Below, piece after piece: positions 1 through 64,000 of a DNA stretch of 64,000 bases. The notes under the pieces were generated by a model, which was given only the letters and a program-made list of their open reading frames with translations, had not been told where the DNA came from and made no database searches. The stretch's first letter is position 1. Every line of letters begins with the position of its first letter. The DNA lies in NCBI GenBank assembly GCA_949948745.1, contig CATLHA010000002.1:11195-75194 (forward strand), written 5' to 3'. Origin of the DNA: an uncultured Bacillales bacterium (lineage in GTDB: Bacteria > Bacillota_I > Bacilli_A > RF39 > UBA660). The translations under genes were made by a program, and so were the position numbers.

Positions 1-3000
1 AACAGAAACCATTTTTTGATAACCGACTTCTGTCATATTATCACTAACAAAATTATCATGCGGATATCGACCACGTTTTTCGGCTAAATGGTTATCTCCA
101 AAATCCCAAATCTGATATTCTTTTTTAAATTCAGAAAAATTTTTACCAACAGATGCATCCACAAAATTTTTTGCTGCATCAATAAAGGAACCTCCATTTT
201 GTAAAATCCAATTTTCGATTCCAACACCGCCTAAGCCACCTTGTGGATTTTCACTATGACCAGATTTATATACTTCTGCTTCTTTTAATACTTGTTTCGC
301 TAAAAGAATATTTGCGATAATATAAGGATATTTTTCTGGACTATTTTTTTGAATATTAGTCAGCCTATCCACTAAAGAAACATCTGTTGAATAGAAAACC
401 TTATCCGTTTTTTCTGCAAAAGTAATGTCAATATCAACAATAGTCTTCTCATCAATTTCAACCTTTTTAAGTCTAAAGTCGCCAGCAGATGTTACCTCTT
501 TTGTTGCCTCCTTTCCTAAATTCCTTAAAATTGTAGTTTTTAAGTTTTCTATTTTAGAAGGATCACTTAATAAGGATTTATCTAATCTCATCAAAAAGTC
601 AAAATCGCCATCACCAGGCTTATTCGTTCCTCTACCAGTAGAACCAGTATCAATTAGTTCTACAAAACCTTCCGTTAAATCACCATCAATTGTTGTTTTA
701 AGTTCTAAACCCAACTCATTTAATGATTGTTGAATCACCTCATTAATTTTCTTCTTCTTTGCCCTCGTAATATAATTACTTTGTTCTATCTCTTCTAACA
801 TCATTTCAGGAACACCCATCATCAAATTATTAGAAAACTTGTAATCATACTCATCAAAATAAGTAAGTCCACTCATCTTTTCTCTTAACTTATCATAATC
901 ATCTGGGGTAAATACTATCTTTCCTTTCATGTCTACAACAGGAATATAAAAACCATTCATACAAATTTCAAGTCCAACAGCAGGATTATAATCATCCATC
1001 AATATATAATTAATTTCACTAGAAGCAAATCCAGTTCTTATTCCATAGTGATCAGGTCCTAAAACTCCTGTATAAAAAGCTTCCAACTTAGACATATCCT
1101 TTTTTTCACTAGAGTTCTCAGTAGAAGTCCTTGTTATATCAAAACGATCATCTCTTTTTAATACAAACCAAATCGGACCATATTTCCTAGAAGCGGTTTC
1201 TTCTATTTTTTCTTGAATTGTTCCTTCTTCTTTAATAATCATAGATACATCTGTATCTAAAGGCGTTGAATCACTTCCTGCACTAGAACCGAGATATTCT
1301 TTAGAAACACTACCATTTTGTAAAATATTTCTTAAATAAGTAATATCTCCTATTCCTTTTACAAAATCTCCTGCTTCAAGTTTCATTTCAGAATTAGAAG
1401 ACATTCTGTTTCTAATATTTGCACTATCTTTTTTTTGACGAACATATTCTTTTGCTTGTTCTAATGTGTCAATTCCTGCAAGTCCACAAAACATTCTAAC
1501 AACTCGATTTGCTAAATTATAATCTAGTGTGCCATCTGGTGAGAATAATTTCTCTAATTTTGAAATATCCTCTATCTCATTTCCTGTAAGCGAAAATTTT
1601 TCTGTATTCATTTTTCCATGCAAAGTATTGTTATAAAGAGTTGCCAAATGCTTACTAAAAGTTGTTAACTCTTCCCTTTGTGATTCATCTAACATATTCA
1701 ATTGAATTTGCCCAGATTTTACATCTTTATATAATTTAGAGCCTATCTCAATATTTTTTAAATAAGAATTGATAGATTTATTATTAGAGCCAAAAGATGC
1801 TTTTAATAAATCGGAAAATATAATTGTTTTTCTTCCCATCATAGAAGAATTTTGAAGAACAGGAGACATCATAGGTGCTGCAAAATCAAATCCTTCAAGA
1901 TTAGGATGAAGTATTTCAAAACAAGAATACACCTTACCAACAATCGGAATATTATTTTTAATAAATACATCTTCAATTTTATTCAAACTTTCTATAGGAT
2001 CATGCGAATTTAATATCTGCGTTGCTAATTCCTGTCGGAATGTAAAAATTTCACTAGAATTTGAAGAAGATAACCTAGATAGCACAGTAGAAATATAGGA
2101 AAGTTTATCTATATCAATAGAATTTTGAAATTTTTTTACATATTCTCTAAATGTTTCTTGAAATAGAGAGTCTGAAATTTTTGAATAAGCAGAAACAACT
2201 TTTAGCCTACTCATATTTGCTTTCTTCGAATCCTCGCAATTACTAAATAAGGGAATAATCCAAGAAAAGTTTCCAGGTAATCCACAAACAACATTTGTAT
2301 TACCAAATAAATCTAGTAAAGTAGAATCTTCAAAATCACTAGTTGTAAATTCTCTATTATAAAATTTTTGGCGAATTTCTAAAGGCAAAGTAGAATCTAA
2401 AAATAATGTTGGATTTGCATTTTTAAAGCGCTCTGGAGCATCTTCATTATATTTCATTTTTCCATCAATAATCCCCTTGAGCAAATTAGAGTCCATCTCA
2501 TTCAGTATATCTTCTTTTGTAAAATCAGACTTTAGTCTAAATTCACGCAATTGATTCCATCTAAAAATAGAATCAAGATAATCTCCATATTCTAATATGA
2601 AGTCAAAACTAGTATCTGAGTCAAATACTTGTTTAATCGCATTCACTAAGTTAATAGAATAATATCTTTTATTATCATCTTCAATAAAAACTGGCATATA
2701 CTTATAAATTAATTCTAAATCAACATCTTTTAAATATCTTCGATAAATTGGATTTTTCAAAATCTTTGATGAACGGACTGTTCTATTATAAAAAGCGTCT
2801 TGTAATTCTTTAGGAGCATTAGAATCTAAAAACAAGTGAGGACAATCTACAAGAAGACTTTGTGGAACAAATTTAGGATAAATTTTTTCTTTTTCAATCA
2901 TGATTTTTCTAAACAAAGCATTCATTTTTTTTCTAATTTGATCAATATCATCATCTTTGAAAATTTTAAATTCAACTTCGTAACTACTTGTGCTTAATAA

Positions 3001-4536
3001 ATTATTTCCAAAAATAATATCATATACATCCCTATAATCAATAATAAAATCCATAAGATGATGAAAATCCATTTTACGTCCAAGAAACTCATAAAGGTTT
3101 TCATACCCCAATAGGTTACCACTACCCTCTACTGGAATTTGTCTTGGTTTTAAACAGGAACTTAGATTTTTTCCTTTTAGGTATTCTAAATATTCTCTAT
3201 GTTCAGCTAAAAACTTAGGAGTAATAGATTTTTTATAAAATTTATCCTGTAATTCTAATGGTGCTTCTTCGGAAATAAATAGTGTACTATTTCTTAGTCG
3301 AAATTCACCCGTAATATTTCTGTAATCAATAGCTTTATTCATATAGTCAAAATTGCTTGGTCCATAGACTATCATTCTTCTCATAGCCTCATAGAATTCT
3401 TCCTTTGTATATCCTCTTTCTATATAATTTCCATTTTCATCATAAGTTTTCTTTGTATGAATTGATTTTTGTGGATCAGGTTCATTTCCAGAATAATGCA
3501 AATACAGCGTATTCATCATTCCTAACATCAAACAATTATTACTAGTAAAAAAGTGCCCGCATTCATTATCAAAATCAACAATATTTTTAAGTCCATAAAA
3601 AGATAGAAAGGCTATCACATTATAGTCTTTAAATCTTTTAAAAGGAATTGGAGAATTCCATATATAATCAGGTGGAAGAGTTTCTAGTTCTTTAGATATA
3701 CGATTTATATCCTTCTCATAACTCGGATAAATTTTTTTCAAATAATCCTGAATAGAAGAATATTGGAACAACAATCTATATTCTTCTTGATTTAAGATAA
3801 TAGACTGACTATTCTCTTCTATTGTTCTTGATAAAATTTGATCTGTAACTTTTTTCATACATTCTGTTACCTCAGATGGATTCTTACAATTACTTACCTC
3901 CGAAATAACTTGATATAGATTAGAATGTTTAAAAATCAATATAGCGATATCAGAAAAATTATCCATGAAATTTTTAACTTGCTCACTTGTAATATGAGAA
4001 ACATTATTTCTATCGTTCTTTAAACAATAACCTAAGTCTTTTTCTTTATATAAATCCCACTGATCAATAAAATCTTTTAGGGATGTGTTTCCACGATTAA
4101 AATTACGTGCAATATATTGATATGGAAGATTTTTTTCCTCCTCCTCACTAAATAATCGATTAGAATATACTTTTTTCATTCCATCAGGATACTTAGATGG
4201 TTCTATTTGATCTTTTATAATTTCATATAAAGAGAGATTGATATCATCTGTAGATGGATCTACCTCATATTTTAACAATTCTATAAAATGAGATGATTGT
4301 AGATATAAATCGCCAGTAAATAATGTTATATCTAAATTTTTTATCTTTTCAATCCCAAACTTTTCAACAATTTGTCTATCTGATTCAAATAAACAAGTAG
4401 TTGGAATTTTATCTATCAAGTGATATTCTAACATTTCTTTTAAAGAAAGTGTACAATTGTAAATATTAGATAATATATACTTTGGTACTTTTAACCTTTT
4501 TCCAAAAAGTTGTCCCTTTTTATATTTGTAATTCAT
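1..4536 (-). CDS. Giant multidomain protein, N-terminal >1511 aa only (C-terminus lies beyond the window edge); Pol-beta-type nucleotidyltransferase domain (GlnE/GlnD/NTP_transf_2-like) near the in-window C-terminal end; ~150-aa internal repeats
   Basis: ATG at 4534-4536 (minus) follows an AGGAGA SD. Hand translation of many 60-nt blocks (4536-4261, 1080-961, 480-1) stays open in one frame through position 1. The ORF track shows no ORF of 60 aa or more in any frame across 733-4627, as expected for an unterminated ORF. The sequence encoded at ~420-640 is LIDTGSTGRGTNKPGDGDFDFLMRL...IVDIDITF, a G[GS]-x9-11-DxD plus third-Asp NTase signature, followed by GGLGGVGIENWILQNGG. Confidence 0.6.
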   Translation of the reverse strand, partial: MNYKYKKGQLFGKRLKVPKYILSNIYNCTLSLKEMLEYHLIDKIPTTCLFESDRQIVEKFGIEKIKNLDITLFTGDLYLQSSHFIELLKYEVDPSTDDINLSLYEIIKDQIEPSKYPDGMKKVYSNRLFSEEEEKNLPYQYIARNFNRGNTSLKDFIDQWDLYKEKDLGYCLKNDRNNVSHITSEQVKNFMDNFSDIAILIFKHSNLYQVISEVSNCKNPSEVTECMKKVTDQILSRTIEENSQSIILNQEEYRLLFQYSSIQDYLKKIYPSYEKDINRISKELETLPPDYIWNSPIPFKRFKDYNVIAFLSFYGLKNIVDFDNECGHFFTSNNCLMLGMMNTLYLHYSGNEPDPQKSIHTKKTYDENGNYIERGYTKEEFYEAMRRMIVYGPSNFDYMNKAIDYRNITGEFRLRNSTLFISEEAPLELQDKFYKKSITPKFLAEHREYLEYLKGKNLSSCLKPRQIPVEGSGNLLGYENLYEFLGRKMDFHHLMDFIIDYRDVYDIIFGNNLLSTSSYEVEFKIFKDDDIDQIRKKMNALFRKIMIEKEKIYPKFVPQSLLVDCPHLFLDSNAPKELQDAFYNRTVRSSKILKNPIYRRYLKDVDLELIYKYMPVFIEDDNKRYYSINLVNAIKQVFDSDTSFDFILEYGDYLDSIFRWNQLREFRLKSDFTKEDILNEMDSNLLKGIIDGKMKYNEDAPERFKNANPTLFLDSTLPLEIRQKFYNREFTTSDFEDSTLLDLFGNTNVVCGLPGNFSWIIPLFSNCEDSKKANMSRLKVVSAYSKISDSLFQETFREYVKKFQNSIDIDKLSYISTVLSRLSSSNSSEIFTFRQELATQILNSHDPIESLNKIEDVFIKNNIPIVGKVYSCFEILHPNLEGFDFAAPMMSPVLQNSSMMGRKTIIFSDLLKASFGSNNKSINSYLKNIEIGSKLYKDVKSGQIQLNMLDESQREELTTFSKHLATLYNNTLHGKMNTEKFSLTGNEIEDISKLEKLFSPDGTLDYNLANRVVRMFCGLAGIDTLEQAKEYVRQKKDSANIRNRMSSNSEMKLEAGDFVKGIGDITYLRNILQNGSVSKEYLGSSAGSDSTPLDTDVSMIIKEEGTIQEKIEETASRKYGPIWFVLKRDDRFDITRTSTENSSEKKDMSKLEAFYTGVLGPDHYGIRTGFASSEINYILMDDYNPAVGLEICMNGFYIPVVDMKGKIVFTPDDYDKLREKMSGLTYFDEYDYKFSNNLMMGVPEMMLEEIEQSNYITRAKKKKINEVIQQSLNELGLELKTTIDGDLTEGFVELIDTGSTGRGTNKPGDGDFDFLMRLDKSLLSDPSKIENLKTTILRNLGKEATKEVTSAGDFRLKKVEIDEKTIVDIDITFAEKTDKVFYSTDVSLVDRLTNIQKNSPEKYPYIIANILLAKQVLKEAEVYKSGHSENPQGGLGGVGIENWILQNGGSFIDAAKNFVDASVGKNFSEFKKEYQIWDFGDNHLAEKRGRYPHDNFVSDNMTEVGYQKMVSV

Positions 4537-4626
4537 AAGCATCTCCTATGATTACATTATATCACATACATTTTACATTTTTCAAAAAAAGAAAAAGAAA
4601 GACCATATAAGCCTTTCAAGATCATT

Positions 4627-5115
4627 TTACTCATCAATTTTATTTTTTAAAATAATACTTTCTAAAGAAGAATATACTTGATCTATTTCTTCTTTTTTTC
4701 CTTCAATTGCGACTACATTCATGCGAGGAGAGATATATTTATCAATTTCAAACACAACATTTTTCTTTTTAAAAACAATACGTTTTCTTTTAAATATCTT
4801 AATATTTGTTAAATCTAGTATTTGAATTAAAGAATCAACAAATTTTTTATTTTCTTTTGTAATAACTAAATCTTCTGATTCTCTAGAAATTTTTAATGGA
4901 CTACTATTTAAATTATCATCTTTAAAATTTAAAATACTAACTTTCTTATCATTATAAGTATTCGTAGTAATTCTAGCCATAACTTTTCCACCATTTTTAT
5001 ATAAGGTACGAACTTGTTTATATTCTTCTACTATTTTATAATGATTCTCTTCACAATATTTAATAAAATCATTTACACTTTTTACTTTAAAACTATATTC
5101 ATATTCTTCATTCAT
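4627..5115 (-). CDS. CYTH-like (CyaB/thiamine-triphosphatase-type triphosphate tunnel) domain protein, tentative
   Basis: 162 aa. N-terminal EEYEYSFKV and C-terminal KRKRIVFKKKNVVFEIDKY...NVVAIEGK resemble the CYTH beta-strand motifs (ExExK ... hDxhxG..hEhE). The start overlaps the upstream stop (TAATG at 5113-5117). Confidence 0.4.
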   Translation of the reverse strand: MNEEYEYSFKVKSVNDFIKYCEENHYKIVEEYKQVRTLYKNGGKVMARITTNTYNDKKVSILNFKDDNLNSSPLKISRESEDLVITKENKKFVDSLIQILDLTNIKIFKRKRIVFKKKNVVFEIDKYISPRMNVVAIEGKKEEIDQVYSSLESIILKNKIDE

Positions 5116-6503
5116 TATTTTTTCCTCTTCATAAGTACTGGATTTGGATAATTAAATCTAGTAAAAACTTGATATTCTGGATATCCTACTAAAAAATGCA
5201 TACTTGCTTCACATGCATCATCTGTAGAATGCACATAATTTGTAAGTAAATTAGGATCCCATAACATTTTTTCACCATTAAACCATTCTACATAATGACC
5301 TTTAATTTTTTGTCCATAATTCTTTCGAATCCAATGCTTTCTTTCATTTAATAGATCTTGATCATCGTTTAATAAAATAACTTTATTAGGGCCTTTCATC
5401 TGATAGTTATATTTCATACCATGTGGATGAAAGAAACTCATAGGATATAAACCAAGTTCTGATTTTTCCCCTATATTACAATCATACTCTGTAATTAATC
5501 TTCTTTGATCTGGAATCATAGATAAAGTAACAGATTTAGAAATTCCTAATAAATAAGAAGAAGATTTAATAATAATAACGTTATATCCAAATTCATAGAA
5601 TAACCGTGGCGTAATATGATTATATAAAATTGACATATCCCTTAAATCTAAATATTTATCTTTCTTCTCTTCTCCAATAATCTTTTGTGCCTCAATTTGT
5701 TGTGCTTTATAATCTTTACTATTTTCTAGTAAGAATTCTAAATTAGATTTCCAACGTTCAATTACTGGTTCCTTATGAATATCATTTAACTGTTCTATAT
5801 TTTCAAACTCAGTAATTTTATCAAAAAATTCATGTTTTAAAATTTCTTTCAAATGAGAAAAATTACTATCCATAACACATTCGTAATATCGATAAAATAA
5901 TCCATCTAAATAATCAACATTCTGAAGTGACTTTTTAAAGATATTATAATTTTCAATCTGAGAATAGTTATATTGTCCATGAGAAATATAATACATATCA
6001 TTTCGAATAAGAGAAATTAATTCTTCTAAAGTAGAATCCACTACTGTATAAGACTGATAGATATCTTGATGTTCTAAATCAATAACTTTTCCATAAGTAT
6101 AACCAACATCTGGAGTAGTATCTACCATAAATGTTTTATTATTAGGAGCTTCTACAATAACAACAAAATGATATAAAGAACTATTTTTTAAATCAATATT
6201 CTTTCTACTGTTTACCAAAGCCAAATGACTCTTTGGAAAAAGGTTTAAATCATGAATATAATCTAAAAACACTTTAGAAGAAGTAAAATCATCTCCCATT
6301 AATATATCTCTATCATTATTTGGATTGGGATACTTCATATAAATCATGCTTTGCCTAACAAGATCCGCTAGTACTTGTAGTTGCTCTTTCACATATAATT
6401 TAGAGAATTCACGCACCATTGGAGTTTCAGAAAATGTTTCCGTAGAATCAGAAATTGGAACTAAGTCCTCTAATCTTGGTAAGTATTTATTCATAATCAT
6501 CAC
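5115..6503 (-). CDS. hypothetical protein (462 aa), no recognisable motif
   Basis: Long ORF translationally coupled on both sides (overlaps at 5115 and 6487-6503). Confidence 0.6.
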   Translation of the reverse strand: MMIMNKYLPRLEDLVPISDSTETFSETPMVREFSKLYVKEQLQVLADLVRQSMIYMKYPNPNNDRDILMGDDFTSSKVFLDYIHDLNLFPKSHLALVNSRKNIDLKNSSLYHFVVIVEAPNNKTFMVDTTPDVGYTYGKVIDLEHQDIYQSYTVVDSTLEELISLIRNDMYYISHGQYNYSQIENYNIFKKSLQNVDYLDGLFYRYYECVMDSNFSHLKEILKHEFFDKITEFENIEQLNDIHKEPVIERWKSNLEFLLENSKDYKAQQIEAQKIIGEEKKDKYLDLRDMSILYNHITPRLFYEFGYNVIIIKSSSYLLGISKSVTLSMIPDQRRLITEYDCNIGEKSELGLYPMSFFHPHGMKYNYQMKGPNKVILLNDDQDLLNERKHWIRKNYGQKIKGHYVEWFNGEKMLWDPNLLTNYVHSTDDACEASMHFLVGYPEYQVFTRFNYPNPVLMKRKK

Positions 6504-7785
6504 CTAAAATCTTCCTGAAAAAATAATCAAAATTTTGAATTAAGTTATAATCATTTTCTAATCTTTTTTGCGCATTTTTATTAAATCGAATCATATCTTC
6601 TTCATTAAAATGTTTTAAAATTTTCTGAGTACTACTTTCTATATCATTTAAATCAACTAAAATACCATCTTCTAAATCCTCAATTTGTTCATGAAGACCA
6701 CCACGATCATTCGCAACAATTAAAACATTATCTTTCTTAAAACGACGTATTTCATTAATAATTAAACCAAAGATTTCCCTTTCAGATGGAATTAACATAA
6801 TCATGGGTTTAGAAAAGTATTTAACAATATACTGAGGTAAGAAAAATGGTGGATCTACATATAGCAAAGATGATGTTTCCTCAGCTTTCTTTTTATAATC
6901 TTCAATGATTGGTTGTCCATCAAAATATTGCTGTGTAATAATGATTGGCTTCACTTTTAAACTATTTCCTAAAACCATTGCTTGCTCTAGGTTTTTATAT
7001 TTTTCAGCACGACCAAATGCCATTAAAATAGAATCGTATTGATTTAAATCTTCTAATATATTTTTCATTGTATCTGTTTCATCATAAGAATTTTCTCTTG
7101 ATAGAATTTCACCATTAATAATATTAATATTTTTTTCTTCTTTTAATTGATACTCTTTAATTAAATGATCATGAATATATACACCTGTAGAAATTAAATA
7201 GGTATTAGAATCTTGATTAATATAATCAACAGCAGCTTGCTCCCAATCAATATGCTCCTTATGTAATTGATCCTCTTCTGAAATTGAAGAATCTACATTA
7301 TAAATTTTTCCAGTAGAATGTGGTATCCAAGCTTTAATACTATTTTTCTCATCTTTAATCATAGAAAGTAAGCATGCAAAAGGAGTGTCGTTACATAAGG
7401 TAACTACATAATCATACTGATTAAAATCAATCTCATTGATAATTCTTGCGACATTTTGACTAGCTAAAGTCCAATTTTTCACATTTCCAAAACTAGTCTC
7501 TCCATTTGTTCCATTAGGAACAATATATAAAGAGGAATTTTCTAACTCCTTATGAAAATCCCAAAGTTCTTTGTTATAACCCATACTATCTTCATTAAAT
7601 TCTAAAGTAAATAAATTTAAATGATAATCAATATTTTTTTCTTTTAGTAAAATTGTTAATACTTCAATATATCTTCTAACAATGGTTCCTACTCCTGCAT
7701 AATGACTAATAATACCATCATGGCCACACAAATTAATTAATAATTTCATTGATAACTTCCTCCATATTATTTTTTCTATATTCAA
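6487..7785 (-). CDS. GT-B fold glycosyltransferase (GT4-like)
   Basis: The C-terminal PSEREIFGLIINEI...VANDRGGLHEQIEDLEDGILVD matches the GT4 E-x7-E / GG..E..DG..G.LV signature. Confidence 0.6.
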   Translation of the reverse strand: MNIEKIIWRKLSMKLLINLCGHDGIISHYAGVGTIVRRYIEVLTILLKEKNIDYHLNLFTLEFNEDSMGYNKELWDFHKELENSSLYIVPNGTNGETSFGNVKNWTLASQNVARIINEIDFNQYDYVVTLCNDTPFACLLSMIKDEKNSIKAWIPHSTGKIYNVDSSISEEDQLHKEHIDWEQAAVDYINQDSNTYLISTGVYIHDHLIKEYQLKEEKNINIINGEILSRENSYDETDTMKNILEDLNQYDSILMAFGRAEKYKNLEQAMVLGNSLKVKPIIITQQYFDGQPIIEDYKKKAEETSSLLYVDPPFFLPQYIVKYFSKPMIMLIPSEREIFGLIINEIRRFKKDNVLIVANDRGGLHEQIEDLEDGILVDLNDIESSTQKILKHFNEEDMIRFNKNAQKRLENDYNLIQNFDYFFRKILGDDYE

Positions 7786-8266
7786 TTACTTTAAAATTTT
7801 TCGCATACTTCTTCAAATTAAATAATGTTAAAGCATGTGTTAATTTTAAATTATCAATAGAACCAAATGGATTTTTATCATCCTCCAAAGATGGATGGTA
7901 TTCCTCTGGATGATATAAATAATATGTATATGTAGTATCGTCTTTATAAATATCACTAAATTTTTGAAACCATTTTTCGACATAAGAGGCATCATAACTG
8001 TTATCAATCAAATGATTTACTTGATTATAAACTAAAGTGCTGATAGGTCCACGATCAACAATTGTTAAATCTTTCTTACGATTAAAAACCTTCATTTCAT
8101 CATTTTTTAAGAAAACTTCCTCAGGATCAATAAATGGATTATCAATGTCTGGATTAATTAATTCATCGACAATTTCTACACCATCAAGACCCATTTCTTT
8201 AATTTTCGTTACCATTGTCGTCTTCCCAACACCAGGCAATCCTTCAATAAAAATCATTTTCTTCAT
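7733..8266 (-). CDS. P-loop nucleoside/nucleotide kinase-like protein (dNK/TMPK-like fold)
   Basis: Walker A IFIEGLPGVGKTT and a DRGPIST (DRS-like) motif. The ORF-track start (TTG at 8278) lies inside the SD; ATG AAG AAA ATG (MKKMIFIEG) at ~8266 is the more plausible start. Confidence 0.45.
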   Translation of the reverse strand: MKKMIFIEGLPGVGKTTMVTKIKEMGLDGVEIVDELINPDIDNPFIDPEEVFLKNDEMKVFNRKKDLTIVDRGPISTLVYNQVNHLIDNSYDASYVEKWFQKFSDIYKDDTTYTYYLYHPEEYHPSLEDDKNPFGSIDNLKLTHALTLFNLKKYAKNFKVIEYRKNNMEEVINEIIN

Positions 8267-8334
8267 TACTACCACCAACCAAACTAAATTTTATTTATTA
8301 GATTACCACAAACAAGAAGAAAAGTATAGTTTTT

Positions 8335-9234
8335 TTACTTAGAAAGTACCTCTTGAATCCTTTTTAAAATTTGCTCACTTGCCCTATCATAACATTGTTT
8401 GGTATCCCCAGAAATATCTTTACTATAAATAATATTTTCATAATCTAGAATCTCTTCTAAATCTGAATCAATCGTTGCCTTATCACAAATATAATAATTG
8501 TCCTTATTTTGTAACCACTCTTTTAAAGAGGCAAATTCGTAACACTTTCCAATCGAAGTATTGACAATAATTTTTCCATTACCAAATTGCTTTAATCGAC
8601 TTCCACCAATCAAACAAACATCTCGGTTTACATTGATAGATAAAATATCAACAGTAGATAATAGTTCTTCCAACTCTAAATATGTAATATTTAATTGTTC
8701 TTCTAAATTTTTCTTTCTTGTTCTACTATAATAATAAATATCAGCATCAAAAAAAGAAAATAAAGAAGCTACTTTACTGCCTAGATTTCCAAGACCTAAA
8801 ATTCCAACTTTTAAATTGGATAAGTCAAGAATTTCATTTTTCCATCTCTTTCCAGAAAAACCATGAAGTAACTGAATCACAGAAGAAATTGTAAACTCTA
8901 AAACACCGTGATCCCCATGTCCAGATAAATAAGAATATGTAATATTTTTATCTTCTAAAGCATCGATATCCACTTTACAAAATTCCTTTCCATAATAAGA
9001 ACAACAAAGCATAACATGTTTTAAATTTCTACAAGAATAAATTACTTCCTTAGAAATGACAGTTCTAGAAGAAACCAAAATGCAATCTGCATCTTGAATT
9101 CTTTCTAATATCTTTTTTTGATCTAAAGTAGGAACATCAAAAGAAACCAATTCCTGGCAATAATTCTTTAATTCTTTCTTGGATGGTTCATTTAATAAAA
9201 CTGGTTCTACAATAACTATTTTTTTAAATTTCAT
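8335..9234 (-). CDS. D-isomer-specific 2-hydroxyacid dehydrogenase family protein (divergent)
   Basis: NAD-binding GILGLGNLGSKVA...D; the usual NTARG catalytic Arg is replaced (NTSIG). Confidence 0.5.
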   Translation of the reverse strand: MKFKKIVIVEPVLLNEPSKKELKNYCQELVSFDVPTLDQKKILERIQDADCILVSSRTVISKEVIYSCRNLKHVMLCCSYYGKEFCKVDIDALEDKNITYSYLSGHGDHGVLEFTISSVIQLLHGFSGKRWKNEILDLSNLKVGILGLGNLGSKVASLFSFFDADIYYYSRTRKKNLEEQLNITYLELEELLSTVDILSINVNRDVCLIGGSRLKQFGNGKIIVNTSIGKCYEFASLKEWLQNKDNYYICDKATIDSDLEEILDYENIIYSKDISGDTKQCYDRASEQILKRIQEVLSK

Positions 9235-9249
9235 CTTTCTTCTCCCACT

Positions 9250-10728
9250 TTACTTATTTCCATATTTTTCTTCAAAATATCTAGCTATTGGTTCAATCGT
9301 TATGTCAAAACCACATAGCTTTTCTATAATTTCATTAGAAGTATAGGCACCACCATTTTGATGAATATTCTTTATTAAATAATCTGTAATTTCTTGAACA
9401 CGCCCTTCTTTTAAAAGAAAATCGATATCTCCTAAATCTCTTTTTATCGCATCTAAGAACATTCCATCATAAATAGATCCTAATAAATAGGAAGGAAAAT
9501 ATCCAAAATCTCCTTCAGACCAATGTACATCCTGCATAAATCCATCAATATCATTTTCTACATCTACATTTAAATATTCCTTCATTTTCTTTTTCCATAC
9601 AGAAGGAATTTCTTCTACAGTAAGATTTCCATTAAACAAATCTCGTTCTATTTCATATCTTAAAATAATATGCATGCAATAAGTAAGTTCATCTGCTTCT
9701 ACTCGAATAAGTCCAGGGTTAGGACAATTTAAAAACTTTATAAACTGATCTAAATCGATAGTTAAATGTAACATTTCCTTTACCTTATCATAAATAGGAA
9801 TCCAAAAATTTTTATTTCTTCCTAAAATATTTTCATAAAATCTAGATTGACTCTCATGTAAAGCATATAAATGATTTAATGGAGAATTCTCGTATTTCGT
9901 TAAACTTTCCTTCATATTTTGTTCAAAGATTCCATGTCCACCTTCATGAATTACAGTAGTAACAAAATCAATTGGATCCTCGGTATGTCTAAAAGTAATT
10001 CGAATATCATTAGGCCCTAATTTTTCAGTAAAACCATGAGGATAAATTCCAAGAGCTCCTCGATTCATATCAAAACCAATGTATTTTAACAGGTACTCCG
10101 CACACTCTATTAATTCAGAATCACGACAAGTAACCTTTGGCACATTAGAAAAAACAGTAGTTTTTGGAATTAAAGGTAAAATCCTCTTTTTTAATTCTTC
10201 AAATAAAGGATCAATTTGCTTACTGGTAACACCCATCTCGTAACTATCTAGCATAACATCATATAAATTACTAGTCTCACTATCTATATAACGATAACAT
10301 TTCTTAGTCATTTCAACAATTTGTTTAAAATAAGGAAAGAATAAAGAAGAGTCATTCTTCTCTTTTGCTTCTCTCCAAGCAATATTTGATTTATTTTTAA
10401 GTTCTGCATATTCAATATAAAAATCAGAAGGAATTTTTTTATCTTCATTATATCTTTTTAATAAATCCAAGATATATCTTTGTTCAGGAACCTCTATTTC
10501 TTGAAATTCTATAGATTCCACTATTTCTTGAAGTAATATCCCATATTTAGTAGATGTCTTCATTTGAAATAATTCATTTTCATATTTGGTAATTAAATGA
10601 ATTAAATCTTCTTCGGATTTTTTAGGTGCAGATATTCTTAACTCCCATTCTAAAAGATTTATTGTATATTGAAGACTTAATATTTCTTGTTCATATTTTA
10701 ATAACTGTTCTATTTTTTTCATCAGCAA
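9250..10728 (-). CDS. carboxypeptidase Taq (M32) family metallopeptidase
   Basis: HEGGHGIFEQ (HExxH) plus the downstream HESQSRFYEN motif, both typical of M32; 492 aa. Confidence 0.8.
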   Translation of the reverse strand: MLMKKIEQLLKYEQEILSLQYTINLLEWELRISAPKKSEEDLIHLITKYENELFQMKTSTKYGILLQEIVESIEFQEIEVPEQRYILDLLKRYNEDKKIPSDFYIEYAELKNKSNIAWREAKEKNDSSLFFPYFKQIVEMTKKCYRYIDSETSNLYDVMLDSYEMGVTSKQIDPLFEELKKRILPLIPKTTVFSNVPKVTCRDSELIECAEYLLKYIGFDMNRGALGIYPHGFTEKLGPNDIRITFRHTEDPIDFVTTVIHEGGHGIFEQNMKESLTKYENSPLNHLYALHESQSRFYENILGRNKNFWIPIYDKVKEMLHLTIDLDQFIKFLNCPNPGLIRVEADELTYCMHIILRYEIERDLFNGNLTVEEIPSVWKKKMKEYLNVDVENDIDGFMQDVHWSEGDFGYFPSYLLGSIYDGMFLDAIKRDLGDIDFLLKEGRVQEITDYLIKNIHQNGGAYTSNEIIEKLCGFDITIEPIARYFEEKYGNK

Positions 10729-10742
10729 AATCCCCTCCTAAA

Positions 10743-11342
10743 TTATAATTTTTCGTTATTGGAAATAATTTTTCCATCTCCATTTTCTATCGCAATCACT
10801 GGATATTTACTTGTCTTCATATATTCTAAAATATGTTCTTTTCTCTTATTAGCATGAGGAATAATAATAGAATCAATAAATCCTAATCCACTAAAGTCAG
10901 TTAACCCAACAATATTTTCATCAAAACCAAGCGCAGCATCAATACTTTTAGCGATTACTTCACTTCCAGCACTAGAGCCAATATAGACAATTCCCTCATT
11001 AATTACGTCTTTTAAAATCTGATCAAAATGATATTCTCTAATTTTAGACATTAAATAAAAAGTATTACCACCCATCATATAGATAACATCAAAATGATGA
11101 ACATCAATTTCTTGTCCAATTTTATATTCTACAATATGTTCCTTTAATATTCCTAAATCTAATATTGTTTGATATTCTTCATCTACCCAAGATAAGTCAG
11201 AATCTCGTTCTCCATCAACCGCTGTTGTAATATAAAGCATATGAATATCCTTCGGTTCTTTATCAAATAACTTTAAAGTATCTTTCTTTAGTTTTTCGTT
11301 AATAACACCACATGCAGTTAAAACTAATTTCATATAACTCAC
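10743..11342 (-). CDS. peptidase E-like (S51 family) dipeptidase
   Basis: GGNTFYL and GSSAGS motifs. Confidence 0.65.
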   Translation of the reverse strand: MSYMKLVLTACGVINEKLKKDTLKLFDKEPKDIHMLYITTAVDGERDSDLSWVDEEYQTILDLGILKEHIVEYKIGQEIDVHHFDVIYMMGGNTFYLMSKIREYHFDQILKDVINEGIVYIGSSAGSEVIAKSIDAALGFDENIVGLTDFSGLGFIDSIIIPHANKRKEHILEYMKTSKYPVIAIENGDGKIISNNEKL

Positions 11343-11345
11343 CTT

Positions 11346-11882
11346 TTAATCAATATCTTTTAAAATTTCATTTAAAATCTCATATTCCCTATGATGTGGA
11401 ATAATCTCATTATTCTTAATAAATCCATCAAGTTCATTTTTTGTACACCACTTAGCTTCACTAACTTCCTCTTCTTGAAGTTTAATAGAATGAATATCAA
11501 TATCATCATAAATCACAAAACAAGAAACAAATTCATTACTAATAATTCCATGATCACAAAACATTTCTTTAACAACTTCAAAAACTTTAAAATCATATTT
11601 CGAAGAATCTAATCCAAGTTCTTCTTCTAATTCTCTTTTCGCACTAGTAACAACATCTTCCCCGCTACTAATATGTCCACCTACCGCAATATCCCACATA
11701 TTTGGATATAAATCTTTTCTTTCACATCTTTTTTGTAACAATGTTTTTGTACAATCTTTATTTACAATTAAAATATGAATTGAAGAATGCCATATTCCCT
11801 TCTTATGTGCTTCCTTTTTACTAATTACTTTTCCTGTTAGTTTTCCTGTTTCACCATCAAGTACATCAATCATTTCTTCCAT
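11346..11882 (-). CDS. Nudix hydrolase
   Basis: Nudix box GGHISSGEDVVTSAKRELEEELGL. Confidence 0.8.
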   Translation of the reverse strand: MEEMIDVLDGETGKLTGKVISKKEAHKKGIWHSSIHILIVNKDCTKTLLQKRCERKDLYPNMWDIAVGGHISSGEDVVTSAKRELEEELGLDSSKYDFKVFEVVKEMFCDHGIISNEFVSCFVIYDDIDIHSIKLQEEEVSEAKWCTKNELDGFIKNNEIIPHHREYEILNEILKDID

Positions 11883-11896
11883 TAAAATACCTCCAC

Positions 11897-12316
11897 CTAA
11901 ACTTTATCAAAATAAGTAATTCTTCTTTCATTTACATCATCTTCAATCGCATCTCTTAAAAGCTTACGTACCTTAGAAGCATCAGTTAAATGACGTAAAT
12001 ATATTTTCATCCCAGAACGTTCACTACTACTATGAGTATCTACTGTAACACTAATTGTTCCAACATGAATCATTCTCTCAATTAAAGTTTCTGTTAAATC
12101 AGGATCTTTCAAAGTATATAGTTCAAAAGAATTGCTCTTTCGCTTAAAAAATCCAGTTGTCACAATTAATTCATCCTTTGTTATTTGATACTTTGTAAAA
12201 TTTAAATGAATTAAAGTCAAAAATCTCTCCCAAAGACCATTAGGAACTCCTTCCCATAAAATTTCAAAATCTATTTCATCTAGCTTTTCTTTTTTCATAA
12301 ATACACCTCTATTCAT
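11897..12316 (-). CDS. bacterial PH (bPH_2/YdbT-like) domain protein, tentative
   Basis: ~130 aa with TKDELIVTTGFFKRKSNSFELYTLKD...IHVGTISV, the bPH_2 pattern. Confidence 0.35.
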   Translation of the reverse strand: MNRGVFMKKEKLDEIDFEILWEGVPNGLWERFLTLIHLNFTKYQITKDELIVTTGFFKRKSNSFELYTLKDPDLTETLIERMIHVGTISVTVDTHSSSERSGMKIYLRHLTDASKVRKLLRDAIEDDVNERRITYFDKV

Positions 12317-12373
12317 TAAAATAATTTTATCATAAATAAAGAAAAAGAGAAATTCTTTTAACGAATCTCTCTA

Positions 12374-12592
12374 CTAAGCCTTTTCTCCAACACGACTAAG
12401 CAACTGATTTACAATATCCATATTAGTAACCATTTCTAAATTGTCCATCTCTACAACACAAAAAATAAGCTGAAATGGTTGAAATAAACTAGATAACATC
12501 AAATAATTACTATCTCCTATTGAAATCACTTGAGTAACTAAATATTCTTTTTCTTGAAAAATTACTGTATCTCCTGCTTCATATTTTGCCAT
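12374..12592 (-). CDS. small hypothetical protein (72 aa)
   Basis: ORF with an SD-like context between two genes. Confidence 0.4.
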   Translation of the reverse strand: MAKYEAGDTVIFQEKEYLVTQVISIGDSNYLMLSSLFQPFQLIFCVVEMDNLEMVTNMDIVNQLLSRVGEKA

Positions 12593-12598
12593 ATTCTT

Positions 12599-13924
12599 TT
12601 ATCCTTTCTGTTTAGTAGCATTCCATAACCTCTTCCACATTTTATCTGTAGAATAATTTAAGATTCCTACTTTATAAATTCTAAATCCATACTTAATCAT
12701 AATCCAAATCGTAATAATTAAAAATAACACTGAAATTAGGACATCAAAAATACCAATTTGTCCTATCACAAGTAATGCTGGTGAAAGTAAACAAGAAATA
12801 AAAGGAACATAAGATAACACTCGAATAAAAATAGAACCATTAAATACTCCAGCCATAATAGACAAATAATATCCAAGTAAACATACCATCATAATAGGTG
12901 TTTGGATTTGTTGAAAATCTTCCATATTTACAGTCATAGAAGCTAAAATTCCCGCAATTAAAGAATATGCGATAAATGACAAAATCATAAGAACTAAAGC
13001 AGAGATTATAATTTCTGGAAGTCGATCCATAATTCCCATCTGCCCTAAACTATTCCATATATCATTAAAAGTACTAGTAAGAGAACTAGAACTTGTACTT
13101 GTACCAAAAAGAGTTTTAACAAGTAATCCAATTCCACCATAAATAAGAAGAAGTGCTCCTTGCATTAAAACAAAGACATTAGATGCTAACACTTTAGAAA
13201 AGAAATGTGTCTTTGGACTAACATTAGAAATAATGATTTCCATACTTTTTGTAGTCTTTTCTTCATTAATTTCCGTACCAATCATTTGTACTAAAAAGAT
13301 AACTAACATAAAAAATGGTAAGATTACTGTCGGAAAAACAGTACCCATAATTAAAGACATAGCTTCATCATCAGTTTTTGCCTCAGTATCTAAAATTAAT
13401 CGTTCTATCTCAACATTAGAAGTAATCTTCTGTAATTGAATAGGATCAATATTAGCATATTTCATCGCAACTTGTGCCTTCGTTTGATTCAAAGCTTGTA
13501 CAAGTAATTGATAAGACATCGTATCAATCTTAGTATCAGAAATAATTTTTGCTTTCATATAAACATCATTATCTTTTTCTAAAACAATTCCTATCTTATC
13601 ATTTTCTTTTAATTCTTCTTTTAACTTATCTAAATTACCAGAATAAACTTCAACTGAAATATCATTATCTAAATCTAAAGTTTCTTTAGAAAAAGTTAAG
13701 TTTTGTTCAAATATTTCTTTACTTTCTTTTGTTTCATCTAATAATACAATCTCTATATCTGATGAAAAATCTCCACCAAAGAAACTAATAATACTATCCA
13801 TATTTATAATACCAACAAGAACTACCAAAAGTAATAAATTCGCAAATAAAAACCATTTTGTTTTTACTTTTTTATTTAAACTTTGCTTTGTCAAAAACCA
13901 AAATTTACTCGTCATATGCTTCAC
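12599..13924 (-). CDS. ABC-2 type transporter permease
   Basis: N-terminal TM, large extracytoplasmic loop and a C-terminal cluster of 5-6 TM helices; overlaps the ATPase gene. Confidence 0.65.
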   Translation of the reverse strand: MKHMTSKFWFLTKQSLNKKVKTKWFLFANLLLLVVLVGIINMDSIISFFGGDFSSDIEIVLLDETKESKEIFEQNLTFSKETLDLDNDISVEVYSGNLDKLKEELKENDKIGIVLEKDNDVYMKAKIISDTKIDTMSYQLLVQALNQTKAQVAMKYANIDPIQLQKITSNVEIERLILDTEAKTDDEAMSLIMGTVFPTVILPFFMLVIFLVQMIGTEINEEKTTKSMEIIISNVSPKTHFFSKVLASNVFVLMQGALLLIYGGIGLLVKTLFGTSTSSSSLTSTFNDIWNSLGQMGIMDRLPEIIISALVLMILSFIAYSLIAGILASMTVNMEDFQQIQTPIMMVCLLGYYLSIMAGVFNGSIFIRVLSYVPFISCLLSPALLVIGQIGIFDVLISVLFLIITIWIMIKYGFRIYKVGILNYSTDKMWKRLWNATKQKG

Positions 13925-14801
13925 CTACTTTTTCGATAAAAATCTCATTTAAACTAGCCTCTTCTACAACAAATTTCGTAATTCTGCTCTTACTAATTGC
14001 CTGAAAAACTTTCTCTACAATTGCATCACTTTCTATTTTTACTTGATATTCTTGGTTTAATAAAGTAACATCAAGTACACCTTTTATTTTTTTAAGCTCA
14101 GAAACAGAGACATCTCCTTCAATCAGAATATTTTTCTTCCGATATTCTTTTTTGATATCTTTTAAATATCCACTAAGAACCACTTTTCCTTTGACTAAGA
14201 TAACAAGCTTCTCACAAAATAATTCAATATGTTCCATTTGATGAGATGAAAAAATAATAGAACATCCTTTACTTTTTAAATCCAAAATTACTTCTTGAAA
14301 CATTTTAACATTAATTGGATCAAGTCCAGAAAATGGTTCATCTAAAATTAATAATTGAGGAGAATGAATCACTCCAGAAATAAATTGAATTTTTTGTTGA
14401 TTCCCTTTAGAAAGCTCTTTGATTTTTCGATTCTTATATTCTGAAATATGAAATTTTTCCAACCATATATCAAGTTTTTCTAAAATATCTTCTTCTACCA
14501 TTCCCTTTAATATTCCATAATAGATAATTTGTTCTTTTACAGTAAGTTTTGTAAGTAAACTTCTCTCTTCTGTAACAAATCCTATTTTATCAGTCATCGT
14601 ATAATCAATTGGTTTTTCATCAAATGTAATATTTCCTTGATTTGGTTCAAGTAAACCCATAATCATACGAAAAGTAGTTGTTTTACCTGCACCATTCGCT
14701 CCTAAAAGTCCAAAAATTTCTCCTTGGTTAACTTCAAAGGATAAATGATCTACAGCTAAATGAGAACCATAATACTTAGTGACATCTTTTACCTTTAACA
14801 T
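13905..14801 (-). CDS. ABC transporter ATP-binding protein
   Basis: Walker A GANGAGKTT, signature LSKGNQQK and Walker B LLILDE. The start is set at ATG 14801 (AAGGAGGG SD) rather than the track's 14864. Confidence 0.8.
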   Translation of the reverse strand: MLKVKDVTKYYGSHLAVDHLSFEVNQGEIFGLLGANGAGKTTTFRMIMGLLEPNQGNITFDEKPIDYTMTDKIGFVTEERSLLTKLTVKEQIIYYGILKGMVEEDILEKLDIWLEKFHISEYKNRKIKELSKGNQQKIQFISGVIHSPQLLILDEPFSGLDPINVKMFQEVILDLKSKGCSIIFSSHQMEHIELFCEKLVILVKGKVVLSGYLKDIKKEYRKKNILIEGDVSVSELKKIKGVLDVTLLNQEYQVKIESDAIVEKVFQAISKSRITKFVVEEASLNEIFIEKVGEAYDE

Positions 14802-14894
14802 GACGCCCTCCTTTATCATCTTATTCTTATATATAATATACCACAAATAAAGAAAAAAAGACAATTTTACAAAAAAAAGATACCATAAAGGTAT

Positions 14895-15464
14895 CTATTT
14901 ACAAACTGCACCTACTTGTTGTTCATATAAAGCTTTCATATCAGAAACTAATACTTTTCCGTTCTTAATAAGAGTTGCATTCTCTTTATTAATTTCTATC
15001 ATTTTTTCTGTATCAATTTTCGCATAATTGATATTTACTGTACTTGTTAATGTATTTCCATTAATTTTAACATCATAATCATAAAATTCAATATCCTGAT
15101 ATGGTTCATATCCACGAATTAATAAATTACGATATTGTTGTAAATACTCCTCATTATTAGTCATTAATTTTTCCACAGTATGAACCTCTTCAGCATAAAT
15201 TCCATCATGAAATACTTGATAAGTAAAATCAGCTTGAACACCAGTAGTCACTGTTCCAGATTTCGTACAAGTCAATACTTTTCTAGAATCATTTTTATTA
15301 TCATTGGTAGTATCAGAATTAGAATCTTTATCTTGAATATTATCTAAAATACTATCTTTTTCATTTAAATGTCCACCTAATTTTTGATTATTATTATCAG
15401 AACATCCTGTAACTGCAAATACACATAAAATTAACAATACTGATATTTTGAAAGTTTTTTTCAT
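14895..15464 (-). CDS. lipoprotein, function unknown
   Basis: Signal peptide with lipobox LILCVFAVTGC; SD TAGGAG before MKKTFK. Confidence 0.6.
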   Translation of the reverse strand: MKKTFKISVLLILCVFAVTGCSDNNNQKLGGHLNEKDSILDNIQDKDSNSDTTNDNKNDSRKVLTCTKSGTVTTGVQADFTYQVFHDGIYAEEVHTVEKLMTNNEEYLQQYRNLLIRGYEPYQDIEFYDYDVKINGNTLTSTVNINYAKIDTEKMIEINKENATLIKNGKVLVSDMKALYEQQVGAVCK

Positions 15465-15472
15465 ATTTTCTC

Positions 15473-16639
15473 CTATTCTACTTTTGTTCCACAATTACTA
15501 CAGAAGTTTCCTGTAACTGGATTTCCACAATTACTACAGAATTTAGGTTTTACTTCTTGATTTTCTGGAGCCTCTACTGAAGGAGATGCTTCCGTATTCA
15601 CAGCAGCAGGTTGTTGTTGATATGGATCTACTGCTTGGAAAGTTTGATTAGGAGCCGCATTTTGGAATGGAGCATTTACTGCACCACCAACCATTCCGCC
15701 ACTTGCCATATTCATCATGCCAACACCAACAAAGCCAGTTCCTGCACCATTTTCGTTTTTAGCAGCATCCTGAACAGCATTTGCATAAGCACCAACAAGA
15801 GCACCTTGTTGCATCATAGAATTACTTGATAATTCATAATTATCAATCTTCTTATTAGATTCTTCATCTAATGAAACACTTTCAACAACGAAACCACGTA
15901 ATTTTAAACCTCTTTCACGAATTGGTTGGTCAAATACTTTTTCATCCATTGTTGTCTTAATTTCATCAGTACGACTAGGAAGTTCCATAACTGGTACCTT
16001 ATGAACAGAAGAACCAAGTTCATTTAATACGTTTTGGAAAGATCCAATTACTTCTGCTCTCATTTGATCTGTAATTTGATCAACTCTATATTCATCTCCT
16101 GCACCAGCTACATTTTGCATAAACACAACTGGATCTCCTACTGAGAATGTATAAGTTCCATAACAACGTACTTCTACTCTCATTGGAGAATATGTTCCCG
16201 TCATCTGATTTGGAATTGGATGAGACCAATCTTGAAATACAATTGGAGTTGCAGTACCAAACTTATTTCCTAAAATTTCAGTCATATTAAAGAAATATAC
16301 AGCTTGCCCTTTTGCAGGTGTTCCATTATACTTGAATCTTTGCCACATTTCCTTAAATACTGCTCCAAACTGCCCACCAAAGAATGATGGTGATGAAGAT
16401 TGATCAAACTCGTAAGCACCACTCTCTGCAGTAGCATCTACAATCATACCTGAATCTAAGATAACTGCCATTTGTCCAGGCGCTACAATTATTCTACTTC
16501 CTTTTGAAATTTGTCCAGTAGGAGTTGTTACTTTTTTCATAAGTAATTCATTTCCCATATTTTCACATTGAATCAAATCTTGCCATTGATCATGTAAAGT
16601 TCCTCCAACAGACTGAACCATTGATTTAATTAAACCCAT
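15473..16639 (-). CDS. SPFH/Band-7-like (YdjI-type) protein with C-terminal zinc ribbon, tentative
   Basis: N-terminus MGLIKSMVQSVGGTLHDQWQD resembles the Band_7_1 family; C-terminal CSNCGNPVTGNFCSNCG. Confidence 0.4.
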   Translation of the reverse strand: MGLIKSMVQSVGGTLHDQWQDLIQCENMGNELLMKKVTTPTGQISKGSRIIVAPGQMAVILDSGMIVDATAESGAYEFDQSSSPSFFGGQFGAVFKEMWQRFKYNGTPAKGQAVYFFNMTEILGNKFGTATPIVFQDWSHPIPNQMTGTYSPMRVEVRCYGTYTFSVGDPVVFMQNVAGAGDEYRVDQITDQMRAEVIGSFQNVLNELGSSVHKVPVMELPSRTDEIKTTMDEKVFDQPIRERGLKLRGFVVESVSLDEESNKKIDNYELSSNSMMQQGALVGAYANAVQDAAKNENGAGTGFVGVGMMNMASGGMVGGAVNAPFQNAAPNQTFQAVDPYQQQPAAVNTEASPSVEAPENQEVKPKFCSNCGNPVTGNFCSNCGTKVE

Positions 16640-16787
16640 TCTAATACCTCCTAATATGAATAGTTTATAAATATCTGTGAGTTTTTCTTCTTCTACTAAC
16701 GAAGTCTACCCTACTTCATTATATCATTAAATAAAAGAAAAAAAAGTAAAAAACAAAAATTAGACAAATATTTTATCGAATATTTTA

Positions 16788-17558
16788 TCAATCTTCTTTT
16801 ACATCAATTATTTTGAAACATTTTACTAAAGAAGCAATTTGAAAATAAATTCCACTTTTACAATAAGGACATGATTTTTTTTCTAAACTCTCAATAGGAC
16901 CTCCACATGAAGGACAAGTAAGTCCAAGTACTCTCATATCAAACCCAGCTTTTTTAACATCATATATATATACAAAAGTTGTAAAATACCTAGTCTGTTT
17001 TTTATCTTCTGTTGAAATAATCTTTTTAAAATCTTTTGATTCTTCATAATAATATTCTAAAGAACTAGATACTACTAACTTAATAATCCCATTTTTATTC
17101 TCGTAAGATTTTATTCCATGTTTATGAAAATTGATATCTCCATAATGTTTACTAATATGAGCATCTTTTAAATTTTCAATTTGAAAAAAGATTTTATCTC
17201 GTATTAGTATATATTCATCAGAATCCAAATAACTACTTTCCTTTTCTTCGATACATTTTAATACTGTACGAATACATCTTTCTGTTTGATTATAAAATTC
17301 TTCCTCCTGAAAATCTTTAAAATCTTCTAAGATTTTTGGTTTTAAAATAGGAGTCATTCCTGATACTTGCTTTGGTTTTTTATTATTTAACTTTTCTTGT
17401 CTTTTAGCTTCTTCATATATTTGACGCAAATTCTTGTTCTTAAAACCATATTTATTTAACATCATACGAAACCATAGATAGATTAAAAATATTATAAATA
17501 GAATTCCAAGTACAACCCCTAAAAATGAAATAATTAGTGTCTTCATAAGTTTTATCAC
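16788..17558 (-). CDS. membrane-anchored protein with C-terminal zinc ribbon
   Basis: N-terminal TM helix; CPSCGGP...CPYCKSG. Confidence 0.5.
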   Translation of the reverse strand: MIKLMKTLIISFLGVVLGILFIIFLIYLWFRMMLNKYGFKNKNLRQIYEEAKRQEKLNNKKPKQVSGMTPILKPKILEDFKDFQEEEFYNQTERCIRTVLKCIEEKESSYLDSDEYILIRDKIFFQIENLKDAHISKHYGDINFHKHGIKSYENKNGIIKLVVSSSLEYYYEESKDFKKIISTEDKKQTRYFTTFVYIYDVKKAGFDMRVLGLTCPSCGGPIESLEKKSCPYCKSGIYFQIASLVKCFKIIDVKED

Positions 17559-17648
17559 CTTCTATTATAAATATAACACAAGAAAAAGAAAAAAACATAG
17601 AAATACTTTTTTCGTACTCCTATGTTTCTATCAATTAAAATTAATTTT

Positions 17649-18026
17649 TTAAATTTTCCCAATTTTTATTACACCACTTGTTAGAGAATGAAGAAGTTTT
17701 TTCGCTTTGTTTGGTTTATTTTCATCATCTTTATGTTCTTCTTGATATTGTCTCAATGATTGTAATTTTTCCAAACGACTTTGTCTAAGATTAGCTAAGG
17801 CTTCCTTATGTTGAGTTTCACTAACTTTATCAATGAATTGACAATTTTCAGTAATATGTACACCCGCATAATCTTCAGCTTGAATTAAGCTATCAATATC
17901 AAGTTCTCCTCCATTTACTGAACACCAATACATGTCTTCAATATTACACACTTTTTCTAATACTAAATGGTAAACACCACCTCTTAGATAAATATCACCA
18001 ACTTGGACATTTTTAATATAACCCAT
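17649..18026 (-). CDS. hypothetical protein (125 aa)
   Basis: ORF only. Confidence 0.4.
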   Translation of the reverse strand: MGYIKNVQVGDIYLRGGVYHLVLEKVCNIEDMYWCSVNGGELDIDSLIQAEDYAGVHITENCQFIDKVSETQHKEALANLRQSRLEKLQSLRQYQEEHKDDENKPNKAKKLLHSLTSGVIKIGKI

Positions 18027-18061
18027 AAATATCCCCCTTTCCTTTAAAAATGCCTATATTA

Positions 18062-18110
18062 TACCACAAAAAAAACGAAAGTAAATCTTTTTCTTCACTT
18101 TTCGTTTTTT
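18062..18110 (-). terminator. intrinsic terminator downstream of pheT
   Basis: AAACGAAAAGT...ACTTTCGTTT hairpin followed by a T-run. Confidence 0.5.
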
Positions 18111-18118
18111 AATAAGTT

Positions 18119-20485
18119 TTATTTATCACGAACTACTGCTGGTAATTTATTTTCAACAGATTCGATAATTTGATTAAATATCTTCATTACTTCTTCATCA
18201 TTTAATGTACGTGTAGGATCTTGGAATGTTAAAGAGAATGCGATAGATTTTTCATCATTACCAACATTTTCACCTTCATATACATCGAATACTTGGGTAG
18301 AAGTTAATAACTTTCCACCTGCTTTTTTAATTACAGAACGAATCTCATCAGCAGTAATATTTTTCTTAACAACAAAGGCAACATCTTTTAATACACTTGG
18401 GTATTTTGTGATTTCTTTATATTGCATTTTCTTTGTACGGAAGCTAAGTAATGTTTCTAGGTTAATTTCCATTACAAAAATATTGTCTTTTATAATAGAA
18501 GGATGTACTTTTCCAATAACACCGATTTCAACATTATTTAAAATAATCTTCGCACTTTGTCCAGGATGAAGTTCATCAACTTCACTAGTTGGAACAATAC
18601 TGTAACGGTTTTGGTATCCTAAAGATTCTAATATTTCTTCTAAGATTCCCTTAATTACATAAAAGTCTACTACTTCTTTATGAAGTCCAACATTATAAAT
18701 TCCTGTCATAAGTACAGCCAAACGCTCTTCTTCATGATAAATTCCATCTTTTTTATAGAATCCTTTTCCAATTTCATAAATAGAGATATCTTTATAATTT
18801 CTTGCCTTATTGTATTTGAATACAGATAATAAAGACGGAATTAGACTATATCTTAAAGTGTTTCTATCTTCACTCATTGGATCTAGTACTTTTACCTTTT
18901 CAACATCCTTAACAGTTGTAAATTTTAGTCCATCAGACTCAGGAGTAAGCGCATAACTTAACGTTTCATTTAATCCTAAATCAGCTAGTTTATTTCTAAT
19001 ATAACGTTTCGTTCTATCTACAGTGCCAGGCATAACAGGAAGCATCATCGCTTTTCCTTCAATTTTATCAATACCATAAATTCTACCAACTTCTTCGATA
19101 ATATCTTCTGGAATTGAAATATCAGTTCTTCTAGTTGGAACAGTAATAGTTAAAACAGAATCTTTTTCTACTACTTCAAATTGTAAACGTTTTAAAATAT
19201 CAAGTATTTCTTCTTTTGTAATGGAAATACCAAGAACTTTATTAATCTTATCAATAGAAACAACTACTTCTTTTTCTTTAATTTCCATATTTTTATATTC
19301 CACCATGCCAGATACAATTTTGGCATCTGCATACTTTTCTAATAAGTGACAACTTCTCATCATTGCCATATAAGTTCTTTTTGGATCAAGACCTTTTTCA
19401 AAACGATTACTTGCTTCACTTCTTAATACTTTCTTACTTGTCTTACGAATGCATGTTGGATGGAAGATTGCGGATTCGATAATAATATTTTTTGTATCTT
19501 CTTCGATCTCAGTAGTTAAACCACCCATAACACCAGCAAGTCCAACTGCTTCTTTATCAGTCGCAATCACAATATCAGAAGAAGATAATACTCTTTCTTG
19601 ACTATCTAGTGTTGTTAATTTTTCATCGTCTTTCGCCATACGAACGATTAATTTATCTCCTAATCGATCGGCATCATAATAATGAAGAGGCTGCCCTGTT
19701 TCTAACATAACATAGTTTGAAATATCAACTACATTATTAATTGGACGAATTCCAGATGCCATTAAGCGATTTTTAATAAATTCAGGACTTTCTTTAATTG
19801 TCACATCTACTACTTTTTTAGCTAAGAATAAAGGACAATTTTCAGTTTGTATATCAAGAATAAATTTACCATCAATAGATTCTTTTTCTTCTTTAAATGA
19901 TAAATCAATATCTCCTACTTCTTTTCCATAAATAGCCCCAATTTCATAAGCCATTCCTAAAATACTTAAAAGGTCTCCTCTATTAGAAGTTAATTCAAAG
20001 TCGATAACTTCATCATCAAGTCCCATAAATTGAATAGCATCCTCTCCAACAGGAGCATCACTAGGTAATTCATGAATTCCATTGATATCTTTTTCAGTTA
20101 AGAATTTATGTTCTAAACCAAGTTCAGAAATAGCGCAAAGCATTCCATTAGATTCTTGACCACGAATAGTTCCTTTTTTAATAACACCACCAGGAAGGGT
20201 TGTACCATCTGTTGCGACGATTACTTTAATTCCTGTACGAACATTAGGAGCACCACATACAATTTGTAGTACTTCACTACCAATATTTACTTTACATACA
20301 TGAAGATGATCACTATCTGGATGATCGATACATTCTACTACTTCACCAATAATTAATTTAGAAGTTGGAATTAGCTTTTCACAAGAGTCGTATTCATTTC
20401 CAACGTTAGTCATATCATCAGCTAAAGTCTTAGTATCAACATCGATTGATACATAATCACTAACAAATTTTCTACTTAATTTCAT
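18119..20485 (-). CDS. pheT: phenylalanine--tRNA ligase beta subunit
   Basis: tRNA-binding, B3/4 and B5 domain architecture, ~790 aa; start at MKLSRKF after SD AAAGGATGAGG. Confidence 0.9.
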   Translation of the reverse strand: MKLSRKFVSDYVSIDVDTKTLADDMTNVGNEYDSCEKLIPTSKLIIGEVVECIDHPDSDHLHVCKVNIGSEVLQIVCGAPNVRTGIKVIVATDGTTLPGGVIKKGTIRGQESNGMLCAISELGLEHKFLTEKDINGIHELPSDAPVGEDAIQFMGLDDEVIDFELTSNRGDLLSILGMAYEIGAIYGKEVGDIDLSFKEEKESIDGKFILDIQTENCPLFLAKKVVDVTIKESPEFIKNRLMASGIRPINNVVDISNYVMLETGQPLHYYDADRLGDKLIVRMAKDDEKLTTLDSQERVLSSSDIVIATDKEAVGLAGVMGGLTTEIEEDTKNIIIESAIFHPTCIRKTSKKVLRSEASNRFEKGLDPKRTYMAMMRSCHLLEKYADAKIVSGMVEYKNMEIKEKEVVVSIDKINKVLGISITKEEILDILKRLQFEVVEKDSVLTITVPTRRTDISIPEDIIEEVGRIYGIDKIEGKAMMLPVMPGTVDRTKRYIRNKLADLGLNETLSYALTPESDGLKFTTVKDVEKVKVLDPMSEDRNTLRYSLIPSLLSVFKYNKARNYKDISIYEIGKGFYKKDGIYHEEERLAVLMTGIYNVGLHKEVVDFYVIKGILEEILESLGYQNRYSIVPTSEVDELHPGQSAKIILNNVEIGVIGKVHPSIIKDNIFVMEINLETLLSFRTKKMQYKEITKYPSVLKDVAFVVKKNITADEIRSVIKKAGGKLLTSTQVFDVYEGENVGNDEKSIAFSLTFQDPTRTLNDEEVMKIFNQIIESVENKLPAVVRDK

Positions 20486-21530
20486 TTTCCTCATCCTTTC
20501 TATCAAATTGTTCTAAGAAACGGATATCATTTGTATATAAATAACGAATATCAGGAATTTCATAACGGAACATAGCTAATCTATCTAAACCAGTTCCAAA
20601 AGCAAATCCTGTCCAAACTTTAGGATCATATCCACCCATTTCTAATACATTAGGATGAACCATACCTGCACCTAATAATTCAATCCATCCTGTTTGTTTA
20701 CATAAAGGACATCCCTTACCACCACATTTAAAGCATGTAACATCAACTTCAACACTTGGCTCTGTAAATGGGAAGAAACTTGGACGAAAACGAACATGAG
20801 TATTTTCACCTAACATCTTTTTCGCAAATAACTCTAAAGTTCCTTTTAGATCTGCTAAAGAAACATCTTTATCAACAACCAATCCTTCTACTTGTCCAAA
20901 TTGATGAGAATGAGTAGCATCATCATCCCTACGATATACTTTACCAGGACAAATCATACGGATTGCTGTTTTATCTTTATTTGCTTGCATAGTTCTTGCT
21001 TGAACACTAGAAGTTTGTGTACGAAGTAAGTATTCTGGATCAATATAGAAGGTATCTTGTGCATCTCTTGCTGGATGTCCTAAAGGTACATTTAATCTTT
21101 GGAAACAATTTTCATCTGTTTCAAGTTCTGGTCCATCTACTACATCATATCCCATAGAAACAAAGAAATCTTCAACATCTTCAATAATTCTTTGGAATGG
21201 ATGACGAGAACCTCTTTTTAACTTTTTACTAGGTAAACTTAAGTCAATTCTTTCTGACTCTAATTTTTCATTTAATTCTTTTATCTTTAGTTCTTCTTCC
21301 AATTCAGAAATTTTTGTAGTTACTTCTACTTTGATTTCATTAGAAACACGTCCTACTTCTTTCTTTTCTTCGATAGAAAGTTCTTTCATATTACTAGTAA
21401 GTCCTGTAACAAGACCTTTTTTTCCGAAATATTTTACTTTTAATTCTTGACAGTCTTTACTAGATGTAACATTCTTAATATCTTCTTCTAAAGACTCTCT
21501 AATTATTTTTACTTTTTCTGTTATATTCAT
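20472..21530 (-). CDS. pheS: phenylalanine--tRNA ligase alpha subunit
   Basis: Class II aaRS motifs. The start is placed at MNITEK (ATG 21530, SD AAAGGA) because the track's 5' extension would run through the T-box terminator. Confidence 0.9.
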   Translation of the reverse strand: MNITEKVKIIRESLEEDIKNVTSSKDCQELKVKYFGKKGLVTGLTSNMKELSIEEKKEVGRVSNEIKVEVTTKISELEEELKIKELNEKLESERIDLSLPSKKLKRGSRHPFQRIIEDVEDFFVSMGYDVVDGPELETDENCFQRLNVPLGHPARDAQDTFYIDPEYLLRTQTSSVQARTMQANKDKTAIRMICPGKVYRRDDDATHSHQFGQVEGLVVDKDVSLADLKGTLELFAKKMLGENTHVRFRPSFFPFTEPSVEVDVTCFKCGGKGCPLCKQTGWIELLGAGMVHPNVLEMGGYDPKVWTGFAFGTGLDRLAMFRYEIPDIRYLYTNDIRFLEQFDRKDEENEIK

Positions 21531-21555
21531 AAAAATCATCCTTTCTAACATAGTA

Positions 21556-21790
21556 GTTTGAGCATGAAAAAACGACAACTCACACCTAAGGGCGAATTGT
21601 CGCGGTACCACCTTATTTATAGATTTCTCTATATCTCTAATTTCTTAACGCGAAATATACGCTTAGCTTTTTACTAAGAACTCCAAAGGTGAATTCTTAA
21701 GAACTATCTTCCTTGTTTTCACCAACCACAAGGTCTCTAATAAGATATTTTTCTTAGTACTACTCCTTTATCCAAGTCAAACTCAATATG
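21556..21790 (-). promoter_or_regulatory. T-box riboswitch leader with Phe (UUC) specifier, upstream of pheST
   Basis: Minus strand shows AGAGA box, specifier context GAAUUCACC, T-box sequence AAGGUGGUACCGCG, then terminator CGACAA...UUGUCG plus U6 (21567-21602). Confidence 0.85.
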
Positions 21791-21795
21791 ACTTG

Positions 21796-21824
21796 ATTAT
21801 ACTCTAATTTATGAAAATTGTAAA
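21796..21824 (-). promoter_or_regulatory. sigma-A promoter TTTACA-17-TATAAT driving the T-box/pheST transcript
   Basis: Perfect -10 and near-consensus -35 with a 17-nt spacer on the minus strand. Confidence 0.6.
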
Positions 21825-21851
21825 GTTATACTATAAATTTTATAATTTTTC

Positions 21852-22823
21852 CTACTTCGATACAACACTCTTACATGACTCATTATGAAAAACCTGTAAA
21901 AGATTTTCTATACACATATTTTGAACTCTAGTAGTTCCTTCTACTGCATTATATCCAGTATGAGGAGTTAAAGTAAATTTTCCTACTGGCAAAGTCAAAA
22001 GTTTTGCTTCACTCGTACTTAAATCAACTGGTTCTTGATAAAACCCATCATAAGCACATCCAGCAATTTTATCATTTTTAAGTACATCATATAAAGCCTC
22101 TGCATCTACTACTTCAGCTCTTGCTGTATTAATTAAATAAGCATGCTTCTTCATCAAACTTAATTCTTTTTCACCAATTAAATTACGAGTACTATCGTTT
22201 AAAGGTATATGTAAGGAAACAACATCTGAATCTTTAAAAAGTTCTTCTAAAGATACACGTTTGGCTTGATATTTTTCTTCCTCTTCTTTTCTTTCTTCAA
22301 TATCATAATAAAGAATTTGATTTCCAAAAGCATGATACATAATCTGCGCCACATATTTACCTATATGCCCCATTCCAACAATTCCAATTACTTTATCTTT
22401 TAAATCAAAAAAAGTTTTTTCTACCCAATCACCATTCCTTGAATTATAATCATGAACTAATAATTTTTGGTTCAAAGTTAAAATAAGCCCCAAAGTGAAC
22501 TCTGCTACAGAATAGGAATTAACTTTAGGTGTATTTAAAACAATCTTTCCATATTTTTTAGCTGTCTCTAAATCAACACATTTAGAATAACCAATTCCAA
22601 AGAATTGAATAAATTTAAGTCTTTCACATTGGCTTAAAATAGAATCACTATAATATTCTTCTCCATTACAAATAACTGCATCACAATCTTGTAAAGACGC
22701 AATAAGTTCTTCATCAGTCAAATTCTTCTCTGCTGGAATAATTTCAAGACCTTTTTCTTTTAATTCATTAATTTTATCATGATCAAATGTACATCCTGTA
22801 AATAAAACTCTATAATTATTCAT
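21852..22823 (-). CDS. D-isomer-specific 2-hydroxyacid dehydrogenase (NAD-dependent)
   Basis: GIVGMGHIGKYVA, NTARAEVVD, EP and TPH motifs; start at MNNYRV after GGAGG. Confidence 0.75.
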   Translation of the reverse strand: MNNYRVLFTGCTFDHDKINELKEKGLEIIPAEKNLTDEELIASLQDCDAVICNGEEYYSDSILSQCERLKFIQFFGIGYSKCVDLETAKKYGKIVLNTPKVNSYSVAEFTLGLILTLNQKLLVHDYNSRNGDWVEKTFFDLKDKVIGIVGMGHIGKYVAQIMYHAFGNQILYYDIEERKEEEEKYQAKRVSLEELFKDSDVVSLHIPLNDSTRNLIGEKELSLMKKHAYLINTARAEVVDAEALYDVLKNDKIAGCAYDGFYQEPVDLSTSEAKLLTLPVGKFTLTPHTGYNAVEGTTRVQNMCIENLLQVFHNESCKSVVSK

Positions 22824-22883
22824 AAAAACCTCCATAAAAATATATTTTAAGTATAAAGTATATAAAACTTAAAATCAAGAAAA

Positions 22884-22906
22884 GAAAGTAACTACTAATT
22901 ACTTTC
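22884..22906 (-). terminator. intrinsic terminator enclosing the stop codon of the 84-aa gene
   Basis: GAAAGTAA-7-TTACTTTC hairpin plus a T-run on the minus strand. Confidence 0.5.
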
Positions 22907-23146
22907 TTTTAATCTACTACTAAAATATTTTTCCAATTCTCTTAATAAATTAGAATCTCCCACTGGAACCAAATTTTGATTATCTTCTAAACAAAAAATA
23001 GCTACAACATTACTTAAATTACCAAGAGTATCTAAGCGATTTGCCAAATAATAAGCCTTTCCCTGACAATTTCCCTGATCAATAATCATATATTTACTTC
23101 CATCTTCTAAAGCAAAGATAAAGTCAATTTTATTTTCAAGATTCAT
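22895..23146 (-). CDS. hypothetical protein (~84 aa)
   Basis: ORF; start at MNLENK overlaps the upstream TGA stop. Confidence 0.4.
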   Translation of the reverse strand: MNLENKIDFIFALEDGSKYMIIDQGNCQGKAYYLANRLDTLGNLSNVVAIFCLEDNQNLVPVGDSNLLRELEKYFSSRLKESN

Positions 23147-23888
23147 GAGCATTTCCCTCCTGATTATTAGATTGAAGCATTTCAATAGCTCCGTTTTGTG
23201 TAACGGTTTCAACTACTGTTTTCCCATTCACATAACCAACAACCGTTTCTCCTTTAAGTAATGGAAAAACAAGTTCTTCAGCTAAAATTGATGGATTATT
23301 AAAATCCTCAACTTTAACAAATGTATCATTCATTAATCTTTCAGGGTAACCTAAAATAGAACCTGAAAAATCAAAATTAGTAACTACATTTTCCTGTTTC
23401 AATGCATCAATTTGACTTTCATAAACAGAAACTATAGAATCACCGTCCATAGAAATTATCATATCTTCATAATGAATACGATTTATGACACTTTCAAAAT
23501 TAAAAGAAACTTTTTCCCAAACAGGATTAATTATTGAAGTATTTTCATCCATTTCTACTTGTGACACTTCATCTACTGGCATCCAGATACTATTTGTAAC
23601 ATCTTTTGGAGGATAAATTCCATGATATGTTTCCCCAGTATAATTCCAATAAGGAACATCTTCTTGAATATTCTCATTTTTTGATTCTTGATTTAGATTA
23701 TCTTCTTTTGTCACTATTTCTTGATTTAAATCTACATTTTCTCCTAGTACCACATCAGATAGAAATGACCCAAGTTTTTCTATACGACTCATCTTTTGGT
23801 TCTTCTGCTCAGGAGTAGCCTCTATTACAGAAACCAATCTACCTGTCTTTTCTTCCAATTGATAAGTTTGATTATCTTGATTTATCAT
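23136..23888 (-). CDS. hypothetical protein (250 aa)
   Basis: ORF with a TGA stop. Confidence 0.5.
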   Translation of the reverse strand: MINQDNQTYQLEEKTGRLVSVIEATPEQKNQKMSRIEKLGSFLSDVVLGENVDLNQEIVTKEDNLNQESKNENIQEDVPYWNYTGETYHGIYPPKDVTNSIWMPVDEVSQVEMDENTSIINPVWEKVSFNFESVINRIHYEDMIISMDGDSIVSVYESQIDALKQENVVTNFDFSGSILGYPERLMNDTFVKVEDFNNPSILAEELVFPLLKGETVVGYVNGKTVVETVTQNGAIEMLQSNNQEGNAHES

Positions 23889-23908
23889 ATTTTCACCCCA
23901 ATTTTTGA

Positions 23909-24454
23909 CTATACAGTCATTAATTCTTCTTCTTTTTCTTTTGCCTTTTCATCAATTAGTTTATTATATTTATTCACTAAATCCTGTACTTGATTCGTCA
24001 AAGATTTTTGCTCATCTTCACTTACTTCCATTTTATCGATTTCTTCAATCCCATCATGACGAATGTTACGAATAGCGATTTTTCCCTCTTCTCCCATAGC
24101 CTTAACTTGTTTTACTAATTCTTTTCTTCTATCTTCTGTTAAGACAGGAATAATAATACGAATTGTTTCTCCATCATTATTAGGCGTATATCCTAAATTT
24201 GATTCAAAAATAGCCTTTTCAATCCCAGCCAAACAACCACGATCAAATGGCTTAATCAATAATTGTCTTGCTTCAGGAACTGAAATAGTTGCCAATTGTT
24301 TTAATGGTGTTGGAGTACCATAATACTCTACTGTAATTCCATCTAAACTACTTGGATTAGCACGACCAGCACGTACAGTTGCAAATCTCTTTTCCAAATT
24401 CTCAATTGCTTTTAGCAATCTTTCTTCTACTGATTCAATAATATTTGTATCCAT
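23909..24454 (-). CDS. frr: ribosome recycling factor
   Basis: Typical RRF sequence (…VRAGRANPSSLDGITVEYYG…); 181 aa. Confidence 0.9.
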   Translation of the reverse strand: MDTNIIESVEERLLKAIENLEKRFATVRAGRANPSSLDGITVEYYGTPTPLKQLATISVPEARQLLIKPFDRGCLAGIEKAIFESNLGYTPNNDGETIRIIIPVLTEDRRKELVKQVKAMGEEGKIAIRNIRHDGIEEIDKMEVSEDEQKSLTNQVQDLVNKYNKLIDEKAKEKEEELMTV

Positions 24455-24603
24455 AATTTCCTTCCTTTATCTATATTATATATTTATTATATTATAAAAA
24501 GAAAATTATGGAAAGACTTTTTCAAGATAATATTTGTATTTAAGAAAGAAACATGTTATTATAAAAAGCAATAAATTATAAGCATGAAAAGGAAAGAACA
24601 AGC

Positions 24604-25512
24604 ATGAATCAATTAAAAAAAGATTTAGAAATGGTATCTACTCTTCTAGATGGTAAGAAATTAACTATAGATGAAAAAAAATATCATGGAAAAATTTATT
24701 TAGCACAAACAGAAAATTCAAAAAAATTATATAGAGATTTATCAGAAAATTGGACAAATAGTCTCTTCATTGGTGGTAGTGGTGATCAACCTATTAATAG
24801 TATCTTATATGGTTGTAAAAATTTGATAATTACTGATATTAATCATAACGCAATCTACTTCATTTTATTAAAAATTGCAGCAATTCAAGCTTTAGATTAT
24901 GAAGAGTTCTTATCATTTTTCTTGATTCATTTTCATGCAAATAATGAATTTAAAAAAATAAAAGATTTCTTAGATAAAAGAACATATTATTTTTGGAAAA
25001 CTGTGTTTACAAGTTATAAAGAATCCATAATAAGAGAACAGTTATTTTTTGAATTAGATGGAAACTCAAATCGATATATGGAACGAATTGTTATTAATAA
25101 AAATCCATATTTAAATGAAAATTCATATAGAAAATTAAAAGAAGAAATAAAAAAAGTTAATATTGAAGTAAATTTTCTTAACATACAAGATTTATCAAAA
25201 AAATTGAAAATAAACTTCTTCGATAAAATATATTTATCTAATATAATATTAAGCATGGGATTAACATTAGAAGAATATTGGGAATTCCTACAACAAGACA
25301 TCATACCACTATTAAATGACTATGGAGAATTAATGGCAGGATATTTTAATTTAACAGGCTATGAATATGCAAATTTATCCAATTTAGGAACCACAGATGA
25401 AATAATTTATTTTTTTAAACAAAAAGACTTTAAACAACATTTAATCTTTGATGATGAAATAAGACAATTAAATTCAGCACTTGTTTACCAAAAAACAAAG
25501 AAAAAAGGATAA
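24604..25512 (+). CDS. DUF3419/BtaA-like class I SAM-dependent methyltransferase-fold protein
   Basis: The only plus-strand gene. Motif I-like FIGGSGDQ with acidic LIITDIN; DKIYLSNII resembles the DUF3419 C-terminal region. Confidence 0.4.
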   Translation: MNQLKKDLEMVSTLLDGKKLTIDEKKYHGKIYLAQTENSKKLYRDLSENWTNSLFIGGSGDQPINSILYGCKNLIITDINHNAIYFILLKIAAIQALDYEEFLSFFLIHFHANNEFKKIKDFLDKRTYYFWKTVFTSYKESIIREQLFFELDGNSNRYMERIVINKNPYLNENSYRKLKEEIKKVNIEVNFLNIQDLSKKLKINFFDKIYLSNIILSMGLTLEEYWEFLQQDIIPLLNDYGELMAGYFNLTGYEYANLSNLGTTDEIIYFFKQKDFKQHLIFDDEIRQLNSALVYQKTKKKG

Positions 25513-25530
25513 TCAATTTGATTATCCTTT
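25504..25530. terminator. palindromic bidirectional terminator shared by the convergent plus-strand gene and tsf
   Basis: AAAGGATAATCA-ATTT-GATTATCCTTT. Both stop codons (25510-25512 and 25522-25524) lie inside the arms. Confidence 0.55.
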
Positions 25531-26397
25531 AATTTGACTCATTACTTCTTCAGCAAAGTTTTCTTGTTTCTTTTCGATTCCTTCTCCTACTTCATAACGA
25601 ATCATTTGTAGGATTTCTCCACCGTTAGATTGAACAAACTTACCAACTGTTTCTTTATCTTCTGCTTTAATAAAGATCTGATCTACTAAACAAATATCTT
25701 GATAATATTTATTTACTTTACCAACTAAGATTTGTTCAACACGATCTTCAGGTTTTCCTTCTTTTAATAATTGTTCTTTCATAACAGCTTTTTCACGCTC
25801 TAAAACTTCAGTAGGTACATCTTTAGAAGTTAAATAAGCTGGTTTCATAGCAGCTACATGCATAGCTACATCTTTTGCAACTTCTTCATTTGCTCCTTCT
25901 AATAATACTAAAGTACCAATTTTTCCTCCCATATGAGAGTAAGCTCCAAAAACTTGTGAATCTGTTTTAACAACTCTTTCAAACCTTCTAAATGATAACT
26001 TTTCTCCAATTTTAGCAACTGTTGCAGCCACCATATCGCTAACAGTTCCTTCTTCAGTAGAAAGTACTAATGCTTCATCCATAGTAGATACTTCACTATT
26101 TAAAATAAGATCTGTTAATTTACTAACAAAAGTTTGGAATTCAGCATTTTTAGCAACAAAGTCAGTTTCAGAATTTACTTCTAATATTACTGCCTTGTTT
26201 CCTTCAATTTTAATACTTGTAATTCCTTCAGCAGCAATTCTAGAATTCTTCTTTTCTGCTTTTGCCATTCCATTTTCTCTTAGCCAATCAATGGCCTTAT
26301 CCATATCACCTTCAGATGCTTGTAAAGCTTTTTTACAATCCATCATTCCAGCTCCAGTTCTTTCTCTTAATTCTTTTACATCGCTTGCGCTAAACAT
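25522..26397 (-). CDS. tsf: elongation factor Ts
   Basis: N-terminus MFSASDVKELRERTGAGMMDCKKAL. Confidence 0.9.
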   Translation of the reverse strand: MFSASDVKELRERTGAGMMDCKKALQASEGDMDKAIDWLRENGMAKAEKKNSRIAAEGITSIKIEGNKAVILEVNSETDFVAKNAEFQTFVSKLTDLILNSEVSTMDEALVLSTEEGTVSDMVAATVAKIGEKLSFRRFERVVKTDSQVFGAYSHMGGKIGTLVLLEGANEEVAKDVAMHVAAMKPAYLTSKDVPTEVLEREKAVMKEQLLKEGKPEDRVEQILVGKVNKYYQDICLVDQIFIKAEDKETVGKFVQSNGGEILQMIRYEVGEGIEKKQENFAEEVMSQIKG

Positions 26398-26415
26398 ATT
26401 TTTCCTCCTAGAATT

Positions 26416-27321
26416 TTATTTTAAAGCTTCAAGTAATTCAGCTTTTTTCATTGAAGTATATCCTTCAACTCCTGCTTCTTTTGCCATTGCTTTTAATTCA
26501 GCAACTGATTTTTTTGATAAATCTTCTTCTGTTGTTTCTTCAGTAAATACTTCTTCTACTTTTTCAGTTGATTTATTTTCTTTCTTTTCTTTCTTAGCTG
26601 CTTTTGATTTATCATCCTCTGTTAAATAATCAATTACTTCATTTCCGTTAACTTCAGCAATAGCATTAGTTAAAGCACCAATCATTAATTTAACACTTCT
26701 AACAGCATCATCATTTCCAGGAATAACATAGTCAACCATATCTGGATCACAGTTAGTATCAACTACACCAAATACTGGAATTCCTAAAATTCTAGCTTCC
26801 TTAATTGCGATTTCTTCTTTTCTAGGATCTACGATAATTAAAGCCTCAGGAACTTTCTTCATATCGCGAATACCACGTAAATTTTTATTTAATTTTTCAT
26901 ATTCTTTCTTAATTTGAATTACTTCTTTTTTAGGTAATACTTCGAAAACACCATCTTTTTCCATTTTTTCGATGTCTTCCATTCTCTTAATTCTAGTACG
27001 AATTGTTTTAAAGTTAGTTAATGTACCACCTAACCATCTTTCATTAATGAAATACATATTAGTTCTAGTTGCATTCTCTTCTGCTGCTTCTTGTGCTTGT
27101 TTCTTAGTACCTACATAAAGTACCTTTCCACCATTTTCAGCGATTTCTTTTAAAGCCTTATAAGCTTCTTCAATCTTCTTTGCTGTTTTTTGTAAATCGA
27201 TAATATAAATATCATCACGAGTTGTGAAGATGTATTCCTTCATCTTTGGATTCCATCTTCTTTTTTGGTGTCCAAAATGAACACCTGCTTCTAATAAATA
27301 ATTCATTGAAACTACTGTCAT
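26416..27321 (-). CDS. rpsB: 30S ribosomal protein S2 with C-terminal Rho_N-like extension
   Basis: Typical S2 core; the tail …[30 protein letters not shown] matches the Rho N-terminal (SAP-like) helix-hairpin motif. Confidence 0.85.
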
Positions 27322-27407
27322 AATTTTCTTCCTTTCGTTTTTACCTTCTATTAATTTCTAAAATCTATCACCATTTAGGCACTCGATAGATCAATTCACT
27401 AATATGA

Positions 27408-27947
27408 TTATTTTTCTAAAGCAGCTACTAATTCCGCCTTTTTCATTGAAGTATATCCTTCAATTCCTGCATCTTTCGCCATAGCTTTTAAATCAGCTAC
27501 AGTCATTTTAGAGAAATCTTTTGTTTCTTCTTTCTTTGTTTCCTTTACTTCAGCTTTAGCTTCTGTTTTTTTACTAGCTACAGCACTATTAGAAACTTTT
27601 CCAGCTTTTGCAATTTCTACTAATTCACTGAATGCTTTTTCATCATTAATTGCGATTTCACTTAACATTTTTCTGTTGATTTCAACACCAGCTTTTGTTA
27701 GACCATCAATAAATCTAGAATAACTAATGTCATTCATTCTACATGCTGCGTTAATTCTAGCAATCCACAATTTTCTGAAATCTCTTTTCTTTTGTTTTCT
27801 ATCTCTAAAAGCATATTGTCCAGAATGCATTAATTGTTCTTTTGCTGTTTTATATAATCTATGTTTGCTTCCGAAATACCCCTTAGCTTGTTTTAATACT
27901 TTTTTATGACGAGCCTTAGTTGTAGCTCCATTTTTAACTCTTGCCAT
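27408..27947 (-). CDS. rplT: 50S ribosomal protein L20 with C-terminal Rho_N-like extension
   Basis: L20 core ([19 protein letters not shown]…) followed by a ~60-aa tail ending [32 protein letters not shown]. Confidence 0.85.
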
Positions 27948-27976
27948 CTTCTTCTTCCTCCTTCTTACTTATGGGA

Positions 27977-28165
27977 TTAAATGATATTTTTAAATCTTTT
28001 AGCATCCCCACTGCTTAAACGAACACTCTTTCTTTTTTTTCTGTTATAAGCTGCGCTCTTGCTTCCTGTGTTATGTCTAGAACCTGGATGACCCATTGTA
28101 ACAGTTCCGCTTTTTCTTACGTTCAATACTTTTTTAGTTCCTTTATGAGTTTTTAACTTTCCCAT
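27977..28165 (-). CDS. rpmI: 50S ribosomal protein L35
   Basis: 62 aa basic protein MGKLKTHKGTKK…. Confidence 0.85.
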   Translation of the reverse strand: MGKLKTHKGTKKVLNVRKSGTVTMGHPGSRHNTGSKSAAYNRKKRKSVRLSSGDAKRFKNII

Positions 28166-28174
28166 TTTGTCCTC

Positions 28175-28705
28175 CTATTTTTCTTTTTTTGGTGCTAATA
28201 ACATTATCATAGTTCTACCATCCAATTTTGCTGCCTGTTCAATTATTGAAATATCTTCTAATTTTGCGGCAAACTTATCTAGTACTTCTTTTCCTAATTC
28301 AGTATGTGCCATTTGTCTACCTTTAAAACGAATAGAAAGTTTTATTTTATCTCCCTTTTCAAGATATTTAGACACATTTCTTAATTTCGTTTCAAAATCT
28401 CCAATATCGATTACTGGTGATAAACGAAATTCCTTTAATTGTGAACTAGCTGCACGCTGTTTCTTAGTTGCCTCTTTTTCTTTCTTTTGTTTTTCATAAC
28501 GATATTTGTTATAATCCATCACTTTACAAACTGGTGGATTTCCATTTGGATTCATTAAAACCAAATCTAGTCCTGCGTAGCTTGCCAGTGTCAAAGCATC
28601 TTTGATTGGCTTTACACCAACTTGTTCACCATTAGGACCAATAACTAGAACATTACTTGCTTTAATTTGTTCATTGATCAGTAGACCATTCTTATTGTTT
28701 GCTAT
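28175..28705 (-). CDS. infC: translation initiation factor IF-3, probable non-AUG (AUA/AUU) start
   Basis: IF3 N- and C-domains (…INEQIKASNVLVIGPNGEQVGV…). The only in-frame ATG (28720) sits inside the SD GGAGGTG, so the start is inferred at the ATA of YIANN. Confidence 0.8.
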   Translation of the reverse strand: MANNKNGLLINEQIKASNVLVIGPNGEQVGVKPIKDALTLASYAGLDLVLMNPNGNPPVCKVMDYNKYRYEKQKKEKEATKKQRAASSQLKEFRLSPVIDIGDFETKLRNVSKYLEKGDKIKLSIRFKGRQMAHTELGKEVLDKFAAKLEDISIIEQAAKLDGRTMIMLLAPKKEK

Positions 28706-28720
28706 ATAAAACACCTCCAT

Positions 28721-28855
28721 TAAATATAAAAGGTGGATTTCTTAAAATCCACCCAAAAGCACACAATTATATCAAATAATTTTATTGGCTCTTTACCTAC
28801 TACTATTCGCAAGTCAGGTGGATTTCAAATCGCTTTCCTTTTAATTTCGTTTACT
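28721..28855 (-). promoter_or_regulatory. L20 leader-like autoregulatory attenuator of the infC-rpmI-rplT operon
   Basis: Three copies of the AAATCCACC / GGTGGATTT element, including a GGGTGGATTT-TAAGA-AATCCACC hairpin followed by a U-run. The upstream copy allows an alternative pairing. Confidence 0.55.
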
Positions 28856-28884
28856 ATTATAATAAGAATATTAACAAATGTCAA
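28856..28884 (-). promoter_or_regulatory. consensus sigma-A promoter TTGACA-17-TATAAT for the infC operon
   Basis: Exact hexamers with a 17-nt spacer on the minus strand. Confidence 0.65.
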
Positions 28885-28892
28885 CAAAAATA

Positions 28893-28922
28893 TTAAAAAA
28901 AGGTAGATATCTACCTTTTTTA
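28893..28922 (-). terminator. intrinsic terminator after the 932-aa gene
   Basis: GGTAGATATCTACC hairpin followed by T7. Confidence 0.6.
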
Positions 28923-28932
28923 TGCAATGATA

Positions 28933-31731
28933 CTACTTAGACTTTGAAGAATCTTCAGTTAATTCAGAAGTTTCTGAAGTTTGTTCCATAGTCATATTTT
29001 CAGTAGCAACTTCAGCAGCAAGTTCATTAATGGCTTGATTAACAATATCTTCACTAACAATATCAGAAGCATATGCAGCAGCTTGATCTTGATCGTATTG
29101 TTCCATTGCTAAATTAATTTGATTAATGATATCCTCATCACTAAATATATTTAATTTTCCGCCTTCAACTGAAGAATCTACAATTGGAACAAAGCCCTCA
29201 GGTAAATCAAATTCATCTTCATTACCTTCTTCTTGTTTCTTCTTTTCTTCCTCTTCTTGTCTTTTTCTTTCTTCTTCTTCTTGTCTTTTTCTTTCTTCTT
29301 CTTCTCGTTTTTTTCTTTCTTCTTCTTGACGACGTTTTTCTTCCTCAAGATCTTTGTTTGTATCTTCACTATTAGAATCATTGATTACATCCTGAATAGT
29401 TGTACTACCAGTTCCATCAGTGCTAATATTTTCAATATAATCACTTATAATAGAATCACCTAAACCTGATTCATTTTTAGTTTCTCCACCAGTAATTAGT
29501 CCTAATTTTCTTGCTTCTTCCTCGGCAGTTTTATCCCCAGCATTAGCTCTATTGATTAAATTAGTGTTATATTCTGCAATACCTGCGTTTTTACCATCTG
29601 TATAACCTAATTTAGCAGAATTATTTAAAGCAGTAGCATTATCACCAGTAGCATTATAATTCATGTAACGAGATTCTTCAGCTGGAGCACTTGCATTACT
29701 ACCATATTGTTTATAATAGTTGAATGCTGATTTATATGCTTCATTATAAACTGATTGAGATTGTTGTTCAATTTTGTCTACTTCAGCTTCAGCTTTTTTC
29801 TGAGTTTCAGCATTATCTTTACCTAAAATACCTTGTTTTTGATTAGCTTCCTCTTCTGCTTTATTTAACATTTCTTCAGCTTGCGCAGCAGTAGCTCCAC
29901 GATTAATTAATTCATCCTTAGCAGCTGCTCTATTTTCCTCCATAGTACCTTGAGAGAAAGTTACAGGATTAGTAGCACCGTTTCCTTTTCCATTACCCTT
30001 AGAACCATAATTTACAGATAAACTATCCTTTATTCTCATAACTTCTTTTGCCCATTTTTCAGCAAATACTTCTGTATGAGATGGATATCTATTTAATTCT
30101 AACATTTTAGTTCTAATTAATTCTTCAATATCAGTAACAGCATAAGTTCTTTCACGAAGCTCATCTAACTTAGAAACAACTTGAGTTGTAGAAATACTAT
30201 TAAGATCTTCTTCAGTAAGAGATTCACCATTAGCAATTCTTTGACGAATCATTTCTAATTGTTGTTCACTAGATAAATCTACATCTGCATTTTGCATATC
30301 ACGAATGTATTCATTAGCACTTGTAATTTTTCCATAAATATATTCACAAGTAGCATCTGTAATACTCATAACATTACTTGATTTATTAATATAATATCCA
30401 TTAGAATTATATCCAACACGTTTTAAATAATTCTCACTATCAAAATTTTGCATTCCTGTACGGAACCAAGCATCAAATTGTGGTCCAAACAAGTCTGTTT
30501 TAACTTCGATTGGTTGTTCACTACCATTTTTATAGATTAATTCTTTTCCAGTATAGTTATAAGCTTTACAGAACTCCGTATCAGCAATATACATAGTTCT
30601 TGAAATAAATGCAGTAGCTTCATCACTAACTTTTGTATCTGAATCTGTAATATCACTAGCAAAAATATCATCATATAATGCACGTTGTGCTTCAGCAGCA
30701 GCTTTTCTATCTTTATCATTTTCTGCATTTAACATTGCATTATGACCTTCGATAAATTTACGTACAATTTCTTTATCGTGAGCTGTATCAAAGAATGCTG
30801 TTACAGCATCAATATCCTCTGTACTTAAAGCTCCATCTTTAAACCATTGTTGGAATACTTCATAAGCTTGTTGAATAATAACTGTAGAATCTTCCATAAG
30901 TGGTTTTCCTTGTTCATCAAACATTGGATTACCATCATTATCAAGCATAGGAATTTGATTAAACAATTCCCCTCCCATAATTTCAGCAATCTCTTCATCT
31001 GAATAATTATGAGAAACTAAATAAAGTAATCTAGCTTGAGGAACTGTAAGACCTAACTTTCCTTCTACACCAGCTTCACTTGTATAAGTATGTGTAGACA
31101 TACGAGTATTAAGAGCATCATATGCTGGATAGAAATTATCTTGATAGAAAGTAGCTTGTAAACTTTCAGGAGCATTTTCTACATAAAACTCCCAACTAGT
31201 TCCTTTAATCTCAGCTTTGGTAACAGTTTGTTCTTCTGTAACTTCATTTTGAACTTCCTCTTTTTCTTCCTTGTTACGAGCTTGAGAAATAAGATAGGCT
31301 CCCCCACCAATTGCAGCAGCACCAACAGCAGTACCTGCACCGATACCTACAGCCTTTAATATCTTACTTTTCCTTTCATTCTTTAAACAATCTTCTAAAT
31401 AATTCTCATATTCATCAACTACAAGAGAATAATCATCTTCATTAAAAACACCTCTAGCAATTGATTTATCTTCATATTGAGTAAAAACTGCTTTTATATT
31501 ACTCCTGTCTATGTTTTGTGCTTTCATAGACCTTTTAATCAAGTTATCCACTGCACGAGTTGCAGCCTCTCTTTCATCTTCTTCAGGAGTAATTCTAATG
31601 TAACTACCATCATTTAATTCAATAATTGTGTCTAATAAGCAGGCATCTAAATTAGAAGTATCAGTCAAAGACGAAACATGAGTAACGTCTTGACCTTTAA
31701 TTCCTCTTAAATCTCTATAAGTCATATCCAT
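28933..31731 (-). CDS. large single-pass membrane protein with coiled-coil and Glu/Lys/Arg-rich repeats (932 aa)
   Basis: A TM segment at AVGIGAGTAVGAAAIGGGAYLI follows a ~125-aa N-terminal domain. The C-terminal part contains EEEKRRQEEERKKREEEERKRQEEEERKRQEEEEKKKQEE. Confidence 0.6.
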   Translation of the reverse strand: MDMTYRDLRGIKGQDVTHVSSLTDTSNLDACLLDTIIELNDGSYIRITPEEDEREAATRAVDNLIKRSMKAQNIDRSNIKAVFTQYEDKSIARGVFNEDDYSLVVDEYENYLEDCLKNERKSKILKAVGIGAGTAVGAAAIGGGAYLISQARNKEEKEEVQNEVTEEQTVTKAEIKGTSWEFYVENAPESLQATFYQDNFYPAYDALNTRMSTHTYTSEAGVEGKLGLTVPQARLLYLVSHNYSDEEIAEIMGGELFNQIPMLDNDGNPMFDEQGKPLMEDSTVIIQQAYEVFQQWFKDGALSTEDIDAVTAFFDTAHDKEIVRKFIEGHNAMLNAENDKDRKAAAEAQRALYDDIFASDITDSDTKVSDEATAFISRTMYIADTEFCKAYNYTGKELIYKNGSEQPIEVKTDLFGPQFDAWFRTGMQNFDSENYLKRVGYNSNGYYINKSSNVMSITDATCEYIYGKITSANEYIRDMQNADVDLSSEQQLEMIRQRIANGESLTEEDLNSISTTQVVSKLDELRERTYAVTDIEELIRTKMLELNRYPSHTEVFAEKWAKEVMRIKDSLSVNYGSKGNGKGNGATNPVTFSQGTMEENRAAAKDELINRGATAAQAEEMLNKAEEEANQKQGILGKDNAETQKKAEAEVDKIEQQSQSVYNEAYKSAFNYYKQYGSNASAPAEESRYMNYNATGDNATALNNSAKLGYTDGKNAGIAEYNTNLINRANAGDKTAEEEARKLGLITGGETKNESGLGDSIISDYIENISTDGTGSTTIQDVINDSNSEDTNKDLEEEKRRQEEERKKREEEERKRQEEEERKRQEEEEKKKQEEGNEDEFDLPEGFVPIVDSSVEGGKLNIFSDEDIINQINLAMEQYDQDQAAAYASDIVSEDIVNQAINELAAEVATENMTMEQTSETSELTEDSSKSK
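29215..29340. repeat. 27-nt tandem repeats (tcttcttcttgtctttttctttcttct-like) encoding the (EEERKRQEE)n tract
   Basis: Directly visible tandem periodicity in the coding sequence. Confidence 0.7.
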
Positions 31732-31750
31732 AAATTTTCCCTCCTATTCT

Positions 31751-33181
31751 TTATTTGCAATATTTACCAGTATATCCATAACCATTGTTCAATAAATTTC
31801 TATCATTATAAGTTGAACATTGTTTATATGTTTTTTGTGCTACAACAGAAGTACATGTTTTTTCACGATAGAAGTGAACATCACCATATAATTTTTGCTC
31901 TGGTTGAACTTGCACCTTAGTAGCAGTTGTTTTAATACGATTTACATAAACAGGTAAAGAACGAGTTTCAATATCTGTACAAGTAGCTGTTACTTGTAAT
32001 GGGCTTGAATAAGCAGTTCCACTACGAACCTGTTGTCTATATAATGTGGTTGGATGATTTACACAATCTCCAGTACAATTTTCCCAATCTACCCCAACTG
32101 GAATCCAACGAGATGTTGGTGTATCAGCAGGTGGATTTTGTCCTGTATAAGTTTGACCAGAATACTTCCAATCGCCACTTACTTGATAAATTGTACCATT
32201 GTTACCACCAGATACTACATAAGAATAATTTTTACATACTTTATAGTTATAAGTACCAACTTGTTCTTGTACATTTGTTTTTACATATACAGTTTGATAT
32301 TTAGCTGTAATCGTACCAACTTGAACACGTTTAATACCAAGATCTTCAACTACACGGTTAATTGTATTAATTGGAGTAATTGATTGACCTTTTGCTAACA
32401 TTTTTGTAGTCCAACTTGACCAGTTTGCACAATAAGCACTTTCTGTTTTTGAATATTCATATTTTGTATTTGGTTTTTGTGTTGGCGGTGGTGTTGGCGT
32501 TGGTGTCGGTGTTGGTGGTGGTGTTGTTGGTTTGTCTGTTGGTGGCGGTGTTGTCGGCTTGTCTGTTGGTGGCGGTGTTGTCGGCTTGCAAGAAGGACAA
32601 GGTGTGCATGTTGGACAAGGTATTGTTGTAGGTTTTGGTACATAAGTTGGAACTGTAGTTGGTCTTTGTGTTGGAACTGGAGTTTTCTTAGGTGGTGTTA
32701 CTGGTTTAACAGGTTCCTCTTCCTTCTTCTCACAAATATCAGTTGTACAATATGCATAGCATCCTAAATGTACTAAAATATAGTTTTCCTCTTCACCACA
32801 TTTTAAATTAACTTTCATTAAGTATTCAGTTTCTTGTTTTTCAATTGTTACATATGATGCAGTAACATCACACGAATCTCCATTCTTATCTACAAATGGA
32901 ACTAATAACTTCATGTCATACATTTGTTGTAATGTAAGAGTTTTCTTATCCCCTACATTTTGAGGCAATCTCTCAGATGTATAATATGTGATTGCAGCAT
33001 TCTTCATTTCTTGAATATTAGAATTGAAGATTTGACTCTTTAATGGATTTAAAGCATCCAAATAAGAATCGAAGTTTGGCTTAGGTACTAGCCAAATTAA
33101 TAATAATACAAAGATGATAATTAAAATTAATTTAAGTAAAAATTCTTTAAGTAAATTACTTTTTCTTTCTTCAGTATACAT
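31751..33181 (-). CDS. membrane-anchored protein with long Pro/Thr-rich linker and Cys-rich C-terminal domain
   Basis: N-terminal TM LLKLILIIIFVLLLIWLV; linker (KPTTPPPTD)n plus TPTPTPTPPPT; start at MYTEE after SD GGGGGAGAG. Confidence 0.6.
   Translation of the reverse strand: MYTEERKSNLLKEFLLKLILIIIFVLLLIWLVPKPNFDSYLDALNPLKSQIFNSNIQEMKNAAITYYTSERLPQNVGDKKTLTLQQMYDMKLLVPFVDKNGDSCDVTASYVTIEKQETEYLMKVNLKCGEEENYILVHLGCYAYCTTDICEKKEEEPVKPVTPPKKTPVPTQRPTTVPTYVPKPTTIPCPTCTPCPSCKPTTPPPTDKPTTPPPTDKPTTPPPTPTPTPTPPPTQKPNTKYEYSKTESAYCANWSSWTTKMLAKGQSITPINTINRVVEDLGIKRVQVGTITAKYQTVYVKTNVQEQVGTYNYKVCKNYSYVVSGGNNGTIYQVSGDWKYSGQTYTGQNPPADTPTSRWIPVGVDWENCTGDCVNHPTTLYRQQVRSGTAYSSPLQVTATCTDIETRSLPVYVNRIKTTATKVQVQPEQKLYGDVHFYREKTCTSVVAQKTYKQCSTYNDRNLLNNGYGYTGKYCK
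32470..32610. repeat. 27-nt tandem repeats encoding the PTTPPPTDK linker
   Basis: ttgtctgttggtggcggtgttgtcggc repeated 2-3 times plus degenerate GGTGTTGG units. Confidence 0.7.
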
Positions 33182-33237
33182 ATACTCTCCCCCTTTGGTT
33201 AATATGTGCCATATTATAGCACAAACCAAATTATTTG

Positions 33238-33498
33238 TCAATTATTTTTTCTAAGTGTAACGACTGTAGTACCAACATTAAAAAAATCTACATAAAAGCT
33301 TTCTACTAGCTTTTCTTTTTCTAACACTTCTCTTACCGTCTTTTTTAAAACACCCGTACCAATTCCATGAATGATAACCACTTTTTCATCACCCATCTTG
33401 TAATGATCTCGTATAAATTCTCTAACAAGTATTCTAGTAATCTCACGGTCCATTCCATGGAGATCCAAACTTGGAATATTAGATAACAAAATCATCAC
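33238..33498 (-). CDS. Smr (small MutS-related) domain protein
   Basis: LDLHGM…VVIIHGIGTGVLKKTV pattern; 86 aa. Confidence 0.7.
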   Translation of the reverse strand: MMILLSNIPSLDLHGMDREITRILVREFIRDHYKMGDEKVVIIHGIGTGVLKKTVREVLEKEKLVESFYVDFFNVGTTVVTLRKNN

Positions 33499-34387
33499 CG
33501 TATTCTAACACTTCTTTTAATTCTGGCATAGAATTTTTTCCTCCTAACTTCATAACAGATAAAGCACCTGCTATATTAGAAAATCGAAGTGCATCATATA
33601 ATTTGTAGCCATTACACAAAAAATAAGTAAATGCTCCGTGAAAGATATCACCAGCAGCTGTAGAATCTACTGGGTTGATAATACTAAGTGTTTCTACTAC
33701 TACTGATTTTCCATCAATTCTAGTAAAGGATCCTTTAGAGCCTAAAGTAATAACTACAGTATTATAGAAATCATCTACTAACTTTTGATAGGCCATCTCT
33801 AGAGTATCTAAGTTTTCAATAGATAATTGAATTTTCGTATACTCTTCCGCAAAATCTTTAGAACAAACCAAAAATTTTACATATGGACAAAGTGCAACAA
33901 TACCAGGCTTTAAATTGCCAGCATCTAATACGCTTATTGCATCCGGATACTTTTCAAGCAAATACTTTGAAACGTCAGGTTCTTCTCCATCCACTAAAAT
34001 TGCAGTAGGATTAAAATTAAAGTTCCTATTTTCAACATATGTTTTCTTATCTCTAGAAACAATAATTGTACGACTACCATTACTAAAGTTTGCCAAAATA
34101 TAACTTGTACTTGTGTGAAAGGTATCAGAAGTCTCTAAGTAATCAATATTAGTACCGACCTTTTTAAATTCTTCTTTTATTCTTTCTCCATATAAATCTT
34201 GACCTACAATACCAACAAACGAAGTATCCATCCCCCATTTTGATAAAAGATAGGCAGCATTTGCAGCAGCCCCTCCTCCACATTCAACACCAGGAGAAAT
34301 TCTCATTTTTGTATTTTCTATAGGATATTGTTCAATAGGTAATGTAATGTCATATGCGGCATGACCAATGCATATTATCTTTTGCAT
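33479..34387 (-). CDS. PfkB-family carbohydrate kinase
   Basis: GGAAANAAY and DSTAAGDIFHGAF signatures. Confidence 0.8.
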   Translation of the reverse strand: MQKIICIGHAAYDITLPIEQYPIENTKMRISPGVECGGGAAANAAYLLSKWGMDTSFVGIVGQDLYGERIKEEFKKVGTNIDYLETSDTFHTSTSYILANFSNGSRTIIVSRDKKTYVENRNFNFNPTAILVDGEEPDVSKYLLEKYPDAISVLDAGNLKPGIVALCPYVKFLVCSKDFAEEYTKIQLSIENLDTLEMAYQKLVDDFYNTVVITLGSKGSFTRIDGKSVVVETLSIINPVDSTAAGDIFHGAFTYFLCNGYKLYDALRFSNIAGALSVMKLGGKNSMPELKEVLEYGDDFVI

Positions 34388-34409
34388 ATTTTACCACCTA
34401 TACTCATTA

Positions 34410-34445
34410 TAGCAAAAAAAGAATTGTCTTGAAAGACAATTCTTT
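34410..34445 (-). terminator. intrinsic terminator after the PMT-like gene
   Basis: AAAAGAATTGTCTT-TCA-AGACAATTCTTTT plus T7, followed by an extended -10 TGCTATAAT for the kinase gene. Confidence 0.6.
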
Positions 34446-34476
34446 TAATTTTATTCATTTTTTTATCTATTGACAT

Positions 34477-36201
34477 TTAGAAAAACCAAGTTGAAAACCA
34501 ACGAAGAGTATCTAAATATGTTCTAGAAACTAGAAGTCCAGATACTGCTGGATAAAAATAAGAAAATAAGAAAATAACAACAGCAATATAAAATACCATA
34601 AAACTATTATTTTTCATCTTTTCACATATAAATTTAACGAAAGCAACAACTGCTAACATCAAAAATGGTAAAGTTGGGAAGAAATGATACATAAACATTG
34701 CTCTTCCTATAAACATATATGGTAACCAAGTACAAAGAATAAATAACACTACATAACTTTCTTCTTTATTTCTCTTCATTAAACTCATAATAAGTGCAAA
34801 AATACTAGCGATAATACCAAACCACCATATAGCTGGATTTCCAATACCTACAATAGTACCCCTCATAGTAGTACCTAAATATCCACCATAATACCAAACA
34901 GGTCTTTGCATAATTGGCCAAGTATACCATACAGAAGAAAAATCATGTCCTTCTTGAAGCCCAGAATGGTAATCAAACATCCACCCCATCTGTCTAAATA
35001 CATCACTAATGCTATGAACTTCCTCAGGATATACTCTAGGGAATAATAAATATGATGCAAAATAAATAATAGCTGGAATGAATACAAATACTAAAACACA
35101 ATATCCAATAATAGTAAGCAATTCTTTTTTATCATTCTTTGTTTGTCTCTTCTTATAGAAATATTTAAAGAACAAATCAACAAAGAATGCAATAGCAAGT
35201 GCAAGTCCTGCATATAAACCAGTCCATTTTGTAGAAATAGCACAACCGATGAATAAACCAGAAAGTCCTAGATTAATAAATTTCTTTTTTAATGGTTCCT
35301 TTTTCTCTAAAGTAATATACTTAAACATATATAAGGCACTTAGCATAATAAATAATACTAAGAATGTATCCACAGTTCCCATTCTAGATTGCGCAAAATG
35401 GAAATTATCAAACATCATAAGAATAGCCGCTAAAAATCCCCATCTACGGTCCTTAAATATTGTCTTACCTAAAGCATACATTACAGCAATCATCAAGATA
35501 CCTGCAATATTTCCCATCAAACGATAAAAGAATGGTGCCATTCCAAAAATTGCAATTGGAATTGCCTGAATTAATTTACCTAAAGGTGGATGAACCCACT
35601 CCATAACATTAATTCCATGCACATATTGATAAGCACTTCTAGCAAAATAAACTTCATCAAAATACGCACTATTTTTATAACTAATAATTGCAGGAACTAC
35701 ATCCTTCTCATCAATCATCAGTTTGGCTTTCTCATTTTCAGAGATTGCTTCTACCTTATCACCATAAGTATCATATAATTGAATTTCTCCAATATGAGTC
35801 CCAGGTTGTCGAGAAATTAACTTAATATATTTTAAATCTTGATTAATTTCAAAATCATCCCAAGCAAATGACATTGTCTGTTCAACTGTTACTGCAAAAT
35901 TATATGTTTCATTATCACTAGAATAATAAATATCATATGTACCATTAGAGTCTCCAGCAAACATACGAATTTTTGAGATTCCCTCAGCAGTATCCCCTAC
36001 TGAGAAGACAATTTCATCTCCTGTATTTTGGAACTCATAAAAAGTTTGTGGATTTTTTGTAGAACCAAGGTTAATAAATGAAAAAATTCCATACACTAAA
36101 ACCAAAACTCCTATAATAATCCAATCTGTTTTATGAAGTTCTCTCGTTGTATCACTAAATTTCTGCCAAAATTGTTTAAATTTTGACTTATCCTTTTCCA
36201 T
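34477..36201 (-). CDS. GT39 (PMT-like) dolichyl/polyprenyl-phosphate-mannose protein mannosyltransferase family membrane glycosyltransferase
   Basis: Polytopic protein with YFDEVYFARSAYQY…EWVHPPLGK (the DE/HPPLxK loop motif of the PMT family) after a ~180-aa N-terminal extracytoplasmic domain. Confidence 0.7.
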   Translation of the reverse strand: MEKDKSKFKQFWQKFSDTTRELHKTDWIIIGVLVLVYGIFSFINLGSTKNPQTFYEFQNTGDEIVFSVGDTAEGISKIRMFAGDSNGTYDIYYSSDNETYNFAVTVEQTMSFAWDDFEINQDLKYIKLISRQPGTHIGEIQLYDTYGDKVEAISENEKAKLMIDEKDVVPAIISYKNSAYFDEVYFARSAYQYVHGINVMEWVHPPLGKLIQAIPIAIFGMAPFFYRLMGNIAGILMIAVMYALGKTIFKDRRWGFLAAILMMFDNFHFAQSRMGTVDTFLVLFIMLSALYMFKYITLEKKEPLKKKFINLGLSGLFIGCAISTKWTGLYAGLALAIAFFVDLFFKYFYKKRQTKNDKKELLTIIGYCVLVFVFIPAIIYFASYLLFPRVYPEEVHSISDVFRQMGWMFDYHSGLQEGHDFSSVWYTWPIMQRPVWYYGGYLGTTMRGTIVGIGNPAIWWFGIIASIFALIMSLMKRNKEESYVVLFILCTWLPYMFIGRAMFMYHFFPTLPFLMLAVVAFVKFICEKMKNNSFMVFYIAVVIFLFSYFYPAVSGLLVSRTYLDTLRWFSTWFF

Positions 36202-36237
36202 ATTTTTAGCCTCCTATCATATATAATGATATCAAAA

Positions 36238-36270
36238 AAAAAAGCATCTTGGAAGATGCTTTCTTTATTT
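36238..36270. terminator. bidirectional hairpin terminator downstream of ppdK
   Basis: AAGCATCTTCCAAGATGCTT flanked by A/T runs. Confidence 0.6.
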
Positions 36271-36342
36271 TTTTTAATTTTATGTAAATATAATTGTAGC
36301 CTTTTTTATATAATGATTATTTATAATAACCTTATTTTGTTC

Positions 36343-38976
36343 TTATACTCTAGATTTAACTACAGCCTGTGCAGCAGCAAGTCTTGCTAATGGTACACGA
36401 TATGGACTACATGATACATAAGTTAGACCTATTTCATGACAGAATTCTACAGTTGATGGATCTCCTCCATGTTCACCACAAATACCAAGTTTGATATTTG
36501 GTCTTGTTGCTTTTCCCTTTTCAATTGCAATCTTCATTAATTGTCCAACACCTTCTTGATCAACTTTAGCAAATGGATCACTTTCAAAAATAGCTTTAGA
36601 ATAATAATCTTCTAAGAATTTACCAGCATCATCTCTACTAAATCCATAAGTCATTTGTGTTAAATCATTCGTTCCAAATGAGAAGAATTCAGCATCTTCA
36701 GCAATTTTATCAGCAGTTAATGCAGCACGAGGAATTTCAATCATTGTACCAACTGAATATTTTAATTCTACTCCTTGTTCTTTAATAATTGCATCTGCAG
36801 TTTCACATACAATATTCTTAACATATTTTAATTCTTTTGTATCTCCTACTAATGGTATCATAATTTCAGGTTCTACATTAAGACCATCTTTATTTACATT
36901 GATAGCAGCTTCAATAACAGCCCTTGTTTGCATTCTTGCAATTTCTGGATAAGTAACTGCTAAACGACATCCACGATGTCCCATCATTGGATTAAATTCT
37001 TTCAATGATTCTACTCTAGACTTTAATGCCTCAAATGTCATTCCTAAACTTTCAGCAAGTGGAGCGATTTCTTCATCTGTATGAGGTAAGAATTCATGTA
37101 GAGGTGGATCTAAGAAACGAATTGTAACTCCATATCCATCCATAACTCTAAATAATCCCTCAAAGTCATCTCTTTGATATGGAAGAATCTTTTCTAATGC
37201 TTCTTCTCTTGCCTCTACTGTTTCAGCAGTAATCATACGACGGAAATTGAAAATTCTTTCTTCTTCAAAGAACATGTGTTCTGTACGACAAAGACCAATT
37301 CCCTCAGCTCCAAAATCACGAGCTACTTGAGCATCTTTTGGATTATCAGCATTTGTTCTAACTTTTAATTTACGAACACTATCAGCCCATCCCATAAATG
37401 TTTCGAAATCTCCAACAATTTCAGGAGCAACTGTTTTAATTTGTTCTCCATAAACATTACCAGTAGAACCATCTAAACTCATCCAGTCACCTTCAGAAAA
37501 AGTACGTCCATCTTTTGTAGTAACTGTTTTCTTTTCTTCATCGATTCTTAATTCACCACATCCAGAAACACAGCAAGTTCCCATACCACGAGCAACTACT
37601 GCAGCATGACTTGTCATTCCTCCACGAATAGTTAAAATACCATGGGCTAAGTTCATTCCTTCAATATCCTCTGGTGAAGTTTCTAAACGAACTAATAATA
37701 AATCTTTTTCTCCTGCTTCATGTGCTTTCATAACATCTTCAGCAGTAAAATAAATTTTACCTGTAGCAGCTCCTGGAGATGCAGCTAAACCTTTTGCGAT
37801 TACTTCAGCAGCTTTTAAACTATCTTGATCAAAGTTTGGATGTAATAATTGATCTAATTGTTTTGGTTCAACTTTAAGTAATGCTTCTTCTTTGGTAAGC
37901 ATTCCTTCATTTACTAAATCAACGGCAATTTTAAGTGCAGCACTTGCAGTTCTTTTTCCATTTCTTGTTTGAAGCATGAAAAGTTTCCCATCTTCAATTG
38001 TAAATTCCATATCTTGCATATCACGATAATGATTTTCCAAAATATTACAGATTTTTACAAATTCTTCATAACATTCAGGCATTGTTTCTTTTAAGGTATC
38101 AATTGGTTGTGGTGTACGAATACCAGCAACAACATCTTCTCCTTGTGCATTCATTAAGTATTCACCAAATAATGCTTTTTCTCCAGTTGCTGGATTTCTT
38201 GTAAATGCAACACCTGTTCCAGAAGTTTCCCCACGGTTACCATAAACCATCTCTTGAACATTTACTGCAGTTCCCCAACTACCTGGAATATCATTAAGTC
38301 TACGATAAGTAATCGCACGATCATTATTCCAACTTCTAAATACAGCTTTAATAGCTTCCATCATTTGAACACGAGGGTCTTGTGGGAATTCTACTCCTGC
38401 ATGCTTTTTATATTCTTCCTTATAAATATTAACAACTTCCATCAAATCTTCCGCTGTTAATTCTGTATCATATGTAACATTCTTCTCCTCTTTGATTTTA
38501 TCAAAAAGTCTTTCAAAAGAGCTCTTAGGGAATCCCATAACAACATCTGCAAACATTTGAATGAATCTACGATAAGAATCATATACAAATCTTGGATTAT
38601 TTGTTACTTTACTAAATCCTTCAGCAACATCATCATTCATACCTAGGTTTAAAACTGTATCCATCATACCTGGCATACTAGCTCTAGCTCCACTACGAAC
38701 AGATACTAATAAAGGATTTTCTTTATCTCCTAGTTTCTTTCCTGTAATTTTCTCTAGTTCTTCTACTTTTTCTTCAATTTCTTGTACAATTTCAGAAGCA
38801 ATTTCTTTTCCATCTTCATAATATCTAGTACAAGCTTCAGTAGTTACTGTAAATCCTCTTGGTACTGGAAGTCCTATTCCTGTCATTTCTGCTAGGTTAG
38901 CACCTTTTCCACCAAGTAGATTACGCATATCTTTATTTCCTTCGCTAAATAAATAAACGTATTTCATCATCATCAT
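36343..38976 (-). CDS. ppdK: pyruvate, phosphate dikinase
   Basis: GGMTSHAAVVARGMG phosphohistidine motif and C-terminal PEP-utilising CGEHGGDP; ~875 aa. Which of the four tandem ATGs (MMMMKYVY) is the start is ambiguous. Confidence 0.9.
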   Translation of the reverse strand: MMMMKYVYLFSEGNKDMRNLLGGKGANLAEMTGIGLPVPRGFTVTTEACTRYYEDGKEIASEIVQEIEEKVEELEKITGKKLGDKENPLLVSVRSGARASMPGMMDTVLNLGMNDDVAEGFSKVTNNPRFVYDSYRRFIQMFADVVMGFPKSSFERLFDKIKEEKNVTYDTELTAEDLMEVVNIYKEEYKKHAGVEFPQDPRVQMMEAIKAVFRSWNNDRAITYRRLNDIPGSWGTAVNVQEMVYGNRGETSGTGVAFTRNPATGEKALFGEYLMNAQGEDVVAGIRTPQPIDTLKETMPECYEEFVKICNILENHYRDMQDMEFTIEDGKLFMLQTRNGKRTASAALKIAVDLVNEGMLTKEEALLKVEPKQLDQLLHPNFDQDSLKAAEVIAKGLAASPGAATGKIYFTAEDVMKAHEAGEKDLLLVRLETSPEDIEGMNLAHGILTIRGGMTSHAAVVARGMGTCCVSGCGELRIDEEKKTVTTKDGRTFSEGDWMSLDGSTGNVYGEQIKTVAPEIVGDFETFMGWADSVRKLKVRTNADNPKDAQVARDFGAEGIGLCRTEHMFFEEERIFNFRRMITAETVEAREEALEKILPYQRDDFEGLFRVMDGYGVTIRFLDPPLHEFLPHTDEEIAPLAESLGMTFEALKSRVESLKEFNPMMGHRGCRLAVTYPEIARMQTRAVIEAAINVNKDGLNVEPEIMIPLVGDTKELKYVKNIVCETADAIIKEQGVELKYSVGTMIEIPRAALTADKIAEDAEFFSFGTNDLTQMTYGFSRDDAGKFLEDYYSKAIFESDPFAKVDQEGVGQLMKIAIEKGKATRPNIKLGICGEHGGDPSTVEFCHEIGLTYVSCSPYRVPLARLAAAQAVVKSRV

Positions 38977-39099
38977 CCTCTCTATCTACTGACTCTTTTA
39001 GTATAAAAGAAAAAAGGAAAGAAAAGCAAGGAAAAAAACACTTTTTTTAACTCTTTTTAGTTTCTTTACAAAAAGACAAAAGAAGAAAAAGAAAAAGAA

Positions 39100-39468
39100 T
39101 CAGTTTTTATGAACCAATTCTTTTCCCATTTCCCAACTACGGAAGAAAATGCATTCCAAATAATCATTAAATTTAATTTCATAGATTCCATTAAAAGAGA
39201 AAGAATCCCTTTCAAAAATCCAATTGACAATCAAAGTATTTCTATCGATTGCCAAAATAAGAAATTCAATCTTTTTGATATTTTGATTTTTAATATGCTG
39301 CCATTCTTTTTGAATTTCTTCAAATGTAGTATAACCTTCGACAAAAGGAGTTTCTTGATAATAAGTAGTTTTCTTAAATAAATTCGTTGCTTTTTCTATA
39401 TTTTTTTCAAACCAACCCATTTTTAATTCTTCCAACCATTTACATGCAAATTCATAAGTTAATTTCAT
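39100..39468 (-). CDS. hypothetical protein (122 aa)
   Basis: ORF with a TGA stop; overlaps the recombinase gene by 17 nt. Confidence 0.5.
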   Translation of the reverse strand: MKLTYEFACKWLEELKMGWFEKNIEKATNLFKKTTYYQETPFVEGYTTFEEIQKEWQHIKNQNIKKIEFLILAIDRNTLIVNWIFERDSFSFNGIYEIKFNDYLECIFFRSWEMGKELVHKN

Positions 39469-40405
39469 CTTGTTTTCTTTCCTTTCTAGCCCTCGGATGA
39501 GTTTTTAAATAAACATCTTTTAATCGATTACTTGTAATATGTGTATAGATACTAGTAGTTGTCAGACTTTCATGTCCTAAAAGTTGTTGAACAGAAAGTA
39601 AATCACACCCTTCATTCAATAAATGAGTCGCAAAACTATGTCGAATCATATGAGGAGAAATATTTTTATTAATTGATGTCTTTTGTATAATCTCCTCTAA
39701 TACTTGTTGCACCCTTCTAGTTGTTAATTTTCCTCCTCTACGATTTAAAAATAAATAAGGAGATTGATTCATATCCAAGACTTTTCTACCACTTTCTATA
39801 TAATTATTCATTTTTCTTAAAGCAACATCATTAAAATAAACCTTTCTCATCTTGCTTCCTTTTCCTAGAATACGAATAGACTTTTCACTAATAGAAATAT
39901 CTTTTATTTGAATATTTATAAGTTCACTAACACGTACACCTGTTGCATAAAGCATTTCCAAAATCACGGAATCTCTCTGTCCTAATGGCGTAGAACAATC
40001 TGGTACTAAAAACATCTTTTCTAGTTCACTATATTCAAAATACTTAGGAAGCCTCTTCTCCTTCTTTGGTAAAACCAATAAAGAAAAAGACTCATTAGAT
40101 ACAATTTTTTGATTCGCTAAATAGCGATAAAAACTACGAATACAGGAAATTTTTCTAGAAACAGTAGTAGCTTTTTCATGATTTTCTTCATATAAATAAA
40201 GCAAATATTCCTTTGCATTCTGATAATTTATATTTAAATAAGAATAATGGTGAAAATTACAGAAACCTAAAAACTCTATTAAATCTTCCCTATAACTAGC
40301 AATAGTATCAACAGAATAGTTTTTTTGAATCCTTAAATATTCAAAAAAAGAATCTAATTCCTTTTGCTCCATATAATAATTACGATAAGAAAACTTACTT
40401 TCCAT
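39452..40405 (-). CDS. tyrosine site-specific recombinase, XerC/XerD family
   Basis: N-terminal core-binding domain (…SVDTIASYREDLIEFL…) and C-terminal RHSFATHLLNEGCDLLSVQQLLGHESLTTTSIYTHI with the catalytic Tyr. Confidence 0.8.
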   Translation of the reverse strand: MESKFSYRNYYMEQKELDSFFEYLRIQKNYSVDTIASYREDLIEFLGFCNFHHYSYLNINYQNAKEYLLYLYEENHEKATTVSRKISCIRSFYRYLANQKIVSNESFSLLVLPKKEKRLPKYFEYSELEKMFLVPDCSTPLGQRDSVILEMLYATGVRVSELINIQIKDISISEKSIRILGKGSKMRKVYFNDVALRKMNNYIESGRKVLDMNQSPYLFLNRRGGKLTTRRVQQVLEEIIQKTSINKNISPHMIRHSFATHLLNEGCDLLSVQQLLGHESLTTTSIYTHITSNRLKDVYLKTHPRARKERKQDEINL

Positions 40406-41174
40406 AATAATTTCCCATTTCCTCTATCTCTTCTGAATCTAAAAATTCTTCTTTTTCATTATCCATATCATCTACATAAATTTGCTTATATCCTGCATAA
40501 ATAGAAGAAACTTCTTTATCTAGTTGAAAAGTACTAGATAAAAATTTATTTGTTTGCGGTTTCAATTTGGTAACAGGTTTAATTCCATGGTAAACAGAAT
40601 TTATCCTTCTATCCAAATGATTTCTATACACACACAAAGAACGATAAGTCTTATAATCCATTAACTCTTTTAGAATACTATCTTCTAATAATTTTTTTTG
40701 ATGCATGTCTTCTTCGCTATCTGAAAAACTACACAAGTATTTATTTACTAACCGAGAAAATTTATTACGATATTGATAATATTGTAAGAAATTCTTACCT
40801 CCATTCTCAAAATCCTGGAAAAGAAATCTCCTCATATCAGAAACACCAGAGGCATCAGAAAGATTTTTGATTCTTAAAGATTGTTTATCATCAACAACTC
40901 CATTGATTACAGATTCTAAAAAAGGATTTTGAAACATTACAGAGTAACTATAATCCTTTCCTTTAATTGAAATTCTAAAGGATGAAATCATTTGAATATC
41001 CCTTTGATCTAAATAATTTTCTAAACTATGAATAAAATCCCACTTACTATATACATTGGTAAACTTATCAATTTCTAATAAACTAGGCGCATTTGATACT
41101 AAAAAATTTAAATTAATTGTTTTTTCATCATTTAATACTGCTTCTAATATATATGTAGCCATCATAAACACCAC
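40395..41174 (-). CDS. hypothetical protein (259 aa)
   Basis: ORF translationally coupled to the recombinase gene. Confidence 0.5.
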   Translation of the reverse strand: MVFMMATYILEAVLNDEKTINLNFLVSNAPSLLEIDKFTNVYSKWDFIHSLENYLDQRDIQMISSFRISIKGKDYSYSVMFQNPFLESVINGVVDDKQSLRIKNLSDASGVSDMRRFLFQDFENGGKNFLQYYQYRNKFSRLVNKYLCSFSDSEEDMHQKKLLEDSILKELMDYKTYRSLCVYRNHLDRRINSVYHGIKPVTKLKPQTNKFLSSTFQLDKEVSSIYAGYKQIYVDDMDNEKEEFLDSEEIEEMGNYYGK

Positions 41175-41236
41175 CCTATTAAAATCATTGTAACAAACTA
41201 GTTTTCATTTGTAAATTAAAGAAAAGACGATTGGCA

Positions 41237-43318
41237 TTACTTAACACCAATCATCTTACATTTATCTGTAACCAATTCTTTTCTTAAAATATTCATCTCC
41301 TCTTTTGTATATCCAGAATAAGGAGTATAAATCAAAGATCTAATTACCTTTTCTAAAATAGGGAGATTTTCCTCATGACTTAACACTTCAAAATTGCGTA
41401 AAAAGCGATTTCTAGAAACTGGAATTCCTGAAATTGAATATAAGGAATCACCAATTAAATATTTAGAATCCAATTCTCTTATAATAGGCATAGAAAGTGT
41501 TTCAGAAGAAATTGTTAATCTAGAGTTATTTTCTAAAATATCATCAGAAGATAAGCAATAATCATCTTCAAAATACTGATTGATATCAGAAACAGGAAAT
41601 ACATCGTCCATAAAACAGTTGATAGGTATTTCTCCTTCTACTAAATATCCAATTTCTCTCATTAATCGAATTCTTTTCCCTACAAATTTATTTTGTTCTG
41701 TCAACAAACAAGGATTCTCTCTAATAAAGTTTAAAAATCCCAATTCGATAAATTCATCGTATAAATCAAAAGATTGATCATATAAAAGATAATTATAATC
41801 ATTCATTGAATTAGAATAAAAAGAAGTTTCATAATACTCATGCAAATTTAATCGTTCTTTTAACTTTTCAAAATCTTCTAAAAATATAGAAAATGTTCTC
41901 TTAGACACATCCTTTGCTGAAATACCCTTCCCTTCTAGTAAACTAGAATTTCTTTCGAATTGATTAAAATTATCAGAATGAACATCAAAGTATTCAATAT
42001 GCTCACTTAATATTTTAACAGTTAAATATTTTCTTTTTAAATAATATTCTATCTTTGAAATTCTATTTATTGATGTAGTAGTTAAAATTTGAAAATAGAA
42101 AGGCTTCCAGTTAAAAGTACTATTTTCTAATAATAGGATCATTTCTTTTATCTTCTCTAAGGAACAAATAGAAGTCATTTTTTGTTTCTCACTATCAGAA
42201 AGTGTTTCTGGATGACAATGATATTGATTAAGTAATGCACATAACTGTTCAAAATCATTTTTCTTATACTTGTATAATTTTCTTTTCCATTTTCTTTCTC
42301 CTTTTAAATTAACCTCCTGCATTTTTAACAGTATTTGCTTTTGTAAATTTTTGTTTTTTAATTTAACAATAGAAGAAGATAAAGGATAGAATTCTTCATT
42401 CTTGGACAATAATTGTATAATACTAGTTAAATGAGAAATCTGCGCATATAATTCCTTTCGTTCTTTAGAAAACAAATTTTCATTTTCCTGACACATTACA
42501 AAAAAATGATAAACTGGTTCTAACTTCCTCCACATATTCTGATATTCATTAAAATCCTCTGCTAATTGAGTAATTTTTGAATCATTCACATCATTACAAA
42601 CAACAATTAGTTGACTTCCTGATTTATCAAATTTTATTTTATTCTGCTTAAGCATTAGATTTAATTGTTCTATACAAGAATTATATTTTGTAATCACTCC
42701 TAAAAAACCTTTAAAGATAGAATACTCTTCTTTTAATTTTTCAAAAACAGTAGAAAATAAAATTAAAAAAGTAAAAAGCCTTTGAATTCCATCTACAGTT
42801 GTCTTTTTATTTTGAAAATCTTTTAAATCTTCAAAAGCATTAACAAAATTATTTTTAATTAAAACTGCTAAAACAATTTTTAAATCATAATCCTTATTTT
42901 TATCTTCCACTTGATGATTTTCCTCTAAAAAGGTATCTATATCAATTGAAATAAGAGATTCCATTTGATCTTCTTTTAAAAATTCTTCAATACCAGATAT
43001 ATAATTATCCAATATGTCTTTATCTAACTGCTCTATCCCATAAAACAATTGAAACCAAATAATTTCAGGCTTATCATCAATGTACGGTGCTAAGTCATCC
43101 ATAATTTCCGAAATTAAAAACCATTTTTCAAAAGGAATATATAAATAAAAATATATTTTAAATAATTCAGACACTTTTAATATTGGGAAATCTTTATTGA
43201 AAGACGGATTTACAATATTTTTAATTTTCTCTTCAATTCTTAAACACTCATCAATCGCACCTATTTCATATTGATATTCTACTTTTTGAGCCAAAATTTT
43301 ACTTATTACTTTTTGCAT
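41237..43318 (-). CDS. hypothetical protein (693 aa)
   Basis: Long ORF with no recognisable motif. Confidence 0.55.
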   Translation of the reverse strand: MQKVISKILAQKVEYQYEIGAIDECLRIEEKIKNIVNPSFNKDFPILKVSELFKIYFYLYIPFEKWFLISEIMDDLAPYIDDKPEIIWFQLFYGIEQLDKDILDNYISGIEEFLKEDQMESLISIDIDTFLEENHQVEDKNKDYDLKIVLAVLIKNNFVNAFEDLKDFQNKKTTVDGIQRLFTFLILFSTVFEKLKEEYSIFKGFLGVITKYNSCIEQLNLMLKQNKIKFDKSGSQLIVVCNDVNDSKITQLAEDFNEYQNMWRKLEPVYHFFVMCQENENLFSKERKELYAQISHLTSIIQLLSKNEEFYPLSSSIVKLKNKNLQKQILLKMQEVNLKGERKWKRKLYKYKKNDFEQLCALLNQYHCHPETLSDSEKQKMTSICSLEKIKEMILLLENSTFNWKPFYFQILTTTSINRISKIEYYLKRKYLTVKILSEHIEYFDVHSDNFNQFERNSSLLEGKGISAKDVSKRTFSIFLEDFEKLKERLNLHEYYETSFYSNSMNDYNYLLYDQSFDLYDEFIELGFLNFIRENPCLLTEQNKFVGKRIRLMREIGYLVEGEIPINCFMDDVFPVSDINQYFEDDYCLSSDDILENNSRLTISSETLSMPIIRELDSKYLIGDSLYSISGIPVSRNRFLRNFEVLSHEENLPILEKVIRSLIYTPYSGYTKEEMNILRKELVTDKCKMIGVK

Positions 43319-44313
43319 TTCGCATCACCACCAATATTATCTTTTTGGTTTCGATCTAATAGAGAAAAAATCTGTTCTTCAAATAGTTTCTGCCTACTTA
43401 AATACTCTATATTCTCTTCTTCCAAACATTTATAAATTTGTTTTGACTGTTTATTATAAGAATCCTCTCTATTTTGAAGATTAATACGAAGTTCTTTTTC
43501 CCATAAACATTTTTTAACAAAAGCAGTTAATACACAATAATAATTTTTATAAACTCTAGTAAATACAACACGACTTGCACCATCCTTTACTTCAAATAAA
43601 GATGTATTAGTTTGAAGTTTTCTTAAACTGGGGAAAACTCCCTCTTCTAAATATCGAAATAGTTTCATAAATGAAGAATAGGATTCCAAAGGAATATCAT
43701 TTGATTTTAAATCAGATAATACGCAAGCTTTATTAGAAATAGTTTCCAAATATACAAGAGAGTTTTTTTGACACTCCTTTACATCTTTAGATTCAAAGCT
43801 AGGAGCCATATATTCATGAATCCAAGCTATTTTGGATTTAATAGATTCTATCTCCTTCAAAATATATTCATGTTCTTCCCCTTCAAAATCATCTAAAATA
43901 AAACTATAATCTTTTTTTTCTTTTGCAAGTGCATACAAAATTTTAGAAAGATAATAAAAACTATTATCTTCTTTAATAGAAGGTAAATAATGATAGAACT
44001 CTTCTCTTGATTGAATATTACTAGAAAAGATTAAATCTAAATAAAATTGAAGTTTCTCACAGTTTTCTGAATCTTTCTCTTCTTCTATCTGATCATCCTC
44101 AAAAACCTTTTCTTCTTCACTAGAAATAAAATCAGGTAAATTACTTATTGATAGTAATTTACTAATCTTTTCCTGTTCTATACATTGTTTTTGTAAAGAT
44201 ATCCCTTTCTTATAGCCTTCCACAACACCAAGTTGAAGATTAGAAATTAAAGAACTAGATACTTCTTTAGATTCACTCTTCAAAGAAGAATATAATTGAT
44301 TCCAAGTTCGCAT
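43306..44313 (-). CDS. hypothetical protein (335 aa)
   Basis: ORF; overlaps the 693-aa gene by 13 nt. Confidence 0.5.
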   Translation of the reverse strand: MRTWNQLYSSLKSESKEVSSSLISNLQLGVVEGYKKGISLQKQCIEQEKISKLLSISNLPDFISSEEEKVFEDDQIEEEKDSENCEKLQFYLDLIFSSNIQSREEFYHYLPSIKEDNSFYYLSKILYALAKEKKDYSFILDDFEGEEHEYILKEIESIKSKIAWIHEYMAPSFESKDVKECQKNSLVYLETISNKACVLSDLKSNDIPLESYSSFMKLFRYLEEGVFPSLRKLQTNTSLFEVKDGASRVVFTRVYKNYYCVLTAFVKKCLWEKELRINLQNREDSYNKQSKQIYKCLEEENIEYLSRQKLFEEQIFSLLDRNQKDNIGGDAKCKK

Positions 44314-44382
44314 TCAAAATCACTCCCAAAAAAATTGTACTTATTATAACACAATGTATAAAAACACACAATAAAAGAGAGA

Positions 44383-46434
44383 TTACTCTCCCTTTGCATT
44401 TTTTTCATTTGTTTTACATTCTGAATTACTACATTTCACTTGACTATTTTTTTCAACTAGCAAACTACCACACTCTTTACAGATATCACCAGTTGGTATG
44501 TCCCAAGTAGCCACTTTACATTTTGGATAATTATTGCATCCATAAAATATTTTACCACGTTTTGTCTTTTTTTCTATGATTTGTCCCTTTTTACAAATAG
44601 GACAATCCATAATTATTTTCTCTTCTTTTAGTTCCTTCTTTATATATTTACATTCTGGATAATTACTACAAGCGGTAAATTCACCATATCTACCTTTTCG
44701 AATAACTAATGGACTTCCGCACTCTGGGCAAGTCTCTCCTGTTTCCTTTGGTGGAACTTTTTCCATTTCACCAAATGCTTTCTTAACAGTAGGTTCAAAT
44801 TTTTCATAGAAAGTTTCCAATACCTCCAAGGATTTTTCCTTTCCTTCTGCAATCTCATCTAAATCATGTTCCATCTGTGCTGTATATTTAACATTAATAA
44901 AATCTGAAAATCCTTCCTGTAATTTATCTGTAGTAATAATACCTATCTCAGTTGGCTTAAATTTCTTATCTATTACTTCTACATATCCGCGTGCTTTAAT
45001 TGTATCAACAATTGTTGCATAAGTAGATGGTCGACCGATTCCTAAATCTTCCAACTCCTTAATCAATTTTGCTTCACTGTAACGTGCTGGTGGAGATGTA
45101 AAATGTTGTTTAGACTCAACATCATCTGTCATAAAAGTTTTTTCACTCATCAGTTTTTCCGGTAATATTTTATCTTCACTATCTTCATAATCTGCGTATA
45201 GTTTTAAATAACCATCAAAAATTAGAACTTGACCATTTACTTTAAATTGATATTCATGATTATCTAAAATAACACTAGTTGCTCTAACTTTAGCATCACT
45301 CATTAAAGAAGATAAGGCTCTCGTATAAATGAAACGATATAGTTTATATTCATCAGGAGTTAGATATTGTTTCATCTCATTAGGGGTACGATTAATACTA
45401 GTTGGACGGATTGCTTCATGTGCATCTTGGATATTTTCATTTTTCTTTGACTTTTTTACATATCCAACATATTCTTTTCCATACTCTTTAAAAAGATATG
45501 CTTGTGCAGATGATACAAATTCATCACTCAAACGAACTGAATCTGTTCTCATATAAGTAATAAGTCCAACTGTTTCAGTTCCCAAATCAATACCTTCATA
45601 TAATTTTTGTGCCAAACTCATTGTCTTCTTTGCTGTAAATCCTAATTTTGTAGAAGCTTCCTGCTGTAAAGTAGATGTAATAAAGGGAGCCTTTCCTTTT
45701 TTATTCTTTTCTTTTTCTTCAACATTAATAACTGTATAAGTAGAATCAATAGATTTAAGAACAGAATCAACATCATCTTTAGTCTTTAATTCTATCTTTT
45801 TATTTTTATATTGAAATAATTCCGCCGAAAAATCATCAAATAGTGCAGTAATTGTCCAATATTCTTCTGGAATAAAAGCTTCTATTTCTCTTTCACGATC
45901 TACAATTAATTTCAGTGCCACACTTTGAACCCTTCCAGCAGACTTACCGCCTGTCTTTGACTGCATTAATTTACTCAAACGGAATCCTATAATACGATCT
46001 AAAATTCTTCTAGTTTCTTGACTATGAACTAAATCTTCATCAATCTTTCTTGTAGATAAAAATGCTTCTAATACTTTATCTTTTGTAATTTCATGAAACA
46101 ATACACGTTCATAATTATTATCTTTAATTCCTAATGTTTCTTTTAAATGCCATGAAATTGCTTCTCCTTCACGGTCAGGGTCGGTTGCTAGATAAACTTT
46201 GTCTGCTTCTTTTACATTTTTTTTAAGTTCAGAAACCAATTTTTTCTTTCCACTAATCAATATGTAATTAGGTTCAAAATGATTATCAACATCTACACCA
46301 AGACCATACTTACCAGTTGTTGCAAGATCTCTAATATGTCCAACAGATGCTACTACTTTATAATCTTTTCCTAAATATTTTTCTATAGTCTTACTTTTAC
46401 TAGGTGATTCCACAATTACCAATTTTTCTGCCAT
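44383..46434 (-). CDS. topA: DNA topoisomerase I
   Basis: Toprim plus Topo IA core (…YLATDPDREGEAI…) and C-terminal zinc ribbons (CPECGSPLV…, CPICKKG…, CKECGSLL…). Confidence 0.9.
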   Translation of the reverse strand: MAEKLVIVESPSKSKTIEKYLGKDYKVVASVGHIRDLATTGKYGLGVDVDNHFEPNYILISGKKKLVSELKKNVKEADKVYLATDPDREGEAISWHLKETLGIKDNNYERVLFHEITKDKVLEAFLSTRKIDEDLVHSQETRRILDRIIGFRLSKLMQSKTGGKSAGRVQSVALKLIVDREREIEAFIPEEYWTITALFDDFSAELFQYKNKKIELKTKDDVDSVLKSIDSTYTVINVEEKEKNKKGKAPFITSTLQQEASTKLGFTAKKTMSLAQKLYEGIDLGTETVGLITYMRTDSVRLSDEFVSSAQAYLFKEYGKEYVGYVKKSKKNENIQDAHEAIRPTSINRTPNEMKQYLTPDEYKLYRFIYTRALSSLMSDAKVRATSVILDNHEYQFKVNGQVLIFDGYLKLYADYEDSEDKILPEKLMSEKTFMTDDVESKQHFTSPPARYSEAKLIKELEDLGIGRPSTYATIVDTIKARGYVEVIDKKFKPTEIGIITTDKLQEGFSDFINVKYTAQMEHDLDEIAEGKEKSLEVLETFYEKFEPTVKKAFGEMEKVPPKETGETCPECGSPLVIRKGRYGEFTACSNYPECKYIKKELKEEKIIMDCPICKKGQIIEKKTKRGKIFYGCNNYPKCKVATWDIPTGDICKECGSLLVEKNSQVKCSNSECKTNEKNAKGE

Positions 46435-46461
46435 ACAAATTCGCTCCTTTGCTCTTTAACA

Positions 46462-46490
46462 TTTATACTAATTATTTTCTTTCTTGTCAA
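46462..46490 (-). promoter_or_regulatory. sigma-A promoter TTGACA-17-TATAAA for topA
   Basis: Minus-strand hexamers followed by SD AAAGGAG and the ATG. Confidence 0.55.
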
Positions 46491-46537
46491 TATTTATTCT
46501 TCTATAATTTAATTATACCAACTTTTTTACAGAAAAA

Positions 46538-46572
46538 AACAAAAAAAAGAAGTTAAAGTTTTTAACCTCTTA
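46538..46572 (-). terminator. terminator downstream of the vWA/DUF285 surface-protein gene
   Basis: GTTAAA-AAC-TTTAAC stem plus T8 on the minus strand. Confidence 0.45.
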
Positions 46573-46579
46573 ATTATAA

Positions 46580-49500
46580 TTAAACAACAAGGGAACCTTT
46601 TACTACATTAGAATTGCTAGATTTTGTGGTAAGCATGGAATCTACTAAATTAGAATTATTACTTGTATAATTAATAATAAGTTTTGCTGGAGAATTCTTT
46701 GCTGTTCCAAAAAAAGCTTCTGAATATGTAGTATTTGTTGTACGTATTGTAAACGTTGTAGTTAAACGCCAACAATTGTAAAAGATTTTATCCATTCGAG
46801 TCACATTTCTTGTATCAAAACCACTTAAATCAAAATCACCTAATGATGTACAATTAAAAAACATTTCCTCCATACTTGTCACCTTTGAAGTATTAAAGTT
46901 AGTAACATTTAGATTTCCTAATCTTTGACAATCTCGAAACATTCTTGTCATATCAGTTACACTAGATGTATCAAAATTCTGAAGAATAGTAGTTATATAC
47001 CAACATGCCCGAAACATAGAGTCCATGGTTATTACTTTACTGGTATTAAAATAACGCAAATCTAAAGACTGAATTTTTCCTAATTCAAAAAACATATAAC
47101 TCATATTTGTTACATTAGAAGTATTAAAACTACTAACATTCAATTCAGGAAGATTTTTACAAGAACAAAACATATAAGCCATATTTGTTACTTTAGATGT
47201 ATTAAATTTACTTACATCAAGATTAGTTAAAGACTTACAAGCATGAAACATATAAGCCATATTTGTTACTTTGGATGTATTAAATTTACTTACATCTAGT
47301 GCCGTAATATTATTACATTCTTGAAACATATAGCCCATATTTGTTACATTTGATGTATTAAATTTACTTACATCAAGATTAGCTAAAGACTTACAAGATT
47401 GAAACATATAAGCCATATTTGTTACTTTGGATGTATTAAACTTACTTACATCTAAACTTGTTAAACTACTACAACCACGAAACATATTTTGCATTGTTGT
47501 AACTAAAGATGTATCAAAAGTATCTATATTTATATTTAATACTTCTAATTTATTACATTCTTGAAACATTCCAAGCATCGTTGTAACATTTTTTGTATTG
47601 AAATTTCTGATATCTAAATTCTCTAATTCATAGCAATTATTAAACATATTAGATGTATTAGTTACCTTTTCTGTATTAAAACTGCTTAAATTAACTGATT
47701 TTAAATAATTTGTATTACTAAACATAACCCTCATTGTTGTTACATTACTTGTATCAAAATTACTTAAATCTAAATTAACCAATCCAGTTCCTGCAAACAT
47801 CGCGGTCATGTCTGTTACTTTTGATGTATTAAAACTACTTAAATTAATTTCTTGAAGTTTAGAAGTTCCTCCAAACATCCACTGCATTGTTGTTACATTA
47901 CTTGTATCAAAACTACTAACATCTAAACTTGTCAATGCCAAATTGTCTCGAAACATATTTAACATGGTTGTTACTTTACTTGTATCAAATGTCCTTAAGT
48001 CTAAACTCTTTAAACTCTCACACCAACCAAACATAGAACTCATATCAGTAACATTAGATGTATCAAAATATTCTATTCCCTCCACACTTTCTAATCTCCT
48101 AAATTGATTAAATAAATAGGAACTATTTTTATTCGCTATTACTCTATTATCCCCTTGGATATATATTGTATAAGTAGAAGAATCTTCTACATTAGGTACA
48201 ACTCTTCCCATTACCCCAAAATTATTTTCTTCTGACAAATCAAAGCTTTCTAGAGTATTATACACTTCTTTAATTTGATCTTGAAATACTACCTTTGTTA
48301 CCGAATCTTTATACTTCCATATCTCCTCTGCTCCTGTATCCGAATTTAATGCAACTTGCATTTTAGGAACTGGCGCTACATAAATTTCTCCACTCATAGA
48401 TTTCGCCAAAGATAGTTTTCGCCACTCTGCTTTTAATACTACATCTGCTTCTGGCATAATAAAGTAATCATCATTTATTTGCTTTGCCTCTACTCCCATC
48501 ACTTTCCATTCTTGAAATCGATATCCTTCACATTCTGGAACTATTTCACTAATGGATACCTTATCAAATACAAAGTGATTTTCTGATATTGGTATATTCC
48601 TTACAGTACATCCCTCTGGTGCATTTCCTTCATAACTTACTCGATAATTATTCGATATTCTTGGTGTTTCTGTACTTGTTATATTTTCTTCTATCCCACC
48701 AATACTACTTTCTACTTTCTCTTTATTATTTGTATTATAAACACCTACTTGATTTATATAATTACTCTTTAATTCTACATCAAGTTCCATCTTTAATTTA
48801 GATCCTGATTTTAAATTATCAATTGTCCATGTTACTTTTTGTTCTTCTTGATTAAATGTAACATTTCCTTGACTGACTGTAATATCATTACTACTTTCTA
48901 ATTTAAAATTACTAGTATCTATATAATCTGTTAATACAAAATTATCATATGAAGTTGGTACAATAGATGCATCAAATAATATATTATTTAGTGTTTCTAT
49001 ATCTGCTAGATATTGATTATCTGATACTTTCTTGATTGGATCTAGAATATCCATCCCCATTTCATATTGAATTCCATTAACTATAACTTGTGGATATTCT
49101 TGTTTTAGATATTGAAAATAACTTTCCTCGTTTGGTGTATCTTCACAAGGATAACCATCTGTTAAAAATAAAACAATACAATTTCTATCATTACTTGATA
49201 TATAATTTTTTAATATATTATCTACATTGATTAAAGCTTGATAATAATTTGTTGTTCCTTTTTCACTTAGATTATTTATTAAACTTATCAAAGTAGTTTT
49301 ATCATTCGTAAAATCCGATAATATTTCTGAATCTGTATCAAATGTAATTAAGGCAGCTTTATTATTAGAATCTGATAGTAATGTATCAACAAGTCCTATA
49401 CTGTCTTGTTTTACTCTTTCTATTTTATTTCCACTCATGGAACCTGAAATATCCAGTACAAATATAATATCTCTATTTTTATCTTCTGTTTTCAATATGG

Positions 49501-49744
49501 TATCTATTTGAAAGGTAATCCTAGCTTTTCCACTACCTATCCACTCTGCGCTCTTCTCTACTTGAAAGCTTCCTGGTTCTTTTTTATTATAATTTAACTT
49601 TTCTGATGAAAAATTAATACTCTTTATTGGAGTAACTAGTGCAAAAGAACTATAAAGTAATCCTGTTATTGTTAATAAAAAACCTACAACTACAATTGAT
49701 AGTAAAACAAACTTATTTGGTACTTTCAAAATATCATTCTTCAT
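46580..49744 (-). CDS. secreted/surface protein with N-terminal vWA domain and long array of DUF285/BspA-like ~23-aa repeats
   Basis: Signal/TM segment, vWA MIDAS motif VLDISGSMSGNK, then ~25 repeats of LDxSxFNTSxVTNMxYMFxxCxxL. Confidence 0.75.
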   Translation of the reverse strand: MKNDILKVPNKFVLLSIVVVGFLLTITGLLYSSFALVTPIKSINFSSEKLNYNKKEPGSFQVEKSAEWIGSGKARITFQIDTILKTEDKNRDIIFVLDISGSMSGNKIERVKQDSIGLVDTLLSDSNNKAALITFDTDSEILSDFTNDKTTLISLINNLSEKGTTNYYQALINVDNILKNYISSNDRNCIVLFLTDGYPCEDTPNEESYFQYLKQEYPQVIVNGIQYEMGMDILDPIKKVSDNQYLADIETLNNILFDASIVPTSYDNFVLTDYIDTSNFKLESSNDITVSQGNVTFNQEEQKVTWTIDNLKSGSKLKMELDVELKSNYINQVGVYNTNNKEKVESSIGGIEENITSTETPRISNNYRVSYEGNAPEGCTVRNIPISENHFVFDKVSISEIVPECEGYRFQEWKVMGVEAKQINDDYFIMPEADVVLKAEWRKLSLAKSMSGEIYVAPVPKMQVALNSDTGAEEIWKYKDSVTKVVFQDQIKEVYNTLESFDLSEENNFGVMGRVVPNVEDSSTYTIYIQGDNRVIANKNSSYLFNQFRRLESVEGIEYFDTSNVTDMSSMFGWCESLKSLDLRTFDTSKVTTMLNMFRDNLALTSLDVSSFDTSNVTTMQWMFGGTSKLQEINLSSFNTSKVTDMTAMFAGTGLVNLDLSNFDTSNVTTMRVMFSNTNYLKSVNLSSFNTEKVTNTSNMFNNCYELENLDIRNFNTKNVTTMLGMFQECNKLEVLNINIDTFDTSLVTTMQNMFRGCSSLTSLDVSKFNTSKVTNMAYMFQSCKSLANLDVSKFNTSNVTNMGYMFQECNNITALDVSKFNTSKVTNMAYMFHACKSLTNLDVSKFNTSKVTNMAYMFCSCKNLPELNVSSFNTSNVTNMSYMFFELGKIQSLDLRYFNTSKVITMDSMFRACWYITTILQNFDTSSVTDMTRMFRDCQRLGNLNVTNFNTSKVTSMEEMFFNCTSLGDFDLSGFDTRNVTRMDKIFYNCWRLTTTFTIRTTNTTYSEAFFGTAKNSPAKLIINYTSNNSNLVDSMLTTKSSNSNVVKGSLVV
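46840..47900. repeat. intragenic 66-69-nt tandem repeats (near-identical copies) encoding the DUF285/BspA-like modules
   Basis: catatttgttactttggatgtattaaatttacttacatc and variants recur every ~69 nt (e.g. 47263, 47332, 47395). Confidence 0.75.
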
Positions 49745-49776
49745 ATTCTAATCTCCCATCTTACCTTATAATTAAT

Positions 49777-49806
49777 ATTATACCCCCCCCCAGGCGAATT
49801 TTGCAA
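49777..49806 (-). promoter_or_regulatory. candidate phase-variable promoter: TTGCAA -35, 18-nt spacer containing G9, TATAAT -10
   Basis: Minus strand reads TTGCAA-AATTCGCCT-GGGGGGGGG-TATAAT, then 26 nt with SD GGGAG, then ATG at 49744. Confidence 0.55.
49783..49791. repeat. C9/G9 homopolymeric tract
   Basis: The only long G/C homopolymer seen in this AT-rich window; it sits in the promoter spacer. Confidence 0.9.
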
Positions 49807-49894
49807 TATTAACTTCTTGTAATACTTAAAGTGTACTTTTTGTGCTGGTAAACTTAAAGTAGACAGTGAGAAGAAAAAAACATAGTATACAAAA

Positions 49895-50025
49895 AAAGAC
49901 ACTCCTAAAACTGAATGTCTTTATTATAAGTATATTATGGCATAATTTTTATTATTATATTTTTTATTTTTTAATAATCATACTTTTCATATACAAAATA
50001 AAAGGAAGAATTCTCTTCCTTAATT
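49895..50025 (-). terminator. two intrinsic terminators downstream of ftsZ
   Basis: GGAAGAGAATTCTTCC plus T-run (~50003-50025) and AAAGACA…TGTCTTT plus T7 (~49895-49922). Confidence 0.5.
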
Positions 50026-50031
50026 TAACTC

Positions 50032-51132
50032 TTAGAAATTTCTATTTTGTAGGAATACCGGAATATCATCATCACCGTCGTCATCATCATCAAAGTCCTC
50101 AATAACCTCAATATCACGAGCTTGACTACGACGAGTATTTTGTACATTGTTATATACTGGTTCTTTTTGTGATTGAGTAGATGCTTTATCAAAACCAGTA
50201 GCAATAACTGTAACAATAACTTCATCAGTTAAGTTCTCATTGATAACAGAACCAAAAATTGTATTAATTTCAGTATTAGCAGCAGCTCTCACTACTTCAG
50301 CAGCTTGTTCCGCTTCAAACAAAGTTAAGTTAACTCCACCTGTAACATTAATAATTGCATCTGTAGCACCAGAAATACTTGTTTCCAAAAGTGGAGAGGA
50401 AACAGCCTGTTTTGCAGCTTCAATCGCACGATCTTCACCCATACCAATACCAATACCAATAATTGCATTTCCTGAATTTTGCATTACAGCCTTTACATCA
50501 GCAAAGTCTAAGTTAACAAGTCCAACTACTGCAATTAAATCTGAAATTGATTGAACACCACGACGAAGTACATTATCTACTTCTTTAAATGCTTCAAGCA
50601 TTGGTGTAGTTTTATCGATAATTTCTCTTAAACGATCATTTGGAATTACAATTAAAGTATCTACATGTTTCTTTAATTCTTCCAATCCTTTTAAGGCATT
50701 ATCCATCCTTCTTTTTCCTTCAAAACCAAATGGCTTTGTAACAATAGCAACAGTAAGCGCTCCAAGGGATTGGGCAATCTCTGCAGCAACAGGAGAAGCA
50801 CCAGTACCAGTTCCTCCACCCATACCACAAGTAATAAATACTAAGTCAGCTCCTTTTAAAGCTTCCTCGATTTCTTTTTTAGATTCTACTGCAGCTTCCC
50901 TACCAACATCTGGATTGGCACCTGCACCTAATCCATCAGTAAGATTCGCTCCAATCTGTATCTTAATATCTGCATTAGAATTATTAAGTACCTGTAAATC
51001 TGTATTGGCTACAATAAATTCAACACCCTTTACACCAGACTCAATCATTCGATTGACAGCGTTACATCCACCGCCACCAATACCAATTACTTTAATCTTA
51101 GCTAACTGATCCATTTCCAATTTATTTAACAT
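50032..51132 (-). CDS. ftsZ: cell division protein FtsZ
   Basis: [13 protein letters not shown] tubulin motif; start at MLNKLEM after SD GAGGAGGA (the track start is a TTG within the SD). Confidence 0.9.
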
Positions 51133-51149
51133 AAAAATCCTCCTCAGCG

Positions 51150-52388
51150 TCAAGAAAAGTATCCAAAGACTTTTTGAATAATACTTTCGTTTGTTGTTCC
51201 TGACATTTTTCTATTTGATGATATTAAATCCTCAGATTGACTTTCATTAAACATCGAATACGTCTTTCCTCTAGATTCTAATTTATAATAAAAGTATTTG
51301 ATCATACCAAGAGCACTAGAATACATATTATTTCTAACACCCATTGTATTAATATCTAAAGTTGTAGCTCTTCGATCAAAAACATTTTCTACAACATATT
51401 GAAAACCAGCAAGTTCACTAATTCCCCCAGTTATTATTATATAACGTATTTCTCGGTTTGTTAAGAGATTTATTTGTTTTTTGGCAAGTTTTAAAAGCTC
51501 TAAAAACTTATTTTCAACTAACTCAGATATTTCAAGTTGACCTATGGTTACTTTTTCACCATCACGATTCAAAACTTCTACATAATCTCCTGCATCTGCA
51601 TGCCTAGTATTACTAATTGCAAAATGTTCTTTTAACCCCCTAGCAACTCCTTTTTTAACAAAATACCTTTTCATAATTTCTAAATCAATTTCTCGAGACC
51701 CAACCTCAATACTTTCATTTTTTATCATAATTCCCTTATTAAAAATAGAAACATCAATATGACTATATCCAATATTAATAACAGCACTAACCCCACCATC
51801 AACATCTGCATTTCTAGCTTCATAATAATCTCCAACAGAAGTAAAGCAAACATCAACAGGAGTAATTTCACAATTTTTTAATAAAGTTAAAGTCTGTTTT
51901 AAGGAATTTTTAGGAATTGTTGTGATAACAGCTTTCACAGAGAGATTCGTTCCCATCATTCCCTTGGGATCTTTTACACCCTCTTTATGATCCACATAAA
52001 AAGAAATTGGCATAATCGTAATTAATTCACGCTTCTCTAAAACATTTCCTAAAATAGATTCATGCAAGACTTTAGCAATTTCCTTAGAGTCAATTAATTG
52101 GTTCTCATCAAGAGAAATCTCTCCTGATACAATATTAAAATCAATATCTTTGGAAGAAACAGAAACAATCGCTTGATCTATAGAAACTCCAATCATCTCT
52201 TCAATATTTTTTCTTGCTTTCTGTAAAGAACTGATAGCACTTTCCAAATCTACAATTTCCCCATTCATAATTCCTTTACTACGAACATTAGTAGCAGCCA
52301 ATACATGAAAAGCGCCCTGAACACATTCACTAACTATCATTTTAATTCCATAACTTCCAAGATCAATACTAGTATATATTTTTTTCAT
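51150..52388 (-). CDS. ftsA: cell division protein FtsA
   Basis: Actin-fold [19 protein letters not shown]…; 412 aa. Confidence 0.85.
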
Positions 52389-52500
52389 GAATGAACTGCC
52401 TCCTATTTTATAAGATAATTATACACTAAAGAAATCAAAAATAAAAGTATAAAAATTAAAAAGAGCTTGGTTTAACCAAACTCTTCTACTTTTCTCATAA

Positions 52501-52809
52501 TTAACGTTTTTTCCATAAAATTCGAACAGTATAAAATAAAAACACGATAAACATTAAAACGTAAACCCATATTAATACCTTAGATAAAATTCCATCTGTG
52601 TATTTATAAATAACACCTGGAATACTCTCTGGAAAATATTCTCTAATAAATCTACTAATTTCCGCTACACCTAAATTATCACGAAGAAAGGTTAAAATTC
52701 GAAAGAAAATATCTAGCGATGCAATAAAATATACACTGCTATCTAATCTTCGAAAGAAACAAACTCCAGCAACAATTAGTATAATTAATAAAAATACGTC
52801 AAATCCCAT
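52501..52809 (-). CDS. small membrane protein (possibly Sbp/DUF1290-like, upstream of ftsA)
   Basis: Two hydrophobic helices; position matches sbp in the Bacillus division cluster. Confidence 0.35.
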   Translation of the reverse strand: MGFDVFLLIILIVAGVCFFRRLDSSVYFIASLDIFFRILTFLRDNLGVAEISRFIREYFPESIPGVIYKYTDGILSKVLIWVYVLMFIVFLFYTVRILWKKR

Positions 52810-52909
52810 ACAAATACTCCCTTTCTACTTTCAAATTAAGAATATCATAAATGAAGAAATTTGACAATATTCGAACAAGGAAAAAGAATGACAAGAATGT
52901 CAATCTTTT

Positions 52910-53401
52910 TTAAAAATAAGGATTCATAATTTTCTCAAATTCTAAAGTGGTTTTAGGTCCATGTCCTGGATATAATACATAGTTTTCTTTTTCTAAAAGT
53001 AACTCCTCAATGGAATTTTTCATTTCCTGATAATCTCCACCTTCTAAATCTGTTCTACCAATAGAATTTAGAAAAACAAAGTCTCCAACAAACATCTTTT
53101 TTTCTTTTCCAAAAACAAAGCGAATAGAGTCTTTCGAATGTCCCGGATTAAAAACAATATGAAAAGTAAAAGGACCAACAGTATATTCCTTCTCTTCTAC
53201 TTCAGAATATTCAAAAACTGGTACATCACAATCACGAACAAGTTCATCAAGAGCACCTATATGATCAAAATGTCGATGGGTTAAAAGAATCCCTAATACA
53301 GAAAAATCTTGAATCGCATCTTTTATTTTAGAATATTCATCACCAGGATCTACAATTAAACACTGATTATCCTGAACTAAGATATAACAATTTTCCTCCA
53401 A
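52910..53401 (-). CDS. MBL-fold metallo-hydrolase
   Basis: THRHFDHIGAL (HxHxDH) with a downstream His and Asp. Confidence 0.65.
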   Translation of the reverse strand: MEENCYILVQDNQCLIVDPGDEYSKIKDAIQDFSVLGILLTHRHFDHIGALDELVRDCDVPVFEYSEVEEKEYTVGPFTFHIVFNPGHSKDSIRFVFGKEKKMFVGDFVFLNSIGRTDLEGGDYQEMKNSIEELLLEKENYVLYPGHGPKTTLEFEKIMNPYF

Positions 53402-53435
53402 TTCACCAACAACTACTACTTTTACTTCTATAACA

Positions 53436-53849
53436 TCACACCTTTCTAATTTTTAATTTACCATTACCAAAAACAGTAACTTCTAATAAAGATAATTGAA
53501 ACCTTTCCGAAATATTTCCCAAAAAAGTAGAAGAAATATATAAATCTTTAATTACATGATTTGCCTCAAGAAATCTTTTTTCTACTAGGAAGAAATCCAT
53601 CTCTTCCATTTGTAAATCTAAACGATAAAGAGAAATTCCCTTTTTAAAATCTGAATCAAAAAAGGATGGATCTTTATCAATCCATAATTCCCCCTGTAAA
53701 ATAGTACCATCTGTAACAATTTTTGTAGATACGAAATTTTCTTTAGAAAAAGCTCGAAACTTTAAATTTCGTTCATCATATCTTTTTAAATTATAACAGT
53801 TTTCAATACAAAATGCTTCAATATTCATATCATTTTTATTTTTTATCAT
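53436..53849 (-). CDS. hypothetical protein (137 aa)
   Basis: ORF only. Confidence 0.4.
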   Translation of the reverse strand: MIKNKNDMNIEAFCIENCYNLKRYDERNLKFRAFSKENFVSTKIVTDGTILQGELWIDKDPSFFDSDFKKGISLYRLDLQMEEMDFFLVEKRFLEANHVIKDLYISSTFLGNISERFQLSLLEVTVFGNGKLKIRKV

Positions 53850-53908
53850 AAAGTCTCTCCTTAAAAATAGATAATCAAAAAATAATATGTGAAAAAGAAA
53901 AAAATATT

Positions 53909-54565
53909 CTAATTTTTTAGAATATCTTCAATATTTTTAGTAGCTCGAACTCTTTCTTCTCTTTCACTTTTAGAATAAACACATCCACAATAGTCTTGTC
54001 GATAAAGTCCATATTCTAAAGATAATTCAATACTTCTTTTATATCCATTCTTCTTTTTAAAATCAGCATATAAATAAGAAATATTATACTCTTCCTCCAA
54101 CTCTTCTCCAATTTCGTTTAACCACTGACTATTTTTATATGGACTAATACTAAGTGTCGTCCCAAAATAATCATAATTTCCTAATTTAGCTAGTTTTGCT
54201 GTTTCTTCTAATCGTAACCTATAACAACAAAAACAACGTTTACTACCCTCTTTTAAATGTTCATATCCACGTATCGCATCAAAAAATTCTTTTGGCTCAT
54301 ATCTACCAGGCAAAACCTCAATGGGATATTTTGTATTTAATAAAGAAACAAATTTAATAATTTCGTTTAATCTTTTTTGATACTCATCTGCCTCTGAAAT
54401 ATTTGGATTATAATAAAGAATTGTAATTTTAAAATATTTAGAAATTCTTTCTAATACAGCACTAGAACATGGAGCACAACATGCTTGAAGCAAAAGAGTT
54501 GGGACCTTTTCTTTTTGAATGTTTTCCTGAATGATTTCTTCCATTTTTACTTGATAATTTTTCAT
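53909..54565 (-). CDS. queH: epoxyqueuosine reductase QueH (DUF208)
   Basis: LLLQACCAPCSS Cys motif plus later Cys residues; ~218 aa. Confidence 0.7.
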   Translation of the reverse strand: MKNYQVKMEEIIQENIQKEKVPTLLLQACCAPCSSAVLERISKYFKITILYYNPNISEADEYQKRLNEIIKFVSLLNTKYPIEVLPGRYEPKEFFDAIRGYEHLKEGSKRCFCCYRLRLEETAKLAKLGNYDYFGTTLSISPYKNSQWLNEIGEELEEEYNISYLYADFKKKNGYKRSIELSLEYGLYRQDYCGCVYSKSEREERVRATKNIEDILKN

Positions 54566-55509
54566 AAATCATTTTCCTTTTCTACAAACATGGTATGAAC
54601 AACTGATTTAGAAACTACCATAGACACCCCACGTTCAATTTTAATATCATATGTATTATCAGGACATTCAAAAATTTCCCCATCTAAACACCAAGGTTTT
54701 CTTAATTTTTCATGAAATTTAATTTTCAAATGATCTGTTTTATGAAAATAAAATCCAGGTACTTTAGTAATATCATTTAATTTCAAATAGATTAAGCTTC
54801 GAACAATATCTTTCTTTGCTTGAAGATTACAAAAAGCAACCTCAAACTGATTATCATCTAATTTAACATTATGATAAAAATTATCGATTCCCGCAATACG
54901 ATTTGCATTAGAAATCAAAGCAAAGGAATATAATCCATGATACTTTTCGTCATTTAACTCATATGTAATTTCATAAAGAGGTGTTTTTCTACGAAAGAAA
55001 TCACGAACACCTTGTAAAATATATGCACCTCTCCCTAATCTCTTCTTTAAATTTCTATTTGTTTCATAAGGGACATTCATAAATTTTCCAAATCCAGCAG
55101 AATAGATAAATGGATGACCATTAATTGTACAAATATCAATTTTTTTAACAACCCCTGATAAAATCAATTGTAAATTACGATATGGATTTTTCCCAAAACC
55201 AAACATCGCACCAACATCATTTGTAGTACCATAAGGTAAATGTGCAAATACTAATCGATGTTTTCGTCTAAAATTTCCAACCATAGCCTCATTTAATGTT
55301 CCATCTCCACCAACAGAAATAACTAAATCAATATCATCCTCTAATTTTTCTACAATTTCTGTAATGTGACCTGAATAATACGATTTATATAAAGTAACCT
55401 CATAATCATGTTTTTTAAAAAGTGATAAATATTTAGAAAAATCATCACTAATTTGATTTTTATTTTTCTTACCACTATGAGGATTTATAATCATTACTGC
55501 CTTCTTCAT
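54562..55509 (-). CDS. diacylglycerol kinase-family lipid kinase (DagK/YegS-like)
   Basis: MKKAVMIINPHSGK… and VISVGGDGTLNEAM. Confidence 0.75.
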   Translation of the reverse strand: MKKAVMIINPHSGKKNKNQISDDFSKYLSLFKKHDYEVTLYKSYYSGHITEIVEKLEDDIDLVISVGGDGTLNEAMVGNFRRKHRLVFAHLPYGTTNDVGAMFGFGKNPYRNLQLILSGVVKKIDICTINGHPFIYSAGFGKFMNVPYETNRNLKKRLGRGAYILQGVRDFFRRKTPLYEITYELNDEKYHGLYSFALISNANRIAGIDNFYHNVKLDDNQFEVAFCNLQAKKDIVRSLIYLKLNDITKVPGFYFHKTDHLKIKFHEKLRKPWCLDGEIFECPDNTYDIKIERGVSMVVSKSVVHTMFVEKENDL

Positions 55510-55538
55510 AATAACTCCCTTATAGTATATAACTAAAA

Positions 55539-56261
55539 CTATTCACTTAAATTATGATATACATCTTGAACATCATCAATATCTTCTAAAGTTTCAATTA
55601 AAGCAATAATTCTAGATTTTACTTCCTCATCCTCTACTTCAACTAAATTAGAAGCAACATAAGTAATTTCACTTGTAATAAACTCCGTAACTCCCATCTC
55701 TTCTACTACCTTTTTTACTTGTAAAAAAGTATCTGGAGTAGTATAGATTTCATAAGTATCATCATTTGTAATCATATCTAGAGCACCATTATCCAAAACT
55801 GCCATCATCAATTCTTCTTCATCTACAGTTTTTTGGGTAACAATAACACCTTTTCTTTCAAATAAGTAACTTACACTACCATCTGTTCCTAAATTTCCTC
55901 CACGTTTTGTAAAAGAAGAACGAACTAAAGATGCTGTACGATTACGATTATCAGTTAAACAGTCTACCATAATAGCAATACCATTTGGTCCATATCCCTC
56001 ATAACGGATACTTTCAAAGTCTTCTCCACCAGCAGCACCTACAGCCTTATCAATAGCTTTTTGAATATTATCCTTTGGCATATTTTGACTTCTACATTTT
56101 TCAATAACCATTCTTAAAGATGGATTCGAATCAGGATCTCCATTCGTACCCTTTGCAGCTACATAAATTTCTTTTGCTAATTTTTGAAATATTTTTCCTC
56201 TTTCAGCATCAATTAACCCTTTTTTACGGTGAATTGTTGCCCATTTTGAGTGTCCACTCAT
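55539..56261 (-). CDS. yebC: YebC/PmpR family transcriptional regulator
   Basis: N-terminus MSGHSKWATIHRKKG. Confidence 0.85.
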   Translation of the reverse strand: MSGHSKWATIHRKKGLIDAERGKIFQKLAKEIYVAAKGTNGDPDSNPSLRMVIEKCRSQNMPKDNIQKAIDKAVGAAGGEDFESIRYEGYGPNGIAIMVDCLTDNRNRTASLVRSSFTKRGGNLGTDGSVSYLFERKGVIVTQKTVDEEELMMAVLDNGALDMITNDDTYEIYTTPDTFLQVKKVVEEMGVTEFITSEITYVASNLVEVEDEEVKSRIIALIETLEDIDDVQDVYHNLSE

Positions 56262-56309
56262 ATTAACCTCTCCTTACTTAATATTTATATAAGTCTTCTT
56301 AGAATATTC

Positions 56310-56329
56310 TAAGAACAGTACTATAATAT
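56310..56329. promoter_or_regulatory. perfect 9-2-9 palindrome TTCTTAGAA-TA-TTCTAAGAA in the yebC promoter region (candidate operator)
   Basis: Seen directly; overlaps the presumptive -35 upstream of TATAAAT and SD AAGGAGAGG. Confidence 0.4.
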
Positions 56330-56374
56330 CATAAAAATAAAAGAATGAAAAGAAATTCTCTACTAGTTAGAAAG

Positions 56375-56405
56375 AGAATTAAAAAAGAAAAAGAGCCAAA
56401 GCTCT
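56375..56405 (-). terminator. intrinsic terminator after the Hpt-REC gene
   Basis: AAGAAAGAGC-TTTG-GCTCTTTTTCTT plus T-run. Confidence 0.55.
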
Positions 56406-56413
56406 TTCTTTCC

Positions 56414-57235
56414 TTACATTGCATCATGAAAAATAATCGTACGTTCTACAATACGCTTTACATCGCGTTCATTAAATGGTTTATTTAAAACATCAACAAT
56501 TGGATATGTAAATGCTTTTTCTATCATTTCCTTAGAAGCCTCTCCAGTAATTACTGATGTAGGTATTTTTAAGAAAAGATTATGTGTTTTTAAATATTCC
56601 AAAACCTCAAATCCATCAATATTTGGCATATTTAAATCTAAAAGCATCCCAACAATGTTACTATTATTGGCATTTCCCATAATAATAGAAAGTGCTTCCT
56701 TTCCATCTTGTGCTACCAACACCTCATAAGTATCATTAAATATCTTTTGAATAAAATTACGAACTACATTAGAATCATCTACTACTAAAATGGTTTTATC
56801 TCTTACTACAGAATCCTTCACTGGAGCAGTATCGGAAGTTGTAGCTATACCAAGATACTCTCTAGCAATACGAAGAGCTTTTTCAGCTTCCATCATAAGT
56901 TCATCAAAATGATCTGTTACATAGTACATATCATTTGCTTTACTTTGAAGTTCATGTTGATATGCCATTTCTCCCAAAGTTTCAAATCCAAAATAACGAG
57001 CATCACTTTTTAATGAATGAACTAATATTGCATAATTAGCCATATCTGAAACTTCTTTATATTCCTTAATCTTTTTAAGTTTTTCTGGAACATCAGACAC
57101 AAAATCTTTTAATGTACCATTATATGTTTCTATATCTCCGAAAAGTTCTAAACTCTTTTCAATATTCACACCATTTGAAATTAAAAATTCTTTATCTTTC
57201 ATATTCTCACATCCTATTCTTTTACAGTATAGCAT
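56414..57235 (-). CDS. Hpt domain - response regulator receiver (REC) fusion protein
   Basis: Hpt motif HSLKSDARYFG in the N-terminal half; REC ILVVDDSNVVRN…LLDLNMPNIDGFEVL in the C-terminal half. The start may be MKDKEF at ~57202. Confidence 0.65.
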   Translation of the reverse strand: MLYCKRIGCENMKDKEFLISNGVNIEKSLELFGDIETYNGTLKDFVSDVPEKLKKIKEYKEVSDMANYAILVHSLKSDARYFGFETLGEMAYQHELQSKANDMYYVTDHFDELMMEAEKALRIAREYLGIATTSDTAPVKDSVVRDKTILVVDDSNVVRNFIQKIFNDTYEVLVAQDGKEALSIIMGNANNSNIVGMLLDLNMPNIDGFEVLEYLKTHNLFLKIPTSVITGEASKEMIEKAFTYPIVDVLNKPFNERDVKRIVERTIIFHDAM

Positions 57236-57277
57236 AAGAAAAAAAAGATTGCTAGTAATTTGACAATCTTTTATAGG

Positions 57278-57706
57278 CTATAAGTCTAATTCTGTAATAA
57301 TTTCAATTCCATTTTCTTTAAATAAAGAAGCAGTCACTCCATCTCCATCAATCAAATTATGAGAAAATGTTCCATCATAAATTTTTCCACTTCCACAAGA
57401 TGGACTTTTTGCTTTTAATAGTGCTTTTTTTACCCCAAGCTTTTTCGCTAAATTTAAAGATTCTAAGGCACCTTTTTGAAACGCCTCTGTTACATTATCT
57501 CCATTTTCTGTAAACACTTGATTTCCATTTCTTTCAGCAGCAGCTCTAGGAGTAGATAACCCTCCCCATACTTCTGGACAAATAGGAATCACTTCTTTAT
57601 CTTTTAGGTATTCAAACACCTTATCATTTTCATTATTTCCACCACTATATTTACAATTGACTCCAAGTAAACATGCGCTAACTAATATTTTTTCTTTCAT
57701 AAACAA
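57278..57706 (-). CDS. DUF523 (TudS/YbbK-like) protein
   Basis: CPEVWGGLSTPR and SPSCGSGKIYDG motifs. Confidence 0.7.
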   Translation of the reverse strand: MFMKEKILVSACLLGVNCKYSGGNNENDKVFEYLKDKEVIPICPEVWGGLSTPRAAAERNGNQVFTENGDNVTEAFQKGALESLNLAKKLGVKKALLKAKSPSCGSGKIYDGTFSHNLIDGDGVTASLFKENGIEIITELDL

Positions 57707-57720
57707 CCTCTATTATTTTT

Positions 57721-59208
57721 TTAATTCTTCTTATAAACTGGAAGAGATTCTAAAATTTTCTGTTTTGCATAAGTTGTCTGTGCTTTTTCTACCCAGTCAC
57801 TGTTTGGACCATAAGAAATTGCATTCGTCAAGAATCGAACACGGTCCTTTGTATGAAGTACATAATCAAGTGGTACTTCTTTATCGTTAACAATTACTTT
57901 GTCGATAGTGTTTCCAAATTTTGGATCTGTTTTATAAGCCAAATCAAGAGGAGTTGCTCCTTCAGGAAGTTCAATTAATTTTCCACCTAATCCATAAACA
58001 TATACTTTGTCTGATAGAATTTCTTTTCTTACTTGAGAAACAAAATCATGATTATCTACAAATTTATGATTAATTTCTAATAAGGAATCATAAAACTGAT
58101 ATTTTTCTCTTACTTGTTGTTGCATAATTTCTCTTTCATTTCCATCATGCATTCCCCAATAAGCAGCAAGTCCAAATGACGCAACCTTGTCCATATCAAA
58201 AGTACGAATTTGCATTTGAACCAAACGATCATCCGGTCCAAAAACAGTTGTATGTAAGGAACGATATTGATTTGTCTTTGGATTACAAATATAATCTTTC
58301 ATTTTTCCATTATACGGCTTATATGTCTCATGAATTGGTCTTAATAGTAAGTAACAACGATCTACTTCATCTACCATAATTTTAAATGAAATTAAGTCAT
58401 GAATGTTATCCAAAGTACGACCTCTTTTTAATCGTTTATAAACACTACAAATGTTTTTCATACGAACTTTTACTTCACTAGGAGCATCTTCACATGAAAG
58501 AATTTCATATATTTTTCCTAACATTTCTTCAATACAAGGAGTACTTGCCTTTTCTATTTCTTCCATCTTTTCTTTTAATTCTTGATACTCTTCAGGTTGA
58601 AGATAACGTAAAGATAAATCTTCTAACTCTGTTTTAATTCGATAAGCACCTAGCATATACGCAATTGGAACATATAATTCCATTGTTTCAAGTGCATTTT
58701 CTCTTTGCTTTTCTCTGCTTTTAAATTGAAGTGTTCTCATATTATGAAGACGATCGGCTAGCTTAATCATAATGGTTCGAATATCCTTTGCCAAAGTAAG
58801 AATAATTTTCCTTGTATTCGCTAAACGTTCTTCCTCTTTAGTAGAGAAATTAAGCTTACTAATTTTGGTAACCCCATCTACCATGACAGAAACATCTATT
58901 CCAAACATTTCTTCTATCTTAGAAACTGTAATATCTGTATCTTCTACAACATCATGAAGTAATCCAGCACAAATCGTATCACAATCAACATGTAACTCTG
59001 CTAAAATATAAGCAACACTAATTGGGTGAATGATATATGGTTCACCACTTTGCCTAAACTGTCCTTGATGGAGGCTATTCGCAAGTTCATAAGCACGTTT
59101 AATTTTTTCAATTTCCTCTTCCGTGTACTCAGAAGAAATCAACCATAATAATTTTTCATAGGTAACCCCATCTGTTTTCATTTGTTCAATATCCAATAAA
59201 TACTTCAT
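57721..59208 (-). CDS. RelA/SpoT-family (p)ppGpp synthetase/hydrolase, short form (HD + synthetase + TGS, no ACT)
   Basis: HD LLHDVVEDT, synthetase …YRSLHTTV…, TGS-like C-terminus; start at MKYLL after SD GGAGGAGGAG (the track start is a TTG inside the SD). Confidence 0.8.
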   Translation of the reverse strand: MKYLLDIEQMKTDGVTYEKLLWLISSEYTEEEIEKIKRAYELANSLHQGQFRQSGEPYIIHPISVAYILAELHVDCDTICAGLLHDVVEDTDITVSKIEEMFGIDVSVMVDGVTKISKLNFSTKEEERLANTRKIILTLAKDIRTIMIKLADRLHNMRTLQFKSREKQRENALETMELYVPIAYMLGAYRIKTELEDLSLRYLQPEEYQELKEKMEEIEKASTPCIEEMLGKIYEILSCEDAPSEVKVRMKNICSVYKRLKRGRTLDNIHDLISFKIMVDEVDRCYLLLRPIHETYKPYNGKMKDYICNPKTNQYRSLHTTVFGPDDRLVQMQIRTFDMDKVASFGLAAYWGMHDGNEREIMQQQVREKYQFYDSLLEINHKFVDNHDFVSQVRKEILSDKVYVYGLGGKLIELPEGATPLDLAYKTDPKFGNTIDKVIVNDKEVPLDYVLHTKDRVRFLTNAISYGPNSDWVEKAQTTYAKQKILESLPVYKKN

Positions 59209-59237
59209 AAATAACTCCTCCTCCAAAAACAAAAGAA

Positions 59238-59272
59238 CACATAAGCACCCAAAAGCTTATATGTTCTTATCT
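59238..59272 (-). terminator. terminator hairpin downstream of obg, abutting the relA SD
   Basis: GAACATATAAGC-TTTTGGGT-GCTTATGTGTTC plus a T-run on the minus strand. Confidence 0.5.
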
Positions 59273-59426
59273 GAAATAGTACATACAAAAGAACAAAATT
59301 GTACTTTTTTAATTTTAGAAAATAAAAAAAGAATATTTCCACTCATAGTACCACCTCAAAATAATATTAAAATCCATATTATCACCCTAGGTATTAGAAT
59401 GTCAATATCTTTTTTCTTATTTTTCA

Positions 59427-60710
59427 TTATTTACGATATTCAAAATCAAAATCTAATAAATGAACAATATCTCCCTCTTGAGCACCAAGTTCTTCTAATT
59501 TATCATCGATTCCCATTTTACGAAGTCTCTTAGTAAAACGAGCAATTCCTTCATCTGTTTGGAAGTTTGCCATTCTAAATATTTTTTCAACTTCATCTCC
59601 ATGAATTGTAAAATCTCCATTATCTTCTCTTGTAATGGTATAAGGTTCTTCTTTCTTAAATTTATATAAGACATGTCCTTCCATTTGGTCTTCATCATAA
59701 AGAGGAGTCTCCAAAGTAGAATCTAATAAATCTGCTAAAGCAGTTAAAACAGGATCTAATCCCTCTTGATTCATCGCACTAACAGGATAAATAGGAGCAT
59801 CTACTTTTTCCTTAAATTTTTTCAAGTTTTCTTCGGCACCTTCTAAATCCATCTTATTCGCAATAATAATTTGAGGTTTTTGAATTAATTTTTCGCTGAA
59901 GGATTTTAATTCATTCTGAATTACTTGATAATCTTCATATGGATCTCTTCCTTCAAATCCTGACATATCTAGTACATGAGCAATAACTCTAGTTCTTTCA
60001 ATATGACGTAAGAATCTGTCACCCAATCCTTCTCCTTGACTAGCTCCTTCAATTAATCCTGGTAAATCAGCCATAACAAAACTACGTCCATCATTGGCTT
60101 TTACAACACCTAAATTTGGAGTTAATGTCGTAAAATGATAAGCAGCTATTTTAGGTTTTGATCTAGACACTTGTGAAATAATCGTACTTTTTCCAACACT
60201 AGGAAGACCAACTAAACCAACATCAGCTAGAAGTTTTAATTCTACTTTTAAATATTTTACTTCTCCAGGTTCTCCTTTTTCACAGAAATTAGGTGCTGGG
60301 TTGCTTTGTGTTTTAAAAGCAGTATTACCACGACCACCACGTCCACCATAAGCAACAATGACTTCATCTTCTTTTCCTCTCATATCTGCAACAACAAAGC
60401 CACTATCTAAATCTGTAACTACTGTTCCTTGTGGTACACGAATAATCACATCTTCACTGTTTTTTCCATGACAATTTTTACCTTCTCCATTCGCTCCCTT
60501 TTTTCCTTTAATAATTCGATTATAACGTAAATCCAATAATGTATGAAGACCAGTATCTACTTTAAAAACAATATTACTTCCACGTCCACCATTTCCACCA
60601 AATGGACCTCCCATCGGAATATATTTCTCACGCCTAAAAGCAAGACAACCATCTCCGCCATTTCCAGCATGAACCTCTATTGTTACTTCATCTATAAACA
60701 TAAGTACCAC
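59427..60710 (-). CDS. obg: GTPase Obg
   Basis: Obg fold N-terminus MFIDEVTIEVHAGNGGDG; G1 GLPSVGKST; OCT domain. Confidence 0.9.
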   Translation of the reverse strand: MVLMFIDEVTIEVHAGNGGDGCLAFRREKYIPMGGPFGGNGGRGSNIVFKVDTGLHTLLDLRYNRIIKGKKGANGEGKNCHGKNSEDVIIRVPQGTVVTDLDSGFVVADMRGKEDEVIVAYGGRGGRGNTAFKTQSNPAPNFCEKGEPGEVKYLKVELKLLADVGLVGLPSVGKSTIISQVSRSKPKIAAYHFTTLTPNLGVVKANDGRSFVMADLPGLIEGASQGEGLGDRFLRHIERTRVIAHVLDMSGFEGRDPYEDYQVIQNELKSFSEKLIQKPQIIIANKMDLEGAEENLKKFKEKVDAPIYPVSAMNQEGLDPVLTALADLLDSTLETPLYDEDQMEGHVLYKFKKEEPYTITREDNGDFTIHGDEVEKIFRMANFQTDEGIARFTKRLRKMGIDDKLEELGAQEGDIVHLLDFDFEYRK

Positions 60711-60774
60711 TCCTTTCTTTTATAAACAAAATCTATTCAAAGTATATCATGTTTAAAAATAATATACTACGACT

Positions 60775-61194
60775 TTAAATTTTATTTCTATATTTTACAT
60801 ATTGATTTAAATGATTTTCTTCTTCTTGATAGAATGCATGAAGCGCACATTTTCTACTTTTAAAATTTTCTGGATGAATAATTAAACGTGTTCCAGAAAT
60901 CATTGGAAACTTAAAAAAAGAAAAATCTGTTGCCTGCGATAATAAAGCACTTCCATAATGATATCCACGATAATCGGGATGAATCGCATATCGAAGTTCT
61001 AACATATGATCAAAAGATAATTCATAGAAATGAAGATACCCAATTGGTCTTCTTCCGTCTATTGATACAATATAACTATTTCCTATTTCTATTTTTTCAG
61101 GATTTCTAGGTTCTTTTAGTAACTCATCAAAAGAACCAGACAATAAATTACATACTAAAATATCTTCTTTCATTTCATCAACAAAACGAACCAT
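60775..61194 (-). CDS. GNAT-like N-acetyltransferase, tentative
   Basis: IHPDYRGYHYGSAL resembles GNAT motif A. Confidence 0.4.
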   Translation of the reverse strand: MVRFVDEMKEDILVCNLLSGSFDELLKEPRNPEKIEIGNSYIVSIDGRRPIGYLHFYELSFDHMLELRYAIHPDYRGYHYGSALLSQATDFSFFKFPMISGTRLIIHPENFKSRKCALHAFYQEEENHLNQYVKYRNKI

Positions 61195-61639
61195 CTAAAT
61201 ATTTTTTTAAAGGTGTTTCCAGTACTTCTATTTCAATAGCTTTCTCATCAAGTCCCCAACCTAAATTTATGGTTTTACCTTCTTGAAACAGATAAAAAGG
61301 AATTACTTCACAAGTATCCTTATTATAAAAAGAAGCAACATTAATATGATCAGGAGGAAGTATATAATCGATAGTAAATTCTGTGTTACTCCTTTTTGTT
61401 TTCTCTTTTGGTACATCAAAAGTTAATACGCATAATTCATTCGGATTTAACTTGTGGTATAAAAATAGCCACCATACCTTAAGTGTATAATAATTAGCAG
61501 TAAAACATATAACTTCTCTATTGTCTCCAACACTACGGCTTCTTTCTCCACATTGTGGAATTAATCCTTTTGCTCCTATACCATCTTCACCATATAAATT
61601 TTTTACTTGAGTTAAGTGATATCCCTTCATGACTTCCAT
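61178..61639 (-). CDS. hypothetical protein (153 aa)
   Basis: ORF only. Confidence 0.4.
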   Translation of the reverse strand: MEVMKGYHLTQVKNLYGEDGIGAKGLIPQCGERSRSVGDNREVICFTANYYTLKVWWLFLYHKLNPNELCVLTFDVPKEKTKRSNTEFTIDYILPPDHINVASFYNKDTCEVIPFYLFQEGKTINLGWGLDEKAIEIEVLETPLKKYLDGSFC

Positions 61640-61730
61640 CCCCTATAAACGGTGGATATTATACCACAATTTACCTTCTACATCAACACTAACTATTGAC
61701 ACACTAACTATTGACACACTCATACTGTAA

Positions 61731-62141
61731 CTATAAATTTTTTTCAAAAACAACTACTGCTTGTTTTAATAATCCTCTTTCATCCTCATGAGAAATTAAA
61801 TGTAGTGCTTCTTTAATATTTATAAATTTTGCTTCAGATACTTCTGTAACTTGAGGAATAATATGATCCCCAACTGGCATTCCTAGAAAAAAGACAACAT
61901 CTTTTTCCACACCTGAAGAAGGAGAATAAGTAATTACTTTTCTAAAATCAGAAACAATCGTAGATTCAATTCCTGTTTCTTCAAACACTTCACGAATTGC
62001 TGTTTCTTCTTCTGTTTCATCAAGCTCTACATGCCCTTTTGGAAATCCCCAATGACCTAGATTATGATGAACTAATAACACTTCAACATCTTCTAAATTC
62101 TTACGAAATACAATAACACCACATGATTTTTCTCGTTTCAT
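61731..62141 (-). CDS. Nudix hydrolase
   Basis: GFPKGHVELDETEEETAIREVFEETGI. Confidence 0.8.
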   Translation of the reverse strand: MKREKSCGVIVFRKNLEDVEVLLVHHNLGHWGFPKGHVELDETEEETAIREVFEETGIESTIVSDFRKVITYSPSSGVEKDVVFFLGMPVGDHIIPQVTEVSEAKFINIKEALHLISHEDERGLLKQAVVVFEKNL

Positions 62142-62190
62142 ATAACCAACTCCTTTTGTTTTTTTATTAAGAAAAAAAGAATAGTCGAAA

Positions 62191-62481
62191 CTATTCTTCT
62201 ACAGCATAAACACTAGCTTGCTTTTTATCTCTACCTACACGTTCAAATTTAACGATTCCGCTAACTTTAGCGTATAATGTATCATCATTTCCACGACCAA
62301 CATTATTTCCTGGGAATATTTTAGTTCCTCTTTGACGATAGATAATAGAACCAGCAGTAACGAATTCACCGTCAGCAGCTTTAGCTCCTAATCTACGTCC
62401 AGCAGAATCACGACCATTTGATGTAGAACCTTGTCCTTTATGGTGAGCAAAGTATTGAATATTTAATACTAATCTGTTCAT
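62191..62481 (-). CDS. rpmA: 50S ribosomal protein L27 (with cleavable N-terminal propeptide)
   Basis: …[26 protein letters not shown]…; an N-terminal extension of the Firmicutes type. Confidence 0.9.
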
Positions 62482-62493
62482 TCTTTTTCCTCC

Positions 62494-62796
62494 CTACTTA
62501 ACTATAATATTTTTTGGATAACTTTCTGATAATTCTTCCAATAAAGAAATCATATTTTCAATTAACTTATAACAGATTTCATCTTTTTCTAAAATTTGAA
62601 TCATCATCATATCTTTTTTTTCAGTAACTGTTAGATAATTAGAACGAATTTTTAAGATACCATTTACTGTCGTAATCACAATACTACTAACACTACTACA
62701 AACAATGTCTTTTCCAAAATCAGCATAATTTGCATGTCCTGAAATGGTAACTTTACTTATTGTCTTATCTTCTCTCTCGACATTTACTTTAATCAT
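62494..62796 (-). CDS. prp: ribosomal-processing cysteine protease Prp (DUF464)
   Basis: SGHANYADFGKDIVCSSVSSIV motif; sits between rplU and rpmA. Confidence 0.8.
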   Translation of the reverse strand: MIKVNVEREDKTISKVTISGHANYADFGKDIVCSSVSSIVITTVNGILKIRSNYLTVTEKKDMMMIQILEKDEICYKLIENMISLLEELSESYPKNIIVK

Positions 62797-62801
62797 TAAA
62801 C

Positions 62802-63104
62802 TTACCCATTAATTTTTTTAATTTCAACTTTTGTATAAGGTTGTCTGTGTCCAAGAGTTCTTCTATTACTTCTGTCTTTTGATTTATACTTGAAGACACG
62901 AATTTTTTTACTCTTTCCTTGTTTTAAAACAACACCCTCAACAGTTGCATTCTTAACGTAAGGATTTCCTACTTTACTATCAAGCATTAAAACCTCATCA
63001 AAAACAACTTTGTCTCCCTCGTTTAAAGCTAATTTTTCAACGAAAACTACACTTCCTTCAGAAACAAGATATTGTTTACCACCTGTTTTAATAACTGCGT
63101 TCAT
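62802..63104 (-). CDS. rplU: 50S ribosomal protein L21
   Basis: [17 protein letters not shown]…. Confidence 0.9.
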
Positions 63105-63306
63105 GAATATACCTCCTTTATTAGTTTTCTAGACTCACTCTTAAGGTAGTCATTTGACTTTTTGAACCTTTTCAATGTGGTTTGATTCCTATAAAGGCTT
63201 CAAACATCTAAAATATTATCATAGAAAAAAGTAAAAGTCAATGAATTTTTCATTAGATATCCTTTATTTAAAAGAAAAATATGTAGAATAACCACATATT
63301 TTAAAT

Positions 63307-64000
63307 CTATCTTCCTGAGAAATATTTCTTAACCTTATTTCTAGTATTTTCATATTTATCATCGTAAAAACATCCTGTATAAAAATATCCCTGATTTTCT
63401 TCATTATATGTATTTCTTGATGCAGAATAAAATTCTTTATCTCTCCCACTATCAATTAAAGATGAAAAAATCATATCTTTAGAAACTCCTGCTTTTTCCA
63501 ATTGTCTACGAATAACTGTTTCAATGTCGATATAGAAATGTCCACGATAGTCTGTAACAATTCCATTACCCCAAACATTATTATAATTTTTCATCCATTC
63601 TGGAAAACCACATCGATCAATAAAAGAATCCCTAGAAGCATGAGGACCCATATAGACAGAAATATCCTTTGTCTTAGTATCCGCTTCTTCTCTTAAAGAT
63701 TCAATTAATTGAATTGGAAGTTCTCTATCAATATACTCTCCACCACAATAACAAACTGCTGCTAACTGTTTTTTATTATCTTTAGCTACAAGTACTGGAC
63801 AATCAGAAACTGGATAGGCAACCGCCACCTTTGGAACCTTAGGATGAATCATTACAATATCTGCAAAAACATAGAAATCCTGAAGATCAGTAAAAGAATG
63901 AATCATATCTTTTGTAATTTTAACATAAGCACCATCTGGATAACTAGTAAACTTGCTTCTTTTTCCGCCAAAATTTTTTTCCGCAGAATATTCTGTTTTT
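63307..64000 (-). CDS. hypothetical protein, 5' end outside window; possibly divergent YfiH/PgeF (DUF152)-like
   Basis: The reading frame stays open upstream of the track's ATG (63906) to the window edge. VSDCPVLVA and YMGPHAS weakly resemble YfiH ADCxPVL / GP motifs. Confidence 0.3.
   Translation of the reverse strand, partial: KTEYSAEKNFGGKRSKFTSYPDGAYVKITKDMIHSFTDLQDFYVFADIVMIHPKVPKVAVAYPVSDCPVLVAKDNKKQLAAVCYCGGEYIDRELPIQLIESLREEADTKTKDISVYMGPHASRDSFIDRCGFPEWMKNYNNVWGNGIVTDYRGHFYIDIETVIRRQLEKAGVSKDMIFSSLIDSGRDKEFYSASRNTYNEENQGYFYTGCFYDDKYENTRNKVKKYFSGR

Follow-up and report, generated by a model that had tools for sequence, protein, structure and literature searches.

A length-variable poly-G tract in the promoter spacer of vWA/DUF285 surface-protein genes as a probable phase-variation switch in an uncultured gut bacterium

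Introduction

The 64,000-nucleotide stretch of DNA analysed here, referred to throughout as the window, carries on its minus strand a surface-protein gene whose candidate promoter holds nine consecutive G residues between the -35 and -10 hexamers. The question raised by this arrangement is whether the tract changes in length by slipped-strand mispairing and switches the gene on and off, whether it serves some other purpose in the promoter, or whether its apparent variation is an artefact of sequencing.

Bacteria with multi-locus SSR phase variation include Neisseria, Haemophilus, Campylobacter, Helicobacter, Treponema and the mycoplasmas, all of them pathogens. In Neisseria meningitidis a poly-G tract lies in the -35/-10 spacer of porA; in T. 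pallidum a poly-G tract lies between the -35 and -10 elements of tp0126, with an optimum at 17 nt, and the tprE/G/J promoters are permissive at 8 G or fewer (PMC7864442). Every promoter of the M. hyorhinis vlp family contains a poly-A tract, and the proteins vary in size as well, whereas the Vsa system of M. pulmonis relies on a site-specific DNA rearrangement that moves the expression site (PMC10502178). In Mollicutes, surface-protein repertoires of the DUF285/BspA kind are known to vary (PMC10634449, PMC2824730). Metagenome data for Ca. M. girerdii have shown SSR phase variation in BspA-like genes, acting through intragenic dinucleotide repeats (PMC5476646), and M. agalactiae has poly-A/poly-G tracts at the 5' ends of surface-lipoprotein genes (PMC2824730). 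Multi-locus SSR phase variation has been documented almost only in pathogens, and whether this reflects biology or sampling bias is open (PMC11868660).

In this study, we examine the promoter, the tract and the product of the window gene, and compare the tract with its counterparts in public assemblies, at other loci of the species and in a sister species. The explanation that we consider best as a whole, and probable, is a hypermutable G tract in the spacer of a predicted sigma-A-type promoter that would form part of a multi-locus phasome.

Results

A candidate promoter with a G9 tract in its spacer

The features at the window locus, which is called locus A below, are listed here; "cassette" denotes the promoter arrangement that recurs at further loci.

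46580 to 49744, minus strand: regulated gene, encoding the 1054-aa surface protein (Pfam domains, hydrophobic segment)
49745 to 49776, minus strand: predicted 5' leader of 32 nt with Shine-Dalgarno sequence GGGAG, kept in paralogs A and D
49777 to 49782, minus strand: -10 hexamer TATAAT, abutting the G tract; TATAAT or TATACT in all cassettes
49783 to 49791, minus strand: poly-G tract, G9 in the window (C9 on the plus strand)
49792 to 49800, minus strand: AATTCGCCT, the non-repetitive part of the spacer; its CCT, 5' of the G run, is invariant in all cassettes
49801 to 49806, minus strand: -35-like hexamer TTGCAA, from the sequence and from cassette comparison
49807 to 49824, minus strand: TATTACAAGAAGTTAATA, upstream cassette element, a degenerate local copy of GTTTAC-N5-GTTA(A/C)
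49895 to 49922, minus strand: second terminator-like hairpin with a T run behind it; the -35 hexamer is about 90 nt downstream
50002 to 50021, minus strand: intrinsic-terminator-like hairpin of ftsZ, predicted to insulate the promoter from upstream transcription

A preliminary description of this sequence had read TTGCAA, an 18-nt spacer containing G9, and TATAAT on the minus strand, and our coordinates agree: the spacer consists of AATTCGCCT plus G9 and runs from 49800 to 49783. The Shine-Dalgarno sequence that it had placed ahead of the ATG was located at 49757-49753, 8 nt 5' of the start codon (49744). Between the end of the -10 hexamer and the ATG there are 32 nt on the minus strand, where 26 nt had been given. 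A homopolymer of at least 8 nt lies, in other words, between recognisable -35 and -10 elements of a gene with its own RBS, as in switches of the porA and tp0126 type.

The tract stands out from its surroundings, as had been claimed for it. The window has a G+C content of 29.4% and its other G/C runs do not exceed 5 nt, with none of 6-8; a G/C run of at least 9 has an iid expectation of about 0.014 per window and was reached in 3/300 mononucleotide shuffles.

In a consensus scan of 46300-50300, TTGCAA-18-TATAAT scored 10/12 hexamer positions, equal-best, and was the sole minus-strand promoter-like candidate in the ftsZ-to-gene intergenic region. Sigma-70-like hexamer pairs as such were no commoner in this AT-rich DNA than in shuffles (22 observed; 29.4 expected), so that the promoter call rests on position, score and conservation across paralogs. 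Two terminator-like hairpins lie upstream, which makes read-through unlikely and means that the gene needs a promoter of its own. From this evidence we infer that TTGCAA/TATAAT is the promoter actually used by the surface-protein gene.

Two other readings of the region were set aside. A riboswitch or leader RNA was ruled out, since no Rfam family was found at the locus at the gathering threshold (the sole match in the window was a T-box at 21585-21783) and the folding of the promoter region was not unusual (z = -1.84). An inverton was likewise ruled out: the inverted repeats within +/-500 nt were merely short, AT-rich, imperfect pairs rather than proper flanking repeats, and the promoter had the same orientation in all assemblies.

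Tract length differs among assemblies at the window locus

The same gene was traced in independent public assemblies by exact-protein look-up; L-numbers are the labels of loci fetched from these assemblies. The tract at locus A reads as follows.

JGI 3300006168 (source of the window): G9
ERZ13631964 (L013): G9; 100% identical over 10.1 kb and so not counted as independent
JGI 3300006149 (L015): G9
ERZ28624347 (L002/L010): G10
JGI 3300006147 (L003): G10
ERZ12802904 (L014): G10
ERZ28621250 (L018): G10
JGI 3300006213 (L016): poly-A/poly-G junk with perfect flanks, treated as an assembly artefact

Locus A carries G9 in three assemblies, including the one not counted as independent, and G10 in four. 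The preliminary description had named G8/G9/G10 heterogeneity as the check on its proposal; the assemblies do differ, with G9 and G10 present at this locus and G8 absent. The protein was 100% identical in most of them, and the flanks were at least 99.7% identical. Between the window and ERZ28624347 (L010) the tract was the sole indel over 10.1 kb, alongside 27 SNPs. Outside the DUF285 repeats it was also the sole indel between the window and ERZ12802904 (L014), and the comparison with L003 over 3.4 kb gave one mismatch, one 1-nt indel near the contig end, and the tract at G10. A polymorphic tract with invariant flanks among close genomes is the pattern expected of the porA and tp0126 type. Scans of metagenome contigs with a gapped promoter pattern and with the ungapped 5' leader gave no match, this collection evidently being without these samples.

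Among the homopolymers compared, length variation was confined to the poly-G tracts. In the same assemblies, A/T runs of 7-8 nt (n=38) differed in 0/132 comparisons and G/C runs of 5 nt (n=7) in 0/36; the poly-G promoter tracts differed in 13/20 comparisons, against 0/168 at the control runs. A T10 run in a terminator tail (window 36234-36243) and a neighbouring A8 were invariant in ten further assemblies (JGI, ENA, Logan). Generic homopolymer assembly error is ruled out by the invariant A/T runs and T10.

The promoter cassette recurs at five further loci

Paralogs were collected by a homolog search with the window protein, the closest ones then being looked up in assemblies. The cassette was found at five more loci, namely those of four vWA/DUF285 paralogs and one prepilin-like gene. 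Loci A-F share samples and contigs, and one MAG (GCA_949451585.1) is shared as well, which assigns them to one species.

Locus A: window gene P0001, between ftsZ and topA; G9, G10
Locus B: P0003, 54% identical to the product of the window gene, downstream of spoIIGA and a sigE-like gene; G9, G10, G11
Locus C: 599-aa prepilin-type (N_methyl) gene, adjoining locus B; G9, G10, G11
Locus D: P0044, 59% identity, after an EF-Tu-domain-3-like gene (PF03143); G9, G10, G11
Locus E: P0028, 45% identity, after pgi; G9, G11
Locus F: P0023, 49% identity, after spoIIP; G10

The elements of the cassette are always in the same order: GTTTAC-N5-GTTA(A/C); TTG(C/A/T)(A/C)A, a few nucleotides further on; 7-9 nt with CCT at the end; Gn; TATA(A/C)T; and a short leader with a Shine-Dalgarno sequence. 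The -35 position holds TTGCAA, TTGAAA or TTGTCA at the same place in 7/7 cassettes. A promoter cassette shared in the manner of vlp and of tpr subfamily II is present at six loci, with one more in the sister species described below. Exact copies of GTTTAC-N5-GTTA(A/C) occur just upstream of poly-G promoters and nowhere else in the 36 loci searched for the motif (about 0.27 Mb, from overlapping assemblies), and all G/C runs of at least 7 nt in the fetched DNA of the species lie in cassettes, save the garbled tract of L016. Chance occurrence of the tract is ruled out by its recurrence at the same promoter position in seven loci.

Tract lengths vary independently by locus, while each protein sequence is identical in the assemblies compared, as the design of the look-up requires. 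The lengths are 10 and 11 in L020, 9 and 10 in L021, and 9 and 9 in L022; GCA_949451585.1 has B=10, C=10 and D=11, and ERZ13631964 has A=9, B=10, C=10 and E=9. With n residues in the tract, loci A, B, D and E have a spacer of 9+n nt, locus C one of 8+n and the sister species one of 7+n; the spacers observed therefore span 17-20 nt overall, and 18-20 nt at the four loci with 9+n. The preliminary description had suggested that loss of one G would bring the window spacer to the optimal 17 nt. The arithmetic is sound (G8 = 17 nt), but G8 was seen in 0/35 tract observations, including 0/25 at loci A, B, D and E, where G8 corresponds to 17 nt. In L003 and L031 the same alternative upstream junction is found on two different paralogs.

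Sister species, distant homologs and host

In a sister species (TopA about 85% identical), GCTTGCAAAAAGCCT-G10-TATAAT, with a 17-nt spacer, precedes a 50%-identical homolog; this promoter reads TTGCAA-AAAGCCT-G10-TATAAT. In front of homologs further removed (L004, L036; 46-48% identity) lie ordinary, tract-free promoters. A scan of genome contigs with the protein returned distant homologs only, at 48% identity or less, the species apparently not being among the GTDB representatives searched; in the two AT-rich ones among them, every G/C run was shorter than 7 nt. The presence of the tract in the sister species and its absence from the distant homologs indicate a lineage-specific feature.

The nearest named TopA, at 74% identity, is that of a 'Tenericutes/Mycoplasmatota bacterium', and the surface-protein homologs are labelled 'Bacilli bacterium'. 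The genome, of about 29% G+C, is translated with genetic code 11. Among the genes seen, ftsA-ftsZ, spoIIGA, a sigE-like gene, spoIIP and vanY suggest a walled, spore-forming bacterium. The species is known only from metagenomes.

The surface protein and its own variation

The product begins with an N-terminal hydrophobic membrane anchor, followed by a vWA domain, an InlB-B-repeat-like segment, which is weak, and about 17 DUF285/BspA-type repeats of 26 aa. The vWA domain carries DISGS, which fits the DxSxS pattern of MIDAS sites. Pfam assigned VWA/VWA_2 and DUF285 (PF03382), the latter in 5 stretches, with E = 4e-103 and a score of 339.9 bits (cut-off 25); together with the anchor, this is the make-up of a BspA-like/DUF285 surface protein, and the NCBI name for the homologs is 'BspA family leucine-rich repeat surface protein'. 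These domains confirm the adhesin-like product with vWA and BspA/DUF285 repeats envisaged in the preliminary description.

Two further kinds of variation affect the gene. Alleles differ solely by whole 26-aa repeat units (+26, -52, and -51 with -52), and promoter and gene together form a block found in some assemblies of the species and missing from others.

46551 to 49995, minus strand: promoter-plus-gene block of about 3.45 kb, with ends uncertain by about 16 nt (T-rich microhomology)

Discussion

Mechanism of the proposed switch

The tract-specific length polymorphism and the recurring cassette support the probable slipped-strand phase variation put forward in the preliminary description, and the poly-G tract is very probably an on/off switch, of a known type, of the surface-protein promoter. 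As we picture it from the comparisons above, slipped-strand mispairing at replication would add G residues to the tract or remove them, and tract length would set how far apart the -35 and -10 hexamers lie (G8 = 17, G9 = 18, G10 = 19 and G11 = 20 nt). The changed spacing would turn transcription of the gene up or down in a random and heritable manner. With at least six loci carrying the same cassette, and each tract varying on its own, a combinatorial repertoire of surface proteins could result, to which repeat-number size variation of the proteins and gain or loss of whole genes would add further diversity. Under this mechanism, expression would be expected to respond to tract length, and a clone to switch rapidly and reversibly. 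Hints of length differences at clonal level may be seen in L003, almost identical to the window strain over 3.4 kb yet with G10, and in the contig breaks at the tracts. The genome encodes MutS (mutS), so that tract variation needs no mutator background.

Spacers of 17-20 nt straddle the span over which promoters of the sigma-70 type lose their activity. The absence of G8 means either that most cells in vivo are in a low or OFF state, as has been reported for many contingency loci, or that the optimum or the -35 assignment is different.

Other explanations for the tract

One objection is that the tract is real but fixed, the length differences being homopolymer miscalls or assembler consensus errors at G9-G11. 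Long G runs are troublesome in short-read chemistry, and the lengths were taken from short-read consensus assemblies, so that a poly-G-specific error is possible for single +/-1 steps; the low-complexity junk of L016 falls exactly at the tract, and the short contigs L003, L025, L026 and L033 stop in the tract or no more than about 40 nt upstream of it. Real heterogeneity, however, would equally break contigs at the tract. The differences reach 2 nt (G9 versus G11) and come from four pipelines (JGI, ENA, NCBI MAGs, Logan), loci vary independently within one assembly, and T10, A8 and the 38 A/T runs are constant in the same data. G tracts of at least 8 have, moreover, proved hypermutable in all organisms tested for this; in T. 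pallidum, 76% of 17 tracts are variable (PMC7864442). Given the 2-nt steps, the variation by locus and the four pipelines, a poly-G-specific error is unlikely as the source of the pattern, and we regard the idea of a fixed tract as very improbable. A tract that is hypermutable and yet acts as a rheostat, or is effectively neutral, is a different matter, though this too we hold to be quite unlikely. Drift in length would then stay inside tolerated limits of 9-11, affecting expression by degrees or hardly at all, and the reason for the tract's conservation would lie in DNA structure, in spacer stiffness or in a role as a hotspot for recombination between cassettes. The fact that only three lengths (9-11) occur would fit, as would the absence of the canonical optimum from the observed tract lengths, and the alternative junction shared by L003 and L031 on two paralogs hints at exchange at the cassette; the T-tract of H. 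pylori sabA is a precedent for graded control (PMC4081817). Against this reading stands the strict position of CCT-Gn-TATA(A/C)T at seven loci in two species, from which we argue that selection acts on promoter function. A second point against it is that 1-nt steps in spacers of 17-19 nt are known to change promoter strength, each shifting that of a sigma-70-type promoter several-fold. Effects of spacer length on promoter strength are exemplified by porA and tp0126 (PMC7864442).

The tract might instead belong to an activator-dependent promoter, where it would set the distance and helical phase between an activator and the -10 hexamer rather than the -35/-10 spacing, and where expression would require an environmental signal in addition to a permissive tract length. 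Tract-dependent phasing of activators occurs in Bordetella fim and meningococcal nadA/opc. The GTTTAC-N5-GTTA(A/C) element, which resembles an 11-bp direct repeat, could be an activator site or an UP-like element, an 11-bp periodicity being typical of response-regulator sites. Its exact copies lie solely upstream of poly-G promoters in the loci fetched, cassettes C and S, though divergent and changed in the surrounding sequence, retain it, and an activator would account for the dominant 18-20 nt spacers if TTGCAA were not a classical -35. The distance from the motif to TTGCAA, however, is 3 nt in some cassettes and 8 nt in others, which puts the motif on the opposite face of the helix; this 5-nt shift speaks against a rigid geometry. 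The window copy of the motif is also degenerate (TATTAC), and, the cassettes being paralogous, the shared sequence may reflect ancestry alone. We consider an activator-phasing role unlikely, and a switch acting through -35/-10 spacing is the reading adopted in what follows.

Relation to known phase-variable systems

The locus belongs to the general class of promoter-SSR switches, and porA, tp0126 and tprE/G/J are its closest mechanistic matches. As in porA and tp0126, a G tract in the spacer of a surface-protein gene sets the spacing, and tract lengths of 9-11 are in the same range. The host here, in contrast, is neither a proteobacterium nor a spirochaete: it is related to Mollicutes, of Gram-positive type and low GC (29%), and has sporulation genes; the proteins (vWA/DUF285) are unrelated, the spacers of 18-20 nt are not centred on 17, and the system is known from sequence alone.

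The closest architectural match is vlp. Both vlp and tprE/G/J are multigene surface families in which each gene has its own copy of a tract-bearing promoter (PMC10502178; PMC7864442), and here as well the tracts vary locus by locus while in-frame repeats add size variation. Vlp proteins, however, are lipoproteins encoded at one locus and controlled by poly-A; the present tracts are poly-G, the proteins combine a membrane anchor with vWA and DUF285, and the genes are scattered, lying beside ftsZ, sigE, pgi and others. No homology to Vlp or Tpr proteins or promoters was found, Pfam giving only VWA, DUF285 and B-repeat domains, so the set is an analogue of those families and not a member.

The BspA-like/DUF285 repertoires of Mollicutes (M. 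agalactiae drp; Ca. Mycoplasma girerdii) comprise the same repeat family and are likewise large and strain-variable. Their phase variation involves intragenic frameshift repeats that act on translation, whereas the promoter tract described here would act on transcription, and the present proteins have an added vWA domain. The vsa genes of M. pulmonis are also a phase- and size-variable surface family, but they depend on rearrangement and the window promoter has no flanking inverted repeats. Of the analogies drawn in the preliminary description, those to Vlp, to Neisseria (porA) and to Haemophilus are apt, the (TA)n spacer switches of Haemophilus and Vmm being valid parallels. The analogy to Vsa falls away, since that system switches by rearrangement (PMC10502178).

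Implications

The mechanism has long been known from porA, tp0126/tpr and vlp; to judge from the sequences compared here, the lineage and the protein family would be new for promoter-tract switching, and the literature searched held no description of such switching in either. If the proposed switch is real, an uncultured, commensal-type gut bacterium would possess a multi-locus SSR phasome. Tract lengths already differ among public assemblies, which makes the system testable from existing reads, and CCT-G(>=8)-TATAAT offers a simple signature for phasome searches in other commensals. Annotators would do well to mark these vWA/DUF285 genes as probable contingency loci and to keep homopolymer 'errors' at their promoters instead of polishing them off.

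A broader possibility, which we put forward tentatively and regard as doubtful, is that a vlp-like system evolved independently in this lineage, with a portable cassette on at least six unlinked surface-protein genes that would be both a poly-G switch and a recombination substrate. The cassette in this sense consists of the putative activator site, TTGCAA and CCT-Gn-TATAAT, and one of its genes is pilin-like. Such a cassette would re-join promoters, upstream contexts and genes; the junction common to L003 and L031 and the gain and loss of the gene block are the observations cited for it.

Variation in the surface-protein gene

The gene for the 1054-aa vWA/DUF285 surface protein is carried within a block that also contains its promoter:

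Window ~46551-49995, about 3.45 kb: whole promoter and surface-protein gene block, absent from L008, L011, L012 and L017

In these four same-species assemblies the topA promoter directly adjoins the ftsZ terminator, and the junctions are imperfect T-rich repeats of the form TTTT(A/G)TTTT. The surface-protein gene is thus accessory and represents an insertion/deletion polymorphism within the species. Where the gene is present, the alleles (window 46580-49744; proteins P0138, P0002 and P0135) are 99.9-100% identical outside whole-repeat differences, which consist of 26-aa DUF285 units gained or lost whole (+26, -52, and -51 together with -52 aa). The surface protein thus varies in size through repeat recombination, in addition to the proposed promoter switch.

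Two assemblies show irregularities at the tract or the adjoining -10 hexamer. At L016:5846-5898 (JGI 3300006213), GGGG-A12-T-A18-TATA-A8-GCGGC-G15 stands in place of the tract between flanks that are both 100% identical to the window; this sequence is almost certainly an assembly artefact, which suggests heterogeneous or poor reads at the tract. At L018:1453-1470 (ERZ28621250), G10 is followed by TTTAAT rather than TATAAT, a substitution at the most conserved -10 position, in front of a shorter allele of 951 aa. The promoter in this assembly may be locked off.

Poly-G promoters at other loci and their upstream elements

A poly-G promoter was also found before locus C, and the GTTTAC-containing motif and a further conserved segment lie upstream of such promoters:

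L019:5152-5161: poly-G promoter of locus C, TTGCAA-AAAGGCCT-G9-11-TATACT, downstream gene from 5206
Window 49807-49824; L019:1416-1431 and 5115-5130; L027:5920-5935; L032:1124-1139; L034:1119-1134; L035:2423-2438: GTTTAC-N5-GTTA(A/C) motif
Window 49860-49887; L032:1095-1125: additional upstream conserved segment, TGTCTACTTTAAGTTTACCAG[C/T]ACA

The product of the locus C gene, 599 aa in length, has a prepilin-type N-terminal methylation domain, and the proposed switch therefore extends beyond vWA/DUF285 genes. The GTTTAC-N5-GTTA(A/C) motif is direct-repeat-like with an 11-bp periodicity and, among the fetched loci, is confined to positions upstream of poly-G promoters; the window copy is degenerate (TATTAC). 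We consider it a candidate regulator-binding site. The additional segment lies outside the core cassette and is common to the window gene and locus E (P0028).

An identical alternative upstream junction (..CATGTACTTTTTTGAGTTTACAAGAAG..) occurs at L003:1-40 and L031:620-690, from sister JGI samples, where it stands before two different paralogs, P0001 and P0044. The shared junction reflects either recombination at the common promoter cassette or chimeric assembly through the repeat of roughly 50 nt.

Other features of the window

Three further features were recorded:

21585-21783 (-): T-box leader, RF00230, 118 bits
34477-36201 (-): PMT-family membrane protein, dolichyl-phosphate-mannose protein mannosyltransferase-like, 574 aa
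36234-36243: A10 (+), T10 on the coding strand, terminator-hairpin tail after a PPDK-like gene

The T-box leader was the sole Rfam match at the gathering threshold in the whole window. The A10/T10 run is the window's longest homopolymer and is constant in length in 10 assemblies. The PMT-family protein points to possible O-glycosylation of proteins in this lineage and could bear on its surface proteins. Across the whole window, nearly all long ORFs lie on the minus strand and C greatly exceeds G on the plus strand (11870 vs 6929), a very strong gene-strand and GC-skew bias of the kind typical of Firmicutes with PolC.
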